Shown here: in pieces, positions 1 to 64,000 of the stretch
Layout of the letters: every line of letters begins with the position of its first letter
How positions within the stretch are numbered: position 1 is the first letter of the stretch
From: Thecamonas trahens ATCC 50062
Lineage: Eukaryota > Protista > Apusomonadida
Length of the DNA stretch: 64,000 nt
NCBI RefSeq assembly: GCF_000142905.1
Contig: NW_013657639.1
Span: forward strand, 222,559 to 286,558
Direction: 5' to 3'
Position numbers and translations under genes: made by a program
Notes under the pieces: generated by a model
Told to the model about the DNA's origin: nothing
What the model saw: the letters and a program-made list of their open reading frames with translations, nothing else
The model's database searches: none

Positions 1-1183
1 CGTTCTCGCCGCCGTAGGTGAGGACGCAAGCAAACGAAAACGCCCCCGAGCCATACAGCAGCGAGAGCGCGAGTGAGTCGCCGTCGAGGCGGACTCGCAC
101 AATCGACGACTGCGAGACCCGATACGCCATGGCGTACCGCGCCAGCAGCCGCGAGTTGGCCAGTGCCATATCGATGGCCAGCACCGTGTTGCGGCCGGGC
201 CACTGTGCGAGCGTCACCCCAATCTTCGAGCCCTTGGCCTGCGAGTAGAGCGTAACCACCGCGTCGTCGTCCATCACCTCCATCTTAACGTCGACCCACT
301 TGACCGCCCGCTTGCTCAGCGAGTAACCGACCGAGGCGCCAACGCACGCCGCTGCCGAGAGTGGCAACACAATGTCGGCGCCAACCTCGGGCCCACGCCG
401 AGAGAGGATCGCCAGCGCCGTCCCGTGCGCCCCGTCCCGGAACCACGGCACCGCGGTCTCGGCCACCACTTTGACCGAGTGCCGCGAGACTCGCCGGATG
501 CGGTGGCCCTTGGACGAGAGCCGCCGGTGGAGGTAAAATACCACTTGCGCTGAAACACTCGTCTCGGCCACGCCCCATGGCTCGCTCACCACCCGCTTCA
601 CGCTCATCTTGACGTCGTCGGTCGCGGCCGAGCCCATCCGCGCCATGGCGTAGAGTCCAAGCTCCTTGTTCATCACTCGCAGCCAAGAGTCGTAGTAGAT
701 TCGCGAGCCATCCAGTGCGTAGCTCACTCCAGATGCGCTGCGTGACGCCGAGGCGAAGCGGGTCAGCCCCGCCAGCACCCACTGTCCGTCGCCCTTGCCG
801 CCCGACGAGCCGCCCGCTCCTCTCGCCTCACCGGAGGCGCCACCTCCTGCATCACTCCCATCGGCCTCGCCATGCCGCAACCACAGCCCCAGTGGAGTCC
901 AAAACTCAAGCGCAACACCACGGGTAAAGCCCTTGAACAGAAACGAGGCCGCCGACGAGAACTCGGACCACTTACGCGGCTGGCGCTGCCATTGTGATCG
1001 GTCGGTGGAGGTAAAGTGGCTCCGCTGCCGTGCGCGTCCAGCTCCAGCCCCAACCCCAGCTCCAGCTCCAGCTCCAGTCCCAGCCCCAGTCCCAGCCCCA
1101 GCCCCAGCCCCTGTCCGATCGCTCCTTCCTGTCCCACGTGTCCACCTTTGGCTGTTGCTCGAGCGACCAGCTGCCGTCGCCAT
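1..1183 (-). CDS. Hypothetical protein, truncated by the left window edge, with a Gly/Ala-repeat N-terminus
   Basis: Absent from the ORF track because no stop lies in the window. Manual translation from ATG 1183 gives MATAAGRSS...GAGAGTGAG...KWVDVKMEVMDDDAVVTLYSQAKGSKIGVTL..., open to the edge. The start is uncertain. Confidence 0.6.
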   Translation of the reverse strand, partial: MATAAGRSSNSQRWTRGTGRSDRTGAGAGAGTGAGTGAGAGAGVGAGAGRARQRSHFTSTDRSQWQRQPRKWSEFSSAASFLFKGFTRGVALEFWTPLGLWLRHGEADGSDAGGGASGEARGAGGSSGGKGDGQWVLAGLTRFASASRSASGVSYALDGSRIYYDSWLRVMNKELGLYAMARMGSAATDDVKMSVKRVVSEPWGVAETSVSAQVVFYLHRRLSSKGHRIRRVSRHSVKVVAETAVPWFRDGAHGTALAILSRRGPEVGADIVLPLSAAACVGASVGYSLSKRAVKWVDVKMEVMDDDAVVTLYSQAKGSKIGVTLAQWPGRNTVLAIDMALANSRLLARYAMAYRVSQSSIVRVRLDGDSLALSLLYGSGAFSFACVLTYGGEN

Positions 1184-1211
1184 TACGTCCGCTCAGACCT
1201 CCGCCTGCCAC

Positions 1212-1278
1212 CTCGCTCTCGCTCTCGCTCTCGCTCTCGCTCTCGCTCTCACTCTCACTCTCGCTCTCGCTCTCGGCT
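1212..1278. repeat. (CTCGCT)n hexanucleotide microsatellite
   Basis: About 11 copies visible directly, with CTCACT variants. Confidence 0.9.
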
Positions 1279-1498
1279 CTAGTCACGGCTGCTCCCGCAC
1301 CTCCTTGCTGACTATGACTCTTGCGAAGCAGAGCAAGACTCGAGGTTGATGGCGTCTCGGAGAGGAGTGCTTCGACCTCAGCTCGTCGCCAGCCCGTGCC
1401 CGCTCGTCGGCTCACGGGCTCGCCCCCCTCACCCCTCACCCCCGCCCCGCCCCTCACCCCCCGCCCCCCCCTTCCGCCCCGTGCTCAACGGTTGTTGT

Positions 1499-3874
1499 TC
1501 AATCAGATTTGATCCGCGGAATCGAAGACGACTCGAGGACGATCGGCTGGGTGGGATGGACAAAGGTGATGCCCAAGTCGATGAGAATCTCTTGCAGCTT
1601 GAGGAGAAGACGCGACTTGGGGACGAGGAATCGGGCCGGCCTCTGCCAGGAGACGCCGAGGAGGCCGATCCACACATTGAGTGTGAGCTTGTTGGCCGAG
1701 TTCTCGATCGAGTCGACCCAAACCATAAAGTTGTCGGTGTTCCACGGCGCCGAGTTGTCGTCAAAGAAGAAGCGGAGGACCCGGGCCTCGATGTCGGCGA
1801 CCTGCTGGGCCGTCACGTGCGAGTCCATGTTGATGGTCGCGTTGATGGCGTAGTCCTTCGACCGCTTGTACGAGGTGAGCACAGAGGTGAACAGCATCGA
1901 GTTGGGGATGATAAACTGCCGCCCGTCCGGAGAGTGGGCTTCGGTCGTGAACAGGTAGATCGAGTCCACAATGAGCGTCGGGTAGCCTTCGAGCGTGAAC
2001 CGATCGCCGGTGAAAAACGGCCGAACCACAAAGATGTACAGGAATGACTGCCACGCCGCCTGCGCTGACGAGCCAAAGATAAACGCGAGACCGAGGAGGA
2101 GCGGGAGAAGGACCTGGAGGACGTCAACTCCGAGGAACGAGAGGATGAAGAAAAAGACTAGTGACCAGAAGAGCGCTCCGGTAAAGGCGTGCAGGACCGA
2201 GGCAACCTGCCCGCGGTCGCGCAGCATGCGGTACGTCGTCTCGCGCGACTGGAAAATGTCAAAGATGGTCGAGACCGCAAGGTCGTAGTCGACCTCGAGC
2301 GTTGCCAGGTTGATCCGTCGCGACGCCGCGAACATCGACATGGCCCGCACCGCATCCGGATGGTCCATCACCCGCTCCAAGTCCGCGAGGTTGAAGTAGC
2401 CCTTGTCGTTGCGGTCGAGATTCTCCATCAAGTCCGCCGCCCGCACAGCCGACGCCTGCCGCTTCTCACCCTCGGAGAAGAGATGCAAATCGTCCGAGAG
2501 GACCTGCCCGAGCAGCGCCCGCATCGTTTTGTGCAGGTCGTGGGTGTGCGGCGGCATGACCGGCGTCATCCACTTTTCCTTGGCCCTCTTGCAGCATGTT
2601 GTCAGCTTGCACACAATCTCTTCGTTCTTGACGTGCTGCTCGAGCTCTGCGCCAAACAACTCAAAGTGAATGTGCTCGAGGTACACGCGCTCGATGGCAA
2701 ACTTGATGAGGTGGGCGAGAAAGACAAAGAGCACCATCAGCTGAATGTCCACAAGCAGCGTTCGGAGCCGCGCCTCAGTGCCCGAGTCGACAACCGTGGG
2801 CGTGACAATGAGGAGCGTGATGGCCCAGCAGACTGAGGTCAGATCAAGCTGTGCGCCCTCAAAGAGGTAGAAGGTAAACGTGAGGTAGAACCGCGGCTTG
2901 AGCACGTTGTAGGTCACCGTGATGAGGAGCCGCATGACCACCCAGCCGGCGAGTGCCGCCGACCAGAACCACATGCCGTGCTCGAGCGGAAGCGCGTACG
3001 CCTGCTCGTGTGCTGGCGTTAGCGCCACCACCAGGCCGGCGAGCGCAAACGCAATCGATGCAAACGTCGCCAGCGCTGCCAGCGGCACCGAGAGGAACGC
3101 CCGGATAAAGCCGGGCGTGAACATCTGTGTCTCCATCGGCATGATGAGCGGAATGCCGAGCATCGGCGTTCGCTTAACCCGGTCATGCTTGCGGATCATT
3201 CGCCGGTCGCGCGGGAGGAGCTCGGCCCACGCGTCCGGCGGCGGCAGCGGCGGCGGCGGCGGCGGCGGAATAGGCGGAGCGGGTGTTGGGAGCGGCGCGT
3301 TCGCTGAGGTCGGCGAGATCGGCTGCGCCCCCTGCGATGAGGCTGGCTGCGCGACATCAGCCGAAGTCATCGATTCCGACGACATTCCCCGCGCCCGCGT
3401 CCGAATCGCCTGCACCGCCGTCGTGCCCGAGATCGACGCGTTGAGGTCGGTAGCATAGCGGTAGCTGGCATTGGCTTTGCGCCGGTTGCGGAGCATGGCC
3501 TCAGCGATGGTGTTTGCCGCACCACCGACCGCTGCCGCCGCCGCTGCCGCATCATGCGCATTGACACGGACTTGCAGGTCCGGCGAGCTCGCTCCTGCTG
3601 GCCCCGCCGCCCGAGCCGCCAGCTCCGACTCGACCCCGGCCTCGGCTTCGCCGTCCCATGAGCCATAGATCGATGAGTAGTCCTCAATGTCCTCCGTCTC
3701 AGCCGATGGCAATATTTGCAGCTCGTTGTCGTGGTGGCTGTCTCCAGGTGGTGCCGCTTGCACAGCTGTCAGCTGTGCCTCGGATACGGCCTGCGGTCTA
3801 CCCCAACGCTGTCTTTGCCCGCGCCCACGTTGCCTACTACGGCTGCTCGCTGGCCGACGCGGAGTTCGTGACAT
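1499..3874 (-). CDS. MscS-like mechanosensitive channel 1 (eukaryotic Msy/MSL type)
   Basis: 791 aa with several TM helices, EF-hand-like DRNDKGYFNLADL, and MscS core FIFG...VVRPFFTGDR...IPNSML. Confidence 0.9.
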   Translation of the reverse strand: MSRTPRRPASSRSRQRGRGQRQRWGRPQAVSEAQLTAVQAAPPGDSHHDNELQILPSAETEDIEDYSSIYGSWDGEAEAGVESELAARAAGPAGASSPDLQVRVNAHDAAAAAAAVGGAANTIAEAMLRNRRKANASYRYATDLNASISGTTAVQAIRTRARGMSSESMTSADVAQPASSQGAQPISPTSANAPLPTPAPPIPPPPPPPLPPPDAWAELLPRDRRMIRKHDRVKRTPMLGIPLIMPMETQMFTPGFIRAFLSVPLAALATFASIAFALAGLVVALTPAHEQAYALPLEHGMWFWSAALAGWVVMRLLITVTYNVLKPRFYLTFTFYLFEGAQLDLTSVCWAITLLIVTPTVVDSGTEARLRTLLVDIQLMVLFVFLAHLIKFAIERVYLEHIHFELFGAELEQHVKNEEIVCKLTTCCKRAKEKWMTPVMPPHTHDLHKTMRALLGQVLSDDLHLFSEGEKRQASAVRAADLMENLDRNDKGYFNLADLERVMDHPDAVRAMSMFAASRRINLATLEVDYDLAVSTIFDIFQSRETTYRMLRDRGQVASVLHAFTGALFWSLVFFFILSFLGVDVLQVLLPLLLGLAFIFGSSAQAAWQSFLYIFVVRPFFTGDRFTLEGYPTLIVDSIYLFTTEAHSPDGRQFIIPNSMLFTSVLTSYKRSKDYAINATINMDSHVTAQQVADIEARVLRFFFDDNSAPWNTDNFMVWVDSIENSANKLTLNVWIGLLGVSWQRPARFLVPKSRLLLKLQEILIDLGITFVHPTQPIVLESSSIPRIKSD

Positions 3875-4390
3875 ATAGCTACTCAGAGAGAAACGTTGGC
3901 GTGCTGGTACAAGTCGTCAAGCTACGCAGAGAGTGGTGGAGATGGGGAGGAGGGGAGGACTTGTCATGGTGACGGGATGAGGAGCCCAGGACACAATGAC
4001 AAAAAAAAAGCGGTACAGATAAAGGATGATTGAAAGTAGAACAGGTCGGGGAGGCGGTGAGCAGTGGAAGAGTGGAGATGGCGACGGGTGAGAGTGAAGG
4101 GAAACGGGGGGAGAGGGAATGAGGCGATGCGCGCAGCAAGAGATGGTGTGACGCTGATAAGAAGGTGTACAAAAAAAAGAGAAACGCAGTCAAGGAGGAG
4201 TCGAACCCCTCTCAATTTCTCGAGCTACGGGTTTGAAGCCCGCATCGACCACCGGGCCGAATCATGACTGCAAAGAGGAACAGTTTCCGCAGCAGACTTT
4301 GACGGCCACAGCTCGGCCGCGCACTCTACACCAAAACATGACTGATCGCCCAGACGTGGCGACAATCGATGATGGTGTGTGGACTGTGGT

Positions 4391-6772
4391 TTAGTCGAGG
4401 TCGCCAGGCGGCGGGACCTCGGCACCGGCGGCGCCGGCATCGGCGGCCGGCTCCTCCTTGGGCTTGGCCTCCTCCTTGGGCTTGGGCTCCTCCTTGGGCT
4501 TGGGCTTGGGCTTGTTGACGATGGAGCGGGCAACCTTGTGCAGGGCCTTCTCCTTGGCGGTGAGGGCACCGGCGGTGACGGCTGGGTCGTCGGTCTTAGC
4601 AAGGCCGTTCTGGGCGGCGAGCTTCTCGTTGAGCCACTGGGTGGTCGAGTCGTAGATCTTCTGGACCTTCTTGCGGTCGGCGTCCTCGATATGGGACCAC
4701 TTGTCGTCAGTCGAGGCGAGGAAGGCGCCGTAAGTGGCGAGGGAGGCCTGGAGCGAGGCGATGGCAGCGGGGCGCTTGGCCTCCTGCTCGCGACGGTGGG
4801 CGGGCTTGTCACCGATAGCCTTGAGCTCGGCAAGCTTGGCGTCGTAGACCTTCTTGGCGGCGTCCTCGCCGTCGTCGTAGAGCCAGTCCTCGGTGTCGTT
4901 GAGGAGCGAGACAAAGGCGTCGCGGTCGGCCGGGAGCATGTACTCGGCGAGCGGCTCGCCGTCACGGAGCTTGGAGCGGAGGTCGTAGACGTACGACTCG
5001 ACGGCGTTGCGCGCCTCACCGGTCTCGCGGACAAGCTTGTCCTTGAAGGCCAGCTCGACCTCGAGCTCGCGGGCGACCATGAGCTCGGGCGCGGTGAGCC
5101 CTGCGGTGGTCTCGGAGACGGTCAGGTCGATACGCTTGGTCTTCTTCTTGGTCTTCTTGCCAGCGGCCTCGCCCTCGGCCTCGCCCTCAGCAGCGGCCTC
5201 GTCGCCCGACGGCTTGGCCTCGTCGCCGCCCTCGGCGGCGGCCTCGGCGGCCTCGTCGACCTCGACCTCGTACTCTTCAACCATGTACGCCCACGGGACG
5301 CGGATGAGGCCCGACTTGTCAAGCTTGACCTTGAGCTTGATCTTGCGGACCTCGTCAGCAGACATGCCCTCCGGGAAGCCCGAAACGATGTAGGTGCCGA
5401 GCCGGGTGTCTGCACCCGGGTACGGCGCCTCGTCGTAGTCGGCAGCGACCTCAAACTGGCCCGAGCGGTAGAATGAGAGGAGCTTCGAGTTGGGCACCGG
5501 GTTGTTGGCCACAAAGGTGGCCGAGGCCTTGGCCTCGCCGTCGTCGGCGATCCAAGTCATCGAGACCGGGTACATCGACGAGTCGACAATGGCGTAGTCG
5601 CGGACGCGGATGATCGGCGAGAGCATGGCGCACGCGAGCGCGCAGCCGCGGGCGGCAGCCTCGGACTTGTTCAGCGTGTCCGACAGCTCGGCGCCGCCGA
5701 GCACCTCCGACACGCAGTTGCGCACAATGCGGACGCGCGAGCCGCCGCCCACCATCTCGCACGAGTGGATGTCGGCCGACGAGAGGCCAGACTGCTCAAG
5801 CGCCGCGGTGACAACGCTCGAGACGCGGCCGGCAAGGTCCGAGACAAGCGCCTCAAACTCCTCACGGGTGTACGTGAGCGAGACGTCGCGGTCGTCGAGC
5901 AGGCACTCGATCGAGAGCCGGCCCTCGGGGTTGGTGGTGAACACACGCTTGAGCTTCTCGCACTGCTGAAGCAGCCGGAGCGTCGCCTTGGCCGACGACG
6001 CAACGTCGATTCCGGGCTTGGTCTTGAACTCCTTCATAAAGTGCTTGCAAAGCGCATCGTCAAAGTTGCGCGAGCCAAGCGTCCGGTCCGCTGCGCGGCC
6101 CACAACCTCGAGCTTGTCCTTGGTGAACTTGACAATCGCAACCTCGAACGACGACTCGCCCATGTCGGCAAACATGACCGTCCGCGGCGTCTCGTCGGTG
6201 ATCTCGGGCTTGTAGAACCCGTACTCGAGCGCAACCGCAGTCGTCGCGTTGAAGAGCTTGAGGCAGTTGAGGTCCGCAATCTGGAGCGCGTCAACCATCG
6301 CACGCCGCTCGGCGTCGGTGAAGAACGACGGGACAGAGACGACCACGTCAGACACCTTGGCCATCAGCGAGTTCTCCGCAATCTCCTTGAGATGGCCGAG
6401 CATCATCGACGCCGCAGACTCGGGTGAGATCGTCCGCTTCTCGTCGCCCATCGGCACGCGGATGCCGACCGAGTCGGCCTTCTCGCCCTCGACGAGCTCG
6501 TAGTGCACAAAGTGCGAGTCCTTGAGCGCGGTGATCGCCTCCGACGAGTACTTGGCGCCAAGCAGCGACTTGATCGAAGTCACCGTGTTCTTGAGGTTCA
6601 TGACGTGCGAGGTCTTGGCGTTGTTGCCCAGCCGACGCTCGCCCGAGCCAAAGCCAACCATAGTCGGCGTCTCGCGCTTGGAGATGTCGTTCATGAGCAC
6701 ATCCACGCCGCCAGACTTGACAACGCCAATCTTGCACGTGTCATTACCAAAGTCGATCCCAACAACAGACAT
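4391..6772 (-). CDS. HSP110: Hsp110/Sse1-type Hsp70-family nucleotide exchange factor
   Basis: MSVVGIDFGN start, MVGGGSR, EAAARGCALACAMLSP, RNAVESYVY, TEDWLYDDGED, acidic insert, C-terminal GDLD. Confidence 0.95.
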   Translation of the reverse strand: MSVVGIDFGNDTCKIGVVKSGGVDVLMNDISKRETPTMVGFGSGERRLGNNAKTSHVMNLKNTVTSIKSLLGAKYSSEAITALKDSHFVHYELVEGEKADSVGIRVPMGDEKRTISPESAASMMLGHLKEIAENSLMAKVSDVVVSVPSFFTDAERRAMVDALQIADLNCLKLFNATTAVALEYGFYKPEITDETPRTVMFADMGESSFEVAIVKFTKDKLEVVGRAADRTLGSRNFDDALCKHFMKEFKTKPGIDVASSAKATLRLLQQCEKLKRVFTTNPEGRLSIECLLDDRDVSLTYTREEFEALVSDLAGRVSSVVTAALEQSGLSSADIHSCEMVGGGSRVRIVRNCVSEVLGGAELSDTLNKSEAAARGCALACAMLSPIIRVRDYAIVDSSMYPVSMTWIADDGEAKASATFVANNPVPNSKLLSFYRSGQFEVAADYDEAPYPGADTRLGTYIVSGFPEGMSADEVRKIKLKVKLDKSGLIRVPWAYMVEEYEVEVDEAAEAAAEGGDEAKPSGDEAAAEGEAEGEAAGKKTKKKTKRIDLTVSETTAGLTAPELMVARELEVELAFKDKLVRETGEARNAVESYVYDLRSKLRDGEPLAEYMLPADRDAFVSLLNDTEDWLYDDGEDAAKKVYDAKLAELKAIGDKPAHRREQEAKRPAAIASLQASLATYGAFLASTDDKWSHIEDADRKKVQKIYDSTTQWLNEKLAAQNGLAKTDDPAVTAGALTAKEKALHKVARSIVNKPKPKPKEEPKPKEEAKPKEEPAADAGAAGAEVPPPGDLD

Positions 6773-7308
6773 GTTCTATCCCTCCAATCACCATCTCCTT
6801 GTGTGAGTGTGCGTCACGCCCTGCTCGACCACCTTCCTCTGAGCCCTTGCTCCGCGTCACGGGATGAATTCATGATCCCTTTCGGCGACTCCCGCCACCC
6901 CCCCCCTCCTACCCACTTCCTTTGCCCAGTACCCCTACCACCTCTGCTCCCAACTACCATACCCTATGGTATGTATAAATGGAAGATGTTCTGCTGGTGG
7001 TGGGGAATGGGTCGCTGGTGGTGTGGTGGGGGGGGGGAGGGGGGTTGGCCTTCAACTGACGTACCCTCTGTAGGTCGTATGCGAGTCGAGTGGCAGGTCG
7101 TTCCCCGCACGGTGACGCCTTCACGAAGGCCGATGATGCCTTCCATTCATTCGTTTTCGGCGAAATGAGGGTGCTCAACCCAACAGGAGCCATATTGGCC
7201 AACGGGTCATGTCATGAGTGATGAGAGCGGCAGAGCCGACGAGGTGGTGCCGTAGGAATCGGGCCAGATCTTGGTCAACCATTGTGATGACTTGCAGAGG
7301 AGAACATG

Positions 7309-9441
7309 TCAAGATTGTGCGGCGGTGGTGACACTTGCGCCAGCGCTCGTGCGGGCGGTACCAGGCGCGGCCGGTGGGATCAAGTCGTCGTCCGAGTGCG
7401 TGCGGACAGTGATCGGGAGCGGGAGTTGCTCGTAGTCGAGGTGGAGGTCGTCGAGGATAGTACGAAGCTGAACGTAGAGCTTGGACTTGGCCGTCAGGCA
7501 CTTGCCGACTTGGTGGGCGTTGACGTCAATGAGGCCAACCCAGACCGAGAGCGAGAGCTTGTGGCAGTCGACAAGGTCCGAGATCCAGACCATAGCTGAG
7601 CTGACATCCCACGGGATCGAGGTGTCTTCGAGGAAGAACGCCTTGAGGCGCGCCTCGATCGCGGCCACCGCGTGGGCTCCGGTTTTGGCTGCGACCGTCA
7701 CCGCCACATGCATGGCGTGATCGCGCGAGCGGCGGTGCGAGACGATGACCGCGTCGTAGAGCATGGCGTTGGGCAGCTGGTACAGCTCGCCGCCAGGGGT
7801 AAAGGCCTCGGTTGTTAGCAGGTGGACCGCGTGCACAATGAGCGTCGGGTACTCGGCCGACGGATGGATGACCTTGATTCGATCCGAGACCGCAAACGGG
7901 CGCTGGACAAGGAGAAAGACAATCGAGTTGAAGACTCGCGTCGCCGTCGACGCAAAGAGGAAAGACATACCGAGCAGAAAGGTGCCGGTCGGAATGACAA
8001 GCTCAAAGAACGAGACGCCGAGCGCCACAAGGACTGCCATGCCCGCCACAAACCAGAACAGGACAGATGAGACCCGATGGAGGACGTTAGAGAGCTCGCC
8101 GCGGGCGTGAAGCGACCGATACAGCCGCTCGCGCTCTTCAAAAACCTCAAAGATGACATCGACGGCCTCCTCGTAGCTGACTTGGACACGGTCGAGCTGC
8201 CGCCGCCGCGAGCGGACAAACATGGCCATGGCCGCCAGCGCCTGTGGCCCGGGCCCGAGTTCGCGCTCGATGTCGCGGAGCTCAAAGTAGCCGCGCTCAT
8301 CGAGGTCGAGGTTGACCAGTATGTCGGCGGCGCGAACAGCCGCAGCCTCGCGCTTGGTCGCCGGCGTGAAAAAGTGGTGCTCCTCGCCGAGCGCGTCGCC
8401 CAGCAGGCCGCGCATCGTCTTGCGCACATCGTGGGTGTGCCGCGGCTGCGCAGGCGTCACCCAGTGCGGCACGGCGCTCTTCCGGCACCGCCGCAGCGCG
8501 CAAATGGCCTCCTCGCGGCGCACATGCTTCTCCAGTTCGGATCCGTACAGGTCGTAGTGAATCCGCTCGAGGTACATTCGCTCGCCCGCGTTCTTGATCA
8601 GGTGTGCGAGGTAGATGAGCGTGACCGCGAGCTGGAACTGGACTAGCCGCTTGCGCAGCCGCGCCTCAGTATCCGGCCCCACAAACTGTGGCGTAATGGC
8701 GAGACTCATGACGCCCCATAAAACCGACGTGATGTCGCGCGGCGTCCGCTCGAGAATGTAGAACACAAATGAGGTGTAGACCCGAGGCTTGATCGCGTAG
8801 TACACCAGCGCCACCACTAGCCGCACAAGTGCCCACGCACTCAGCTCGATGGCCCAGAACCACATTTCATACTGCAGCGGGAGTGAGTACGACTCCTCTG
8901 ATGCAGGCGTGACCGTGAAAATGATCGCCGCCGCCGCAAAGCCAGCTGCAAGCAGCAGCCCAAGGCAGGCGACCGGGAGCTCAGACACCAGCGCCTGGAG
9001 GTTTGATCGCGATGAGATGTCATGTGAGAGCGAGGTCGGCAGCCGGAGTGGAATGCCGAGCGTCGGCGGCCTTCGTATTCCTGAGGACGACGAGATCCGC
9101 CGCGGCTCGCGCGGGAGCACCTCAGCCCACGCATCCGGGGTCGGCATCGGAGGCGGTGGCGGCGGATTGGCCATCGGTGGTGGGAGTGGCGGCGGTGGCG
9201 GCGGCTTAGCCGGCGGCGGTGGTGGCTGAAGCCCGCTCGGCCGCAGCGATCGCTCGTCTCGTGTCCAGACCACCTCGATTGACTCGTTGCCGACCTCAAA
9301 CACGCTGTGCTCACCGTCGTCGCTCTCTGTCGGCGAGTCGATGACGACGGCTGCCATGCCACAGCCCGAGCCCGTCCCGTCTCCGGTCCCATCCCCAGAA
9401 GTCGACCCGGTCGTTGACACATACGTCGAGCTGGTTGCCAT
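7309..9441 (-). CDS. MscS-like mechanosensitive channel 2
   Basis: 710-aa paralogue of 1499-3874: PTLGIP, ERMYLERIH, DLDERGYFELRDI, QRPFAVSDR, LPNAML. Confidence 0.88.
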   Translation of the reverse strand: MATSSTYVSTTGSTSGDGTGDGTGSGCGMAAVVIDSPTESDDGEHSVFEVGNESIEVVWTRDERSLRPSGLQPPPPPAKPPPPPPLPPPMANPPPPPPMPTPDAWAEVLPREPRRISSSSGIRRPPTLGIPLRLPTSLSHDISSRSNLQALVSELPVACLGLLLAAGFAAAAIIFTVTPASEESYSLPLQYEMWFWAIELSAWALVRLVVALVYYAIKPRVYTSFVFYILERTPRDITSVLWGVMSLAITPQFVGPDTEARLRKRLVQFQLAVTLIYLAHLIKNAGERMYLERIHYDLYGSELEKHVRREEAICALRRCRKSAVPHWVTPAQPRHTHDVRKTMRGLLGDALGEEHHFFTPATKREAAAVRAADILVNLDLDERGYFELRDIERELGPGPQALAAMAMFVRSRRRQLDRVQVSYEEAVDVIFEVFEERERLYRSLHARGELSNVLHRVSSVLFWFVAGMAVLVALGVSFFELVIPTGTFLLGMSFLFASTATRVFNSIVFLLVQRPFAVSDRIKVIHPSAEYPTLIVHAVHLLTTEAFTPGGELYQLPNAMLYDAVIVSHRRSRDHAMHVAVTVAAKTGAHAVAAIEARLKAFFLEDTSIPWDVSSAMVWISDLVDCHKLSLSVWVGLIDVNAHQVGKCLTAKSKLYVQLRTILDDLHLDYEQLPLPITVRTHSDDDLIPPAAPGTARTSAGASVTTAAQS

Positions 9442-10004
9442 GCCGCGGCAAAGGAGTCGTGTGGAGAGCGGAGCTACGGCAGTTTGACCGCTGTGGCGGT
9501 CGGCATTAGCCGGGGACAGGCCGGGTCGAGCGCCATACCAAAGGATCTGGGGATTCGGATGACACAGCGAGTGATGGATTTACTTGTACGGGCGTACATG
9601 ATGATTCATGGCAGAGACACGGTGCTGTGGTTGTCGGTGATGTGGGTAGTGTAAGGAGCGAGATGAGATCAGATCTGGGGGCGGGAGGGTAGGCATCCCG
9701 GCAACTACGGCTACAGATCTGACTGGGCATCCGGATTGAATGGGGCAAGCCGATGAGTGAGAAAGTATTGGATTTGGGAGTTGATGTATGTGGGTGGGGT
9801 GGGTGGGGTGGGTGGGTGGGTGGGTGTGGTCGATGAGTCGGACCAAAAGCACAGTGCGAAAGGCACCTGTGACCACCACACCAGGTGCTGACCACCAGCC
9901 AAGGACCACGAGCTGGTGGAAGGCAGGGAACGAGAGCGAGTCACAACCACTCTTTCCCCACATACGCGTACTTAGGTATATCTGTGTGTCTGTTGAGGAA
10001 CGAC

Positions 10005-10994
10005 ATGGCTGACGTTACCGACAAGCCGGTGGCAGTTGCAGACAAGGCTGCGGGCGCAGAGGTGGAGGCGGGCGCAGAGGTGGCGGTGGACGAGGACGGA
10101 TCGGTGGGGGCTATGTGGAACGGATGCGTGGTGATGGGTGATGGGGTGGCCGAGGACAAGAACCGCAAGTACCGACGGACAATGGAGGACAAGCACATCA
10201 TGATCAAGGCGCTGGAGACGGGCGCAGGGGAGCTGGTCGAAGTCGATGGCGTGCAGCCGGCGCTGTATGCTGTCTTTGATGGTCATGGTGGTCGAAAGGC
10301 GTCGGCGCTGATGGAGAAGCAGTTTCCGACCATTCTGGCCACATCGCTGGAGGCTGTTGCTGGTAGGACCGCGGGTGGCCGCCACGTCGGTGTGGCGCTG
10401 GCTGATGCGCTCGCTCACGCCGATCATGCCCTGCTAGAGGACGGCATCGTGTACTCGGGTGCAACTGTCGCGGTTGCGTTGGTCGTCCCCGACTCTACCG
10501 GGCGCGGAACGTGGATTCACTCGGCCAACGCCGGCGACACCCGGACAGTGCTGGTGGTGAAGTCTGATGCTGGTGACGCTACAGCAATCCGCCTCTCGCG
10601 CGACCACAAGGCCGACGATGCCGACGAGGTCGAGCGCATCGAGGCTGCAGGCGGGTTTGTCAGCGGCGGCCGCGTCGTCTCGGTCCTCGCCGTCGCGCGC
10701 GCTCTCGGGGACGGGTCGATGAAGGACTTTGTCCCATCCGAGCCGTACCTCTCCGACACCCTTGTGACTGCGGCCCAGCTGGCGGCCGGAGCCTTCTTCA
10801 TCATGGCCTGTGACGGCGTGTGGGATGTCATCCCGGACGACGACGCCGCCGCCATTGTCGCTCAAGAGCTCGTCACAGACACCGGCACCGAGGCTTCCGC
10901 GGCCAAAGCCCTCGTCCGTGCCGCCATTGACGTCGGATCGACCGACAACGTCACCGTGATTGTCGTCCGTCTCGCCGCTACCGGCCGCGCCTGA
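10005..10994 (+). CDS. Protein phosphatase 2C (PPM family)
   Basis: RRTMED, VFDGHGG, NAGD, DHK, LAVARALGD, ACDGVWD, GSTDNVT; first ATG of the ORF at 10005. Confidence 0.93.
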   Translation: MADVTDKPVAVADKAAGAEVEAGAEVAVDEDGSVGAMWNGCVVMGDGVAEDKNRKYRRTMEDKHIMIKALETGAGELVEVDGVQPALYAVFDGHGGRKASALMEKQFPTILATSLEAVAGRTAGGRHVGVALADALAHADHALLEDGIVYSGATVAVALVVPDSTGRGTWIHSANAGDTRTVLVVKSDAGDATAIRLSRDHKADDADEVERIEAAGGFVSGGRVVSVLAVARALGDGSMKDFVPSEPYLSDTLVTAAQLAAGAFFIMACDGVWDVIPDDDAAAIVAQELVTDTGTEASAAKALVRAAIDVGSTDNVTVIVVRLAATGRA

Positions 10995-11010
10995 TCGCCG
11001 CCCAAGCCCC

Positions 11011-11691
11011 TCACTCGCCGACGAGCTTCTGCCGCAACGCCTCGTAGGCGTCGGCGGCGGTCGCCTCAAAACACAGCGAGACCGCAATGTAGAGCTGACC
11101 TGTCAGCATGTCAAAGCGCCAAAAGTGGATGATTGAGCCGAGCGCTTTGTGTGAGAACTTGCCAGCCTCCTCGCCGGCAAAGACGGTCACCTGGGCTCGG
11201 AACGAGATCTGGTCGTACTTGGCCACGTTGATGAGCAGATCGTCCGAGAGCGGAAGGAAGAGCGCACCGGTGGCAGTCTGTGACTCAGCCATAACATCGC
11301 CACCGCTTGCCCCGCCACTGCTGCTTCCCTTCTCGCCCGGGCTCCATCCGCCGCCTCCGTTCCCGCTCCCGCTCCGCGACCCGCCGCCTTGCCCGCCCCA
11401 GCCGAATCCAGTCCGACTCGGCGGAGGATGGGCCACATACAGTACGCCTTCGCCCGCAGCCACCGGAACAAACTGAAGCAGCCTTCCACCTTGCTCTCCG
11501 CTAACTGCGGCTCCCCCAGTGCCTTCCATGCCTGCTGCCGCCAGAAGCGGTGCCCGCCGCTTCCCTCGGACCGGACCGCTCAGCTCAACGCGCCGCTTGC
11601 GCGATGGCACCGACTCACCAGCGGCAAAGGCAGAAGGATGCGCTCGTGTAAGTGGCTCACTGTCAGATGCAAGGTCCATCGTTGCTGCCAT
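11011..11691 (-). CDS. Hypothetical protein with a Gly/Ser linker and a small C-terminal globular domain
   Basis: Long ORF with a globular-looking C-terminus. The start could be further upstream (11850 or beyond). Confidence 0.5.
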   Translation of the reverse strand: MAATMDLASDSEPLTRAHPSAFAAGESVPSRKRRVELSGPVRGKRRAPLLAAAGMEGTGGAAVSGEQGGRLLQFVPVAAGEGVLYVAHPPPSRTGFGWGGQGGGSRSGSGNGGGGWSPGEKGSSSGGASGGDVMAESQTATGALFLPLSDDLLINVAKYDQISFRAQVTVFAGEEAGKFSHKALGSIIHFWRFDMLTGQLYIAVSLCFEATAADAYEALRQKLVGE

Positions 11692-12443
11692 GTTGGTGAG
11701 AACAAACTCGGACGACTTGTCCCTCCACGGATGATCCGAGTGTAGTGGTGATGCTATCGCCGTTTTGTGCCCTCTTCGCCGAGCAAATGTCCCAATGTCA
11801 GCTCTCCACCCGTCAGCCGTCTCGCCGCTGAATCGCCGCACGCCGCCCATCGCGCCATCGGTTGATGGGGAGGAGGAGGAAGGGACATGCGCGCAGAACA
11901 GATACGGGAGGGGGGGGATGCGGTGGTAGAGGGGGGTTCTCCCAGGAGGACTTTGTCGCTCGATGCGGCGATGGGCAGTGGGACGTGTCGGCATCACCAT
12001 TCCACCATGATGATCCGCCGCAGCTGTACATCTGACGCCATCTCATGCCACAGACTACAGTCTTGGCGTTCGGAGCTCGCAACTGGAGGTTGAACAGACG
12101 CGGAACCGCGATAAATCCATCGAAGATCCGATGGCAAGAGACTCATCAATAGGTTGATCTGGCCAAGGACGAGATCATGCCACCATCGTGGCCCCACTAC
12201 ACTCGCTGCGGTCGCCCGAGACAAAGACGTCAGCCGAGGCAGAGCGGATCAGGTAGGATCGCCTGATGCGGCATCGATTTGACGCGCGGTCAAACCAAGC
12301 AAGAGGCCGACATGGCGGTGACGGGTGACGTCGAGAGAGGGGCGAGACCAAGACGCCAACACGCCCACATGCACCCCCCCCCCACCCACACACACACACA
12401 CACACACCTCGCTCGGGGGAACGTTGTGGTAGTTGCAAAGTTC

Positions 12444-12692
12444 ATGCGTATTGTGGTGCACATTGGTGACAAGGTGGTGTTCGTGGAGGCTGGTGAAGGT
12501 GGACAGCCTGTCCAATGGCTCGGGGCATGTGCAAGGGCGAGGTGCAAGGGCAAGACTTCGGATGGTCTCACTATGGCTCTACCTGTAGAGTATCGCAAGG
12601 CATCGCCTGATGGTCCTCTGCTCAATCCGAAGCACTACCTCGTTGACGTCTGTGCCTCGGGTGATCATGTCTTTATCCGTCTAGCCGACTGA
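12444..12692 (+). CDS. Small stand-alone Par3/HAL N-terminal-like (ubiquitin-like fold) protein
   Basis: MRIVVHIGDKVVFVEAGEGGQPVQWLGACARARC...GPLLNPKHYLVDVCASGDHVFIRLAD follows the pattern V.V......V.CGDG..V.WL...A..R...G..L...D.L.DV....D.V. Confidence 0.6.
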   Translation: MRIVVHIGDKVVFVEAGEGGQPVQWLGACARARCKGKTSDGLTMALPVEYRKASPDGPLLNPKHYLVDVCASGDHVFIRLAD

Positions 12693-12930
12693 TCGCTTTG
12701 ATGTGACGGCTGTGCTGTGGCCATGGTCTGGCCTGGTCTGATCTCGGTCCGGGGGGGTCAGCCGATGAGCCTGGCAAAGGGTCGGAGCATGTCGATGGGT
12801 GGAGTTGAGTGGGAGGGGGAGAGATCGGCTGGAAAGCGAACAACGGCTCGAGGTTCGGCGATAGGCAGTCAGCGGCTCGGAATCGGGCGGCAACTCGCCT
12901 CGGATGGGGGCCTGGCAGTGGAGGCATCGA

Positions 12931-13899
12931 TCAGAGACTGTGGATAAACTCGAGCAGTACCGCCTTGTACGCAGCCATGTCGTCAGCGTTTGCACAGGTA
13001 TACATCGGATGCGGAGAGTCGGCGAGGATGAGGAGCCGCGGCTTGCTGCCTGCGTTGGCAATCGCGCGGTGAAGCCGGACGGTGCACTGCGGCGGAACCT
13101 TGGTGTCAACAGCCGAGGTGACCATCAGCAGCGGGATGCCCGCGGCGGCAATGGCGGCAGCTTGCGCCAGCGGCGACGGTCCATCCGGTCGCCATGACGT
13201 CACCAGCCGCAACACACGCTCGACAAGCCTGCCACCGAACCCCGTGTAGCGCGCGGCGAGGACGTTGGGAATGGTATCGAAGCATCCTTCGAGAACAGCG
13301 CCGACCACCGCTACGTCGACGTCGCACGTCTCCGAGCCGAGAGCAGCGACGGCGCCTGCAACCACCGCTGCGCCGCGGGAGCAACCAAAGAGCAGGACCT
13401 TGGCTCCTGGCTCGTCCTCGCCAAGCTCGCGAAGCGCGTCCAGGACAGCCGCGATCTCGCCGTCCTGCCCCCAGTCGGTCCGGCCTGCGTCGAGCGGGCG
13501 AAACCAGCCGGGCGCCGGGTCGTCGAGGGCAACGCCGGTCCACCACGGCTCAACATACGCGCGAATGGCGTATTGCAAGAATGCAGGGACAATGTGCGGC
13601 GCCCAACGATTTGTCTGGCGCCGCGCTTCGGGGAGATCAACAAGTCGGGTCGAGGCCGGCGGCAACCAGGCGACGGGATACTGATCGGCAGACGCCGAGT
13701 AGTGTGCTGTGGAGAGAGTGTACTTTGCCATCTGCGCCTCATGCGCGCCGGTTCCGGGGATAAAGAGCACTCGCAAGCCTGCGCTGTCGATGGCGTGCGC
13801 TGGATCCATGACCGCGATAACGTCGAGTCGGAAACGCAGCAGGAGAGACAAGTGGGTGTCCACCCCCGAGCCAGGCTCCAGCCTCGCAGCCGAGCTCAT
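12931..13899 (-). CDS. Alpha/beta hydrolase
   Basis: Nucleophile elbow FGCSRGA, VLEGCFD, acid in TSAVDTKVP, His in SPHPMY. The real start may be ATG 13809. Confidence 0.82.
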   Translation of the reverse strand: MSSAARLEPGSGVDTHLSLLLRFRLDVIAVMDPAHAIDSAGLRVLFIPGTGAHEAQMAKYTLSTAHYSASADQYPVAWLPPASTRLVDLPEARRQTNRWAPHIVPAFLQYAIRAYVEPWWTGVALDDPAPGWFRPLDAGRTDWGQDGEIAAVLDALRELGEDEPGAKVLLFGCSRGAAVVAGAVAALGSETCDVDVAVVGAVLEGCFDTIPNVLAARYTGFGGRLVERVLRLVTSWRPDGPSPLAQAAAIAAAGIPLLMVTSAVDTKVPPQCTVRLHRAIANAGSKPRLLILADSPHPMYTCANADDMAAYKAVLLEFIHSL

Positions 13900-16163
13900 G
13901 TTCCCATTGGAGCGGAAGCATGGCCCTGAGCAACGACTCCGGCTTGCCCAGCGGTGAGCCCTGCATCAAAGCCGCCGTTGAAGACCGCAGCTTGCGGGCC
14001 GTTGATGAAGCGGACGGGTTGGATCGGCTGCTCGTACGAGATCCCGTGGGTTCGCAGGATTTCCTGGACCTTGAGAAGGAGGCGGGTGCGGGCGAGGACA
14101 AACTTCTTGGGCGCGTTCCATGTGACGGCGATGAGCTTGACGCGGACGTTAAATTGGAGGCGGTTCGAGTTGGTGATCTCGTCAACAAAGACCATGATCT
14201 CTTTGTCCCACGGCATGGTGCCCGAGTCGACTTTGAGAAACTCCTTGACATCGGCTTCGACCGAGGTAAACTGCTCGAGCGAGATATCAGCCTGGACCTG
14301 GAGCGAGAGGAGGAGCGCAAACTCACGCGATCGCTTGAACGAGGTGATGACCGCGCCGTAGAGCAGCGAGTTGGGAAAGACAAAGAGCCGTCCGTCCGTG
14401 GCGTAGCACTCGGTAAGGAGGAGCGAGGTCGACGAGACAATGAGCGTTGGATAGGTAAACGAACCGACGGTGACGGTGATGCGGTCGCCGTGCGAGATCG
14501 GGTGGAGGACAACGGTAAAGACAAAGGCGTTGAACGCCTGTTGGACCGTGTTGCCAAACACAAACGAGAGGCCGAGGAAGGAGCCGAGAAGCGGGAGCAC
14601 AAACTTGAGCAAGTCGATCTCGTACGAGATGAGGACCCCGACCGAGGCCGAGAGCCAGAAGACCGCGCCAGTCACGTACGCAATGATGGCAGAGATCTTG
14701 GCTCGCTCGTGGAGAACCTTGTAAAGCGTCTCGCGCGAGTTGAACACATCGGTGATGGCCGAGACTGCCGTCTCGTAGTCGACCTCCATAGTGGCGATGT
14801 TGGCACGCTTGCTTGGTGCAAACAGGGCCATGGCGGCGTCGGCCTCGGGTCCAGGCTCGAGGTAAGCCTCGACGTCGGCGATGCCAAACTTACCGACATC
14901 GCCCGGGTCGAGGTTGAGCACAATGTCCGAGGCCCGCGCCGCTGCTGCCGCTTGCTTTTCCTCCTCCGAGTGGGTAAAGACCTCAGGCTTGAGGACGGGG
15001 CCGAGGAGGGCGCGCATGGTGTAGGTGAAATCAAAGGTGACCGGCGGCTCGGGCGGGGTGACCCACTTGGAGGCGAGCTCCGGTCGGCACATCCGCAACT
15101 TTGCGACGGATGCCTCCTTGGCGAGGTGTGCCTCGAGGTCGGCGCCGTGCAGCTCGTGGTTGATGTGCTCGAGATACACCCGCTCGAGGCCGCGCTTGAC
15201 GAGATGGGCGGAAAAGACAAATAGAATAGTCGAGAGCGCCTTGTTGAGCCGGGTGTCGAGTCGCCCGCCATCAGAGTCGCCCACCACGGTCTCGAGCAGC
15301 GCGAGCGAGACGATGGCCCAGATGACCGTTGTCAGCGTCCGCTTGGAGCCATCGAGCACCACAAACGGAAACGAAAAGTACCACCGCGGCTCGGCCCGAT
15401 GGAAGATGGCGCCAATGACAACCCGAAGGGCGACCCATCCGAGTAGCTCGACTGAGAGGTACCAGAGCTGATGCTGGCGCTTGACGCCGTACGCCATCTC
15501 GTTTGCAGGCGTGAGCGCGTAGACCAGGCCACCGAGCGCGAGCGAGACCGAGAGAAACAGAATGAGCATGGCCACTGGCAGCTCGATGACCGAGCGGATC
15601 CACTGGACCCGGCCAACCTTTGGCGGCTCGAGCTCCTTCCAGCTGAGATGAACAGGGATGCCGAGCATAGGCGGGCGGACAAACTTGTGCGGCGGAGGCT
15701 TGCGGGTCCTCGCCGGCACTGACGAAATCTCGGGCATAGGTGGTGGAGCCGGAGGCGGAAGGCTTCCGATCAGCGCGCCCGACTTGAGGAGCGGAGCGGT
15801 GAGCGGGCCGGCGCCGGTCTCCACCTGGGCATTAGCCAGGCTCTGCAACTTGACCGATGATGTCAAGGTCGAGTTGAGGCCCGGACTCGCCCACGCGCCA
15901 GATCCACCGACACTAGGAGCAGTCGATGGCAGCGATTCGCCACCACCGCGACGATGACGACGACGAACCGCTGCAGACGTGGTCACTCTCAGAGGCAACG
16001 AACTCGAGTCGCCCGAGTCGCCCGAGTCGCCCGAGTCGCCCGAGTCGCCCGAGTCGCCCGAGTCGCCCGAGTCGTGCGAGATGACTTTGGTCTCGGCCTC
16101 TGGCTCGTTGCCATCCTCATTGTCGCCGCCGTATGAATACGAGTAGTCTGAGATGGCAGACAT
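13896..16163 (-). CDS. MscS-like mechanosensitive channel 3
   Basis: PPMLGIP, ERVYLEHI, DPGDVGKFGIADV, FVFGNT, LHPISHGDR, FPNSLL; start taken at MSAISDY. Confidence 0.88.
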   Translation of the reverse strand: MSAISDYSYSYGGDNEDGNEPEAETKVISHDSGDSGDSGDSGDSGDSGDSGDSSSLPLRVTTSAAVRRRHRRGGGESLPSTAPSVGGSGAWASPGLNSTLTSSVKLQSLANAQVETGAGPLTAPLLKSGALIGSLPPPAPPPMPEISSVPARTRKPPPHKFVRPPMLGIPVHLSWKELEPPKVGRVQWIRSVIELPVAMLILFLSVSLALGGLVYALTPANEMAYGVKRQHQLWYLSVELLGWVALRVVIGAIFHRAEPRWYFSFPFVVLDGSKRTLTTVIWAIVSLALLETVVGDSDGGRLDTRLNKALSTILFVFSAHLVKRGLERVYLEHINHELHGADLEAHLAKEASVAKLRMCRPELASKWVTPPEPPVTFDFTYTMRALLGPVLKPEVFTHSEEEKQAAAAARASDIVLNLDPGDVGKFGIADVEAYLEPGPEADAAMALFAPSKRANIATMEVDYETAVSAITDVFNSRETLYKVLHERAKISAIIAYVTGAVFWLSASVGVLISYEIDLLKFVLPLLGSFLGLSFVFGNTVQQAFNAFVFTVVLHPISHGDRITVTVGSFTYPTLIVSSTSLLLTECYATDGRLFVFPNSLLYGAVITSFKRSREFALLLSLQVQADISLEQFTSVEADVKEFLKVDSGTMPWDKEIMVFVDEITNSNRLQFNVRVKLIAVTWNAPKKFVLARTRLLLKVQEILRTHGISYEQPIQPVRFINGPQAAVFNGGFDAGLTAGQAGVVAQGHASAPMGT
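16006..16074. repeat. 9-bp tandem repeat (GAGTCGCCC)x7 encoding (GDS)n in MscS-3
   Basis: Directly visible in the sequence. Confidence 0.95.
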
Positions 16164-16955
16164 GGCCAAAGAGGTAGTAAATGAGGAAGGTTGTGGGTCA
16201 AGTTTGCGAGCACAAAGTCCTGGTTGGCTCAAGCTGACAGACTGGCCATTGAACGAGAGAGAGGGGCGAAGGGAGCGACAAACTGTCCATCCAGTTGTGT
16301 TGTGGAGAATGATATGATCATCATACCGGATAAGCTAGCTAAGCGCCAGATGCACCCATTGCTACATCGATGATCGATGACCATTGTAATGGGATTGTTG
16401 AACTAACACTGGTGTCTTTGTATTGGTGTGGCGCACTCCCTGTGCAGAGGGCAATGTCGATCAGTAGTTGCTGTCCCCTGCCCTGGTTGGTTCATGGTCT
16501 CACAGCCACGTTGCCGTCACACCTGCGTCACCGATCATCACCACTACCGATATTACCCTCAACATTGCGGATCATCATCGCAGATCATCGTATCACCTCA
16601 CCGATCTCCCCCCCCCCCTGACCCCCTCTCCCCTACACACACACACACGCACACGCATCAACACCTCAAACCCATTCACATCCCCGTCACCAATCACCGA
16701 TCACCGATCACCCTCATCACGCCATCAGCATCGACTAGCACCCACATCACTTCCCCTCCACACATTCCTACCATGATCCCCACCCCCCCCATCATCACCA
16801 CCACGGTCGTCAACACGGTTGTCTTGGCAAGAGCAGAGGCAAAGTGACCAAAGTCGCAGGTGCCGAACACACACCACCACCACATCCACACCCACCACTC
16901 TCTGTGTACTTGTCCTTCCCTACATAGTGTACACACACTTGTTCAGGGTGCAGTC

Positions 16956-17819
16956 ATGCGGAGAGGAAGAGTTGGGATGGACGGAGAGCCGCTGCTGAGG
17001 TCGGAGGGAGGGGTAGGGGCAGGGGCAGGGCCAGGTGGCCGAGGCAGAGCGGGAGCTGGTGGTGATGACCGTGGTGGTGATGGTGATGCGGTAGTGATCA
17101 AGTACACCTTTACTGGCAAGCTGACACTCTTCCCGCTCTTTGTCATTCTGATGTTTGCGGCGACAGGACTGCTGCTGACGAGAGGAACCCGACCGTACAA
17201 CGCAGGCTACTTTACCTCGTCTGAGGTCTACTACGGCCTCGCTGGCCTCGCCATGTTCATCACCTCGCTCTGGTGTGTCCTCGCTATTGCGCTCTGGGTT
17301 GTCTTCCGAGTCACAGTTGCTATCACCCACGAGTCGATGACAGTGACCAAGTCGGGCGTGTTCCGATCAGCGAGCCTCTCCTTTGATCGCAACGACCTCT
17401 CGCTGCACTACTTCCGTACCCACTACCTTGAGTCATCGGCCTGGCTAAAACTGGTTGTCCGTGAGGGCGAGCGGTACTACGTCCTGCTCTCGTGGAAGGG
17501 CGCTGGCGATCAAAAGGCGCGCTTTATGGAGTTCTTCAACTCGCTGCAGCGGGTGCTTGCCACTGACGGCGGCCCGCTGCCTGCCCACGACGGCCGCGAC
17601 GTCGAGCTCATCTCCCGTGACGAGATGACCTTCATCACTCCCTTTGCCGCCCGCCTCCGTGCCCTCCAGGCCTCGCACGCTGCGCTCCGAGGCGGATCGT
17701 CCATGCTCACCTCGGCCGCCAACACCACATGCCTCGAGGATCTGTCGTTCTTCAACGGCGATCGCTTCACCCGCCACTTTGTCGTCAACAAGGCCACCGG
17801 CGAGCCGCTCCTTGGCTGA
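16956..17819 (+). CDS. Hypothetical membrane protein (two TM helices plus a beta-rich soluble domain)
   Basis: Hydrophobic segments LTLFPLFVILMFAATGLLL and LAGLAMFITSLWCVLAIALWVVF; host-like codon usage. Confidence 0.7.
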   Translation: MRRGRVGMDGEPLLRSEGGVGAGAGPGGRGRAGAGGDDRGGDGDAVVIKYTFTGKLTLFPLFVILMFAATGLLLTRGTRPYNAGYFTSSEVYYGLAGLAMFITSLWCVLAIALWVVFRVTVAITHESMTVTKSGVFRSASLSFDRNDLSLHYFRTHYLESSAWLKLVVREGERYYVLLSWKGAGDQKARFMEFFNSLQRVLATDGGPLPAHDGRDVELISRDEMTFITPFAARLRALQASHAALRGGSSMLTSAANTTCLEDLSFFNGDRFTRHFVVNKATGEPLLG

Positions 17820-18134
17820 GTCGCGTCATCCACCACCAGCCCCGTTGCTCTGATCGATCCCGCGCTCCACCCTCACGCGTGCATAGCGGAATAAAAAGCC
17901 TGCAGAAGCCGCAACAACAGCAACAACCGCAACCTGCTTGGCGAGGCAGGCAGCCGGTCTCACAGCGCCAACTGGGTCAGTCTCGGCCAGTCGATGGCCT
18001 ACCGCCAGCATTTCTATCGAGTATCGATCAATGGCAGCAAAGAAAGGCGGTCGGCCGAAGTGGCGGCAGCGGCAGCGTCCGCGGCAGCAGCGGCAACAGC
18101 GGCACTGGTACTCGACTACGCGGGCAGGCAGCAG

Positions 18135-19046
18135 ATGAGCAAGAAGAGCAAGAAGATGCAGGCCGAGGCCAGCAGTGTAAAGAAGAAGCAGAAGAGCAAG
18201 AGCAAGGGGAGTAAGGAAGGGAAGAGCAAGAAGACAAAGTCGACCAGCTCGCGTACCCGCAAGGTCGTCCCTCGCAAGCAGCGGGTCGCTGCTGGTCGCA
18301 AGCGTGGCAACAAGGGCAATGTTGCCCATGTCTCAAACTTTCTGTGGAAGGATGGGAAGGAGTATGAGCGGGTGAAGCGTAAGAAGAAGGGTACGTCATA
18401 TAGGGTGGTGTGTGTGGCGGGGGGGGGGGGGGGGGGGATACGCCCAGCTGCTGCAGTTTGAGCTGCAACAAGCTGAATCGCTAGGTCTGCAGCTGCCAGC
18501 TCCTGTCATGCGACGTCGGTGATGTGAAGGTGGTGGGTGGGTCAGATCTTTGGCTTTGGGCGTGGTCGGCTGCTGATCTGCTCGTGCTCAGCGTAGTTGG
18601 CTGCTGATCTGCACCTGGTCGGCTAAGCCGGCTACTGATCTGCTCGTGCTCAGCGTCGGCTAAGCCAGCTACTGATCTGCGCCTGGCCGGCGTAGTCGAA
18701 CGCTTATCTGCGCCTGGTTGGCTAAGCCGGCTGCGGATCTACACCGGGTCGACTCTGAGCCTGTATCCGCACACACACACCCTGTGTCCATGCTCTCGCA
18801 CACAGACTCACACCATTAACTCTCCTCCTTCTCCTACTAGTCTCGCACGGCTCGCTCCGATCGTCGGAAACATCGAACCCTGATCGGTCATCATCGCCCT
18901 CACCACCGCTCTTCCTCAACGAAAAGTCGTCCGACTCGTCGATGGTTGGCACCGTCCGCTCCTCATCCTCCTCCTCCTCGGGCTCCTCCTCCTCCTCGGG
19001 CTCCTCCTCCTCCTCCTCCTCGTCATCCTCCTCCGACTCGTCGTAA
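18135..19046 (+). CDS. Two-exon basic/Ser-rich low-complexity protein (18135-18390, 18841-19046)
   Basis: Donor GTACGT at 18391; branch-like ATTAAC, pyrimidine tract and TAG at 18840. The phase-1 splice keeps frame to TAA 19044-19046. The start could be 17994. Confidence 0.55.
18568..18745. repeat. Degenerate minisatellite inside an intron (GGCTRCTGATCTGC...GGCTAAGCC units)
   Basis: About six imperfect 27-37 nt units. Confidence 0.7.
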
Positions 19047-19172
19047 ACGCCCAAGACTTACCCACATCGCCAATTCATATCTGCTCCTTTCCCTCCCCTC
19101 CGTCGCCCACGCCCACGCTCATGCCCACGCCCACTCGCCAGCTCGCCAACTCGCCACACTGCACTCTCGGCC

Positions 19173-19979
19173 ATGAGCGGTGGACGCAGCGGTCGCAGCA
19201 AGCAACAAACGTATGCTTACCTTCTCCTCCCTCCTTCTCTCTCTCTCACTCCCTCTCCCTCTCTGTCTCCCTCCTCCACTCACACATCCCCCTCCTCCCC
19301 ATCCCCGTCCCCCCATCCCCGTTCCCCCGTCCCCACCTTGCGTCCGATTTGGGTCGTGGTTTCCTCCTCTTCCTCCTCTTCCTCCTCTTCCTCCTCTTCC
19401 TCCTCTTCCTCCTCTTCTCGATCGTCTCTCACACCTTCCCCGCCACAATCAGCTGTATCATGGTGTTTGGCATTGTGTACAATGCCTCTATCGATGGCCT
19501 GCTGTGTCAGAGTACGTCATGATGTCCCTCCCCCCTCCCGATCCCCTCTCTTTGCACCCTCCCACACACACCCGTCCTGCGCACACACTCACGCCGACTG
19601 CAGCTGAAGCGCCCAAGCTCAAGCGGACTCGATCGGGACGGCACTTTGGGGTGAAGAAGGATGTGCATGACTACTGGATCTCAAAGTGGCTGGCGGCCAA
19701 TGGGCTCGAGGCTGGCAATATGGATGCCGAGGAGATCGACGATGCGCTGGCCGAGCTCGGAGTCCAGGTCGGCCAGTGGGGCCAAACGGCGAGGGCTCGT
19801 ACCTCGCCCTGCACACCGTCTCGTACACCTTCTCCTCGCCCAAGTACTTTGACTGGAGGGCGTGCCAGACGTTTGAAAAGACGGCGCTGGGCAAGATCGA
19901 CAAGCTCCGCGAGTTCTGTGCTCTGTTCGGCATCACCTACACCGAGCCGAGCTGGCTCCAGGTGGGATACGAGTGGTGA
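19173..19979 (+). CDS. Three-exon hypothetical protein (19173-19210, 19453-19511, 19604-19979) with an apparent -1 frameshift near 19780
   Basis: GTATGC and GTACGT donors with CAG acceptors splice in frame. Adding one G to GGGG joins ...VQVGQW to GPNGEGSYLALH...EPSWLQVGYEW. Confidence 0.6.
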
Positions 19980-20006
19980 GCGCTCGCGGTTTACAGGCGG
20001 CTCAGA

Positions 20007-20891
20007 CTACACGACGACGTCGTCATATGCCGGCGGCGGCGGCAGATTGGCGGCTGTTCCGCCAAACCCGGTGTAGCTCGGCAGTGGCTCGTTGTGCGGC
20101 TTGGGTTTGGGTTTGGGCACGGCTCCGCCGTACGCGCTTGTGTACGGGCGCGGCTCCTCGGACGACGATGACAGCGACTCCATCCACAAGCCCGGGTTCG
20201 GCTGATTCGAGCGCGAGTTACCGTACGTCGACGTCCGTGTTGTTGCCGGCGCCGCTGCTGGCGCGCACGACGGGCAGACGCAGCCGTCGTACTGGTCCCA
20301 GCACGGGCAGCAAGCGTCGCAGCCTTCCGAGATTTCTTCACAGTCACAGAACGTGCCGATGCCGCCAATGCAGAATACGCAGAACGAAATCAGTAACCAC
20401 AAGCCGAGCAAGATGGAGATGATCAGCGCTGCCCACGGGAACTTCTTCTCCAGAATGACCGTCGACGGATCGTCTTCGTCGTACCAACATGGGTATCTGG
20501 AGCCAACATCAAACTTGTTGAGGAACGAGGTCTTCGAACCACGTGTGTACGAGCCAGTTACAGAGTCAAACGCTGTCGTTCGGATGCAACACTGCCCAGA
20601 TTCAAGGGTCAGGTCGACCGTCACCTCGGCCCGGTAACAGATCGACCGGTTGCACACCCGCGATGACTGTCGCTTGGACTACGCCCCAGCAACGCCCGCA
20701 CATAGGTGAGCCTAAACACACGCTCTCTCCCTCTCCACTTCCTCCCCCTCTACCCCCCCCCCCCACCCCCACCCCTTCCCGTCCCGGAGCCTCTCGCTCT
20801 TCCGCACACACTCTTCCTGACTCCGTACCGACAACAAGACCTCAGACTCGCATCCTCCACGGCCCCTGCCTCTGCCTTTCCCGCGAGCCAT
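20007..20891 (-). CDS. Membrane protein with a TipE/BK-beta-like ectodomain motif and a Cys-rich tail (probable intron 20679-20828)
   Basis: FDVGSRYPCWYDEDDPSTVIL followed by TM WAALIISILLGLWLLISFCVFCIGG; PPPPAY near the C-terminus. The 5' structure is uncertain. Confidence 0.55.
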
Positions 20892-21519
20892 GGTAGTCGA
20901 CAAGTGGTCGTCGCCTGAACAAGCAAGCAACTTTGGCGTCGGTGATCGCGATCAGCACCGCAAAGCCGGAAAAGGCCGTGCAAAAGAAGGCCAAGCCAAA
21001 GTCAAGGCGAGACCATGCCGAGGCCAAGCCATCCTCCCAACCATACGCTCGATGCGCGATCTCGCCCTATATTTACCACCACTACCGATCCTGCCCTAAT
21101 CTTAGGACACTGGCTATCCCCCCCCCCCCCCCTCCCCCCCCTCCCCCCCTCCCCCCCCCCCATACAGCGGACATGCAGGCCTCCAGGGCAAGTCCCCAAG
21201 GGCAAGTCCCCAACAACAACCGCCGCAACCACCACCCATACCATCATCATCATCGTCACCATCACAGACACAGCCTCTAACAGAGAACCATGCCCATTAC
21301 CATCAACAGCTTGCAACTCCCCCCCCCCCATACCCGTCCCCCTTTCAGCCATCTGGAAATGACCTTCCTGCCACGTCGCGATGTCCCGCCGCGCTTACTC
21401 CCTCTCCCACACTCCCCGTCCGCCACACTCCCCCTACCAAGGATACGTCCTCCCCAGTCACCCTCTCCGCACACACTCCCACCCACTACACCCAACTCCT
21501 CCGGTGGAGAGTAACAAAC

Positions 21520-24500
21520 ATGCAACCCGGTATGTCCTTCCCCTTCCCCCCCCCTACCCCCTCTTCTCCCTTGCCCCCCTCCCCTCCCCTTTCCCTGTCC
21601 CACCTTCTGCCAAGTCTCACACATTTCCCTCTCCATTGACCCTCCCCCCCTTGCACCCCCCCCCCCTTCCTCTTACCACAGGTCGCCCAGGCCCCCCACC
21701 CTCTACTCGTCCTGGCATGGGAGCTCCTCCTGCAGGCACTCGTCCTGCTCCTGCTGGGGCTCCTCCTCAAGGCCGTCAACCGCCTCCCTCCTCGACTGCT
21801 GCGCCTCCTACTGGTCGTCCTGCTGCTGGTGGTGGTCCGGGCCAGGTCCGCATGTTCAACCCAGCAGCTGCGGGTGCTTCCGCTGGTGCTCCCCGTGGCC
21901 GTGGTGGTCCGCCCACCCGTGGTCGTGGCGGCCCGCCCACTCGGGGTGGTCCTCCGACTCGTGGTCGTGGCGGTCCGGCTATGCGTGGACGTGGTGGACC
22001 GCCTACCCGTGGTCGTGGTGGTCCTCCGACACGCGGTCGCGGCGGCCCGCCTGCCCGTGGCGGTCGCGGTGGTGCACGCATGCCGCCGCCACCCACAGGC
22101 GCTGTCGCTCCGCCTGGCATGGAGAACTCCGAGTCGATTGTCGGCGGCGGCGTGCCGCTGTCGGTCGAGACTGCTGCCGACCCGTCGCGGGTCCGTATGG
22201 GCCCGCCGCCGACATCAGCCGGCCGCCGACTGGCGGTCCACCCCGCGCCGGCGGCCCGCCTCCTACCGGTGGCCCGCCTCCTACTGGTGGCCCGCCTCCT
22301 ACCGGTGGCCCGCCTCCTACCGGTGGCCCGCCGCGCGCTGGTGGTCCGCCCCGCGCCGGTGGTCCGCCCCGCGCTGGTGGCCCGCCCCGCGCTGGTGGCC
22401 CGCCTCCCGCCGGTGGCCCGCCCCGGACTGCAGGCCCCCCCCGGACGGGCAACCCTGCGATGCGGCGGTACCCGCCCCCAAGCGCGGCCACGACTGGACC
22501 GCCGCCGGCTGGCAGCGGCCCAGTGGGCCCGGGCTCGAGCGCGGCGCCGCAGCCGCCGCACGCAGCTTCAGCTAGCAACGGACGGGCGTCGTCGAGCACC
22601 GGCCCGCCGACGGGCTCAGCCAACTTTCGGTTCGGCTCTGAGCAGCACGGCGGCGACGGAGTCCCGCGGCCGGTCAACGACGAGTTCATTCTCCCGCCTG
22701 ACGATGTGGCGCAGCATCCGTCGCTGGGCCCGATGTCGTCGGACCCGTTCCACTTCCGGCCGACCATCCACGCGGTGCCTGCGACCGAGGCTCTGCTCAA
22801 CTCGACGGGCCTCACGTTTGGTGCTGTGCTCTCGCCGTTTGCAGAGAAGCCTGACGAGGAGGTGCCAACGGTACAGCAGACGCGTGCCGGGATTGTGCGG
22901 TGCCGGCGGTGCCGATCGTATGTGCATCCGTTTGTGCAGTGGCTCGACCACGGGCGCAAGTGGCGGTGCTCGGTGTGCCACCTCGTCAACGACTGCCCCG
23001 AGGCGTTCCGCGGGCGGGTCGACGAGCGCGGGCGACGGGTCGACGCGGCAGAGCGGACCGAGCTCTCGTGCGGGTCTGTCGAGTATGTGGCGCCAAAGGA
23101 GTACATGATGCGCGCGCCGCAGCCGCCGACGTACGTGTTTGTCATTGACGTGTCAGCGACGTCAGCGGCGTCGTCGATTCCCGAGGTGGTGGCTTCAACG
23201 CTCTCCAACTCGCTGGAGGACATCTATGAGGACGAGCGGGCGCTGGTGGCGTTTATCACCTACGACTCGAAGCTGCACTTTTACGGGCTCGACTCGGCGT
23301 TCATGCAGCCGCGCATGATGGTCGTCTCCGAATTTGCCGACGGCGTGGAGCTCCCTGCGCCGACCCCGCGCATGCTTGTGCGGGCGTCTGAGGCGCGCGA
23401 GAACATCGAGCACCTGCTCGAGGGCTTCCCGACGATGTTTGAGGACAACCAAGACTCCGGCGCGGCGCTCGGGCCCGCGCTGCAGGCCGCGTTCTCGATG
23501 GTGGGCCACGTCGGCGGCAAGGTGCTTGTGGTGGCGGCCGGACGGCCGTCGGTCGGCGCCGGCGCGGTCAAAGCGCGCGACGAGCGCAAGGCCATCGGAA
23601 CGGCCAAGGAGTCTGCGCTCCTCACGCCTGCTGACAACTTTTACAAGCTGCTTGCTGTCGACGCCGCGCCGCTCCACGTCTCGTTTGACCTGTTCATGCT
23701 CGCACAGCGGCCGTCGGAGCTCTCGACGGTCTCGTCGCTCTCGCGGCACACGGGCGGCAAGGTCTTCTTCTACCCCAACTTTTCGCTCTCCAAGGACGGC
23801 CAGCGGGTGTCGGCGGACCTATCGGCGATGATTACGCGGCCGACCGGGTGGGAGGCGGTGATGCGGATCCGTTGCTCGCGCGGGCTCAAGATCACCGGCT
23901 TCCACGGACACTACTTTGCGCGGTCGTCAGACCTGCTCGCCCTGCCCAACGTGGATGCGGCGTCGACGTTTGGCGTCACCATTGCCATCGAAGACTCTGC
24001 ACTCGAGGGCGCGCGGTCCAAGTTCTCTTACGCTACCATGCAGGCCGCGCTCCTGTACACGGCATCCAACGGCGAGCGACGCATTCGGGTCCACACACTG
24101 GCGCTCCCGATTGTGGCCGAGCTGCCAGCGGTGTACCAGGCGGCGGACGCGCCGTGCATGGCGGCGCTGCTCCTCAAGATGGCGACGCTCAAGGCTGAGT
24201 CGTCGACCATCGAGGATGCGCGGTCGGCCATGCTCAACAAGATGGACGATATCGTCAAGTCGTTCAAGAGCCTCTCCAAGTCGGCCGGTGGCTCGGGCCA
24301 GCTTGTGCTCCCGGCCTCGCTCCGCCTTCTCCCGTACTACACACTCGCCGGACTCAAGAACCGGGCGCTGCGTGTCGAGGGGGCCGGCTCGGTCGACGGG
24401 CGGTCGTTTGCGCTCACTCGCGCCCGCACTCTCCCGGTCCACTACCTTCTGCACACCATTGCGCCGCGGCTCTTCCGCGTCCAGCCCGGGCCGGTCAACC

Positions 24501-24892
24501 CGCAGCTGAGCAAGCTTCCGCTCACGCTCTCGCTCACCGCCGCGAGCCTCGGCTCGGACCACGTCATGCTCCTCGACACCATGTCGGCGCTCTGGCTCTG
24601 GGTCGGCCGCGACACGCCCGGCCCGGTCATCCGCGCAGTCTTTGGCATGGACTCACTGGCCTCGGTCGAGTCGACCCAGCTCCGCCTCCAGCCGCTCGAC
24701 AACGATCTCTCTGCCCACGTCTTTGCTATGATCTCGCTCATCCGCTCGCAGCGCGACGAGTACATGCCCGTCTACATCGTCAAGCAGGACGGCCGCTACC
24801 ACGCCTCGTTTTGCTCGTTCCTCGTCGAAGACCGCTCGTCGTCGGTCATGGCCTATCCCGAGTACCTCCAGGCACTTGCCAAGAAGAAGTAG
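21520..24892 (+). CDS. SEC24: COPII coat subunit Sec24 (Sec24A/B-like); exon 21520-21529, intron 21530-21681, apparent -1 frameshift near 22222
   Basis: Zn finger CRRCRSYVHPF...WRCSVCHLVN, EYMMRAPQPPTYVFVIDVS, GWEAVMRIRCSRG, GERRIRVHT, FLVEDR, Pro/Gly-rich N-terminus. Confidence 0.93.
22225..22450 (+). repeat. 18-bp coding repeat encoding GGPPPT/GGPPRA in the Sec24 N-terminus
   Basis: About 12 imperfect units. Confidence 0.85.
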
Positions 24893-24994
24893 GAGTGGTA
24901 AAAGTGCTCCCACTGTTAGCTGTCGCCCACACACGCCTCCAGCTAGCCAAGCCAACCAGCACACACTCACCCACACCAAGGTCATCAGGGCAAC

Positions 24995-25957
24995 TCATTC
25001 GCATTCACTGTCAATGAGATCCAGCTCCTCCAGCAACGAGATCTCGGTCGGCGAGAGGGTGTGGGCCTTGAGCCGCGACTGCTGCTCGGTGAGCCACGAG
25101 TTAAGGACAGGCGACCAGGACCTGACGACAGCGGCAAAGGCTTGGTCGGTCGAGCCGACGAGGTCGCGGATGCGGAGCGCAAGCTCGTAGCACATCCACC
25201 AGGTCGGGCAGCGGGTGGCGAGTGGCGGAGCACGCGCCGACGCCGCGGTGGCCTTCGCCGGGGCGCCGCGGTGACGCGGGACGGCCGACTCAAAGACCGG
25301 CGCGGCGTCCTCACGAACAAGCCTCCGCAGATGCTTGTGAACGAGCGACGGCGGCGAGAACGGCGGCGTGGGAGTCCGACGGAACGCCGGCGAGACTTCG
25401 GCGGCGGGCGTCATCCGCGGCAGCGCGACCTCCATGGCCAGCATCGGCGGCGGCGTGAGGCCACGGTGCTTCTTGGCTGGCGGACAGAAGCAGAGGGCGG
25501 CGGACGACGGCGAGTCCCAGTCGCCAGCCATGGATGCCTCGACGTCCGGATCGTCACACCCACCGGTGACGAGCCAGGGGTTGGACAGAGCGCGCTTGCG
25601 CGAGAGGACCGGCGGGCGCGGCTCAAGGTCGAGCGCCGGCGCCGACGATGCGGCCCGGACAAAGCCAAGCGGCGAGTCCGGACGAGCGAGGGCCATGCCG
25701 AGGACCGGCGCCGAGGCAAAGCGGGCAAGAGAACGGCGGGGACGCCCGCCACGTGACGGCTCGGCCGCACACACCTGCATGGCTGCCAGGCCGTCGTGCG
25801 AGGTCGGAAAGGCGTGGCCCGAACGGGTGGCGAGGCGAAGCGGGGCGGGAGAAGCGCGAGCCGCCGGTGTTCCGTGAAACGGGCGGGGGTGAGGGGCGGA
25901 GGACGAGGATTTGAGCGGCGGAAAGGTGGCCTGGACCATGGACTCTGTCCGGCGCAT
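24995..25957 (-). CDS. Hypothetical disordered protein with a C-terminal helicase-associated (HA)-like domain
   Basis: WWMCYELAL...G...LNSWLTEQQSRLKAHTLSPTEISLLEELDL resembles W...Y..L...L..W...QR......L...RI..L..IGF. Confidence 0.55.
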   Translation of the reverse strand: MRRTESMVQATFPPLKSSSSAPHPRPFHGTPAARASPAPLRLATRSGHAFPTSHDGLAAMQVCAAEPSRGGRPRRSLARFASAPVLGMALARPDSPLGFVRAASSAPALDLEPRPPVLSRKRALSNPWLVTGGCDDPDVEASMAGDWDSPSSAALCFCPPAKKHRGLTPPPMLAMEVALPRMTPAAEVSPAFRRTPTPPFSPPSLVHKHLRRLVREDAAPVFESAVPRHRGAPAKATAASARAPPLATRCPTWWMCYELALRIRDLVGSTDQAFAAVVRSWSPVLNSWLTEQQSRLKAHTLSPTEISLLEELDLIDSECE

Positions 25958-26888
25958 GGTGGGACGGTCTTCCTGGACCGCTCTACCCCTTGGTTTGCCT
26001 GTACGCCCCGGGAAGCGGGGCCCCAGACGGGCGGCGAAAACCGACGAAATCTCGCCGAATTCCAAACACCGCCTTTTCCACACTCACCAAGCTTTCGCCA
26101 AGCACCACCTCCACGTCGAGCTCAGCCAAGAGCTTCGGCCACAGAGAGTGGGTGGGGGAGGGGAGGATGGGGATGGAGGGACTCTGCTTGGTTGTTTGAG
26201 AAACAACTAGCAAAGGCTTGCAAGGTGAATGCCGCGGTGAGACGCGGAGAGAGTGGTGTCGGTCCATCTCGCGCGACTTTGGTCCTCGAGCCTTACCTTG
26301 AACATGTTGTGCATTGTCGCGTCCTTCGTCGAAGCTGCCGTCGACGACCGACTCGCGTCACCATCATTGACCATGATTAATGAACGTCAAATTAATCGTT
26401 GCCCTCTGTCGTGTCATCACACTTGCTCACAGTGGCTCAACCTTCGAAAAAGTATCGAATGGTAATGAATACCGGCGAAAGAAGCAACGATGGGTGTGGG
26501 CCGCAAAAAATGGCTGGCGTTACCAAATAGGGGCAAAAACCCTCATGGTAACACCGGGACTGGGAAATGGGTGCCGCTTCTTGAAATCAGGCCTTGGCTG
26601 CCGTGGAAGTGTGTCGGATCTGGTTGCTTTGCCTGCATTCGAAGAGGTGGTGCCTGGTGAAGCAGAGGTGTGGCGTCCGGCTGTATTCCGGTCGACCAGC
26701 ACCCCCACACACACACACCCCGCCACTGCTACCGCTACCCAACACTTCCACTATCACTCTACTCTGAGGCATGCCGTTGCGAACGAGGCACAAGCGGGTG
26801 CTTCGCCGGGCGGTCTCTCGGCTTTTAGCCTACACCCTTGGTACGGGCCGGGCAGGAGGAAGGGGCCATGGATTGAATAAGTTGCGCA

Positions 26889-27006
26889 NNNNNNNNNNNN
26901 NNNNNNNNNNNNNNNNNNNNNNNNNNNNNNNNNNNNNNNNNNNNNNNNNNNNNNNNNNNNNNNNNNNNNNNNNNNNNNNNNNNNNNNNNNNNNNNNNNNN
27001 NNNNNN
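26889..27006. other. Assembly gap (N run)
   Basis: Run of n characters. Confidence 1.
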
Positions 27007-27392
27007 TGGAAGGGAAAGTTGGTGGTACGGGCCGGGCAGGAGGGAAGGGGGGGGGGGGGGGGGGGGGGGGGAGGGAGGTGTGGTGGGACAGCGGACGGGG
27101 GAAGGTATGGGTATATGGACATAGACATACACTCACACATAGAATGAGGTCACATGGGATGCGGAATGGTTATGGGTGGGGGTGGGGGGGATGGTGTGGG
27201 GGTGTGGCGTCTGTGTATGTGCCTGTCTGTTTGGACGGGGCGTGTGTGTGGGGGGCGTGTGGGGGGTTGGGCGGCGTGGGGCGACGCCGGTCACGGGGGG
27301 CATGGGCATGATGATACTTCTGCTGCTCCCGGTCCTGCTACTGGTGCTTGGGCGTCTTACCCTCTTCTTTCGTGCCCTCGTCCATACTCTGC

Positions 27393-30300
27393 ATGTCTGG
27401 CGACACCACAGGTGCGGTGGCCACCACGCCTGAACATGTGGCCACTCTTGCCCAGGCCGCACGAGTCATCCTTCCCTATCAACAGCAACAGTATACCTCA
27501 AGTCAAGAGGCGGCAAACCAGACGGAGCTGGCCTCGTCACTAAGCGGTGATGTTGGCTCAGGCTCGGGTCACTGGGACTCGCTGCGGTTCAACTCGGCAC
27601 GGTACGGGTGTGACGGGCTTAACGGCGTCGTTGGCCGCGCGGAGATTGAGCTCTCCTTTACAGACTTTGTCGAGACGTTTGAGCCGGTGCTTGCGCCGGC
27701 ATCGCCCGGCAGTGAACCGAGCGCTATGACGGTCGAGCTTGTCTCGCTGCGGGTCCTCCACTCGCTGCGGCAGCGCGAGCTCGCGACCAGCTCGCCGTGT
27801 TCAGAGGCAGACGACAGCGTCCGCCACGATCTGGGGGCCATGGACGTCCTGGCTCTGCCGGCGAGTGTTGTGGCACGCATTGCGTCGCTTCTTCCGATCG
27901 AGGACCTGCTCACGGCCGGTGATGTGTGTCTTGCGTGGCGCGAGCGGTTCCGGTCCAACGACATCTGGCGCCAGGCGTGCCGGCTGGCGTGGGGCCGACT
28001 TCCAGCATGCGCCGACAATAACGACGGCTCACTGGCTGCGGCCGCAGAAGCAAGTATTCGTGCGGCTGCCTCCCCGGTCGACGGCCTCATCCTTGCACTC
28101 GAGTACCCGGCGTCGGCTCCGCCCGACCCCGAGACGCTGTTGAGCGAACGAGACAGTCCTCAGCCGGTTCCGCGCGTTCTCGAACTTGTCTCTGGTGATG
28201 TCCTTGATCGACTCAACGCCTATCTTCGCAAGCCGCAGCCGTCGCTGCTGGTCAAGCTACTGGCAACATACGCTGACGACGGCCAGCCCCAGGTGGCATC
28301 GGCGGCGATGACGTACGTTCTGCAGCAACTCAAGTTCCGAGCGTTCAAGTCTGCGGTCATGTCGTTTCTCCTCGACGACCTCACACCAACCCAGATTGGG
28401 TGGTGCGAGGCGTTCACCCAAGCGCGAACCGCCGGTGTCGCCGCCGCGCAGTGGGAGGCCGACGCGCTCCTGCCGGTCTTTGAGACTGCACGGGCGGCGC
28501 TCAAGGCGTCCGAGGCTTCGGCGCCTGCGCTCCGCGCCCAGGTCGAAGCCCTTGTCGTGCCGCAGCATCGGGCGCTTGGACAAGTCCTTGTTCACCGCAT
28601 CTCCGGCGTCCTGCCCTCGCTCTTTGCCTCGGTCGACCTCGACAGCGAGACCTCGCCGCTATTTGCGGCGCTCCACGGCGCGCTCGCGTCGCACCTCGCT
28701 GCCGCCGCTGCCCAGCATGTTCCACTCGTCGACGTCACGCCGTTTAACGTCGACCGAGTTCTCACCGACCTCGTCGACTCGGGTCTCACCTCAGGCCAAT
28801 TCTTTTCCACGCCGGTCGAGGTTCAATACGTGGCCCACCTCGTCATTGTGCACTTTCGTTTCGCGTCGGCTAAACGGCCGTCGCGGGTCACCTCGCTTCT
28901 CACCTTCAAGTCGAGCTCAAACACAGGCTCGGGCTCACTGGCGATGGCGGCAGCGGCTGCAGCTGCGGCGGCGAACGGCGAGGCGACGCTCACCCGCTCG
29001 CTGTCGTCATCGATCTCACACACGACAAGCTGGAAGCCGACGCCGTCTCTAGACGTCATTGTGGGTGCGGTGCCAGACACTCTGCTCAACACCTTTGTCT
29101 GTGCGCTGCTGCAGATCCCGCTGCTTCGCGGCGAGTTTGTGAGGCGGCTCTCTGACGGGCGACGGGCGCTGGCCATCAACGCCATTCTCGCGGTTCTGGC
29201 CGCGCGGACCAAGGCCGGGGCGTCATCGTTGCGGGCGGTGCTCCTCCGGGGCTACTTTGCGCAGCTAAGTCTCGACCCGGCCAACGACCCTCGCGAGACA
29301 AACCTCGTCGAGCTCATTGATGCCATCCTGCAGGCTATCGAGGCGGGCGCTCCAAGAGGCTCGACGCTCATGGCCGACATTGCCGCCGGCTTTACAGCGC
29401 TCGGTGCGTACTGGACCGGACCGCGGCTCAAGACCCTCTTCCAAGAGGTTGAGCGGGCAACAACGACGTTTGTCTCGGACTTTGTTCCCTCGTTTGTCTC
29501 GATGTGGCACACTATCCAAGACTTTCAACTCACCGACGAGGTCCAGCACGGCCTCTTGGAGCGCGACGGCGGCCTGTTTGGCTCGCTCACGGCCGAGGAG
29601 CGCCCGCTCCGTGAAGTGCTCGAGAGCCTGCTGGCCCTCCGGCTCCTGCTCTCGGCGGCGGTCATCGAGACCCACCGCAAGTCAGGCCTCCTCATGCACG
29701 CCTTTTCATATGCCAACCGCATCAAGCAGCTCTGTGGGTTTGGCCTCCTCCTCTCGACAGTGGCCTCACTCGGCATCGAGGCCGACGACGACGATAGCGA
29801 GTGCTTTGGCGACGCCAACCTGCTCAACCTTTTCTTTGACGTTGTGCAGAACCCGTCGGTTCTTCGCGACCCCGACGAGCTCGATGTCGCCTTTGTCTAC
29901 CACGAGGCCGCCGCCTCGCTCGCCCGGCTGACAGAGCGGCAGGAAGCGCGCCTGGCGCAGGTCGTCAGCAGCGCCGAGGTTTCCGGTCCTGAGCTCAGCG
30001 AGCTTGTCCTCGCGTTTGAAGCCGACTCGGAGCAAGTGCTCGGGCTGAAGGAAGCGCTCGGAGTGGTGGTGTCGAATCCCGAACTGGCGCAGGGCCCGCT
30101 GGAGGAACTTGGCGTTGACACAGGCGTTGTCCACAAGCGAGTTGTCGAGTGTGCGGTCCAGCTCGAGACAATGCGGGTCCAGGCGGAGAGCATCCAGGCG
30201 CGGCTGGTTGATGGCCTCCTGGCGTCGGCGCTGGTCGAGCTGGCGGGGCTCGGCCCGCTTGACCGTCAAGTCCGCGATTCGCTGGCAAGCGCGTCGATGG

Positions 30301-33300
30301 TCGCCGGCGAGGCAGAGGCGCTCAAGACGCTTGGTGAGTTTGTGCGATTTGCCGAGGTCTCTGCGCTCGGCTTGCTCCCTTTCCACTTGCTGGATCAGTG
30401 GCAGCAAACTGTGCGGCTGGCAGCGGCGGCGTACGCTGCGGTGGCAGCAATGGCCCTGGCGGACCATACTCTCGCGCTTCCGTTTCTCGCCTTCCGGTTC
30501 TGGATTCGCGGGGGGAGTAAGTGCGAGCTGGTCCTGGGCTCGCTGTCAGCCACCGTGCTGGAAAAGTGGCTCGAGGCGTACGAGGTGGGCCAGCTGGCGA
30601 GCTCCACGCGCGACGCGGTCGATAGTATCGTGACGGCCGAGGCCGAGCTCGGTGAGCTCAACACCCGGCTGGGCAATCTGCTCTCGCGGCGCTCCGATGT
30701 CAAGGGCTTTATGATGGCGTACGAGGGCTACGAGCTGGCGCATGCCCGTGAGCCCGAGCGGGCCGAGGCCAAGTTTGCAGCTCAGCGGGGCGCGGCGCTC
30801 GGCTTTGTGCAGAGCCTCGGTGGTGAGGGCGAAGGCGAGGCGGCGGTCCCGGTCTGGTCGCAGGCGGCCAAAACCCAGCTCGCGGCCAAGACAGCGGCGC
30901 TCCGCGAGACCAGCGTCGAGTGGGTCGAGTGCCGGGCCGGCGAGCTTGTGGCCCAGCGGGAGCGGTTCTTTAGCTTTCTCCGCGACGTTGTCTCGGTCCT
31001 TGACGATCTGCTGGCATGCGAGCGTGCACGAGTGCGGCGGATGCGAATGCTCTTGCTGGATTTGACGTTCATGGAAGCGCGGGCGAATGGCATGCTTGAC
31101 GCGCTGCCGCACCGATTGGCGGTGTGCAAGTCTGGGCTCTCGGTGGCCACGTTTAGCAATGAGAGCACAGCGGCGAGTGAGCTGCTTGACCCTGCGTGGC
31201 CGCTAGTCTCGAGTGAGCTCGGGCTTTCTGCACAGGCACCGCTTGTGGTGGAGCTCGAGCTAGTGACTGTGGACGACATGTGGTCGCGAGCGATGGGCGA
31301 ACTTGCACGGCTCTCTGCCGAGATGGGCTCGTCGTGGCTAGGCAAGCTGGTCTCGGAGCTCGGTTCGCCGGTGAGCGTTTGGAACAGAGACGGGCGAGCC
31401 GGCCTCCTGGCGGCGATCCGCAAGCTTGACGCAGCAGCCAATCGAGCGCCCAAGGCGCGGCGGACCCTGACGCAGCTAGCCGGGGAGTACCTTGCCGTGG
31501 AGCGGCAACTTCCCGCCGAGGCCGAGCCAGCAAGCCTGGCGCTGAGCCGAAGCGTGATGGTGACGAGCGAGCTCGGAGTGCGGCAGCTGTCGATCGAGCA
31601 GGCAACGGCGGTGTTTCACTCGTTCCCGCTGGCCGACGACATCCGCCGAGTCGAGCCTGTCCATCACGGGCTACGGTACAGACCATCGCGGGCGCCGATG
31701 GCGCAGATGGCGGTCCAGCACCTGGGACGGCTGTTGTTTGGCGCCTCATCGCCGGTGGCATGGTCGACCGAGGTCTCGATCAGGACGGTTGGCAGCGATG
31801 AGGCGCGGGTCGAATCGCTCTGCGGCAAGCAGCTTGTGAGCCGCGTGGCCGGCATCGATCTGGCGCGCGCATTGCGATGGTACCCGCAGCTTGTAGATGC
31901 GATTGATATTGGGTCGTTCTCGCGAGCGTTTGTGATGTGTGTGCTGGCTGTACCCGACTCGCTGGCTGCCGGCCTCGTCTCGCTCCAGCTGTGCATGAGC
32001 GATGGCAAGCTGACGGCGTTTGTGGCGATTGACGATGCGCAGAGTGGCTTTTCCGGGCGCGGTGGGGTGCGACTGCGGTCGATCCTGCTCTGCATGCCGC
32101 AAATGCTTGCGGCGTTTGAGGCAACGACACGCGAGGTAGTGCTCGCGATCGAACCTGCGCTCTTTGTCCTTGAGTGGCTCGGGTTGGTGACCGGGGCCGC
32201 GGCGAGGGTCTCGAGCACGTTGTGGGGCAAGCATAGTGCGCGGATGGTGTACTCTCGGCTAGTGGCGCTGCAGAGAGTGCTACAGGACGAAGAGTCGGCC
32301 TCCCACCTCGCTCTCCTCAACGCTGTCTCGCCGACCGTGGGCGCGCTGTACTCGGCAGCAATCGAGTCAGAGGAGTACACGTCCGGGTTCTCGGCGTCGC
32401 TGCCGGAAGCGCTGTACCGGCGGTCGCGGTACTGGCCGTGGAGCGAGGGCGGTAAGGAGACGAGCAAGTATGAGCGTTTTACAATGGCGCGCGCGATTGA
32501 GGACTTGCTGCCGGTGGTGGACCTGAAGCTGCTGCGTCAGAGCGACGAAGAGCTTCTGCTCGATGCAGCACTCCGGGTGCCAGGCCTGACCAAGCTGACG
32601 CTTGTCGACCCAGGTGTGCCGCTGGGTAAGCTCGTGGAGGCTGTGGCATGGGCGCCGGAGCTGATGTGTGTGCGGTTGGTGCAGAGCACTGGGCAGGCGC
32701 CGCTGAAGTCACTGACGACTGAAGGGCTGATGGCACTTGGTACGGCGGTGTCGCAGCTCGAGCTTGGCCTCCTTCCTGGGGTGGAAGTCGCAGATTGGCG
32801 GCGGCTGATCACGTCCGGAGTGGCGCTTACAATTGTACTTGGGGCCGAGGGCGACGGGTTCCGGATGTGTGGGTCGCCGCCAGAGGAGCTTGAGCTTTGG
32901 CGCGAGCTTGTGGGCGTGCAGATGTGGCTGCTGGAGCAGGGCAGTGATGCCGGGCTTGTGCAGGTTGTGCGCTCTGTGGCACAAAGTGTGGCAACCAAGC
33001 CTGGGGCGCTGGCTACATTTCTGGCGCTGGAGGTCTCGCACGGACGGTCTGTTTTTGACTTTGCGGTGTACGAGAAGCGGAGCGGGGCTGTGCGGCGGCT
33101 GCTGGAGTTCTCGCCATCGTTGACCTCGTACGACACGTTTGGCTACACGCCGCTGCATCGGGCGGCTGCGATGTGTGCGCCCGACCTTGTTCAGATGCTG
33201 CTGGAGGCGTACGCGGCGCGGTGTGGCAGCCACGTGAGCCGGCTGGAGTCACACTTTGCGTACGTGGGGCTCGCGAGTGGGGCGTCGGGAAAGCGGACGG

Positions 33301-36300
33301 CACTGCACTATGCTTGCGAGAGCAAGTCGCACGAGTGCGTGCAGCTTCTGCTGTCGGGTGTGGGCGCCGTCTCGCGCCGCGAGATTGTCCGCGGGGTCGG
33401 AGCCAATGGCGAGGATCTGAATCGCGTGGTGTACGGGTCCGGAGAGGACGACGAGATTGTAATTGCTGCGGAGCGGCAGGCGCAGCTGGAACTGCTTGCG
33501 CGGCCGGAGCTTGACGACCACAAGACGCCGCTGCACATTTGCGCACGGCAGGGCGATGCGCGGACGGTGCGGCTACTGCTGGAAGCTGGGGCGCCTGTGA
33601 ACGCGCTCACCGAGGTGTGGGGCTACTCAGCGCTGCACTTTGCAACGAAGAACGGGTTTGCGGAAACGGTTGTGCTCCTTGTGCAGTACGGGGCCAAGGT
33701 GTTTGTGAAGAATGCCAACGGCGACACGCCTGTGGACCTTGCGTTCCGGCATGGGCGGTACAAGATCATGCAGCTGTTCATTGATCCGCAGCTCCTTGTA
33801 CGGTACGTCGAGTCGCCGCAGCTGCTCGAAGAAGATGCAAGCAAGGGTGTGGAGGGGTACTACTCTGACGCGGTGGCTGGGAGCCGGCGGTCGGAGGTTG
33901 TGCTTGGGCTGGACTACATGGCGGACGCGCGGCTGTCTGCGGCGTACGCCAGTCACGCGGCACAGTATACCGACGGGGCGAACCGGGTGGTGGATGTTGC
34001 GCCGTATGTTGAGGCGGCGATGCTGTACAACGCGGCGGTGGAGGTGCTGCACGGAACGAGCGAGGTGTGCGACGGGCTGGATGCCGAGGCCTTTGAGTCA
34101 TACCTGGTCAAGAAGATGGAGCGCGTGGAGGGCTTTTTTGTTAGCGACGAGCTGGGCACGATGCTCACGGAAGAGACCGTGGCTTTCACCGCCAAGTTCC
34201 GAGAGCGGTTTGCGCAGCTGCGCGAGGCGCAAGTGGCGGCGAGCGCGTCCGGGATGGTGAGCGTGCAGGCCGGCGAGCGGCAGATGGGGCTTTTGCGGGA
34301 GATGTGGGAGCACGCCGTGCTCTCTGTCTCTGCTGTGGTGGAGGTGCCTGCGCTTGCGGTGCTTGTGATGCGGAGCGGTGAGGCACTTGTGCACGAGCCT
34401 GTTGAGGTTGTTGTTGCTGTCGAGAGCAATTCACCGGGGGCGAAACGGTTTGTGTACAACATGCTCTCGCTGTTTGCGGTGAAGCTGGCGAACCTCGGCG
34501 AGCTCCGGGGTGGGCTCCGTACGGATGGTAGCGTTTCGGTGCACTGTGCCGAGTCTGGACTCCGGCTCAAGCTTGCCTATGACACGACGGTGGTGCGATC
34601 GCCTGCGGTGGTTGCCAAGCTCCTCGCGACGCGGCGCTGCGGGTATGATGTGCTGTGGGAGACGCCCGGATCGCGTGTGACTGCGGCGCTGTCTGGCGCG
34701 CTCAAGAAGCTGCGCGGCGAGAAGATCGGTGGCGGGCTGTTTTCTCGTGTGTATGCGCGACATGCGCAAGGAAGCACGATTGTGGCGAACGCGGTGTTCG
34801 GGTTTGCGGTTCAGTTTGAGGACGGAATGCTGTTTGCAGGCCGGCAAGCGCAGATTGACCTCGGGCGCGAGATGATGTGCGTAGTGCGCGAGTGCGTGTA
34901 CGGCATGTGTGTGTACTACGGAGTGGGCAACGACAGGGCATTTGGGATGGAGGCATTGGTCCGGAAGCGGGTTGTGCCCGAGAGCGTGGGCGCCGAGGTG
35001 ACAAGTCTACTGCATGCACTCGGGCTGCAGCGCAACTTGGCGCGCCAGGTTTACAGGGCGAGCGACGACCGGGCTTTTGTGGCCGAATTTGTGCAGGGCG
35101 AAGAGAGCAAGATGTACACGATGGCCGGCTCGACGCTGGACGAGATGCTTGCGACGGTGCTTGCGTTTGTGGCGTGCGCCAAGCTCTGGGTTGTGGTACC
35201 CGTGAAGGAGAAACTGGACGTTTGGTCGCACTACCGCACGTCTGGCTACCGCGGCGTACCCGACCGGGTGCGGCTCGAGCGGCTGGGCCTGTGCGCGCGG
35301 GCGGGCGGGGGCGACGCGAGCGTGCCAGTGGTGAGCACAACGCGGCCGCGGGCCAACTCGGTGTTTGAGTCGCTCAACTCTGCCGAGGTGCGTGCAGCAA
35401 GCGCTGCACTCGGGCTGAGCAGTGGTACTGGTGACGAGGTGTCGCTCCCATCGCTGGTGCCGGGGGTGTGGATGAGTGGCGCAAGCTCGCCGTGGGAGGG
35501 GCGCGAGGCGTCATATCCGTCGCTCGCGCCGGCAGTGTGGATGAGCGGAGCGAGCTCGCCGTGGGATGCCAACAACGTGAACGAGGCCGACTTTGACGCC
35601 GAAATCGAGGGCGTGCTCGACTTTGCACGAGCTGCGGGCGAACGAATGGAGAGCTCGATGGCGTGGTGGGACGAGGGATGCGTGCTGCACTTTGCGGGGC
35701 GGGCAGCACTGCGGATCGGGCTTTTAGAGCGTGGACGCGAGCTTCTGGAGCGATCGCGGGACGGCACGTCGCGGTGGCTCAAGGATTCGCCGCGTGTGCT
35801 GCTGGACAAGCTGTGGATTGGCCATGCTGCGGCGTGCTGCGGCGACTACGAGGCTGCGCTGAGCGAGCTTGTGGGCTTTGAGCAGCTCTCAGAGCGGCTG
35901 GACATGGAGCTGCCGTGCCACCGTACGATTTCGAGCGGGTGGCGTGGGATTGTGGCGATGGAGGCTGAGCTTTCGGCGGCAGCCGAGAGTGCCAGCGTGG
36001 CGCTGCTTCCGCCAGAGGCGTGGGCTGCGGTGATCGACGTTGTGGAGGCGCTAGTGACGCTGAGCATGCACACTGTGGCGTGGGTGCGAGATGCATTTGT
36101 GCGCGGGTCAGTCCGTGTGGACGCGCTGGAGCCTGTTCGGGATGCGGCACGCGGACACGCCAACGGAGAGGCGCGGGAGCTGCTTCTGCAGTTTGCACTG
36201 TTGGCAAGCGAGGTGCTCGGCGAGGCGCGGCCTGCCGAGGCGCTCCTGCTGTGCGCTGTGCTTGAGCTCGATTTGCGGTCGCGTGCGACGCTCGAGGCGC

Positions 36301-37478
36301 GCGCGCTTGTGCTGCGGGTGGAGATCCTGCTGCGCGGACTGGAGCCGGTGGCACTCTCAGTGGCGGCACAGCGCAAGTCGCGCTCAGCAGGAATGGGCAC
36401 GCGGCTGCTCTCGCTGGTGGCGGCGCTCATTGGCGAGGTGGACGCAGCAGAGGACGCGAGCCGGAGCGAGGAGAGCGTGAACGCGAATGCGAATGCGAGC
36501 ACGACCGAGGCTGCGGAAAAGCGCGAGCGAGCGAGTGCAGAGCGTGCCGGAGCGCTTGACGAAATTGTGCGCTCTGAGGAGGTGTACCGCGACGCGATGG
36601 TGTCGATGGAGGATGAAGTTGCGATCCCGCTGCGCGAGGCCGGAGTTGTGAGCGAGGCGGAGTGGCGGGTGTTGTTCTCGCACCTAGGGCCCGTGCGGCG
36701 TGTGGCATGTGAGTTTATGAGCCGGCTCACCGAGGCAATGAGCAGCGAGGGCGATGCAGGCGCGGCTGTGGCGCAGGTATTCCTGGACATGATTGGATAC
36801 CTCTCTGTGTTTTCACCGTACGTCAACGCGCTCGGCGAGGCGCAGGCGATGCTTGCGCAGCTGTCGTCGCGTGAGGCGTTTGTGGCGTGGCGACAGAGTG
36901 TGGGCGCGAGCATGCCACGCGGGCAGGGCCCGTTTTCTGGGCTGGAAAAGCCATTCCAGCGGATGCTCAAGTACCCGCTGCTTCTCGCGCGGGTGCAGAA
37001 GAACACGGATGAGGAGCACGAGTCGTACGCTGTGATTGCCGAGGCAGCGAGTGCGGTGCAGGCCAAGGCCAACGACATCAACGAGAAGAAGCGGCAGGCG
37101 GAGCAGCGGGCGCGGCTGCTAGAGATCTCGCAGCAGACGTGGATCAACGACAAGCGAGCTGTGGAGCTTGTTGTGCCCTCACGCCGTGTTGTGGAAGAGG
37201 GAAAGGGCGTGCTGGTCTGGGGCGGAGTCGAAGAAGCTGTTGAGTGGGTGGCATGCAACGACGTGGTGTTCTTTGTCCGGGGAGGAGGGGCGGTGAAGCA
37301 GCGGCGGCGGGTTTTGGCTGTCCTGGAATGGAAGGACGTACGCGTGGAGGAAGTGTATGGATGGCCCGAAGTTGAGCTGGAAGACGTGGTGCGTGATGTT
37401 GTGTACGCGATTGGGTTTGATGGAGAGGAGGAGTGTGAGCGGTTTGTTGCGAGCGCGAGCGCAAGCGAGCGAGCGTAA
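27393..37478 (+). CDS. Giant multidomain protein: F-box, kinase-like module (degenerate), ankyrin repeats, DUF294-like NTase/helical module (degenerate), RhoGEF DH-PH
   Basis: F-box LALPASVVARIASLLPIEDLLTAGDVCLAWR (~27840); ankyrins GYTPLHRAA, KTPLHICA, GYSALHFA, GDTPVDLA (~33040-33790); DH EIVRSEEVYR...KPFQRMLKYPLLL...INEKKR (~36540-37110); PH-like C-terminus. Confidence 0.85.
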   Translation: MSGDTTGAVATTPEHVATLAQAARVILPYQQQQYTSSQEAANQTELASSLSGDVGSGSGHWDSLRFNSARYGCDGLNGVVGRAEIELSFTDFVETFEPVLAPASPGSEPSAMTVELVSLRVLHSLRQRELATSSPCSEADDSVRHDLGAMDVLALPASVVARIASLLPIEDLLTAGDVCLAWRERFRSNDIWRQACRLAWGRLPACADNNDGSLAAAAEASIRAAASPVDGLILALEYPASAPPDPETLLSERDSPQPVPRVLELVSGDVLDRLNAYLRKPQPSLLVKLLATYADDGQPQVASAAMTYVLQQLKFRAFKSAVMSFLLDDLTPTQIGWCEAFTQARTAGVAAAQWEADALLPVFETARAALKASEASAPALRAQVEALVVPQHRALGQVLVHRISGVLPSLFASVDLDSETSPLFAALHGALASHLAAAAAQHVPLVDVTPFNVDRVLTDLVDSGLTSGQFFSTPVEVQYVAHLVIVHFRFASAKRPSRVTSLLTFKSSSNTGSGSLAMAAAAAAAAANGEATLTRSLSSSISHTTSWKPTPSLDVIVGAVPDTLLNTFVCALLQIPLLRGEFVRRLSDGRRALAINAILAVLAARTKAGASSLRAVLLRGYFAQLSLDPANDPRETNLVELIDAILQAIEAGAPRGSTLMADIAAGFTALGAYWTGPRLKTLFQEVERATTTFVSDFVPSFVSMWHTIQDFQLTDEVQHGLLERDGGLFGSLTAEERPLREVLESLLALRLLLSAAVIETHRKSGLLMHAFSYANRIKQLCGFGLLLSTVASLGIEADDDDSECFGDANLLNLFFDVVQNPSVLRDPDELDVAFVYHEAAASLARLTERQEARLAQVVSSAEVSGPELSELVLAFEADSEQVLGLKEALGVVVSNPELAQGPLEELGVDTGVVHKRVVECAVQLETMRVQAESIQARLVDGLLASALVELAGLGPLDRQVRDSLASASMVAGEAEALKTLGEFVRFAEVSALGLLPFHLLDQWQQTVRLAAAAYAAVAAMALADHTLALPFLAFRFWIRGGSKCELVLGSLSATVLEKWLEAYEVGQLASSTRDAVDSIVTAEAELGELNTRLGNLLSRRSDVKGFMMAYEGYELAHAREPERAEAKFAAQRGAALGFVQSLGGEGEGEAAVPVWSQAAKTQLAAKTAALRETSVEWVECRAGELVAQRERFFSFLRDVVSVLDDLLACERARVRRMRMLLLDLTFMEARANGMLDALPHRLAVCKSGLSVATFSNESTAASELLDPAWPLVSSELGLSAQAPLVVELELVTVDDMWSRAMGELARLSAEMGSSWLGKLVSELGSPVSVWNRDGRAGLLAAIRKLDAAANRAPKARRTLTQLAGEYLAVERQLPAEAEPASLALSRSVMVTSELGVRQLSIEQATAVFHSFPLADDIRRVEPVHHGLRYRPSRAPMAQMAVQHLGRLLFGASSPVAWSTEVSIRTVGSDEARVESLCGKQLVSRVAGIDLARALRWYPQLVDAIDIGSFSRAFVMCVLAVPDSLAAGLVSLQLCMSDGKLTAFVAIDDAQSGFSGRGGVRLRSILLCMPQMLAAFEATTREVVLAIEPALFVLEWLGLVTGAAARVSSTLWGKHSARMVYSRLVALQRVLQDEESASHLALLNAVSPTVGALYSAAIESEEYTSGFSASLPEALYRRSRYWPWSEGGKETSKYERFTMARAIEDLLPVVDLKLLRQSDEELLLDAALRVPGLTKLTLVDPGVPLGKLVEAVAWAPELMCVRLVQSTGQAPLKSLTTEGLMALGTAVSQLELGLLPGVEVADWRRLITSGVALTIVLGAEGDGFRMCGSPPEELELWRELVGVQMWLLEQGSDAGLVQVVRSVAQSVATKPGALATFLALEVSHGRSVFDFAVYEKRSGAVRRLLEFSPSLTSYDTFGYTPLHRAAAMCAPDLVQMLLEAYAARCGSHVSRLESHFAYVGLASGASGKRTALHYACESKSHECVQLLLSGVGAVSRREIVRGVGANGEDLNRVVYGSGEDDEIVIAAERQAQLELLARPELDDHKTPLHICARQGDARTVRLLLEAGAPVNALTEVWGYSALHFATKNGFAETVVLLVQYGAKVFVKNANGDTPVDLAFRHGRYKIMQLFIDPQLLVRYVESPQLLEEDASKGVEGYYSDAVAGSRRSEVVLGLDYMADARLSAAYASHAAQYTDGANRVVDVAPYVEAAMLYNAAVEVLHGTSEVCDGLDAEAFESYLVKKMERVEGFFVSDELGTMLTEETVAFTAKFRERFAQLREAQVAASASGMVSVQAGERQMGLLREMWEHAVLSVSAVVEVPALAVLVMRSGEALVHEPVEVVVAVESNSPGAKRFVYNMLSLFAVKLANLGELRGGLRTDGSVSVHCAESGLRLKLAYDTTVVRSPAVVAKLLATRRCGYDVLWETPGSRVTAALSGALKKLRGEKIGGGLFSRVYARHAQGSTIVANAVFGFAVQFEDGMLFAGRQAQIDLGREMMCVVRECVYGMCVYYGVGNDRAFGMEALVRKRVVPESVGAEVTSLLHALGLQRNLARQVYRASDDRAFVAEFVQGEESKMYTMAGSTLDEMLATVLAFVACAKLWVVVPVKEKLDVWSHYRTSGYRGVPDRVRLERLGLCARAGGGDASVPVVSTTRPRANSVFESLNSAEVRAASAALGLSSGTGDEVSLPSLVPGVWMSGASSPWEGREASYPSLAPAVWMSGASSPWDANNVNEADFDAEIEGVLDFARAAGERMESSMAWWDEGCVLHFAGRAALRIGLLERGRELLERSRDGTSRWLKDSPRVLLDKLWIGHAAACCGDYEAALSELVGFEQLSERLDMELPCHRTISSGWRGIVAMEAELSAAAESASVALLPPEAWAAVIDVVEALVTLSMHTVAWVRDAFVRGSVRVDALEPVRDAARGHANGEARELLLQFALLASEVLGEARPAEALLLCAVLELDLRSRATLEARALVLRVEILLRGLEPVALSVAAQRKSRSAGMGTRLLSLVAALIGEVDAAEDASRSEESVNANANASTTEAAEKRERASAERAGALDEIVRSEEVYRDAMVSMEDEVAIPLREAGVVSEAEWRVLFSHLGPVRRVACEFMSRLTEAMSSEGDAGAAVAQVFLDMIGYLSVFSPYVNALGEAQAMLAQLSSREAFVAWRQSVGASMPRGQGPFSGLEKPFQRMLKYPLLLARVQKNTDEEHESYAVIAEAASAVQAKANDINEKKRQAEQRARLLEISQQTWINDKRAVELVVPSRRVVEEGKGVLVWGGVEEAVEWVACNDVVFFVRGGGAVKQRRRVLAVLEWKDVRVEEVYGWPEVELEDVVRDVVYAIGFDGEEECERFVASASASERA

Positions 37479-37485
37479 GTGAGCC

Positions 37486-37822
37486 AGCGAGCGGAAGCGA
37501 GCGCGAGCGAGCGGAAGCGAGCGCGAGCGAGCGGAAGCGAGCGCGAGCGAGCGGAAGCGAGCGCGAGCGAGCGGAAGCGAGCGCGAGCGAGCGGAAGCGA
37601 GCGCGAGCGAGCGGAAGCGAGCGCGAGCGAGCGGAAGCGAGCGCGAGCGAGCGGAAGCGAGCGCGAGCGAGCGGAAGCGAGCGCGAGCGAGCGGAAGCGA
37701 GCGCGAGCGAGCGGAAGCGAGCGCGAGCGAGCAGAAGCGCAAGAGCTTGGGCGAGCGGAAGCGCAAGAGCTTGGGCGAGCGGAAGCGCAAGAGCTTGGGC
37801 GAGCGGAAGCGCAAGAGCTTGG
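37486..37822. repeat. Composite minisatellite: 20-bp (GCGCGAGCGAGCGGAAGCGA) x~12 followed by 24-bp (GAGCGGAAGCGCAAGAGCTTGGGC) x~4
   Basis: Near-perfect tandem units visible immediately after the stop codon of the giant gene. Confidence 0.95.
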
Positions 37823-38012
37823 ACACGCGAGCGAGCATGAGCAATCGCGACCGCGCAAACGGGTGCAATCGTGACCGCCCATCCATGAGCAATCACAACT
37901 GAGAGCGCAAGTGTTATCAAGCGTCAGCGCAGAGTCTGTCCGCTAAGCGTCTGCAAAGCGCACCCTAGACCCCCTACGACTCCTCTTTTTCCCGTCTCCA
38001 TCACCAACCATG

Positions 38013-39362
38013 TTAAAGATCAACCCGGTCATTGGGCACATCAGATAGCGCTTCGGCGGCGGTGGCAAGAGCGGCCAGCTGCCGCTGGCGATCACGACGG
38101 ATGGAGAAGAAAGCCGAAACAGCGGCGAGGAGCAAGAAGAAGATGAGCAGATAGCAGGCGGTAGTGCGGGAGATGTGGCCTCGTGGGCGGCGGGCGGCGC
38201 GGCCGTCATGGCGAGGGTGTGAGCGGGTGGAGGTGCTGGCAGCGGCAGGCGCGCGAGGCTGTGGAGGCGCTGAGCGCGGAATCGGAGCTTGCCTCCCGAG
38301 ACCGAGCTGGGCCTTGGCGAGCTCAAGCTCTGCGGCGAGGGCGACAAGCTGCTGAGTACGAGCATCAAGCGAGGCAGTGAGGGCGGCGACGGCCGAGGCG
38401 TCGGGATCCGCCGGCGGAAGCGGGTAGGCGGTGGGGAGAACGAGGGTGGCGGTCATGTTGCGGAGAACGACGTCGCGGATGGCAGCCATGTCGTCGAGGG
38501 CGACGGCGTTGACAAGGCCGATGGCTGTATCGTTGAGCTCGAGGATGTGGTACGAGTCGTCTGTGGATGAGTGAAGGAGGTCGAGGGCGCAGATGTCGAG
38601 GCCGCCGAGGACGCCCGAGGCGGCGTCGATCCAGGCCTTGAACTGCGGAGTGAGCTCGATCTCCTCGACAACGCCGGCGTTGCCGACATTGCCCTTCCAG
38701 CGCGGCGAGACGCGCTTGAAGACGCGGTAGCACTCGCCGATCTTCTGAATCCGCAGATCGTGGTCCCACTCGATGTAAGGCTCGACGGTGCAGTAGTGCG
38801 GCGTGATGGCCATGACGCCCTTAAAGTCGTCAAGCGACTCGGCATCGGTGAAGCGCATCTTGCCGTAGCCAGCATGAGCATGACCAAGCTTTGCGACGAC
38901 CGGTAGATCCGGCGTGACGATCATAGCTGCAGCATTGGGATAGTAGGCCTGAGCGATGAGCGGGAAGCCATGAGGCGTATCAGCGAGCTGACGATGGAGC
39001 TTGCGGAGCTCACCATGAACAACAGGACGATGAAGGGCAGCGTAAGCCGAATGGAGCGAGTTTGTGGCGGAGATCCCAGCCGAGATGAGCCCGTAGAGCA
39101 AGTTACGATCATCTTGACCTTGACGAGAATGGAAGACTGTTCGAAGCAGTACATGATCTGGGCGAAAGGTCATCTGTCGCGTCCGTCGCTGGTTGGCTCG
39201 GAGGAAGACCACCGGCTTGCCGTCCGAGTACACCGCCAGGGAGACTTCCCCGAGACTCGCCTGTTCCACAATCACTTCCTCCCCGCCTACTCTTGCTCCG
39301 GCGAACATGGTCTGCCAGTCGCAGCTGGGCGTGCATTCCAGCACAAGGAGGCGGAAGGGCAT
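38013..39362 (-). CDS. Synapsin-like ATP-grasp protein with a C-terminal hydrophobic segment
   Basis: LLVL...DW...F, VEQA, FRPDHVLLR, NSLHSAY, FPLIAQAYYPN, PVVAKLGHAHAGYGK, DLRIQKIG, WKGNVG, GGLDICAL all match the synapsin C domain. Confidence 0.9.
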   Translation of the reverse strand: MPFRLLVLECTPSCDWQTMFAGARVGGEEVIVEQASLGEVSLAVYSDGKPVVFLRANQRRTRQMTFRPDHVLLRTVFHSRQGQDDRNLLYGLISAGISATNSLHSAYAALHRPVVHGELRKLHRQLADTPHGFPLIAQAYYPNAAAMIVTPDLPVVAKLGHAHAGYGKMRFTDAESLDDFKGVMAITPHYCTVEPYIEWDHDLRIQKIGECYRVFKRVSPRWKGNVGNAGVVEEIELTPQFKAWIDAASGVLGGLDICALDLLHSSTDDSYHILELNDTAIGLVNAVALDDMAAIRDVVLRNMTATLVLPTAYPLPPADPDASAVAALTASLDARTQQLVALAAELELAKAQLGLGRQAPIPRSAPPQPRAPAAASTSTRSHPRHDGRAARRPRGHISRTTACYLLIFFLLLAAVSAFFSIRRDRQRQLAALATAAEALSDVPNDRVDL

Positions 39363-39577
39363 GGGAGGTAGGGGGGGGGGGGGAGGAGGTCAGGTGTTGG
39401 GAGGGGATCGTTGGGAAGGAATGGTGAGAAGGAATGAAGGGGGGGGGGGGGGGGGGGGGATCGGGTTGATGGGTTGACGTGAGTCAGCATCAGGGGTCGC
39501 GGGAAAGGGATTGGGCAAAGGTCATCATCATCATCATCACAGGTCGGCTGGGCTGGGTGTGTACTCATTGACAGAGG

Positions 39578-42500
39578 CTACGGCTGCTGAAAGCCGCACA
39601 CCTGGCATCGCTGCTCAAGACGGCTTATGCTCGGCAGTGGAACGCCACTCGGGCGCGCTGTCCGCACGCCGCACCATGAGCACTCGGCAACGTCGGCAGA
39701 CGGCGCCACGGCTCCAGCAAGGTCGTCGACTGACATGCCATGAGGGGCGACTGCGCCGTCGCGTGCGCTCGCCAGCTCGCGCATCACCGCCCGGTGCTTG
39801 CGATGAAGCGGGAGCGCCGCCAGCCGCGCCGCTAACGCGGCAGCCTCGCCGGCTTTGCCATCGCGCTCGACGCGCTTGAGCGCCTTGAGCAGTCGCGCAG
39901 CAACCACATAGCCGGCACACACTCGCGCCTGCTTGCGCTCGCGGGCCGCACTCAGCGCCGCTACCGCGGCCTTTTGGCACTTGGACAGCGAGCCGCTCTC
40001 GAGCGCGCGCATCGCCGCCCTAAGCAGCCGCGCTGCCTCCGACATGTCGCTGCTCACCGTCGACATCATCGACAGTGATGACGCAACAGATGGCGACGGC
40101 GACGGCGGCCGCGGGCCAGGTGGCTGCATCCGCGGCGGCGTCGCTGGCGGCGTCGCCGTTGATACAGGCGCGACGCTCGGTGGCGGTGTGGTCGTCGGCA
40201 CGCTGCCTGTGGTAGCCGCACTTGCACCAGCATCCACGTCACCACACTCCTGCCGCCCGTCAGACGATGAGCTCCACGAGTCACGCGCGCGCCGCGCACG
40301 CCGCCGTGCCCGTCGCTGCCCGCCCACGCTCAGCTCACCGAGCTTGGGGATGCCTGCAGGCACCGCAGTCGCGGGGCGCTCCACAGGCTGCGGCTCGGGT
40401 TCACCGCCGTCTGACGACGAGCTCCACGAGTCGCGCCCACGACGCGCACGCCGTCTTGCACGCCGCCGTGCACCGACGCCTAGCTCGCCGAGCTTGGGGA
40501 TGGCGGCAACGTCGGCCGCTGCCGCTGCTGCTGCTGCTGCCATCTCTTCCTGCGTCCGGATGCGGACACGAATGGCTGCCGGCCGGGCCCCGAAACCCGA
40601 CGACGATGACGACGCCGAGGCATCTGACCCCTCGCCAGCGAGGTCGGCGGTCACCGGCGCCGCTGGCCGGACCACGTAGCCCTCGGCGTCAACCAGTCGG
40701 CCGGCCTCATCGTAGTGGTACCCCTCGCGCGAGCCCGAGCCTGAGCCCGACCCGCTGCCACCGGCCCCACTGCCGCCGCTCCCACAACCCAAATCGTCGT
40801 CCGACACCTCCATCCGTGCCGCGTACGCGCCGCCAAAGCCCGAAACCGACGCCGCCGAGCCCATCGAGTGCAGGACCGAGGACGTGGCGGCAGAGTCGCG
40901 GTCAAACTCGAGGCCACCGATGCCCTCACCGCGTCGGTCGATCTCGCCGCCGCGCGACGCTACCCAAACCTCGAGCGAGTCGAGCTCCAGTGCGTCAAGC
41001 TCACTCATGATCGTCTGCTCCGCGATGACAGGCGCCGCTGCCGCAGGAGGCACCGACGTCGTCTGCGGCGGCGGCGAGTGCGCTGCAAGCAGGTCGCGGA
41101 ACGACGAGCCGCCAAACGACGAGACAGTGCCGCGTGGTGACGCTGCTGCACCCGGGCTTCCCAGTGGGAGTGGCGAGCCGGCCGATGGCATCCCATGTCG
41201 GCCAGAGCCGACGGACCCATCGTCAGCAATGGCGACCGAGACGCGAGTTGTCCGCGCCACACTCTCGGGTGCAAGCCCCAGCGCGCTCGTTCTCGGCGGC
41301 GCAAGATTCGCCAGCTGCACTGCAGGCAGCGAGCCCGGTGCCTTGGGCCGCGGCGGGACCTTCTCGCCGGCCTCCACCCGCAGCAGCCACTCGGCCCACC
41401 ACTCGCCGGCCACCACATAGCAAAGGTGCGCTAGCGAGAGTGCACCGGCCGTCGCTGCTGCACTGCCGAGCCGGCAGAGCGCACCGTGGGCGCCATCGCC
41501 GCCGCCGCTCGCCTGCACGCTCTTCACAAGCTGGCTTGCTGGCCCAAACGCGCCCAGCTCACCGGCAAGCTCGAGTGCGACCGCCACCAACTCGTCCTGC
41601 CCGCAATCAGAGCTTGCGCCGATGCGCGCGAGCAGCAGCGCAAGCGCAAGCTCGCGCTCGACCGCTGTCGCCCCACTTCGCAGCTTGTCGATGAAGCTCC
41701 GCGAGACCCGGAGCCCGTCATAGCTTTCCATCAGCTCGAGCAGCGCAGACGCAGACACCGCCCCACTGCCAGCCGATCCGTACAGCTTGCCGGCCAGCCG
41801 CGGCTCGAGCATACCAACTGCGTGGTAGCCGACCGTTACCCGCTTCTTGACCCGGTGCGCGTAGACAAGCCGGTCTGGAAGGCCGGCAACAAGAACAACG
41901 TCGACCAGATCGAGTGAGCACACCCGCCCGGCATAGCCGCCCGGAGTCAAGTAGCCGACCCCGACCGGAGTTGAGTACAGCAACGTGCCGGCGAGCCAGA
42001 CTGCCGATAGGAAGAACGGAACAAGCTCCGAGGCCCGACTCGAGGCGTACGAGGTGAGGACTGCAAGCGTGCTATCAACAACAAGCAGGAGCGAGGGCGT
42101 GACGACCGCTCCAAGCTGGCCGGATGTGTCCCACACCACGTCCGAGACAACAGTCTGGGGTGGGAGGCGGATGTGCGGTGCGGCAGGCGAGGGCGCCGGG
42201 AGACTCGCGTGCGGGTCGCGCACTGGGCCGAGCGGGAGCGGCAGGGCCGAAGACGGCATGTACGCGTTGGGCGGGTGAACCAGGCTGTCGATGTTGGCCG
42301 AGGGCACAAGGAGCCGTGCAACAATGTCGTAGTAGAGAACAACCCGCGCGCCGCGGAGCGGCGTGGCAAACACCCGATGCCAGACGTTGTCGAGGGCAAA
42401 GGCCGCGAGCTGGGTCTCGTCGGCTGTGGCTGCCACGGTCGCTGACTTGCCGTGCGGGCCGAGGACAAGCATGGCGTCGCCGCCCTCGCCCACAAACACG

Positions 42501-44503
42501 ACGTCACGCCCGGGCCGCGGCCGGGCCTCCTGGGCATCCGCCTGGTGGAACGAGATGTACGCAAACGACCGGTGCGAGAGCCGGTGTGCCATCGTCGCCG
42601 CCCACGGATCGTGGTCAAAGGCCGGGAGCGGTGGGTGCCGCGCCGGCGCGTCGGCCTCGGGAAAGGTGGCCAGGACGACCGCAACCTTGCCGTGTCGGAC
42701 CGCCCGCCGAACACGGACAACCTTGGCGTTGTCATCGAGCGCAATCTTGCGCACCGGATTGTTGTCGCAGCGGAGGACGTGGAATGCCATCAGCCGCCAC
42801 CGGTCCGAGTACATGGCTGCAGCCTGCGGGAGCGCGTACGGCGCCACCACAGGCAGGAAGCCGCCCGGATGCAGCGGGTCGAGGAGCGTGTGGATGACCA
42901 CGCCGTGGATGGCCGGCGCACCTTGGCTCCCGCCACCAGAAAACAGCCCGCCGGCCAACTCGTTCCCACCGCTCCCGCCGCCCGCCGCGTACAGTCCGTC
43001 GACGAGTGCCGCGAGCTGGGGCGGCGTCGAAAGCGGCAGCAGATTGCCGGTCGACGAGCGGAGCGGGGTTGCCGCTTGCGCGCAAGGCGCCGCAAGCGGC
43101 GGCGGGACACAAAACGCCACGTAGTTGAACCGGCGGTGCATGACAAAGTCACTCGGCGGCGAGAACGGGAGCTGCGCCTGCTGGACGAGTCCGACAAGCT
43201 TGAGCCGTGAGTCACGTCGCCCGAGCCCGAGCTTCCATCCGGCGAGATCGCCGGCCGTCGAAAGGGTGAGGACGAGCGGCGAGAGCGGGTGGAAGCGGAT
43301 GGTGGCGAGTGGCGGAAGCGCCGCCCGGACAGCGAGAAGCTGGGCCTCAGCAGCGCCGCCGACGTCCCACGCCGCTAGCCGGCCGCCGGCCGAGCCGACA
43401 ACGAGGATGTCCTTGTACGGGTGAAAAGCAAGGGCAGTGACCGGCGAGCGAAGCTTCTTCTTGACCGGATCACCGGCGTACTCGTCGGCGGCATAGCGGC
43501 AGGTGTGCGAGCCGTACTCGTAGAGGCGGACAACGCCCTTGCGGTCGCCAGCGGCGAGCAGCGGCTTGGAGGCATGGACCGCCAGAGCTGTCACTGACCG
43601 CTTCCCGCCATCAAAGGTCTCCAACTGTGGCGCCGGCGCACCAAGGTCGAGCATGTAGATGGCTGGGCCGTCGTCCGGGACCATAAAGGCCAATGGGCGG
43701 AGCGGTGAGGTGGCAAGGACCGAGAGCGGCGACGGCAGCGAGTAGACCGAGACCAGGGCGTAGGTGTCGAGATCGTAGACCCTGATCGAGTCTGGAAGGG
43801 CAACGAGGAGAAAGTGATGCGAGAGGAGAGTAGCCAGGTGCGTAGGATGAGAGGCCGTGGGGAGAAAGGCCATGTCAGCTCTTGAGCCCAGCTCGACCAC
43901 CCGAACACCAGCACGAAGACCAGCAAAGGCCGGCGCAGCCGAAGCTGCTGCCGATGATGACAACAATCCAGATACTGAGCTCCGACCATGAGCCGAGACA
44001 TTCCCCCGAGATCCAACCAGCCGGCCAGTACCACCAACGATATGACCACCACCACCACCACCACCACCACCACCACCGCCACCACCGCGACCAGCAACAG
44101 CAGCAACAGCAGCAACAGAAGCAGCCGCAGCAAGACCTCCACCAGTACCACCAGTTCCCGAACCCGAACCAATACCAATACCAGCACTACTTCCACCAGC
44201 CAAGGAGACGACATCCACCACATGATTGTTAGACGATGACGTAGGACGACCATGAGTATGACCATGATGATGACCATAATGATGACCATGATGATGACTT
44301 GTCTTGGTACCATTGATGTTGATGTTGGCATTGACATGATTATTGTTGTTGTTGTTGTTGTTGTTGCTGTGGCCACTCCCTGCCCCGCCACTACTTCCAG
44401 CTGATGTTCCTGCTGTCCTCCTCGTCCCGCCTGTGCAACCTGTCCGACTACCTATGTACACCACACGGGCAAGGGGATGGAAGGCCACACTCCCACCATT
44501 CAC
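39578..44503 (-). CDS. TTRAY2: TSET/TPLATE complex WD40 coat subunit TTRAY2 (TWD40-2/tstF-like)
   Basis: WD40 repeats; GRDVVFVG, RVFATP, SAVWLAGTLLYST, LPDRLV, VGMLEP, YDGLRVS recall TWD40-2 motifs; alpha-COP-like C-terminus with CxxC...CxxC. The 5' end is uncertain. Confidence 0.75.
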   Translation of the reverse strand: MNGGSVAFHPLARVVYIGSRTGCTGGTRRTAGTSAGSSGGAGSGHSNNNNNNNNNHVNANININGTKTSHHHGHHYGHHHGHTHGRPTSSSNNHVVDVVSLAGGSSAGIGIGSGSGTGGTGGGLAAAASVAAVAAVAGRGGGGGGGGGGGGGGHIVGGTGRLVGSRGNVSAHGRSSVSGLLSSSAAASAAPAFAGLRAGVRVVELGSRADMAFLPTASHPTHLATLLSHHFLLVALPDSIRVYDLDTYALVSVYSLPSPLSVLATSPLRPLAFMVPDDGPAIYMLDLGAPAPQLETFDGGKRSVTALAVHASKPLLAAGDRKGVVRLYEYGSHTCRYAADEYAGDPVKKKLRSPVTALAFHPYKDILVVGSAGGRLAAWDVGGAAEAQLLAVRAALPPLATIRFHPLSPLVLTLSTAGDLAGWKLGLGRRDSRLKLVGLVQQAQLPFSPPSDFVMHRRFNYVAFCVPPPLAAPCAQAATPLRSSTGNLLPLSTPPQLAALVDGLYAAGGGSGGNELAGGLFSGGGSQGAPAIHGVVIHTLLDPLHPGGFLPVVAPYALPQAAAMYSDRWRLMAFHVLRCDNNPVRKIALDDNAKVVRVRRAVRHGKVAVVLATFPEADAPARHPPLPAFDHDPWAATMAHRLSHRSFAYISFHQADAQEARPRPGRDVVFVGEGGDAMLVLGPHGKSATVAATADETQLAAFALDNVWHRVFATPLRGARVVLYYDIVARLLVPSANIDSLVHPPNAYMPSSALPLPLGPVRDPHASLPAPSPAAPHIRLPPQTVVSDVVWDTSGQLGAVVTPSLLLVVDSTLAVLTSYASSRASELVPFFLSAVWLAGTLLYSTPVGVGYLTPGGYAGRVCSLDLVDVVLVAGLPDRLVYAHRVKKRVTVGYHAVGMLEPRLAGKLYGSAGSGAVSASALLELMESYDGLRVSRSFIDKLRSGATAVERELALALLLARIGASSDCGQDELVAVALELAGELGAFGPASQLVKSVQASGGGDGAHGALCRLGSAAATAGALSLAHLCYVVAGEWWAEWLLRVEAGEKVPPRPKAPGSLPAVQLANLAPPRTSALGLAPESVARTTRVSVAIADDGSVGSGRHGMPSAGSPLPLGSPGAAASPRGTVSSFGGSSFRDLLAAHSPPPQTTSVPPAAAAPVIAEQTIMSELDALELDSLEVWVASRGGEIDRRGEGIGGLEFDRDSAATSSVLHSMGSAASVSGFGGAYAARMEVSDDDLGCGSGGSGAGGSGSGSGSGSREGYHYDEAGRLVDAEGYVVRPAAPVTADLAGEGSDASASSSSSGFGARPAAIRVRIRTQEEMAAAAAAAAADVAAIPKLGELGVGARRRARRRARRGRDSWSSSSDGGEPEPQPVERPATAVPAGIPKLGELSVGGQRRARRRARRARDSWSSSSDGRQECGDVDAGASAATTGSVPTTTPPPSVAPVSTATPPATPPRMQPPGPRPPSPSPSVASSLSMMSTVSSDMSEAARLLRAAMRALESGSLSKCQKAAVAALSAARERKQARVCAGYVVAARLLKALKRVERDGKAGEAAALAARLAALPLHRKHRAVMRELASARDGAVAPHGMSVDDLAGAVAPSADVAECSWCGVRTARPSGVPLPSISRLEQRCQVCGFQQP

Positions 44504-44794
44504 ATGGGGACTACCACATGGAAATAGCTCCGTGTGGGTGGGAAGGTAGGGGGAAGTATGAAGGTATGACGTGAGGAGGGAGGAGGGAGGGGAGCGGCGT
44601 GAGGTGGGTCAAGTGGCGTGCAAGTGGTACAGTGCGGGGGCGGTAGGGTAGGCAGCGGACGGACCGTTTGAGCCGAGTGGCGACCGAGTGACACGTGTGG
44701 TGGCAGCAGAGGGCGAGATGGGCACGATGGGAGAGGAGGGAAAGGGAGGCAGGGCGGGGAAGCAGGGAGGGGGGGGGGGGGGGGGCGGTGTGAT

Positions 44795-46161
44795 TTAGAT
44801 CCTGTTCTTAAACTTGACCAGCTTAAAGAGGACTTCCTGGAGGATCTGCTTGCCAGAGCGCGGGGCACCGGTATCCTTGTTAGTGACAGGCATACCGAGG
44901 ACGTCACCACAGGCGCGAACGTAGTACTCGAGCTCGTCAGCGTTTTCGTCACCGGCAGTGCAGTTGTTGGTGAGCTGGGCAAGGCGGACGCGCTCGGTGG
45001 CAAAGGCACCGTCGAGGTCAAAGAGCTCGAGAGCCGGCGGCTTAGCGCCGCGGAGCTCGGGCGGGAAGAGGGCGGGCTGGAGCGGCGGGAGCGGGACTTC
45101 GAGCTCGGGCGGGATGAGAGTAAGCGGCTCGTCCTTGACGGAGAGCTCAACAAAGAGGTCCGAGACAGCAGGAAGAAGGTCGAGGTCGAGGCCGACGGGC
45201 TCTAGCTCAAAAAGCTCCTCAAAGGCGGCCGGTAGCGGGTCTGCGTCCTCAAGACAGGAGCGGAGGCGGACAGCGAGCGCCTCGGTGTCGGGCACCAGAT
45301 ACGGCGGACTCACGTCTGGGTTTTCCTCATCCACCTTGTTGAGGGCAAGTTCGCCGGCGAGAACCTTGACGAGGCCGTCAAGAACCTCGGCGTTGGCTGG
45401 GACGCGGGCAAGCCACGAGTCGGAAATCATATCGATCGAGGCGATGGCCAGGATCTGACCACCGGCCGAGCCGACCGAGACGCGAGCGGCAATCGGCTGG
45501 TTGAGCGGGTACGAAGCCTCGCCCGAGGCGAGGAGCGGAGCAGCCGGCGGTTCGACGTTGATCGAGGCGCCGCGCGGGTAGACAAACGGCACACGCGGAA
45601 GAACACGATTGAGCACGCCGTCAGCGACATACACCTCCTTGGGATGGCGACACTCACCCGAATATGCTGTCGCCACCACGGCATCAGGGTTAACTCGCAT
45701 GCCAAACTCCTCCAGCAAGTAGTTGATGTTGGTCCCAGCCGCCTTCTCACCACCTTCGCCAAGGAGCACCACCACGGTCGCACCTCGGGCCACAGCGGCG
45801 CGAAGGGCGTCGAGCTCAGTCTTGGAGAACCTCTTACGTGGGCCACCCAGCAGCACTCCTCCACATCCTTGCAGCGCCTCACTCAGTCCACGCGTGTTCT
45901 CCTTGACCTGTGCGTGCGGGGAGGGGGGTGGGGGGAGGGGGGGGGAAGAGGGGGTGGGGGGAGGCGGTGAGGCTGTTTTTGGCGCGCGGGTGGGACAAAG
46001 GGCAGGGGGGGGGGGGGGGAGGGGGAGGGGAGGAGGAGGGGAGGAGGACGTACTGTGTAGTGTGCAGAGAGTGCGGCAAGGAACTTTGTATGTGTGGCAG
46101 AGGTTACGGTCGCTGCTTCGTCCTTGGTTGTGTTCACCACAAGCGTCGGTGGCTGTGACAT
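44795..46161 (-). CDS. IFT52: Intraflagellar transport protein 52 (exons 46161-46054 and 45907-44795)
   Basis: GPRKRFS.TE, GEGGE, TNINYLLEEFG, HPKEVYVADGVLNR, FVYPRGASINV, PLPPLQPALFPP, ELFDLD; phase-0 GTACGT..CAG intron 45908-46053. Confidence 0.93.
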
Positions 46162-47368
46162 GGTGTCCCGTCGTGTGACTACTGGCTGATCAACGTCAAA
46201 AGGCCAAACTTGGTTTCCACCGTTTGGCGACGAGTGATAGCCCTTCGTAATGCTAACCGTGAAAAAATGAGGCAAGTGATGGGTACTTGATGACTCTGCT
46301 TCACATTGCCATTGATGAGAGAGCCGCATTAGACTGGAGACGTAGCCTGGCTTGCCCGGCTCACTCGGCTTGCTCAATCAGTGAGCTGTGGGAGGAAAAG
46401 GCTCTCATCTGGTTTGCGATCCAAGGTCTGAGGTCTTGCGATTGGGTTATGCCTGAGAGACTGGACATCAAAGCCTCGTCCCATGGGATCCTCCTTCATC
46501 CTGGAAAGGGAGGGGGTGGCTAGCAATGGTTGGATGATCGTGGACTAGTGCGAGGTGTTATTGAATCCATCGCTCGATGTTGGAGTTGGAGGGTGGTGTG
46601 CGTGTAAAACAGGTGGCGATGACCTGGTGCGTGATCACGTGTCCGCTTTTTCGCAAACGGCGCAAAAGCCATGGAGCTGACAGTGTGGCGAATGTCCAGG
46701 CAGCACCATCGTTATCATCTCAACATCGTACCAGCATCAAAGCAAAGTCGAGTTGAACCAGCTCTCTCCCTGTTGGGAAGAAGACAATGTGTCGCATTGC
46801 GCACCGGCAATGCCTGACCGGGTGTTGGACGAGGCGATCGTCACCAGCACAGCCTTCGGCAACACTCGCAACACTCGCTCATCATCGCAATACATACCGA
46901 TGGTCGGTGGCAAGCGGATGTAAACACCCAATAGCTCATCACCCTCACCATCACACCAAGATCGGCTACTGCGACCGTAGTCGAGCCCGGGAAAAGACGG
47001 GCGGAGCGCCAACACGGGCCGACCGCTTTTTACTCCAAACCAGCAACAAGCTGCTGTCTGCGATCGTAGCACGCCATTGATTGAGAGACAGCGATGAGCA
47101 CCGTATATAGGCGAGAGGAGATTGGTCTGATGAGAGAGGGGCCAAAACAGAGAGAGAGACATCAATAACGTCATGAAATAGCCGACCACTGCCTCTTCCC
47201 GACTACATACATGTTTATGTAGTGGGCTTTTATCACGGCAGTGTGTCACGTGGGCGAAATCCCCGCCAATGGCTCTCCACGCCACTCGGCCGACGGGGCC
47301 AAGTCGCACACGCGGAGACGCGAGCGAGCGAACATCTCTCTCTCTCTCTCTCTCGCAAGTGAGAGTGA

Positions 47369-50013
47369 ATGGCGCAGAGTGGCAGAGAGCAAGGAGCGGC
47401 AAGCGTGTGGCGTAATGGGTGGGTGGTAAAGAGCGCGGTGCAGACGTGGCATCTGCTACGGTTCAAGGAGGTGGTTCTCGTCCGACGGAGGTGGCTCTCG
47501 AGCGTGGTCCAGCTCCTCCCGCCGATCTTCCTTCTCTCGCTTCTGTTTATCCTCCAACATACGGTGGTACCTGAGGCTCCCTCGCTCAACCCGCCTGCTG
47601 TCCCGTTCCCGTCCGAGTTTCCGTCTTGCTCCCCGCGGAAAGGCGCTACGTGTCTGGATCTGGTCTGGGGCCCAGAGAGTGATCCGGTGGCGGCCGGTAT
47701 CGTGGCTTCGTTTGGCGTGGCCGAAGCAAAGCAGAGAGCCTTTGGCTCGCGGGACAAGCTCATCGATTGGGTCATCGCCCATCCAAACACCACCTCGGCG
47801 GCGGTCTACTTCAACTCGACAGGCGAGGCGCGGGTGAGCATTCCAAGTCAGCCCGAAAAGCTGGCCCGGGCGCTGCGGGTGGAGATCCTGACAAACTCGA
47901 CAACCAAGGCCGAGCTGTGGCGGCCGCGGATTCTGCGCCTGGTGCAGGAGCAGTTGATGGGGGCAGCGGTGTCAGCCAACGGGAGCGCGCTGACTGCGGG
48001 CGACCTTGGGAAGCCGTATGTCCTCGACTGCGCTTGGCAGGAGATCCCGATTCTGGCAACGTCGCCCAAGACCAATGCGGTGCAGATCGGCGGGGCGTCG
48101 TTTGTCTTTACCGGCATTGCGTTTGCCATGATTGCCATGATGCGTGGGGTGGTGGCTGAGCGCGAGAGTGGGCAGCGGCTGATGCTCAAGACGATGGGCG
48201 TGGTGGACGGGGCGTACTGGGCGGCGGGCTACGTCGTCAACGGAGTGCTGGCATGTGTGGCGGCACTGCTGACGTACGTTACGGGGGTGGCGTATCGGTT
48301 CACGCTCTTTACGCAGACAAACGGCGGCGGGCTTGTCCTCCTGCTAGTGTGCTTCGGGCTGGCGACGGTGCCGCAGGCGTTCTTTGGCTCGGCGATGGTG
48401 GGCAAGTCGCGGACGGCGCTCATTGTGGGCATCCTCAACCTTGTGGTGGGGATGAACGTGGTGGCCGTCTTTGCGTCCAACTCGCTCATCTACCTCTTGT
48501 GGAAGTCGTCTGTCCAGGCTTGGGGCCGTGCTCTCCTCCTCATCCTCCTCCCTCCGCTCTCGTTCACCAAGGTTTGGGTCGACATGGTCAACGTGACGTA
48601 CGGCTACGCCGACTTTGGCGGCGGCTCGCGGATCTCTGCGCGGCGGTTTGAGTGGGCGGACATGCATCGGACAACTGCGGCGGCCAAGGCTTTCGACGCC
48701 GACATCGACGCGCCGCCGATTGAGAGCATCTACATGCTGCTGGCGTCTGCAGTAGTGTACGCGGTGGCGACTTGGTACGCCGACCAGGTCTTCTCCACCT
48801 CGCTCGGACTCCGGCGGCCATTTTACTTTTTGTCCTCCCTTCGTACTGGGGCCTCACGCGGGCAGCTCTCGAGAAAGAGACAAGCGAGCGGATTGAGCTG
48901 CTGGAGAGCGATGCAGACGATGTGGCGCGAGAGATGCGGGCGGCAGCGTCGATGAGCTCAGTGCTCTCGTTGGTCGGGGTGGTCAAGGTGTTCCAGCCGT
49001 CGCTGATGGAACGAGTGTGGCTGTTGCGGGCAGTGTACATGGTGACGGTGGGGTGGATGGCGGCGGTGGTCCGGTGTGCGACAGGCTCATCTAGGCAGAA
49101 ATCTTCATCTTCGGGGCCTGTCCGCGCTGTCGATGGACTCTATCTCAGCGTGGGCGAGGGCGAGCTCGTTGCGCTGCTGGGGCACAACGGAGCAGGTAAG
49201 ACGACGGCGATGAGCATTGTGACGGGTGGGCTGCGGGCCGACTCGGGCGTGGTCCGGTACAGCATTGACGGAGTCGAGTACTCGGTGGCGGCGCACGGCG
49301 ACGAGATCCATGGCCTTGTCTCAATCTGTAGGCAAGCGGACGTGCTGTGGGATGAGCTGAGCGCGGCCGAGCACGTTGCGCTTTTCTGCGTGCTGAGTGG
49401 TGTGGACGAGAGCGAAGTGGCGAGCGTAGTGGACGACGCGCTCGCGCGAGTCTCGCTCGGGAGCAAGGCCCACGAACGGGCCGGCACATTTTCGGGTGGG
49501 ATGAAGCGGCGGCTCTCTGTGGTGTTGGCGCTGGTGGGCCCGGCGCGGATGGTGCTCCTCGACGAGCCGACAACCGGCCTCGACCCGCTGCATCGGCGTG
49601 AGGTGTGGGAGATGATTGAGGAGGCCAAGGCCGAGAAGAGCATTCTCCTCACAACGCACTCGATGGAAGAGGCCGATGCGCTCGGTGATCGGATTGCGAT
49701 TGTGTCTGCCGGGCGGCTGATGGCGATCGGCGACGCCATGGAGCTCAAGTCTCGGTACGGGCTTGGGTACCATGTCAAGATCATGTGCGCGCCAGAGGCG
49801 TCCGATGCGATCGAGGCCGAGATCATCCGGCTCGGCGGCGAGGTCCATGACGCGGTGGCAGGCTCGATTGCCGCCTCTGTTCCACGGGTGAACCTTGTGG
49901 CGGTTGTGGCCCGGTATCTCGAGGAGCGAATGGAGTCTGGCAGCGTGGTGGACTTTGCCGTCTCGCACACAACACTAGAAGAGGTTTTCCTGAGGACCGC
50001 GCGACTGGAGTGA
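47369..50013 (+). CDS. ABCA-subfamily half transporter (TMD plus one NBD) with an apparent -1 frameshift near 48830
   Basis: ERESGQRLMLKTMG, GHNGAGKTT, FSGGMKRRLS, LLDEPTTGLDP, TTHSMEEAD, TTLEEVFL; PFYF(F)VLPSYW is split across two frames. Confidence 0.9.
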
Positions 50014-50439
50014 ATGAAAGCCCGCGGCAGCAGCACAATCGGCGTCATAAGTGGCACGTGGGTAATATGTGTGACCGAGGTTGTTGGTCATCGTGTGGGA
50101 GCGAGTGCAAGCCGCCGCCGTCGCTCGAGTTTGAGTCACCGCCGATGCGTGAGCCACATCGATAAAGGATTGTGTATATGTACATAGAAGCTGTTTGAAT
50201 ACATAGAAGCTGTTTGTTGTGACATGAGAGGCAGGAAAGGGGGTGGAGGGGGGAGGGGGAACGAGGCGAAGCGAAGAAAAAGTCGCAAAAAAAAAAAGCA
50301 AGTTCCAGGCGCTGCGTGCTGTTGACAGGCGGTCATGCGTGGGGGGGGGGGGGGGGGAGGGGGGGGGGAGGAGATACACAGCACTTGTTTTACGGACGTG
50401 ATGTGGCAGAGTAGTTGTGGAAGAGAGAGAGTGGTGCAG

Positions 50440-51977
50440 ATGTGGGTGATGGTGGTGTGGGGTGTGGCGGTGGTGGTGTGGGGTGTGGCGGTGGTGGTGG
50501 AGGGTTACAACAACGGTCTTGGTGCCACGCCGCCCATGGGATGGTCAACAGTATGTTGCAGAGCGCGGAGAGGGGCGGAGGGGGGGGGGGGGGACTACCC
50601 CAGCAGAGGATCATTTTGGTCATTGCGCCGAGGACCAGAGTGGTGCCGGCAGTGATGGGCAACAGAGTGGCGAAAGGAAGTACCGTGGACAGATCTGGGC
50701 TCTGTGGCGCATATGGCTTGCTCTCGCTGTGCCTGGCGGGTTCACATCAGAGAGGAGGATGAGTACTCATTGGTGGACGATGTTGATAATACTGATGTGG
50801 GGGGCTGGCGCTGGGTCTGGGGCGGGGGCGGGCGCTGGCGCTGGCGCTGGGGAGGTAGTGGTGCACGGATGATCCGTTCTGTGCCTTTGATACCTGCGAC
50901 GAAGTGGAGGTGCGGTCGATTGCTGATGCTCTAGTCGACTCGGGTCTCTCCAAGCTTGGCTACACTACCATTTTGCTCGACGACTGCTGGGCTGACTTCA
51001 ACCGGACGGCTGAAGGCAAGCTCCAGCCGCTGCCCAAGACCTTTCCGTCCGGTATTCCGGCTCTGGTTCGCTACCTCGGTGATCGCGGGCTGGGACTTGG
51101 CCTTTACACCGATGTGGGAACGACGACATGCCGCAAGGGCCGGCCCGGATCGTACGGGCACTACGAAACTGATGCAGCGACGTTTGCAGAGTGGGGTCTC
51201 TCGTACGTCAAGATCGACAACTGCGCACGGCCGGGCGGGAAGACCGAGGTCGAGCTGTACTCGGCGTTTTCTGCGGCGCTCAACGCAACGGGCCACCCGA
51301 TGTACATCGGGATGTGCGAGTGGGGCGACAACCACCCGGAGGAGTGGGCACCGGCGATTGTGCAGGGCTACCGGGTGCAGCAAGACCATCTCCCGTTTGC
51401 CAAGTTTCCGCCGCTCGCCGCCGGAGCCGGGCTCGGGCAAGGCGTGGTCGACGTCATCGAATACATGGCGTACCTACAGCCGTCGCGGCATGTGGCGCCG
51501 TACGCGTGGATGGATCCGGACTTTCTCATGACCATGTACGAGCCGACAATGCCACGTGGAGTGTCGCGGATGGAGTTCTCCATGTGGGCCATGTGGAGTG
51601 CGCCGCTCATTACCGCCACCGACGTCCGGCACATGTCGCACGACAAGCGCGAGATCCTGACGAACACCGAGGTCCTTGCCATCCATTCGGACCCGCTCTG
51701 GCATGCCGCTGATCTGGTGGCCAACGTCTCGGGCGGGCATGTGTGGGCGCGGCCGCTCGCAGACGGCGACATCGCCGTTGCACTCCTCAACTTTCACGAC
51801 TTTCTCCCGCGCATCCTCAAGTTTGACTTTGCCGCCGTCGGCTGGCCGGCCGGTCAATCCGCAGAGCTCCGCGATCTCTGGGCCCACGCCTCGCTCGGCG
51901 TGCATTCAACCGGCTACGCCCATACCGTTGGCCCGCTCGATCTGCTGCTGGTGCGAATGAGCAAGGCGCAGAGGTGA
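50440..51977 (+). CDS. GH27 alpha-galactosidase, secreted (exons 50440-50550 and 50859-51977)
   Basis: Signal-like N-terminus; NNGLGATPPMGWST|WCTDD joined across a GTATGT..TAG intron; LDDCW, YVKIDNC, WMDPDFL, WAMWSAPL, RDLW. Confidence 0.92.
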
Positions 51978-52398
51978 ACAGACTTGATGCTTACACTACA
52001 TACTGACGTTGGAAGGTTGAGGTGTTGTGGCGACATGCCGTGACAGTCGGGCGGGCGGATGTGCGGCTCGACGTAGACATGGGCAAACTCCTCGAGCACC
52101 CGGTCGGAGGACGCAGAGAGTGTTCTGGGTCATCTCACTCTGCAACCTTGAAGAAGGCCAAGAGTATGTGGTGGGGTGAAGGGGGGGGGGGGGGGAGGGA
52201 GTGAGGGAATGGGTGGAGGTGAGGGTGAGGAGGAGATCTGTGGCGTGATGTGTCTATGGATGGGCTTGGATGGGCTTGGATTGGCCTGGATATGGACTGA
52301 CTCGGGATGCTGTTGCGGCGAGTGGTGTGGTGGGCGATGTTGTGGTGGGGTGGTGGGGCGGTATTGTGGTGAGTGATGGGTGGACAGACAGGGACGAG

Positions 52399-53472
52399 AT
52401 GCTCGACAAGCTGCCAGTGGAGCTGCTGCAGGTCATCGCCTTTCGTCAGAGTCATGCGCTTGCAGGGCGAGATGTTGTGGCGATGGCGATGACGTGCAAG
52501 CGTATGCATGGGGCGGTGCTGGGATCGCGGTTTGTGCGGCGGCTGGCGACGGCGATGAGCGGATATGACGCATGCATCGCGCACGGGGAGTGGGGCGGCG
52601 CGCAGCTTGCGCTGTCGCGGCTCAATCCGCAGCCAGTAGTAAGGTTCTGGCAGAAGAAGAGTCGAGTCGAGCCGGTGTTTGCGGTTGCGGGCGAGGCTGC
52701 AGACGACAGCATGTGGCAGGCGCTGGTGATCGAGCTCGCGCGGGCTCGCGCTGTTGTGGCCAGGCAGACACAAGTCGGAGCCGAGCTTGGCTCGCGGCGT
52801 GGGCTCTCGCCCAATGCCTTCTACCCGCGGCTCTCGGTGGCGGCGCTGGCGGTCGAGGCCGGGCTGATAGGCCTCGCGCTCAAGGTTCTCCCGCTCACCG
52901 ATGAAGCAGGGCGCGGATGCACTCTGGTGGCGGCGGCCGGGCGTGGTGAGGCCAGTGTCGTCATGGCTGTTCTGAGAGAGTCGCCGACGCCGGGGACTGT
53001 GTACCTCGAGACAGCAATCGCGCACGCTGCGTTCAAGAACAATGTCGGCATCCTCGAGGCGCTACTGGCGCAACCAAGCGGATCGCCAAGCGGAGACAAC
53101 CATCTCGCAGTGGTGGCTGCAGCGGGTGCTGGCGCTTATGACGCGGTCGAGCTCCTGCTCGCTGACGGGCGGAGCGATCCGTCTGCGCGCGGGAACCGGG
53201 CGATCTACGACGCCGCCGCCGGTGGACATGCCGACGTGGTGGCGCTGCTGCTGAGTGAAGAGCGGGTCAATCCCAACGCACGCAATCGGTGGCCGGTGTG
53301 TGCGGCGGCGGCAAACGGGCACGTCGCCGTGGTCAAGCTCCTGCTGAACGATCCGCGGGTCGATGCAAGGGTGAGGCGCGGAGAAGCGCTGCGGCTGGCC
53401 GAGGACGGTGGGCATGCAGAGGTTGTGGCGGTGTTGAGGGCATGGCTGGGCGAGTCCGCAACAGCCACTTGA
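52399..53472 (+). CDS. F-box-like plus ankyrin repeat protein (DPRVD-type ankyrins)
   Basis: MLDKLPVELLQVIA...MAMTCKRMH; repeats GHADVVALLLSEERVNP and GHVAVVKLLLNDPRVDA. Confidence 0.8.
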   Translation: MLDKLPVELLQVIAFRQSHALAGRDVVAMAMTCKRMHGAVLGSRFVRRLATAMSGYDACIAHGEWGGAQLALSRLNPQPVVRFWQKKSRVEPVFAVAGEAADDSMWQALVIELARARAVVARQTQVGAELGSRRGLSPNAFYPRLSVAALAVEAGLIGLALKVLPLTDEAGRGCTLVAAAGRGEASVVMAVLRESPTPGTVYLETAIAHAAFKNNVGILEALLAQPSGSPSGDNHLAVVAAAGAGAYDAVELLLADGRSDPSARGNRAIYDAAAGGHADVVALLLSEERVNPNARNRWPVCAAAANGHVAVVKLLLNDPRVDARVRRGEALRLAEDGGHAEVVAVLRAWLGESATAT

Positions 53473-53917
53473 GCCAGTCTGAAGGCTTGCCTGTGCAGGG
53501 ACGTAACAGAAACTGGTCGAGAACTGATTGCTGCGCTTGCCGGTGAGCTTGATGCGTTTATCGGTAGGCGTTGACAGTGCACGCGGGTCGAGGAGCTGGT
53601 CGCCCGGCGCCGCAACGGACACTCGCAGCGATTGCTGCCTCTCTAGCATATGCAACAGCACAACGATATGATGTACGTGGTAATTTGGGTCTGTCAGGCT
53701 TTTCTAGGCCTGCTCCGAACCAGCATCGGCTTGGGATGCAGCGTTTGCAGCTCGAGTGCAGCGACGATCTCTGGCTGACGTCTCACCCCCGGGACACCCG
53801 CCGCTCGACTTGTCGATTGACAAAAAACGTCTTTGCCGCGGGATCAGGAACTCCACCGAGCTCTGGCCAGACGCTAGCACTAGCACTTCGGCCAGCTGGT
53901 CGTGGTCGTCGACGTTG

Positions 53918-53944
53918 TCGTGGCCGTGGTCATGGTCGTGGTCA

Positions 53945-53983
<39 letters not shown>

Positions 53984-54000
53984 CCGCGGCCGCGGCCGTG
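53918..54000. repeat. (GTCGTG)n hexanucleotide microsatellite
   Basis: Directly visible; reads (HD)n in one minus-strand frame. Confidence 0.85.
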
Positions 54001-54420
54001 GGTCAACCACGGCCGCGGTAACCACATCACCGGGCAGTGTCGATAGCCTCAGGCCTCCAAGCCAAAGGGCGGGTACACGTGCACTGTGTGCCGCAAGGTG
54101 GACAACCACTGGTGCTACAACTGTCGGTACCGGTGATTGATGAGCCCTCGCTCGCCAACCGCATCTTTTTGCTTCCCCAGTTCTCTATGATGAAATCTCG
54201 CTGGGAGATGACCAGGCTGGATGTATGGCAGGCTAGGGAGGAGAAGATCTCGCTGGCGATGAGGAGGGGGGAGGGGAGGGGATGACGGAAGAGAGAGACA
54301 GATAGAGGGGACGATGAGCTGCCTTTGTGGTAACCACGCAAGCGGACAAGCGGGCAAGCGGGTAAACGGGCAAGCGGGAGATGGGCGGTGGCGAGGTGGC
54401 CGTACCACCTAGCCGTACCA

Positions 54421-54945
54421 TCAGAAGATGGCAGCGTCAAAGTCGGACGGCTGCTTGCGCTCGCGCTCGGCCTTGCGATGCTCCTCGATGATGCGGGGCA
54501 TGTCCTTCATGAGCTGAGCGATGCGAGCTTCACGAGCAGCGCGCTTGCGCTCAGCAGCACGCTGCTTGAACTTGACAGGCGCCTTGGCGGGAGCGAGGAC
54601 AAACGAGTCGATGGTACCCTCGCCAGTCTGGCCAGCGAGGCGGCCAAGGGCGCCGGCGGCCATGACACGCTGGAGCCTGGCGGCCTTTGCAGCCTTTGCA
54701 GCCTTGCGACGCGAGCCACGGGTGTTGCGCCACTTGCCTGAGTCCTTGGTCAGACCGTGTCCCGTAGACATGCTCGAGGCGTTGGCCAGAGCGGCCGCGC
54801 ACGTCGCCACAGTCCGCAGAGCGAAGGATGATGACGGGCCAGGACGAGGCGAGGCAGATGCGGGTGCCACAGCCGCAGCCATGGCCGCGGTCGCCATGCG
54901 GCTGGCAGCACTCCGTCCGGCTCCACTTGCAGACATAGCAAACAT
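54421..54945 (-). CDS. Probable mitochondrial ribosomal protein mL59 (MrpL25-like)
   Basis: Arg/Ala/Ser-rich presequence-like N-terminus; GKW....SRRKAAK.K.A and KFK..AAER....RE.RI...MKDMPRIIEE match the mL59 pattern. Confidence 0.6.
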   Translation of the reverse strand: MFAMSASGAGRSAASRMATAAMAAAVAPASASPRPGPSSSFALRTVATCAAALANASSMSTGHGLTKDSGKWRNTRGSRRKAAKAAKAARLQRVMAAGALGRLAGQTGEGTIDSFVLAPAKAPVKFKQRAAERKRAAREARIAQLMKDMPRIIEEHRKAERERKQPSDFDAAIF

Positions 54946-55295
54946 CGTCTCGGTCTGCTCAGTAGCTTGCCGAGAGTCGTGTGTGGCGGTGTGACGGGCG
55001 GGTGGAGGGAGGGGGGGGAGGAGGAGGAGGCGACGAGTGAGTGGTGAGGTGGTGAGGGGGTGGATACGTCAGGCCGTCCGTACATAGGCATTACTCGCTT
55101 TGCAAGTGGTGGTGCTGGGCAAGAACAAATGCATTGGTGTGGGCAACATGCTTGCGGGGAATGAGCTTCATCGGTGGGTTGTACCGTTTGCTCCTCGCGA
55201 ATGGGAGAGCCGCAGGCTTGAGCGACCATTGTCTTGCCTGCAGTCCAATGTAGTCAATAAATATATTGCTAGCGCCTAGTCATACCATCAGAAAA

Positions 55296-55374
55296 GATAC
55301 CGTGGCCGAGTGGTTAAGGCGCTGTGTTAAGGCCGCAGTTCTTCGGAGCGTGGGTTCGAGTCCCACCGGTGTCA
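55296..55374 (+). tRNA. trnL-AAG: tRNA-Leu(AAG)
   Basis: Acceptor GATACCG/CGGTGTC, D-arm GCCGAGTGGTTAAGGC, anticodon stem CTGTG/CGCAG with loop TTAAGGC, variable arm, GGTTCGAGTCC. Confidence 0.96.
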
Positions 55375-55383
55375 TTTTTTTTT
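55375..55383 (+). terminator. Pol III poly-T terminator
   Basis: T9 run directly after the tRNA; the two minus-strand copies have equivalent T7-T8 runs. Confidence 0.85.
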
Positions 55384-55656
55384 GCTCGAGGCCGGACCCT
55401 CCATCCACCCTCTCCCCCCGACCTGTGGCTTGCGCATCGCTGGCTGTCCACATGATGCTAAACCGATGGCGTGTCAACTGCGGGTCGAGCTCGAGCGCAA
55501 TGGCTGCAGCCACCCGTGAGTCGGCGAGCAGCGACTTTACCGCCGCACCTGCCTTTCGGGTGCGCCACACCGTGTCACCGGCGACCTGATCGACTCGCGG
55601 GTGAGCGAGGAGTCTCACCCCTGACATCCGGCCTGGAACACAGGCATGACAGTATA

Positions 55657-57171
55657 CTAGCCGCGATCGTGGGCTGCAAGCCATGTTGCGACACTCTCAT
55701 GGCCTGCAGCTTCGGCAAGAGCGCGCGGCGAGCGAGAGGCATTGGCGCTGGTGTCGGGATTGATATCGGCGCCGCCACGGGTCACAAGCGCCTCGACGAC
55801 AGTCAGGTTGCCGGACATGGCCGCGGCCTGCAGCAGAGTCATGCCGTTAAACGGAACGTTGACATCAGCGCCGGCGGCGATGAGATAGTCGACAAGGTCC
55901 GGATGATCCAGCGCGGCGTAGACCGGGGTGATGCCGTCGGGACCCTGGCGGTTGACGTCGGCGCCGGCGGCGATAAGGAGCTTGGCAACCTCGCTGTGGT
56001 TCCTGTTGGCGGCGAGAATAAGCGGAGTCGTGCCGTCGCGCAACATAGAGTTAGCGCTGGCGCCGCTGTCGAGGAGCATTCGCACGATGTCAAGGTGGCC
56101 CTCGGCTGCGGCGCGAATGAGCGGGGTGAGGCCAGCGTCCGACGACGTGGCCACCGCAACGTCTGCGCCGCAGGCAAGGAGCCACTCGGTCATGGACGTG
56201 TCACCACGTTGGACGGCATGATGGAGGACGGTCTCGCCAAACCCGCCGCGGACGTGGATGTCGGCGCCGGCCGAGTCGACAAGCCACTTGGCGGTGTCGA
56301 GCTGGCCGGCGGCCACCGCCTGCCACAGCGGGGTAGTACCCTGCGGCGCCGGCGCAGTCACGTCATATCCGTGTGCGTCCAGCGTAGCAAGAGTGGCGAC
56401 ATCTCCGGCACGGGCTGCCAGCTGGGCAGCAGAGCCGCCGTCAGCAGTAGCGGCTGTCGGATCTGCCCCGGCGTGCGCAAGAAGCCAGTCGACAACGGAC
56501 GCGTGTCCGGCGCCCGCAGCAAACAGCAGCGGGGTGTAGCCCGAGCTGGCGGCAGCGTCAACCGCGGCGCCTCCGTGGGTGACAAGCCACTCCACGGCTC
56601 CAACATGCCCGGCAGAGGCGGCGACCATCAGCGGTGTCGAGCCGTCGCTCGATGGCGCATCCATGTCGACGCCGAGCTTGGCCACTCGCGCGAGGACCTC
56701 GACATGCCCGCCAAGCGCCGCCAGATACGCCGCCGATGTCTCCCCTGGAGCCAGCGCGCCCACATTGGCGCCACCATGGTGCGCCAGCCAGTCAACAACC
56801 TCGGCCTCTCCGTGGAGAGCAGCAATGAGCAGCGGCGTCGTCTCGTCGCAGCAGACCTCGACATCAGCTCCGCCCTCGGCCACCATCCACTCCACAACCT
56901 CCGTGTGCCCCGCAAGCGCAGCAAGCCACAGCACCGGTCGGTCCAGCCCATCGATGGCGTTGAGATCCAGCCCGTTCTCCCTCACCATGCCCTGGATGAC
57001 CGCCAGCTCGCCGTCGACCACCGCCCGCGCCAGCCGCCCCACCTTGAACTCGTCAGCAGCTGATGGCGTACTCTGCCACCGCAACAAAGGCAGCGTCAGT
57101 TGGGTCCCGCCCGGTGCCCGTGCCAGGCTTGGCCGGAGGTGGGAGAAGAGCGCGTGGCGTATGTGGTGCAT
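55657..57171 (-). CDS. Ankyrin-repeat protein (~13 repeats) with a possible mitochondrial presequence
   Basis: Repeated G.TPL..AA..GH...V.WL...GA; basic, acid-free N-terminus ending LRWQS. Confidence 0.9.
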   Translation of the reverse strand: MHHIRHALFSHLRPSLARAPGGTQLTLPLLRWQSTPSAADEFKVGRLARAVVDGELAVIQGMVRENGLDLNAIDGLDRPVLWLAALAGHTEVVEWMVAEGGADVEVCCDETTPLLIAALHGEAEVVDWLAHHGGANVGALAPGETSAAYLAALGGHVEVLARVAKLGVDMDAPSSDGSTPLMVAASAGHVGAVEWLVTHGGAAVDAAASSGYTPLLFAAGAGHASVVDWLLAHAGADPTAATADGGSAAQLAARAGDVATLATLDAHGYDVTAPAPQGTTPLWQAVAAGQLDTAKWLVDSAGADIHVRGGFGETVLHHAVQRGDTSMTEWLLACGADVAVATSSDAGLTPLIRAAAEGHLDIVRMLLDSGASANSMLRDGTTPLILAANRNHSEVAKLLIAAGADVNRQGPDGITPVYAALDHPDLVDYLIAAGADVNVPFNGMTLLQAAAMSGNLTVVEALVTRGGADINPDTSANASRSPRALAEAAGHESVATWLAAHDRG

Positions 57172-57563
57172 CCTGCTTCCGTCGAGTGATGGAGTGGGGT
57201 GGGTGGCCCAGCTGGGGTGGGGGGAGGGGGGGGGGGGGGGGGGAGGATCGACCTTGACGCTGCCGCCACATCGTCACGCCCCGCGAGGTGTAGCATCAGC
57301 AGCCGCCAGCCGTCAACCATCTCTTCTAAACGGGTGCTCTCTTGTCTGTACACACATCAGCCCAGGTCTTCCCGAGAGATCAGTTGAAGCAAAAAAAGAA
57401 CGGGTAACATTTGAACTTGTCACCTTCTCATGCCCCGCATCTCGCACCTCTTCACCACTCCATGCCTTCCCACTTTGTATTTACACTCATGCTACCACAC
57501 CATCGCGTGCGCACACATTGGTACACATCATACAGAGCGAGGGTCTGGCCCTCAGCAAAAAAA

Positions 57564-57642
57564 TGACACCGGTGGGACTCGAACCCACGCTCCGGAGAAC
57601 TGCGGCCTTAACACAGCGCCTTAACCACTCGGCCACGGTATC
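57564..57642 (-). tRNA. trnL-AAG: tRNA-Leu(AAG), with one variable-arm substitution
   Basis: Reverse complement of 55296-55374 except TTCTCCGGAG in place of TTCTTCGGAG. Confidence 0.95.
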
Positions 57643-57884
57643 GTTCTGATGGCAATGCACATCGGCATTCACGTCTAATCACATGTCCATCCAAGAGCCA
57701 TGACAAACCCAAACATTTCTGCGGATTTGATTGCGTCACTCCCCCCCTCGCCGCGCCGCACCACTTTCACCCTTCCGTTCCCAATCACTCCGTTCCTACA
57801 CCCATCACATCACACCACAGCATGCGCACAGCCAACAATGAACAAGCGGGAAGGTGGGGAGGGTCTGGCCTCGAGCAAAAAAAA

Positions 57885-57963
57885 TGACACCGGTGGGACT
57901 CGAACCCACGCTCCGAAGAACTGCGGCCTTAACACAGCGCCTTAACCACTCGGCCACGGTATC
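57885..57963 (-). tRNA. trnL-AAG: tRNA-Leu(AAG)
   Basis: Exact reverse complement of 55296-55374. Confidence 0.96.
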
Positions 57964-58085
57964 TTTTCTGATGGAGACGCTGGCCACAAATATCATATTT
58001 ATTGGCTACATTGGATTGATGAGTAGCCTGCGCAGCTATGTCCGCCGCCCCGCTCCTCAACAGCATCCCAAGCCAATGACGACGT

Positions 58086-60484
58086 TTACCCCCCTAGCAA
58101 CGCCAACGCCACCCGCCGGCCCTCCTCAACTTCCTCTCCGCCCTCCGCTGCTTCGCTTGCGATGGCGCGCATCAATTCGCTCACCACTCCGGGCGCGTCC
58201 GTCCGCAACATCCACCCCGCCACGGTTCCGGCTACCCGGCAGACAGCCACAATGACCGCGTGCCGCACGAGCGCCGCACTCGATGCCGCCAGCCCTACAA
58301 AGAGCTCCAGCGCATCTCGCGCCATCCTCCGCACAGAGTGCAACCCGCCCGCGGCTTCTACAACAGCCCCGATTGCACTCACAAGGTGGACCACCAAGTA
58401 CGACGGCGAGCTCGAGTCGACAAGGTCGAGGAGCATGGGCGCGTGCCCGTCGAACGGGCTCAACAGCCGGTAGAACACCCCACGTGCACGCTCATCATCC
58501 AGCGCTGCCACATGCGCTTGCTCCTCCTTGCCGGCCCTCTGCGCTTCTCGCGCTGCCCTCGCTCGCGATAGCGGGTGGTAGTACTTGGTCTTGGCCGCCA
58601 GCCGCGCGTCGATCACCGCGTGCGCTGCCGCTCGTGCCGCCGCCACCTCGTCACTTGCTCCAGCCCCATCTTCGCCACTAGCATTGTCCGACGCCGACGC
58701 CGACGTCGACGCCGTGTCGGTGCCCTTCTTCCGCGCTTCCGCCCGCGACCGGACCCCTTCGACCACCACCGCAAGCATCCGCGCACGTTGGGACAGCGTG
58801 TATCCCTTGCCATAAAACCCGTCTGCCAGCGCGTACAGTGCGCTGTCGCATGCCTCCGCCAGTGTCATCAATGCCGCCCCACGGAGCTCTTCGAAGCTCT
58901 CACCCTCCCCGCCGCCGTCGAGCGCTATCACGCGCTGCACAAGCCGTGCTCCCAGCTCCTCAAGCTCGGGTGGCGACGCCCGCACAAGATCTGGCAGCGC
59001 AGTCAGCGCTCCCAGCTGTGCATCTGCCTCCTCAGGTGTGTTCTTCCCGCTCTGCCGTAGCCACTCGAGCGCTTGCCTCGTGTACACAGGCTTGGCAATC
59101 CCGCTTCTCTCGCTCTTCCCACTGCCTGCAGCTCCAGCCTTGCGCATCGCCCGCCGCCGCGATGGCCCATCCACGTCGATCGAGTACGCCTCAAACTCAC
59201 ACGACGACGACGATGACGACGACGACGATCCGGCATGTCCCTCGCCGCTGCAGTCGTCGCCGATCACATACGCCACTGACTCTGTCGGATCTGGTGCTTC
59301 CTCTTCAGCTTCGTCCTTCCTGCCTCCTTCTCCTTCCTCCTGCGCCATCCCACCCTCATTCTCGCTTTCGTCCCAGCGCGAGCCATCCCTGCCTTGCCGC
59401 AGCCACTCTCCGTACCCCGTGGCGTCGTAAAACTCGGGCTCGAGACCAGACGTGGTGAGCGTGAGCGGTGCAGTCGGCGAGAGCACCACCGATAAGCTGT
59501 TTGCCACCACTCCGGCCAGTGCTCGGACCTCGGGCATCGGTGATCCCATGTGCGTCTGCACTCCGTCGAGCAGTGGCTCGAGGAGCTTTCCGAGCTCCAC
59601 GGCCGACGCCACGGTTCCGAGTGAGAGCGCCAGCGCGAGTGCCACCCCACAATGCCGCCGTGTCGCCGCCGCGCGCCCAACGATGGAAGCGCCCACAGCT
59701 CTGCCACGCCCGGTGCCAGAACTTGGTCTCCAGCCGCGTACGCGAGCGCGGCCACTCCCCGGAGGGAGAGTGTCCCGGACGCCACCAACGAGACAACTGC
59801 CTCATCGCAGACTGCAACACTCTTCAAACTCGCCCGCGCTACCTCCAGTGGGAGCCGAACCAGGGCCGTACTCTCCACCACGCTCCCCACAAGGACGCTC
59901 GCCTCATGCGGTGAGAGCGAGGCTCCGGCAGCTCCGCCAAAGACCCGCGCCATTAGCCCAGGCTGCGGCACCATCATCGCCGCCACCTGGTCAGCATACC
60001 CGCGTCGGATCAACCGCGCCAGCACCTCGCCGTCGCACTCCTGGCTCCATCCAAGCGCCAACAGCATGCCGTACGCCTCAGGCAGCAGCGGATCCGGCAC
60101 CTTGAGGCCGCGCGAGCCGGCGGCGTTGGCCACACGGTCAGCAAGGGTGACCACCGCCTCGGGCTTGCTCGCCAGTGCAGCTCCTACCACCCGCGGCGAC
60201 GCAACCGCTCGCGCAAGTGCCGGAAGCACATACTCGGTGAGCACCATGTCCGGCGTCAGCGGGTCTGCAGCCGCCGAGGTAAGCGCTGTAAAGAGCGTCG
60301 CCGCGTCAGCCGGCGGTGAGCTCAGGACTCGCCGCGCTGCTTTCGCCGACGTCGTTGCCAATGATGCACCCCACATGGGGAGTATCTCACATAGCACACA
60401 CTCGAGTATCTCCCGACTTGGCTCTCTGCTTGCTGTCGCCAGGAACTCACTCGCTGCTGCAAACGACATCGGTGCCGAGGACAT
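58086..60484 (-). CDS. TELO2: TEL2/TELO2 (TTT complex), with an apparent -1 frameshift near 59678
   Basis: LDGVQTHMGSP.PEVRALAGVVA, acidic loop FEAYSID, KPVYTRQAL, ALTALPDLVR...ELEEL, FEELRGAAL, FY...YTLSQR match the Telomere_reg-2 pattern. Confidence 0.8.
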
Positions 60485-60852
60485 GGTGGGCGCTACGAGT
60501 GAGGTGCGGGGGGGAAGGAGCTCTGATCACAGAATGGCCGAATGGATGGGTGTCTCACAGAGGAGGGGGGGGGGGGGTATGCGGAGATGATGTCGATTGA
60601 GATGGAAGGGAGAGAGGGGGCGGGGAAGGTAGGATGTGATGAGCATGGTGCCGTTTGGGGGAGAGGGAGAGGGACGGGGAAAAGGGGGGGGGGGGGAGGG
60701 GGGGAGCTAGATCAGAAGCATGATGGGGTGAAAGTGCCGGACAAACAAATGCTACACAGTCGGTAAGGAGAGTGAGAAGGGATGGGCTCGAGGAGTATGA
60801 TCATGAGTTGGCTTTGTCAGTTGCTTTGTTGCACTGGCTGCATATTCCTCAA

Positions 60853-63800
60853 CTAAGATTCGATGCTGGTCTCCAGATCAGGGGCACTCGCCTGCCGTGA
60901 GCGGAGCAGTCCGCGCAGTCGCGCACCTGGCCGCTGCGTATCCGGCTCGACAGCCGGAGGTGACGAGGACCGTGCGAGTTTCCGCGACGGCGACACTCGC
61001 AAGAGCGAGCCGCTTGGCGCCACTTTGCGCGACGAGCCGGCCCGGCTGATGGGTGAGCGCACAGAGGATGTTGATCCTGCCCGCGAGCGCGGCGCCCTGG
61101 TCGACACCACACGCCGCAGCGGCGACTGGTCTCTAGCAGGAGATGACGCGATACGCTTGAGTGCCTGCGGCGAGTGCGTCCGCTGCCGACGGAGCCCAAT
61201 TGCCGACCTCGACGATGCCACTCGCGTAGGTGTCGCTGCAGAGCCAACGTATCGCAGTGCGGAGCTGGGGGTCGAAGCATTGAGGCTTCCTGCCGACGTC
61301 ATCTTGCGGAGTGCCATCCCACTTCGCGCGCGTCGCCTTGAGCTCCTTTCCGACGACTCAAAGCCCGGCTCACCCGTTTCGATCGATGTTGCTGTCTCCT
61401 CATCGTCAAGCTGACGGATGACCATAGAGTCTGCGGTATTGAAGCCGTCACTAGCGATCAGCCGCTCGGTTTGCAGCGCCTGCAGCGCATCCTGCAGCGT
61501 AGCTGGGCCGACCCGCTCGAGACCACGAAGCTCAAGTTCGGCAAAGGCGGCGATGCGAGCCTCCAGCCCCGGCACCACCACCTGAGAAAGCTGGTAGGTG
61601 TCGATCTGCTCACCACTGCTCTCGTTCTTGGCGCTCCCTTCCAGCTCGCTCTCGGCGCGGTACTCGCCGAGTGAGCCGGTGGTGAAGCCAAGGTCTGCCG
61701 CTGCTGCGGCCGCAGCCGCATCCACCACCACTTGGCCACCAGTTCCGCAGTCGCCGATCCGCTGCGCGTCGATCATCGTTGGCCCGGTGTAGACAAACCG
61801 CTGCGTCCGCTCTTCAAATGCTCGCGCCGGACTGCACACGTGGATGCCCATCCGAACGCGCAGGCCGCGGAAGACCCCGTCGACCGTCGGCACCTTCTTA
61901 TCGGCCAGGATGCCCGCCGGCCACTCCAAATCGTAGAGCGCAATCTGAATGGCAACAGCTGCAGCAACGGCATCCGCCGCCTCATCAAAGGCCACCACAA
62001 ACGAGTCGCCTTCGGTTCGAATGATGTATCCGTTGTGAGCGTCGAGTTTGGCGCGGAACGCGGTGTTGTGGTCGTCGATCGCGGTCACCATCTCTTCCGG
62101 ATACGCCTCCCATAGATACGTCGAGCTCTGCACGTCGGTGATCATGACCGCAATTGTGCCCGACGGCGCCTCGGCCGCAGCAGCTTGAGCCTTCTCTTCG
62201 ATGTACACCTTGGAGAACCGCCGCCGACGTCGCCAGTACATAAACCCGAGGCCAGCAATGATGAGCACAAGCAAGCCCGACGACGATGCTGCGACAATCG
62301 GCATGGCGGACCCAACCGCCGCCGTGCTCGACTGCGCGCGACAGGTGCTAGCGCCGCCGCACACACCGCAGCTGTCGTACTCGAGACCCGAATTGGAGAT
62401 TGAGTCGCAGCCGGCGCAGGTTGTTCCGTTGCCGCGGCAGACACCACAAACATCAAGCAAGGACTCGCCACCAAAGCACACGCCACAAGAGTCCATAGCC
62501 CTGTTCCCGCCCAAACACACACCACATTCGTCACGATTAGCGTTATTGCCAAAGCACACGCCGCACGAGTCGAGATCGCGGCCGCCGCCGAAGCAAACGT
62601 CACATACGTCGACAAAAGTACTCGGCGCGAGTCCGGTTGTGCCGCCGACGCAAAACCCGCAAGCGTTGAGGAACGCGTCGCCACCGCACACGCCGGCGCA
62701 ATCGTAGGCTGCCGTTGAGCTGATGCCGGCGTTACAAGTGGCAATGCACGCGTTCGTCCCGTTGCACACGCCGCAGAGGTCGACCACCGAGCCGAGGCCA
62801 TCGCATCCGAGGCAGGTCGAGCCGTCGCCGCCGCAGATGCCACAAGAGTCGGGAACAAGGCCGCCGATGCAGCCCTCACAGCGGTCAAAGCACACATCAC
62901 AATCATCGAGGTGCATCAGTGGCGTCCGGCCGGTGGTCCCGTTGACGCACACGCCGCACTCGTCAACGTAAGCGCTCCCGTTGCATACGCCGGCACAGTC
63001 GAAAACAACCGGGACCGGCGAGAGCGGATCGCACGAGTCGTAGCACGTCCCGACCGCTGTCCCACCGCACACGCCACACGCATCATAGTGGCCGCCGCCG
63101 AGAGGGATTGGCATCCCGTCGCAGCCGAGGCACGAGCTCCCATCGCCATCGCACACTCCGCACACGTCGCGGACCTTGTTCGAGTGTGGCACGCCATCGC
63201 AGCCGGCACACGTCGAGTTGTCGCCCCACTGAATGCCACAGGCATCGAGGCACGCGTTGTCACCAAAGCACACGCCGCAGGCGTCAAGCGCCGAGTCGTC
63301 GCCGAAGCACATTCCACAAACATCGCGATCCGACTCAGGCACGTGGCTCGTACCTGGACCAGAGCACACGCCGCAACTGTCGATAAAGGCTGGATCAGGA
63401 CACGGTCCGACTGGCGGCGGCGGTGGCGGCGGCGCTGCGTTTGAAGGCGACGGAGGAGTCGGCGGCGGTGGCGGCGGTGAAGGTGGTGACGGTGGCGGAG
63501 GCGATGATGGGACCGCAAAGCATGAGCCCGGAAGAGCAGTGGCGTTGGCGTACCCGATGGCGCACTGCGTGCACGTTGCCGGTGTTCCTGTGCACTCGGC
63601 GCACGACACCTCGCAAGGGCCGCATACATCGTATGTAAAGCCAGCGGCACTGACGCTGAAGAGTCCATGGCCGGTTTGACATGCAGTGCACGGCCCGGAA
63701 AACGAGAGCACGACGTCCCGAGGTCGTCCGGCGCGGTGCAGTTGGCAGCGATGTCACAGGCGGGGCCGGTCCATCCGGGGTAGCACGAGGTGCACGGCGC

Positions 63801-64000
63801 GTTGCCGCCACTATTCGGACGAGCGCATGGCGCAATGCCGTGGAAACACTGATCGCGCGTGTCACACCCGTTGGCCAAGCCTGATGACGAACCGCCGATG
63901 CCGCAGATGACGTTGACCGAGCACGCCGGTGAGGTGTTGCCGCATACCACCGAATCAGTGGTGGCGACGTCACCTCTGCTGATGTGTAGCGCACCCGATC
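60853..64000 (-). CDS. Receptor-type class III nucleotide cyclase with a Cys-rich ectodomain; 5' truncated by the window edge; apparent -1 frameshift near 63700
   Basis: Many D.CGVC.G repeats, furin/EGF-like Cys motifs, TM LLVLIIAGLGFMYW followed by RRRRR, cyclase motifs ITDVQSSTYLWE, TEGDSFVVAF, GLRVRMGIH, GGQV. Confidence 0.88.

Follow-up and report, generated by a model that had tools for sequence, protein, structure and literature searches.

A single gene of the flagellate apusomonad Thecamonas trahens, read on the forward strand from 27393 to 37478 of the window (the whole 64,000-nucleotide stretch of DNA that we analysed), probably encodes a giant scaffold-type RhoGEF. Its core appears to come from a native family that combines a kinase-like domain with a DUF294 nucleotidyltransferase, and both enzyme modules of this core are predicted to lack catalytic residues. 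Taken as a whole, we judge this account of the protein to be fairly probable.

The frame is open from 27348 to 37478 in our ORF analysis of the window and, from its first ATG at 27393, continues for 3361 codons without a stop, as the preliminary description of a single ~10-kb ORF had it. At a GC content of 64%, random codons would be stops at a rate of about 0.027 (~90 over 3361 codons), and thus the length of the ORF is beyond chance. The same description had called the gene intronless, which does not agree with GenBank: the models excise a 96-nt GT..AG intron (intron 1, 27412–27507, +). Because intron 1 is in frame, the ORF stays open across it; the 3361 codons (27393–37478, +) include it as retained sequence and, once it is removed, give XP_013755333.1 (3329 aa), the full-length GenBank model, which covers the F-box through the DH domain. 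GenBank labels the gene only as "ankyrin" and gives two isoforms, of 3329 and 3068 aa. In the 'variant' model an alternative GT..AG intron of 179 nt (36567–36745, +) is also removed, which shifts the frame so that the protein stops before the DH domain.

Could neighbouring F-box, core and RhoGEF genes have been mis-joined in one frame, or be transcribed separately from internal promoters? The variant model that ends before the DH domain would suit such a composite, as would a T. trahens paralogue (C5, described below) that has the core without a detectable F-box or DH. On the other hand, a composite would have to account for a stop-free frame where ~90 stops are expected and for XP_013755333.1, which spans all parts; moreover, the survey by Fort and Blangy (2017, PMC5499878) reports a Dbl RhoGEF with ANK in T. 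trahens, possibly another gene. We consider a composite very unlikely. On its sequence, 27393–37478 is one real T. trahens gene, and the continuous ORF and the GenBank models point to a single transcript.

The two ends of the protein carry recognisable signalling domains. An F-box-like domain had been claimed at the N-terminus and is indeed present (27849–27983, +, residues 153–197): the cut piece scored 30.1 bits against PF12937 in a Pfam search (cut-off 24.3). Of the DH-PH tandem claimed for the C-terminus, the DH half was upheld. The DH (Dbl-homology, RhoGEF) domain (36555–37082, +, residues 3055–3230), in which CR1- and CR3-like motifs are found, scored 76 bits against PF00621 (Pfam, cut-off 27.6, E = 5.5e-21), and a PDB sequence search matched it to the solved structures of P-Rex, ARHGEF4, NET1 and Vav (best E = 4.9e-13). 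The PH half was not recovered, as residues 3231–3361 gave neither a Pfam match at E ≤ 10 nor a PDB sequence match. A putative PH position in the C-terminal ~110 residues (37140–37475, +) is plausible, going only by its place after the DH domain and a DH-PH-like strand pattern. Fort and Blangy count 24 Dbl RhoGEFs in T. trahens, ANK-containing ones included (PMC5499878). Like Dbl-family RhoGEFs, the giant protein has a DH domain well above the Pfam threshold; however, the survey text describes no F-box, kinase-like or nucleotidyltransferase-like module for the T. trahens members, and its ANK member may be another gene.

What does the core of the protein consist of? A kinase-like module (31575–32492, +, residues ~1395–1700) was recognised from homology and an AlphaFold model. 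A whole-library phmmer search matched residues 1429–1672 to P0010 (E = 1.3e-5) and to Pyxidicula P0012 (E = 1.3e-4), pairwise BLASTP gave 6e-22 and 7e-19, and a family HMM built without the giant protein scored it at 45.5 bits (E = 3e-12 at Z = 10,000). Two motifs mark the homologues, a D-x-K-x-D-N catalytic loop, which in intact members lies past an alphaE-like helix, and I-D-N-D, which lies past a beta hairpin; as the family signatures PEDGKxDN and IDNDHAF they are very strongly conserved, and the second may resemble the I-D-N-G of PI4KII. The family is outside Pfam and NCBIfam and has no family name: none of 37 members matched Pfam at E ≤ 10, and a search of NCBIfam found nothing. A PDB sequence search left the module unmatched, the family profile found no kinase there, and the ESM Atlas returned nothing usable for the kinase-like piece. 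PF27087, which is listed for P0010, was considered as the kinase module and rejected; it is an LRR family.

The fold was assigned from structure prediction. An AF2 model computed from a 37-row alignment of homologues reached a pLDDT of 72.3 and a pTM of 0.74 (a model from a 7-row alignment, with a pLDDT of 46, was discarded). Its top 11 Foldseek matches were all PI4KII (E = 4e-4, prob 1.0), and VIA-align placed PI4KIIa first (Z = 16.4), followed by CotH and actin-fragmin kinase (10.5) and CtkA (10.3). A PI4K/actin-fragmin-like kinase fold had been suspected at 31630–32350, and the comparison agrees, with type II PI4K as the best match and actin-fragmin kinase in the next group. The predicted fold is thus the same as that of type II PI4K (4pla/4hnd, aligned over 232–242 residues), with the actin-fragmin kinase/CtkA/CotH/Fam20 group at Z ~10 (1cja, 3akj, 5jda); PI4KIIa itself has been reported in the same structural neighbourhood (PMC3974213). 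However, PI4KII and the kinase-like family are only 11–13% identical and share no sequence-level membership by Pfam or PDB profile, and the giant copy differs further in having lost the catalytic residues.

With six of the eight family-invariant polar residues that we checked replaced, the kinase-like module of the giant protein looks like a pseudokinase. H1409 stands for the beta3 Lys and Q1438 for the alphaC Glu, the Asp, Lys and Asn of the catalytic loop are replaced by S1523, A1525 and L1528, and R1562 occupies the position of a further invariant Lys. In the IDND motif the first Asp alone is kept (D1547). By homology the module belongs to the family through descent, and its missing catalytic residues mark it as a predicted pseudoenzyme. 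Loss of canonical residues is nevertheless no proof of inactivity, as SelO and SidJ have a kinase fold and non-canonical chemistry. Might the modules still be enzymes of this kind, and might the protein actively modify substrates of the Rho pathway or of SCF? The retained D1547, an acidic residue adjoining the catalytic-Asp position (D1522), the conserved residues of the structural core and the position of the module in frame within a 10-kb gene would all be compatible with this, and nucleotide could be bound in another way, as in SelO or SidJ. Against it, the beta3 Lys, the alphaC Glu and the loop Asp, Lys and Asn are among the positions replaced, the branch of the giant copy is very long (2.8–3.1 changes per site vs. 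a median of 0.3–0.4), and the second module has lost the G-S and first Asp of its own signature. Retained non-canonical activity therefore seems to us unlikely.

This second module (34275–35174, +, residues ~2295–2594) is putatively DUF294/DUF294_C-like, judging from profiles, hhalign and phmmer. DUF294 and DUF294_C are GlnD/GlnE-type nucleotidyltransferases, and the N-terminal AMPylase of SidM/DrrA is a recognised relative. Profiles made from DUF294 modules of T. trahens and of bacteria scored the cut piece at 11.2 bits and, with a deeper profile, at 17.8 bits; none of 2000 shuffles reached either value, the shuffle maximum against the deeper profile being 8.9. The segment had the highest DUF294-profile score among 81 ORF windows, and two collinear matches extended over the nucleotidyltransferase core of the profiles and their helical DUF294_C portion. 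hhalign placed the segment on the GS..DxD core (P = 0.0023), phmmer matched it to the DUF294+DUF294_C region of a paralogue (E = 0.0015), and its ESM look-alikes, among the matches listed, were all with DUF294, DUF294_C or GlnD families. Scored over the whole protein, the DUF294 profile gave only 11.2 bits (E = 0.076 at Z = 10,000). The segment yielded nothing in Pfam, even at E ≤ 10, in a homologous-protein search or in a PDB sequence search, and BLASTP against the DUF294 region of P0017 gave no signal. A DUF294/DUF294_C module had been proposed at 34000–35200, and the assignment survives at moderate strength. It resembles DUF294/DUF294_C in its collinear matches to core and helical part, but it differs in scoring below Pfam detection and in lacking the signature: G-S reads L2324-V2325 and D-x-D/E reads P2336-x-E2338, from which we predict that the module is inactive.

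Ankyrin repeats (33138–33785, +, residues 1916–2131; Pfam, E = 1e-25) lie between the two modules, as expected from the preliminary description; PF12796 matched with E = 9.8e-26 and PF00023 in four stretches. A helical N-terminal region (29070–30251, +, residues 560–953) is common to the C5 paralogue of T. trahens (31% identity over 415 aligned positions, E = 9e-36) and partly also to AMSG_02852. The linker gave no Pfam match at E ≤ 10 and no PDB sequence match. A possible LRR was noted at residues ~1720–1900.

The giant gene belongs, as a divergent copy, to a family that is native to T. trahens. A single-sequence search of the genome missed its paralogues, and a family-profile search recovered them: at least 10 loci carry the kinase-like module, at least six Pfam DUF294 matches are found (five above cut-off), and the two occur together at no fewer than seven loci. 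Four T. trahens copies, on contigs C3, C6, C12 and C24, have intact PEDGKxDN and IDNDH / VDNEY motifs, and family loci also carry the eukaryote-typical domains Pkinase, DEP and WD40. The C5 paralogue (G000:C5, ~71.5–82 kb, minus strand) has the same order as the giant gene, namely helical region, degenerate kinase-like module, ankyrin repeats and nucleotidyltransferase-like module, but no F-box or DH was detected in it; its frame is broken up into two ORFs that overlap, and an assembly gap adjoins its 5′ end. No second instance of the exact full domain combination appeared in searches able to find it. The architecture had been described as unrecognised, which holds for the exact combination and not for the core, which is shared with this paralogue and belongs with the other related loci.

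Relatives of the kinase-like module are also found in bacteria. Bacteria associated with protists (Paracaedibacter, Chlamydiae, Dependentiae, Holosporales and gammaproteobacterial MAGs) carry the module at 39 loci, and no relative of it was found on viral contigs. The bacterial copies sit in giant ANK/LRR/Sel1/Ras proteins, often several per genome, and some of these proteins carry the nucleotidyltransferase-kinase pair too. One bacterial member, encoded in GCA_021781965.1, has the build Ras-kinase-kinase-ANK. The claimed co-occurrence with ANK/TPR repeats in amoeba-associated bacteria is thus sustained by the locus searches and by published work (PMC4209131), and extends to LRR. In Neochlamydia, a family of 50 members, NEX2, combines F-box, DUF294 and TPR (Domman et al. 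2014, PMC4209131). NEX2 proteins resemble the giant protein in their N-terminal F-box, mid-protein DUF294, large repeat-protein build and amoeba link; they differ in being bacterial with C-terminal TPR, whereas the giant protein comes from a eukaryote and has three times the size, and neither a kinase-like module nor a DH is reported for NEX2, the word kinase being absent from the paper (PMC4209131).

Is the giant gene then a domesticated bacterial effector, whose captured modules, as an integrated decoy or sensor, now feed into Rho signalling and ubiquitination? The multi-copy occurrence of the same modules in repeat proteins of protist-dwelling bacteria and the Neochlamydia family speak for such an origin, as does the catalytic erosion of both modules, a common trait of integrated decoys. 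However, T. trahens has the modules natively and in multiple copies, several of the kinase-like loci having DUF294 and four being intact, alongside Pkinase, DEP and WD40, and the partner domains of the bacterial proteins are themselves eukaryote-like. In addition, the giant copy groups in the unrooted kinase-like tree with Pyxidicula (Amoebozoa), P0010 and two T. trahens paralogues, and the 34 main bacterial copies fall together in a single, derived-looking clade apart from this group. Given the native family and a paralogue with the same core order, the gene is not evidently a domesticated effector, and the decoy origin put forward in the preliminary description is in our view improbable. The presence of the kinase-like module in both T. 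trahens and intracellular bacteria is most likely explained by protist-bacterium exchange.

How might the giant protein work? In the reading that we favour, a scaffold-type RhoGEF with a native core, that core would run from the helical region through the kinase-like module and the ankyrin repeats to the DUF294-like nucleotidyltransferase, and its source would be the T. trahens family pairing a PI4KII-like kinase domain with a DUF294 nucleotidyltransferase. Both modules would have lost their catalytic residues and kept the structural ones. The two dead modules may serve as binding or regulatory domains: they could gate or localise the intact-looking DH, an activator of Rho-family GTPases, and, by way of the N-terminal F-box, they could bring partners to an SCF ubiquitin ligase, and the annotated splice variant would provide a form without GEF. 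The modules would have been exchanged between protists and their bacteria.

A bolder proposal takes the DUF294 and PI4KII-like pair to be an undescribed two-enzyme cassette traded between protists and intracellular bacteria. The giant protein would then be a dead integrated copy that acts as bait or sensor for effectors or their targets and triggers Rho-driven cytoskeletal change and SCF ubiquitination. We regard this as a long shot; if true, protists would have a counterpart to the integrated decoys found in plant NLRs.

The giant gene itself is a lineage-specific oddity. It exposes a kinase-like domain with a PI4KII/actin-fragmin-kinase fold that lies outside Pfam and NCBIfam and recurs beside a DUF294 nucleotidyltransferase in giant proteins with repeats. 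The pair occurs in a free-living apusomonad and in many protist-dwelling bacterial lineages, and the kinase-like module also in an arcellinid amoeba. The kinase-DUF294 pair is thus a candidate, open to testing, for a new pair of enzymes in host manipulation or signalling, and the series of intact to eroded copies within one genome may offer a model for the recruitment of pseudoenzymes into Rho and ubiquitin signalling.

The giant gene occupies a single open frame at 27348-37478 (+) of the window, and its first ATG, at 27393, opens a translation of 3361 codons. Since about 0.027 stops per random codon are expected at the composition of the window (GC ~64% on average), this open run is not attributable to chance. 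Searched against a 5.8-billion-protein collection, the translation traces to the apusomonad flagellate Thecamonas trahens ATCC 50062, in which the gene has two GenBank products, XP_013755333.1 ('ankyrin', 3329 aa) and XP_013755334.1 ('ankyrin, variant', 3068 aa). The first is the ORF without an in-frame 96-nt GT..AG intron (27412-27507, +); the variant additionally lacks 179 nt, again bounded by GT..AG (36567-36745, +), and the resulting frameshift ends the protein at the start of the DH domain. Thus, the single ~10-kb frame of the preliminary description stands, but 'intronless' does not strictly apply, and the annotation includes a GEF-less form. Given one continuous frame spanned by the full-length GenBank product, a composite gene model is highly improbable.

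A 29-G run (92% pure) lies at 27047-27075, ~320 nt 5' of the start codon. At the other end, a GC-rich minisatellite (37465-37822; a 20-nt unit in 13.9 copies, then a 24-nt unit in 4) begins within the last four codons of the ORF, crosses the stop codon and enters the gap between convergent genes. The 3' end is also covered by a 678-aa antisense ORF (35846-37882, -), most likely a high-GC by-product, as are many ORFs of 160-270 aa that overlap the giant in other frames on both strands.

On the ORF translation (+ strand throughout), Pfam recognizes an F-box-like domain at residues 153-197 (30.1 bits, cut-off 24.3), ankyrin repeats at 1916-2131 (E 1e-25) and a RhoGEF/DH domain at 3055-3230 (E 5.5e-21). 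Among PDB sequences, the solved DH structures of P-Rex1/2, ARHGEF4, NET1, Vav and intersectin match this last domain too, and it contains the usual CR3 stretch. The PH domain originally proposed to follow it is unconfirmed: neither Pfam nor a PDB sequence search recognizes the last ~110 residues, and their position and strand pattern fit a DH-associated PH domain. A Dbl RhoGEF survey counts 24 in T. trahens, ANK-containing ones among them (PMC5499878). Residues 726-958 (window 29568-30266) match two proteins that lack any Pfam domain: AMSG_02852 of T. trahens (P0008, 1238 aa; E 2.8e-8) and P0009, an unnamed metagenomic protein of 1194 aa.

What is the kinase-like module at residues ~1395-1700? 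Databases of named sequence families returned nothing for it. A HMMER search of 1.84 billion representatives with residues 716-1915 gave two informative matches over residues 1429-1672. P0010 (1226 aa), encoded on a Logan contig, has LRR and SH3 domains; P0012 (1294 aa), a protein of the testate amoeba Pyxidicula operculata, has a PH domain at its N terminus. Aligned pairwise with the giant, they gave E-values of 6e-22 and 7e-19. Both contain a D-A-K-P-[ED]-N stretch that resembles a kinase catalytic loop and an I/V-D-N-D stretch that resembles a DFG-equivalent. Further members reached from P0010 were Sel1/LRR proteins in bacterial contexts, P0016 (2127 aa; Ras, kinase-like module and ANK), encoded in a proteobacterial MAG between murG/ftsW and secretin genes, and P0017 (1942 aa), in which Pfam additionally finds DUF294 and SidM_N.

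When bacteria were scanned by sequence pattern, with one genome for each species, the module turned up in 39 loci. One gammaproteobacterial chromosome has seven copies; the other hosts are Candidatus Paracaedibacter symbiosus, other Paracaedibacteraceae, Holosporales, Chlamydiae, Dependentiae and several alphaproteobacterial MAGs. These lineages are known as intracellular associates of protists. Except for two short fragments, the module lies in open frames of ~700-2400 aa, with ankyrin, LRR and Sel1 repeats as neighbours. The motifs P-E-D-G-K-P-D-N and I-D-N-D-H-A-F occur in nearly all 39 loci, a frequency partly ascertained by their use as search patterns. Most bacterial members (L016-L054, e.g. 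L017:1-6114 and L035:652-5706) have a tandem pair of modules, the first of them divergent and preceding the canonical copy by ~300-550 residues. A DUF294-like NTase takes the place of the upstream copy in L003, L028, L029 and L030, and in L052 it occupies the ORF just upstream of a kinase-like fragment. At L004:5001-11384 (GCA_021781965.1), a 2127-aa protein has a Ras/Roc GTPase domain at its N terminus, two kinase-like modules, a weak match to part of a third and ankyrin repeats at its C terminus; its gene lies between hemE and a CTP-transferase-like gene, with ftsW and murG upstream of the latter.

With the threshold relaxed to E <= 10, Pfam still matches none of 37 members; NCBIfam has no match for four bacterial members or the giant's module, and no viral contig searched carries the module. 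A family HMM built without the giant gave the giant a score of 45.5 bits (E 3e-12 at a search size of 10,000 proteins). Thus, sequence comparison firmly places the giant, by descent, in an unnamed PI4KII-like kinase family.

A 7-row AlphaFold model of the segment was discarded (pLDDT 46). On the 37-row family alignment, the model of residues 1390-1720 reached pLDDT 72.3 and pTM 0.74, and type II PI 4-kinases took the first 11 Foldseek places against the PDB (E 4e-4 to 4e-3, probability 1.0, TM 0.44-0.50), followed weakly by ordinary protein kinases. In a second, independent all-against-representatives structure alignment, Z was 16.4 for PI4KIIalpha (242 aligned, rmsd 4.9), 10.5 for both CotH and actin-fragmin kinase 1cja, 10.3 for CtkA, 10.0 for PI3Kalpha, 9.9 for Fam20 and 8.0 for Legionella MavQ, a neighbourhood that the structure paper gives for PI4KIIalpha itself (PMC3974213). 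These results bear out the atypical PI4K/actin-fragmin-like kinase fold first proposed from sequence motifs. The fold is common to type II PI 4-kinases and the giant's module, whereas a search of PDB sequences with the family profile returned no kinase.

In the model, the loop motif comes after an alphaE-like helix and the IDND motif after a beta hairpin, positions where a kinase would carry its catalytic loop and its metal-binding Asp. At columns fully or almost fully conserved across the 36 other sequences, the giant mostly differs: (i) the beta3 Lys (35/35) is H1409 and the alphaC Glu (34/35) is Q1438; (ii) the loop Asp, Lys and Asn (36/36 each) are S1523, A1525 and L1528; (iii) the first Asp of IDND is retained as D1547, and its Asn and second Asp are D1548 and A1549; and (iv) a further invariant Lys is R1562. 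Structural residues, e.g. W1595, P1647, Y1653 and R1695-F1696, are retained, and the giant's branch in kinase-like trees measures ~3 changes per site versus a median of 0.3-0.4. This is the picture of a predicted pseudokinase.

The NTase-like segment has no match in Pfam, among PDB sequences or, by a word-indexed search, in a large protein collection; the ESM Atlas look-alikes listed for it all carry DUF294, DUF294_C or GlnD families (best score 0.85, only a lead by the tool's rating). Pfam finds DUF294 at least six times in the T. trahens genome, five of them above cut-off, in open frames of 1384-2176 aa that also contain Pkinase, DEP, TPR, LRR or WD40 domains. In hhalign against these NTase modules aligned with that of P0017, residues 2296-2372 fell on the GS..DxD..helix core (P 0.0023). 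The HMM of this alignment scored the segment at 11.2 bits (maximum of 2000 shuffles, 6.6); among 81 ORF windows across the whole 64 kb, the two overlapping it scored 11.2 and 8.4 bits and the next best 0.4. A deeper 12-row profile gave 17.8 bits (shuffle maximum 8.9) and two collinear matches, residues 2295-2372 for the NTase core and 2485-2594 for a DUF294_C-like helical part. With phmmer against paralogue ORFs, residues 2313-2526 aligned to DUF294 and DUF294_C of a Pkinase-DUF294 protein (E 0.0015, small set). The early DUF294/DUF294_C assignment thus gains moderate support, tempered by the Pfam blank and by a whole-protein profile score of 11.2 bits (E 0.076 at Z = 10,000), and homology to DUF294 seems likely. 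The G-S positions are L2324-V2325, the first catalytic Asp position is P2336, and E2338 alone is still acidic; the module, if it has the NTase fold, would be dead. An NTase-fold module without catalytic residues is the probable state. Residual non-canonical activity of the two modules is unlikely.

The family profile finds the kinase-like module in at least 10 T. trahens loci. ORF scans with both profiles read NTase, then kinase-like, in one frame on contigs C3, C6, C12, C24 and C32 and in adjacent frames on C45; on C5 the order is identical to the giant's (kinase-like, ankyrin repeats, NTase-like). The C5 paralogue shares the giant's residues 560-953 (31% identity, E 9e-36), whereas neither F-box nor DH was found in it. 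It lies in two ORFs overlapping by ~200 nt, L075:1269-10000 (-) and L078:3-4619 (-), a split due to frameshift, intron or misassembly, and its 5' end adjoins a run of N (assembly gap). On C45, the NTase and a partial kinase-like module occupy separate same-strand ORFs ~1.2 kb apart, L077:3895-5115 (-) and L077:6336-9998 (-), and may represent either one intron-containing gene or a copy in decay. Motifs are complete or almost so in four T. trahens copies (NPEDGKxDN and IDNDH on C3, C6 and C12; VDNEY on C24) and eroded in five, the giant included. The four motif-intact ORFs (1805-2546 aa; L071:920-8557 (+), L072:1943-7357 (-), L059:305-6832 (-) and L060:3318-9701 (+)) all have an NTase-like match upstream of the kinase-like module, weak in the C3 ORF, and three have LRR and/or WD40 repeats downstream; they are good candidates for testing the function of the enzyme pair.

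Where does the family come from? In unrooted trees, a single clade (SH-aLRT 92-96) unites the 34 main bacterial copies, with six T. trahens copies beside it, and the giant groups with Pyxidicula, P0010, the T. trahens C5 and C1 copies and the first module of one bacterial protein (SH-aLRT 94-96). With no root and a long branch for the giant, the trees do not fix the direction of transfer; a eukaryotic family borrowed by bacteria would agree better with them than a recent effector capture by T. trahens. The initial statement that such modules accompany ANK/TPR repeats in amoeba-associated bacteria was sound, as the amoeba symbiont Neochlamydia has a 50-member F-box + DUF294 + TPR family (PMC4209131) and ankyrin, LRR and Sel1 repeats neighbour the kinase-like modules of the bacterial loci. 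The proposed domesticated effector serving as sensor or decoy is very unlikely and finds no support in the number of T. trahens loci, the motif-intact copies or the trees.

What might the giant do? Its long ORF, F-box, conserved helical region, kinase fold devoid of catalytic residues, ankyrin repeats, probable NTase-fold module likewise devoid of them and intact-looking DH domain suggest, with moderate likelihood for the reading as a whole, a scaffold-type RhoGEF. Two dead enzyme modules from the NTase-kinase family may act as binding or autoregulatory domains, the F-box would join the assembly, or partners bound to the giant, to SCF ubiquitination, and the splice variant would be a GEF-less form. 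The initial observation is thus largely borne out, firmly for the kinase fold and moderately for the NTase fold, and the gene assembles familiar kinds of domain into a new architectural variant. Of greater interest is the unnamed PI4KII-like kinase family, paired with DUF294 across protists and their intracellular bacteria.
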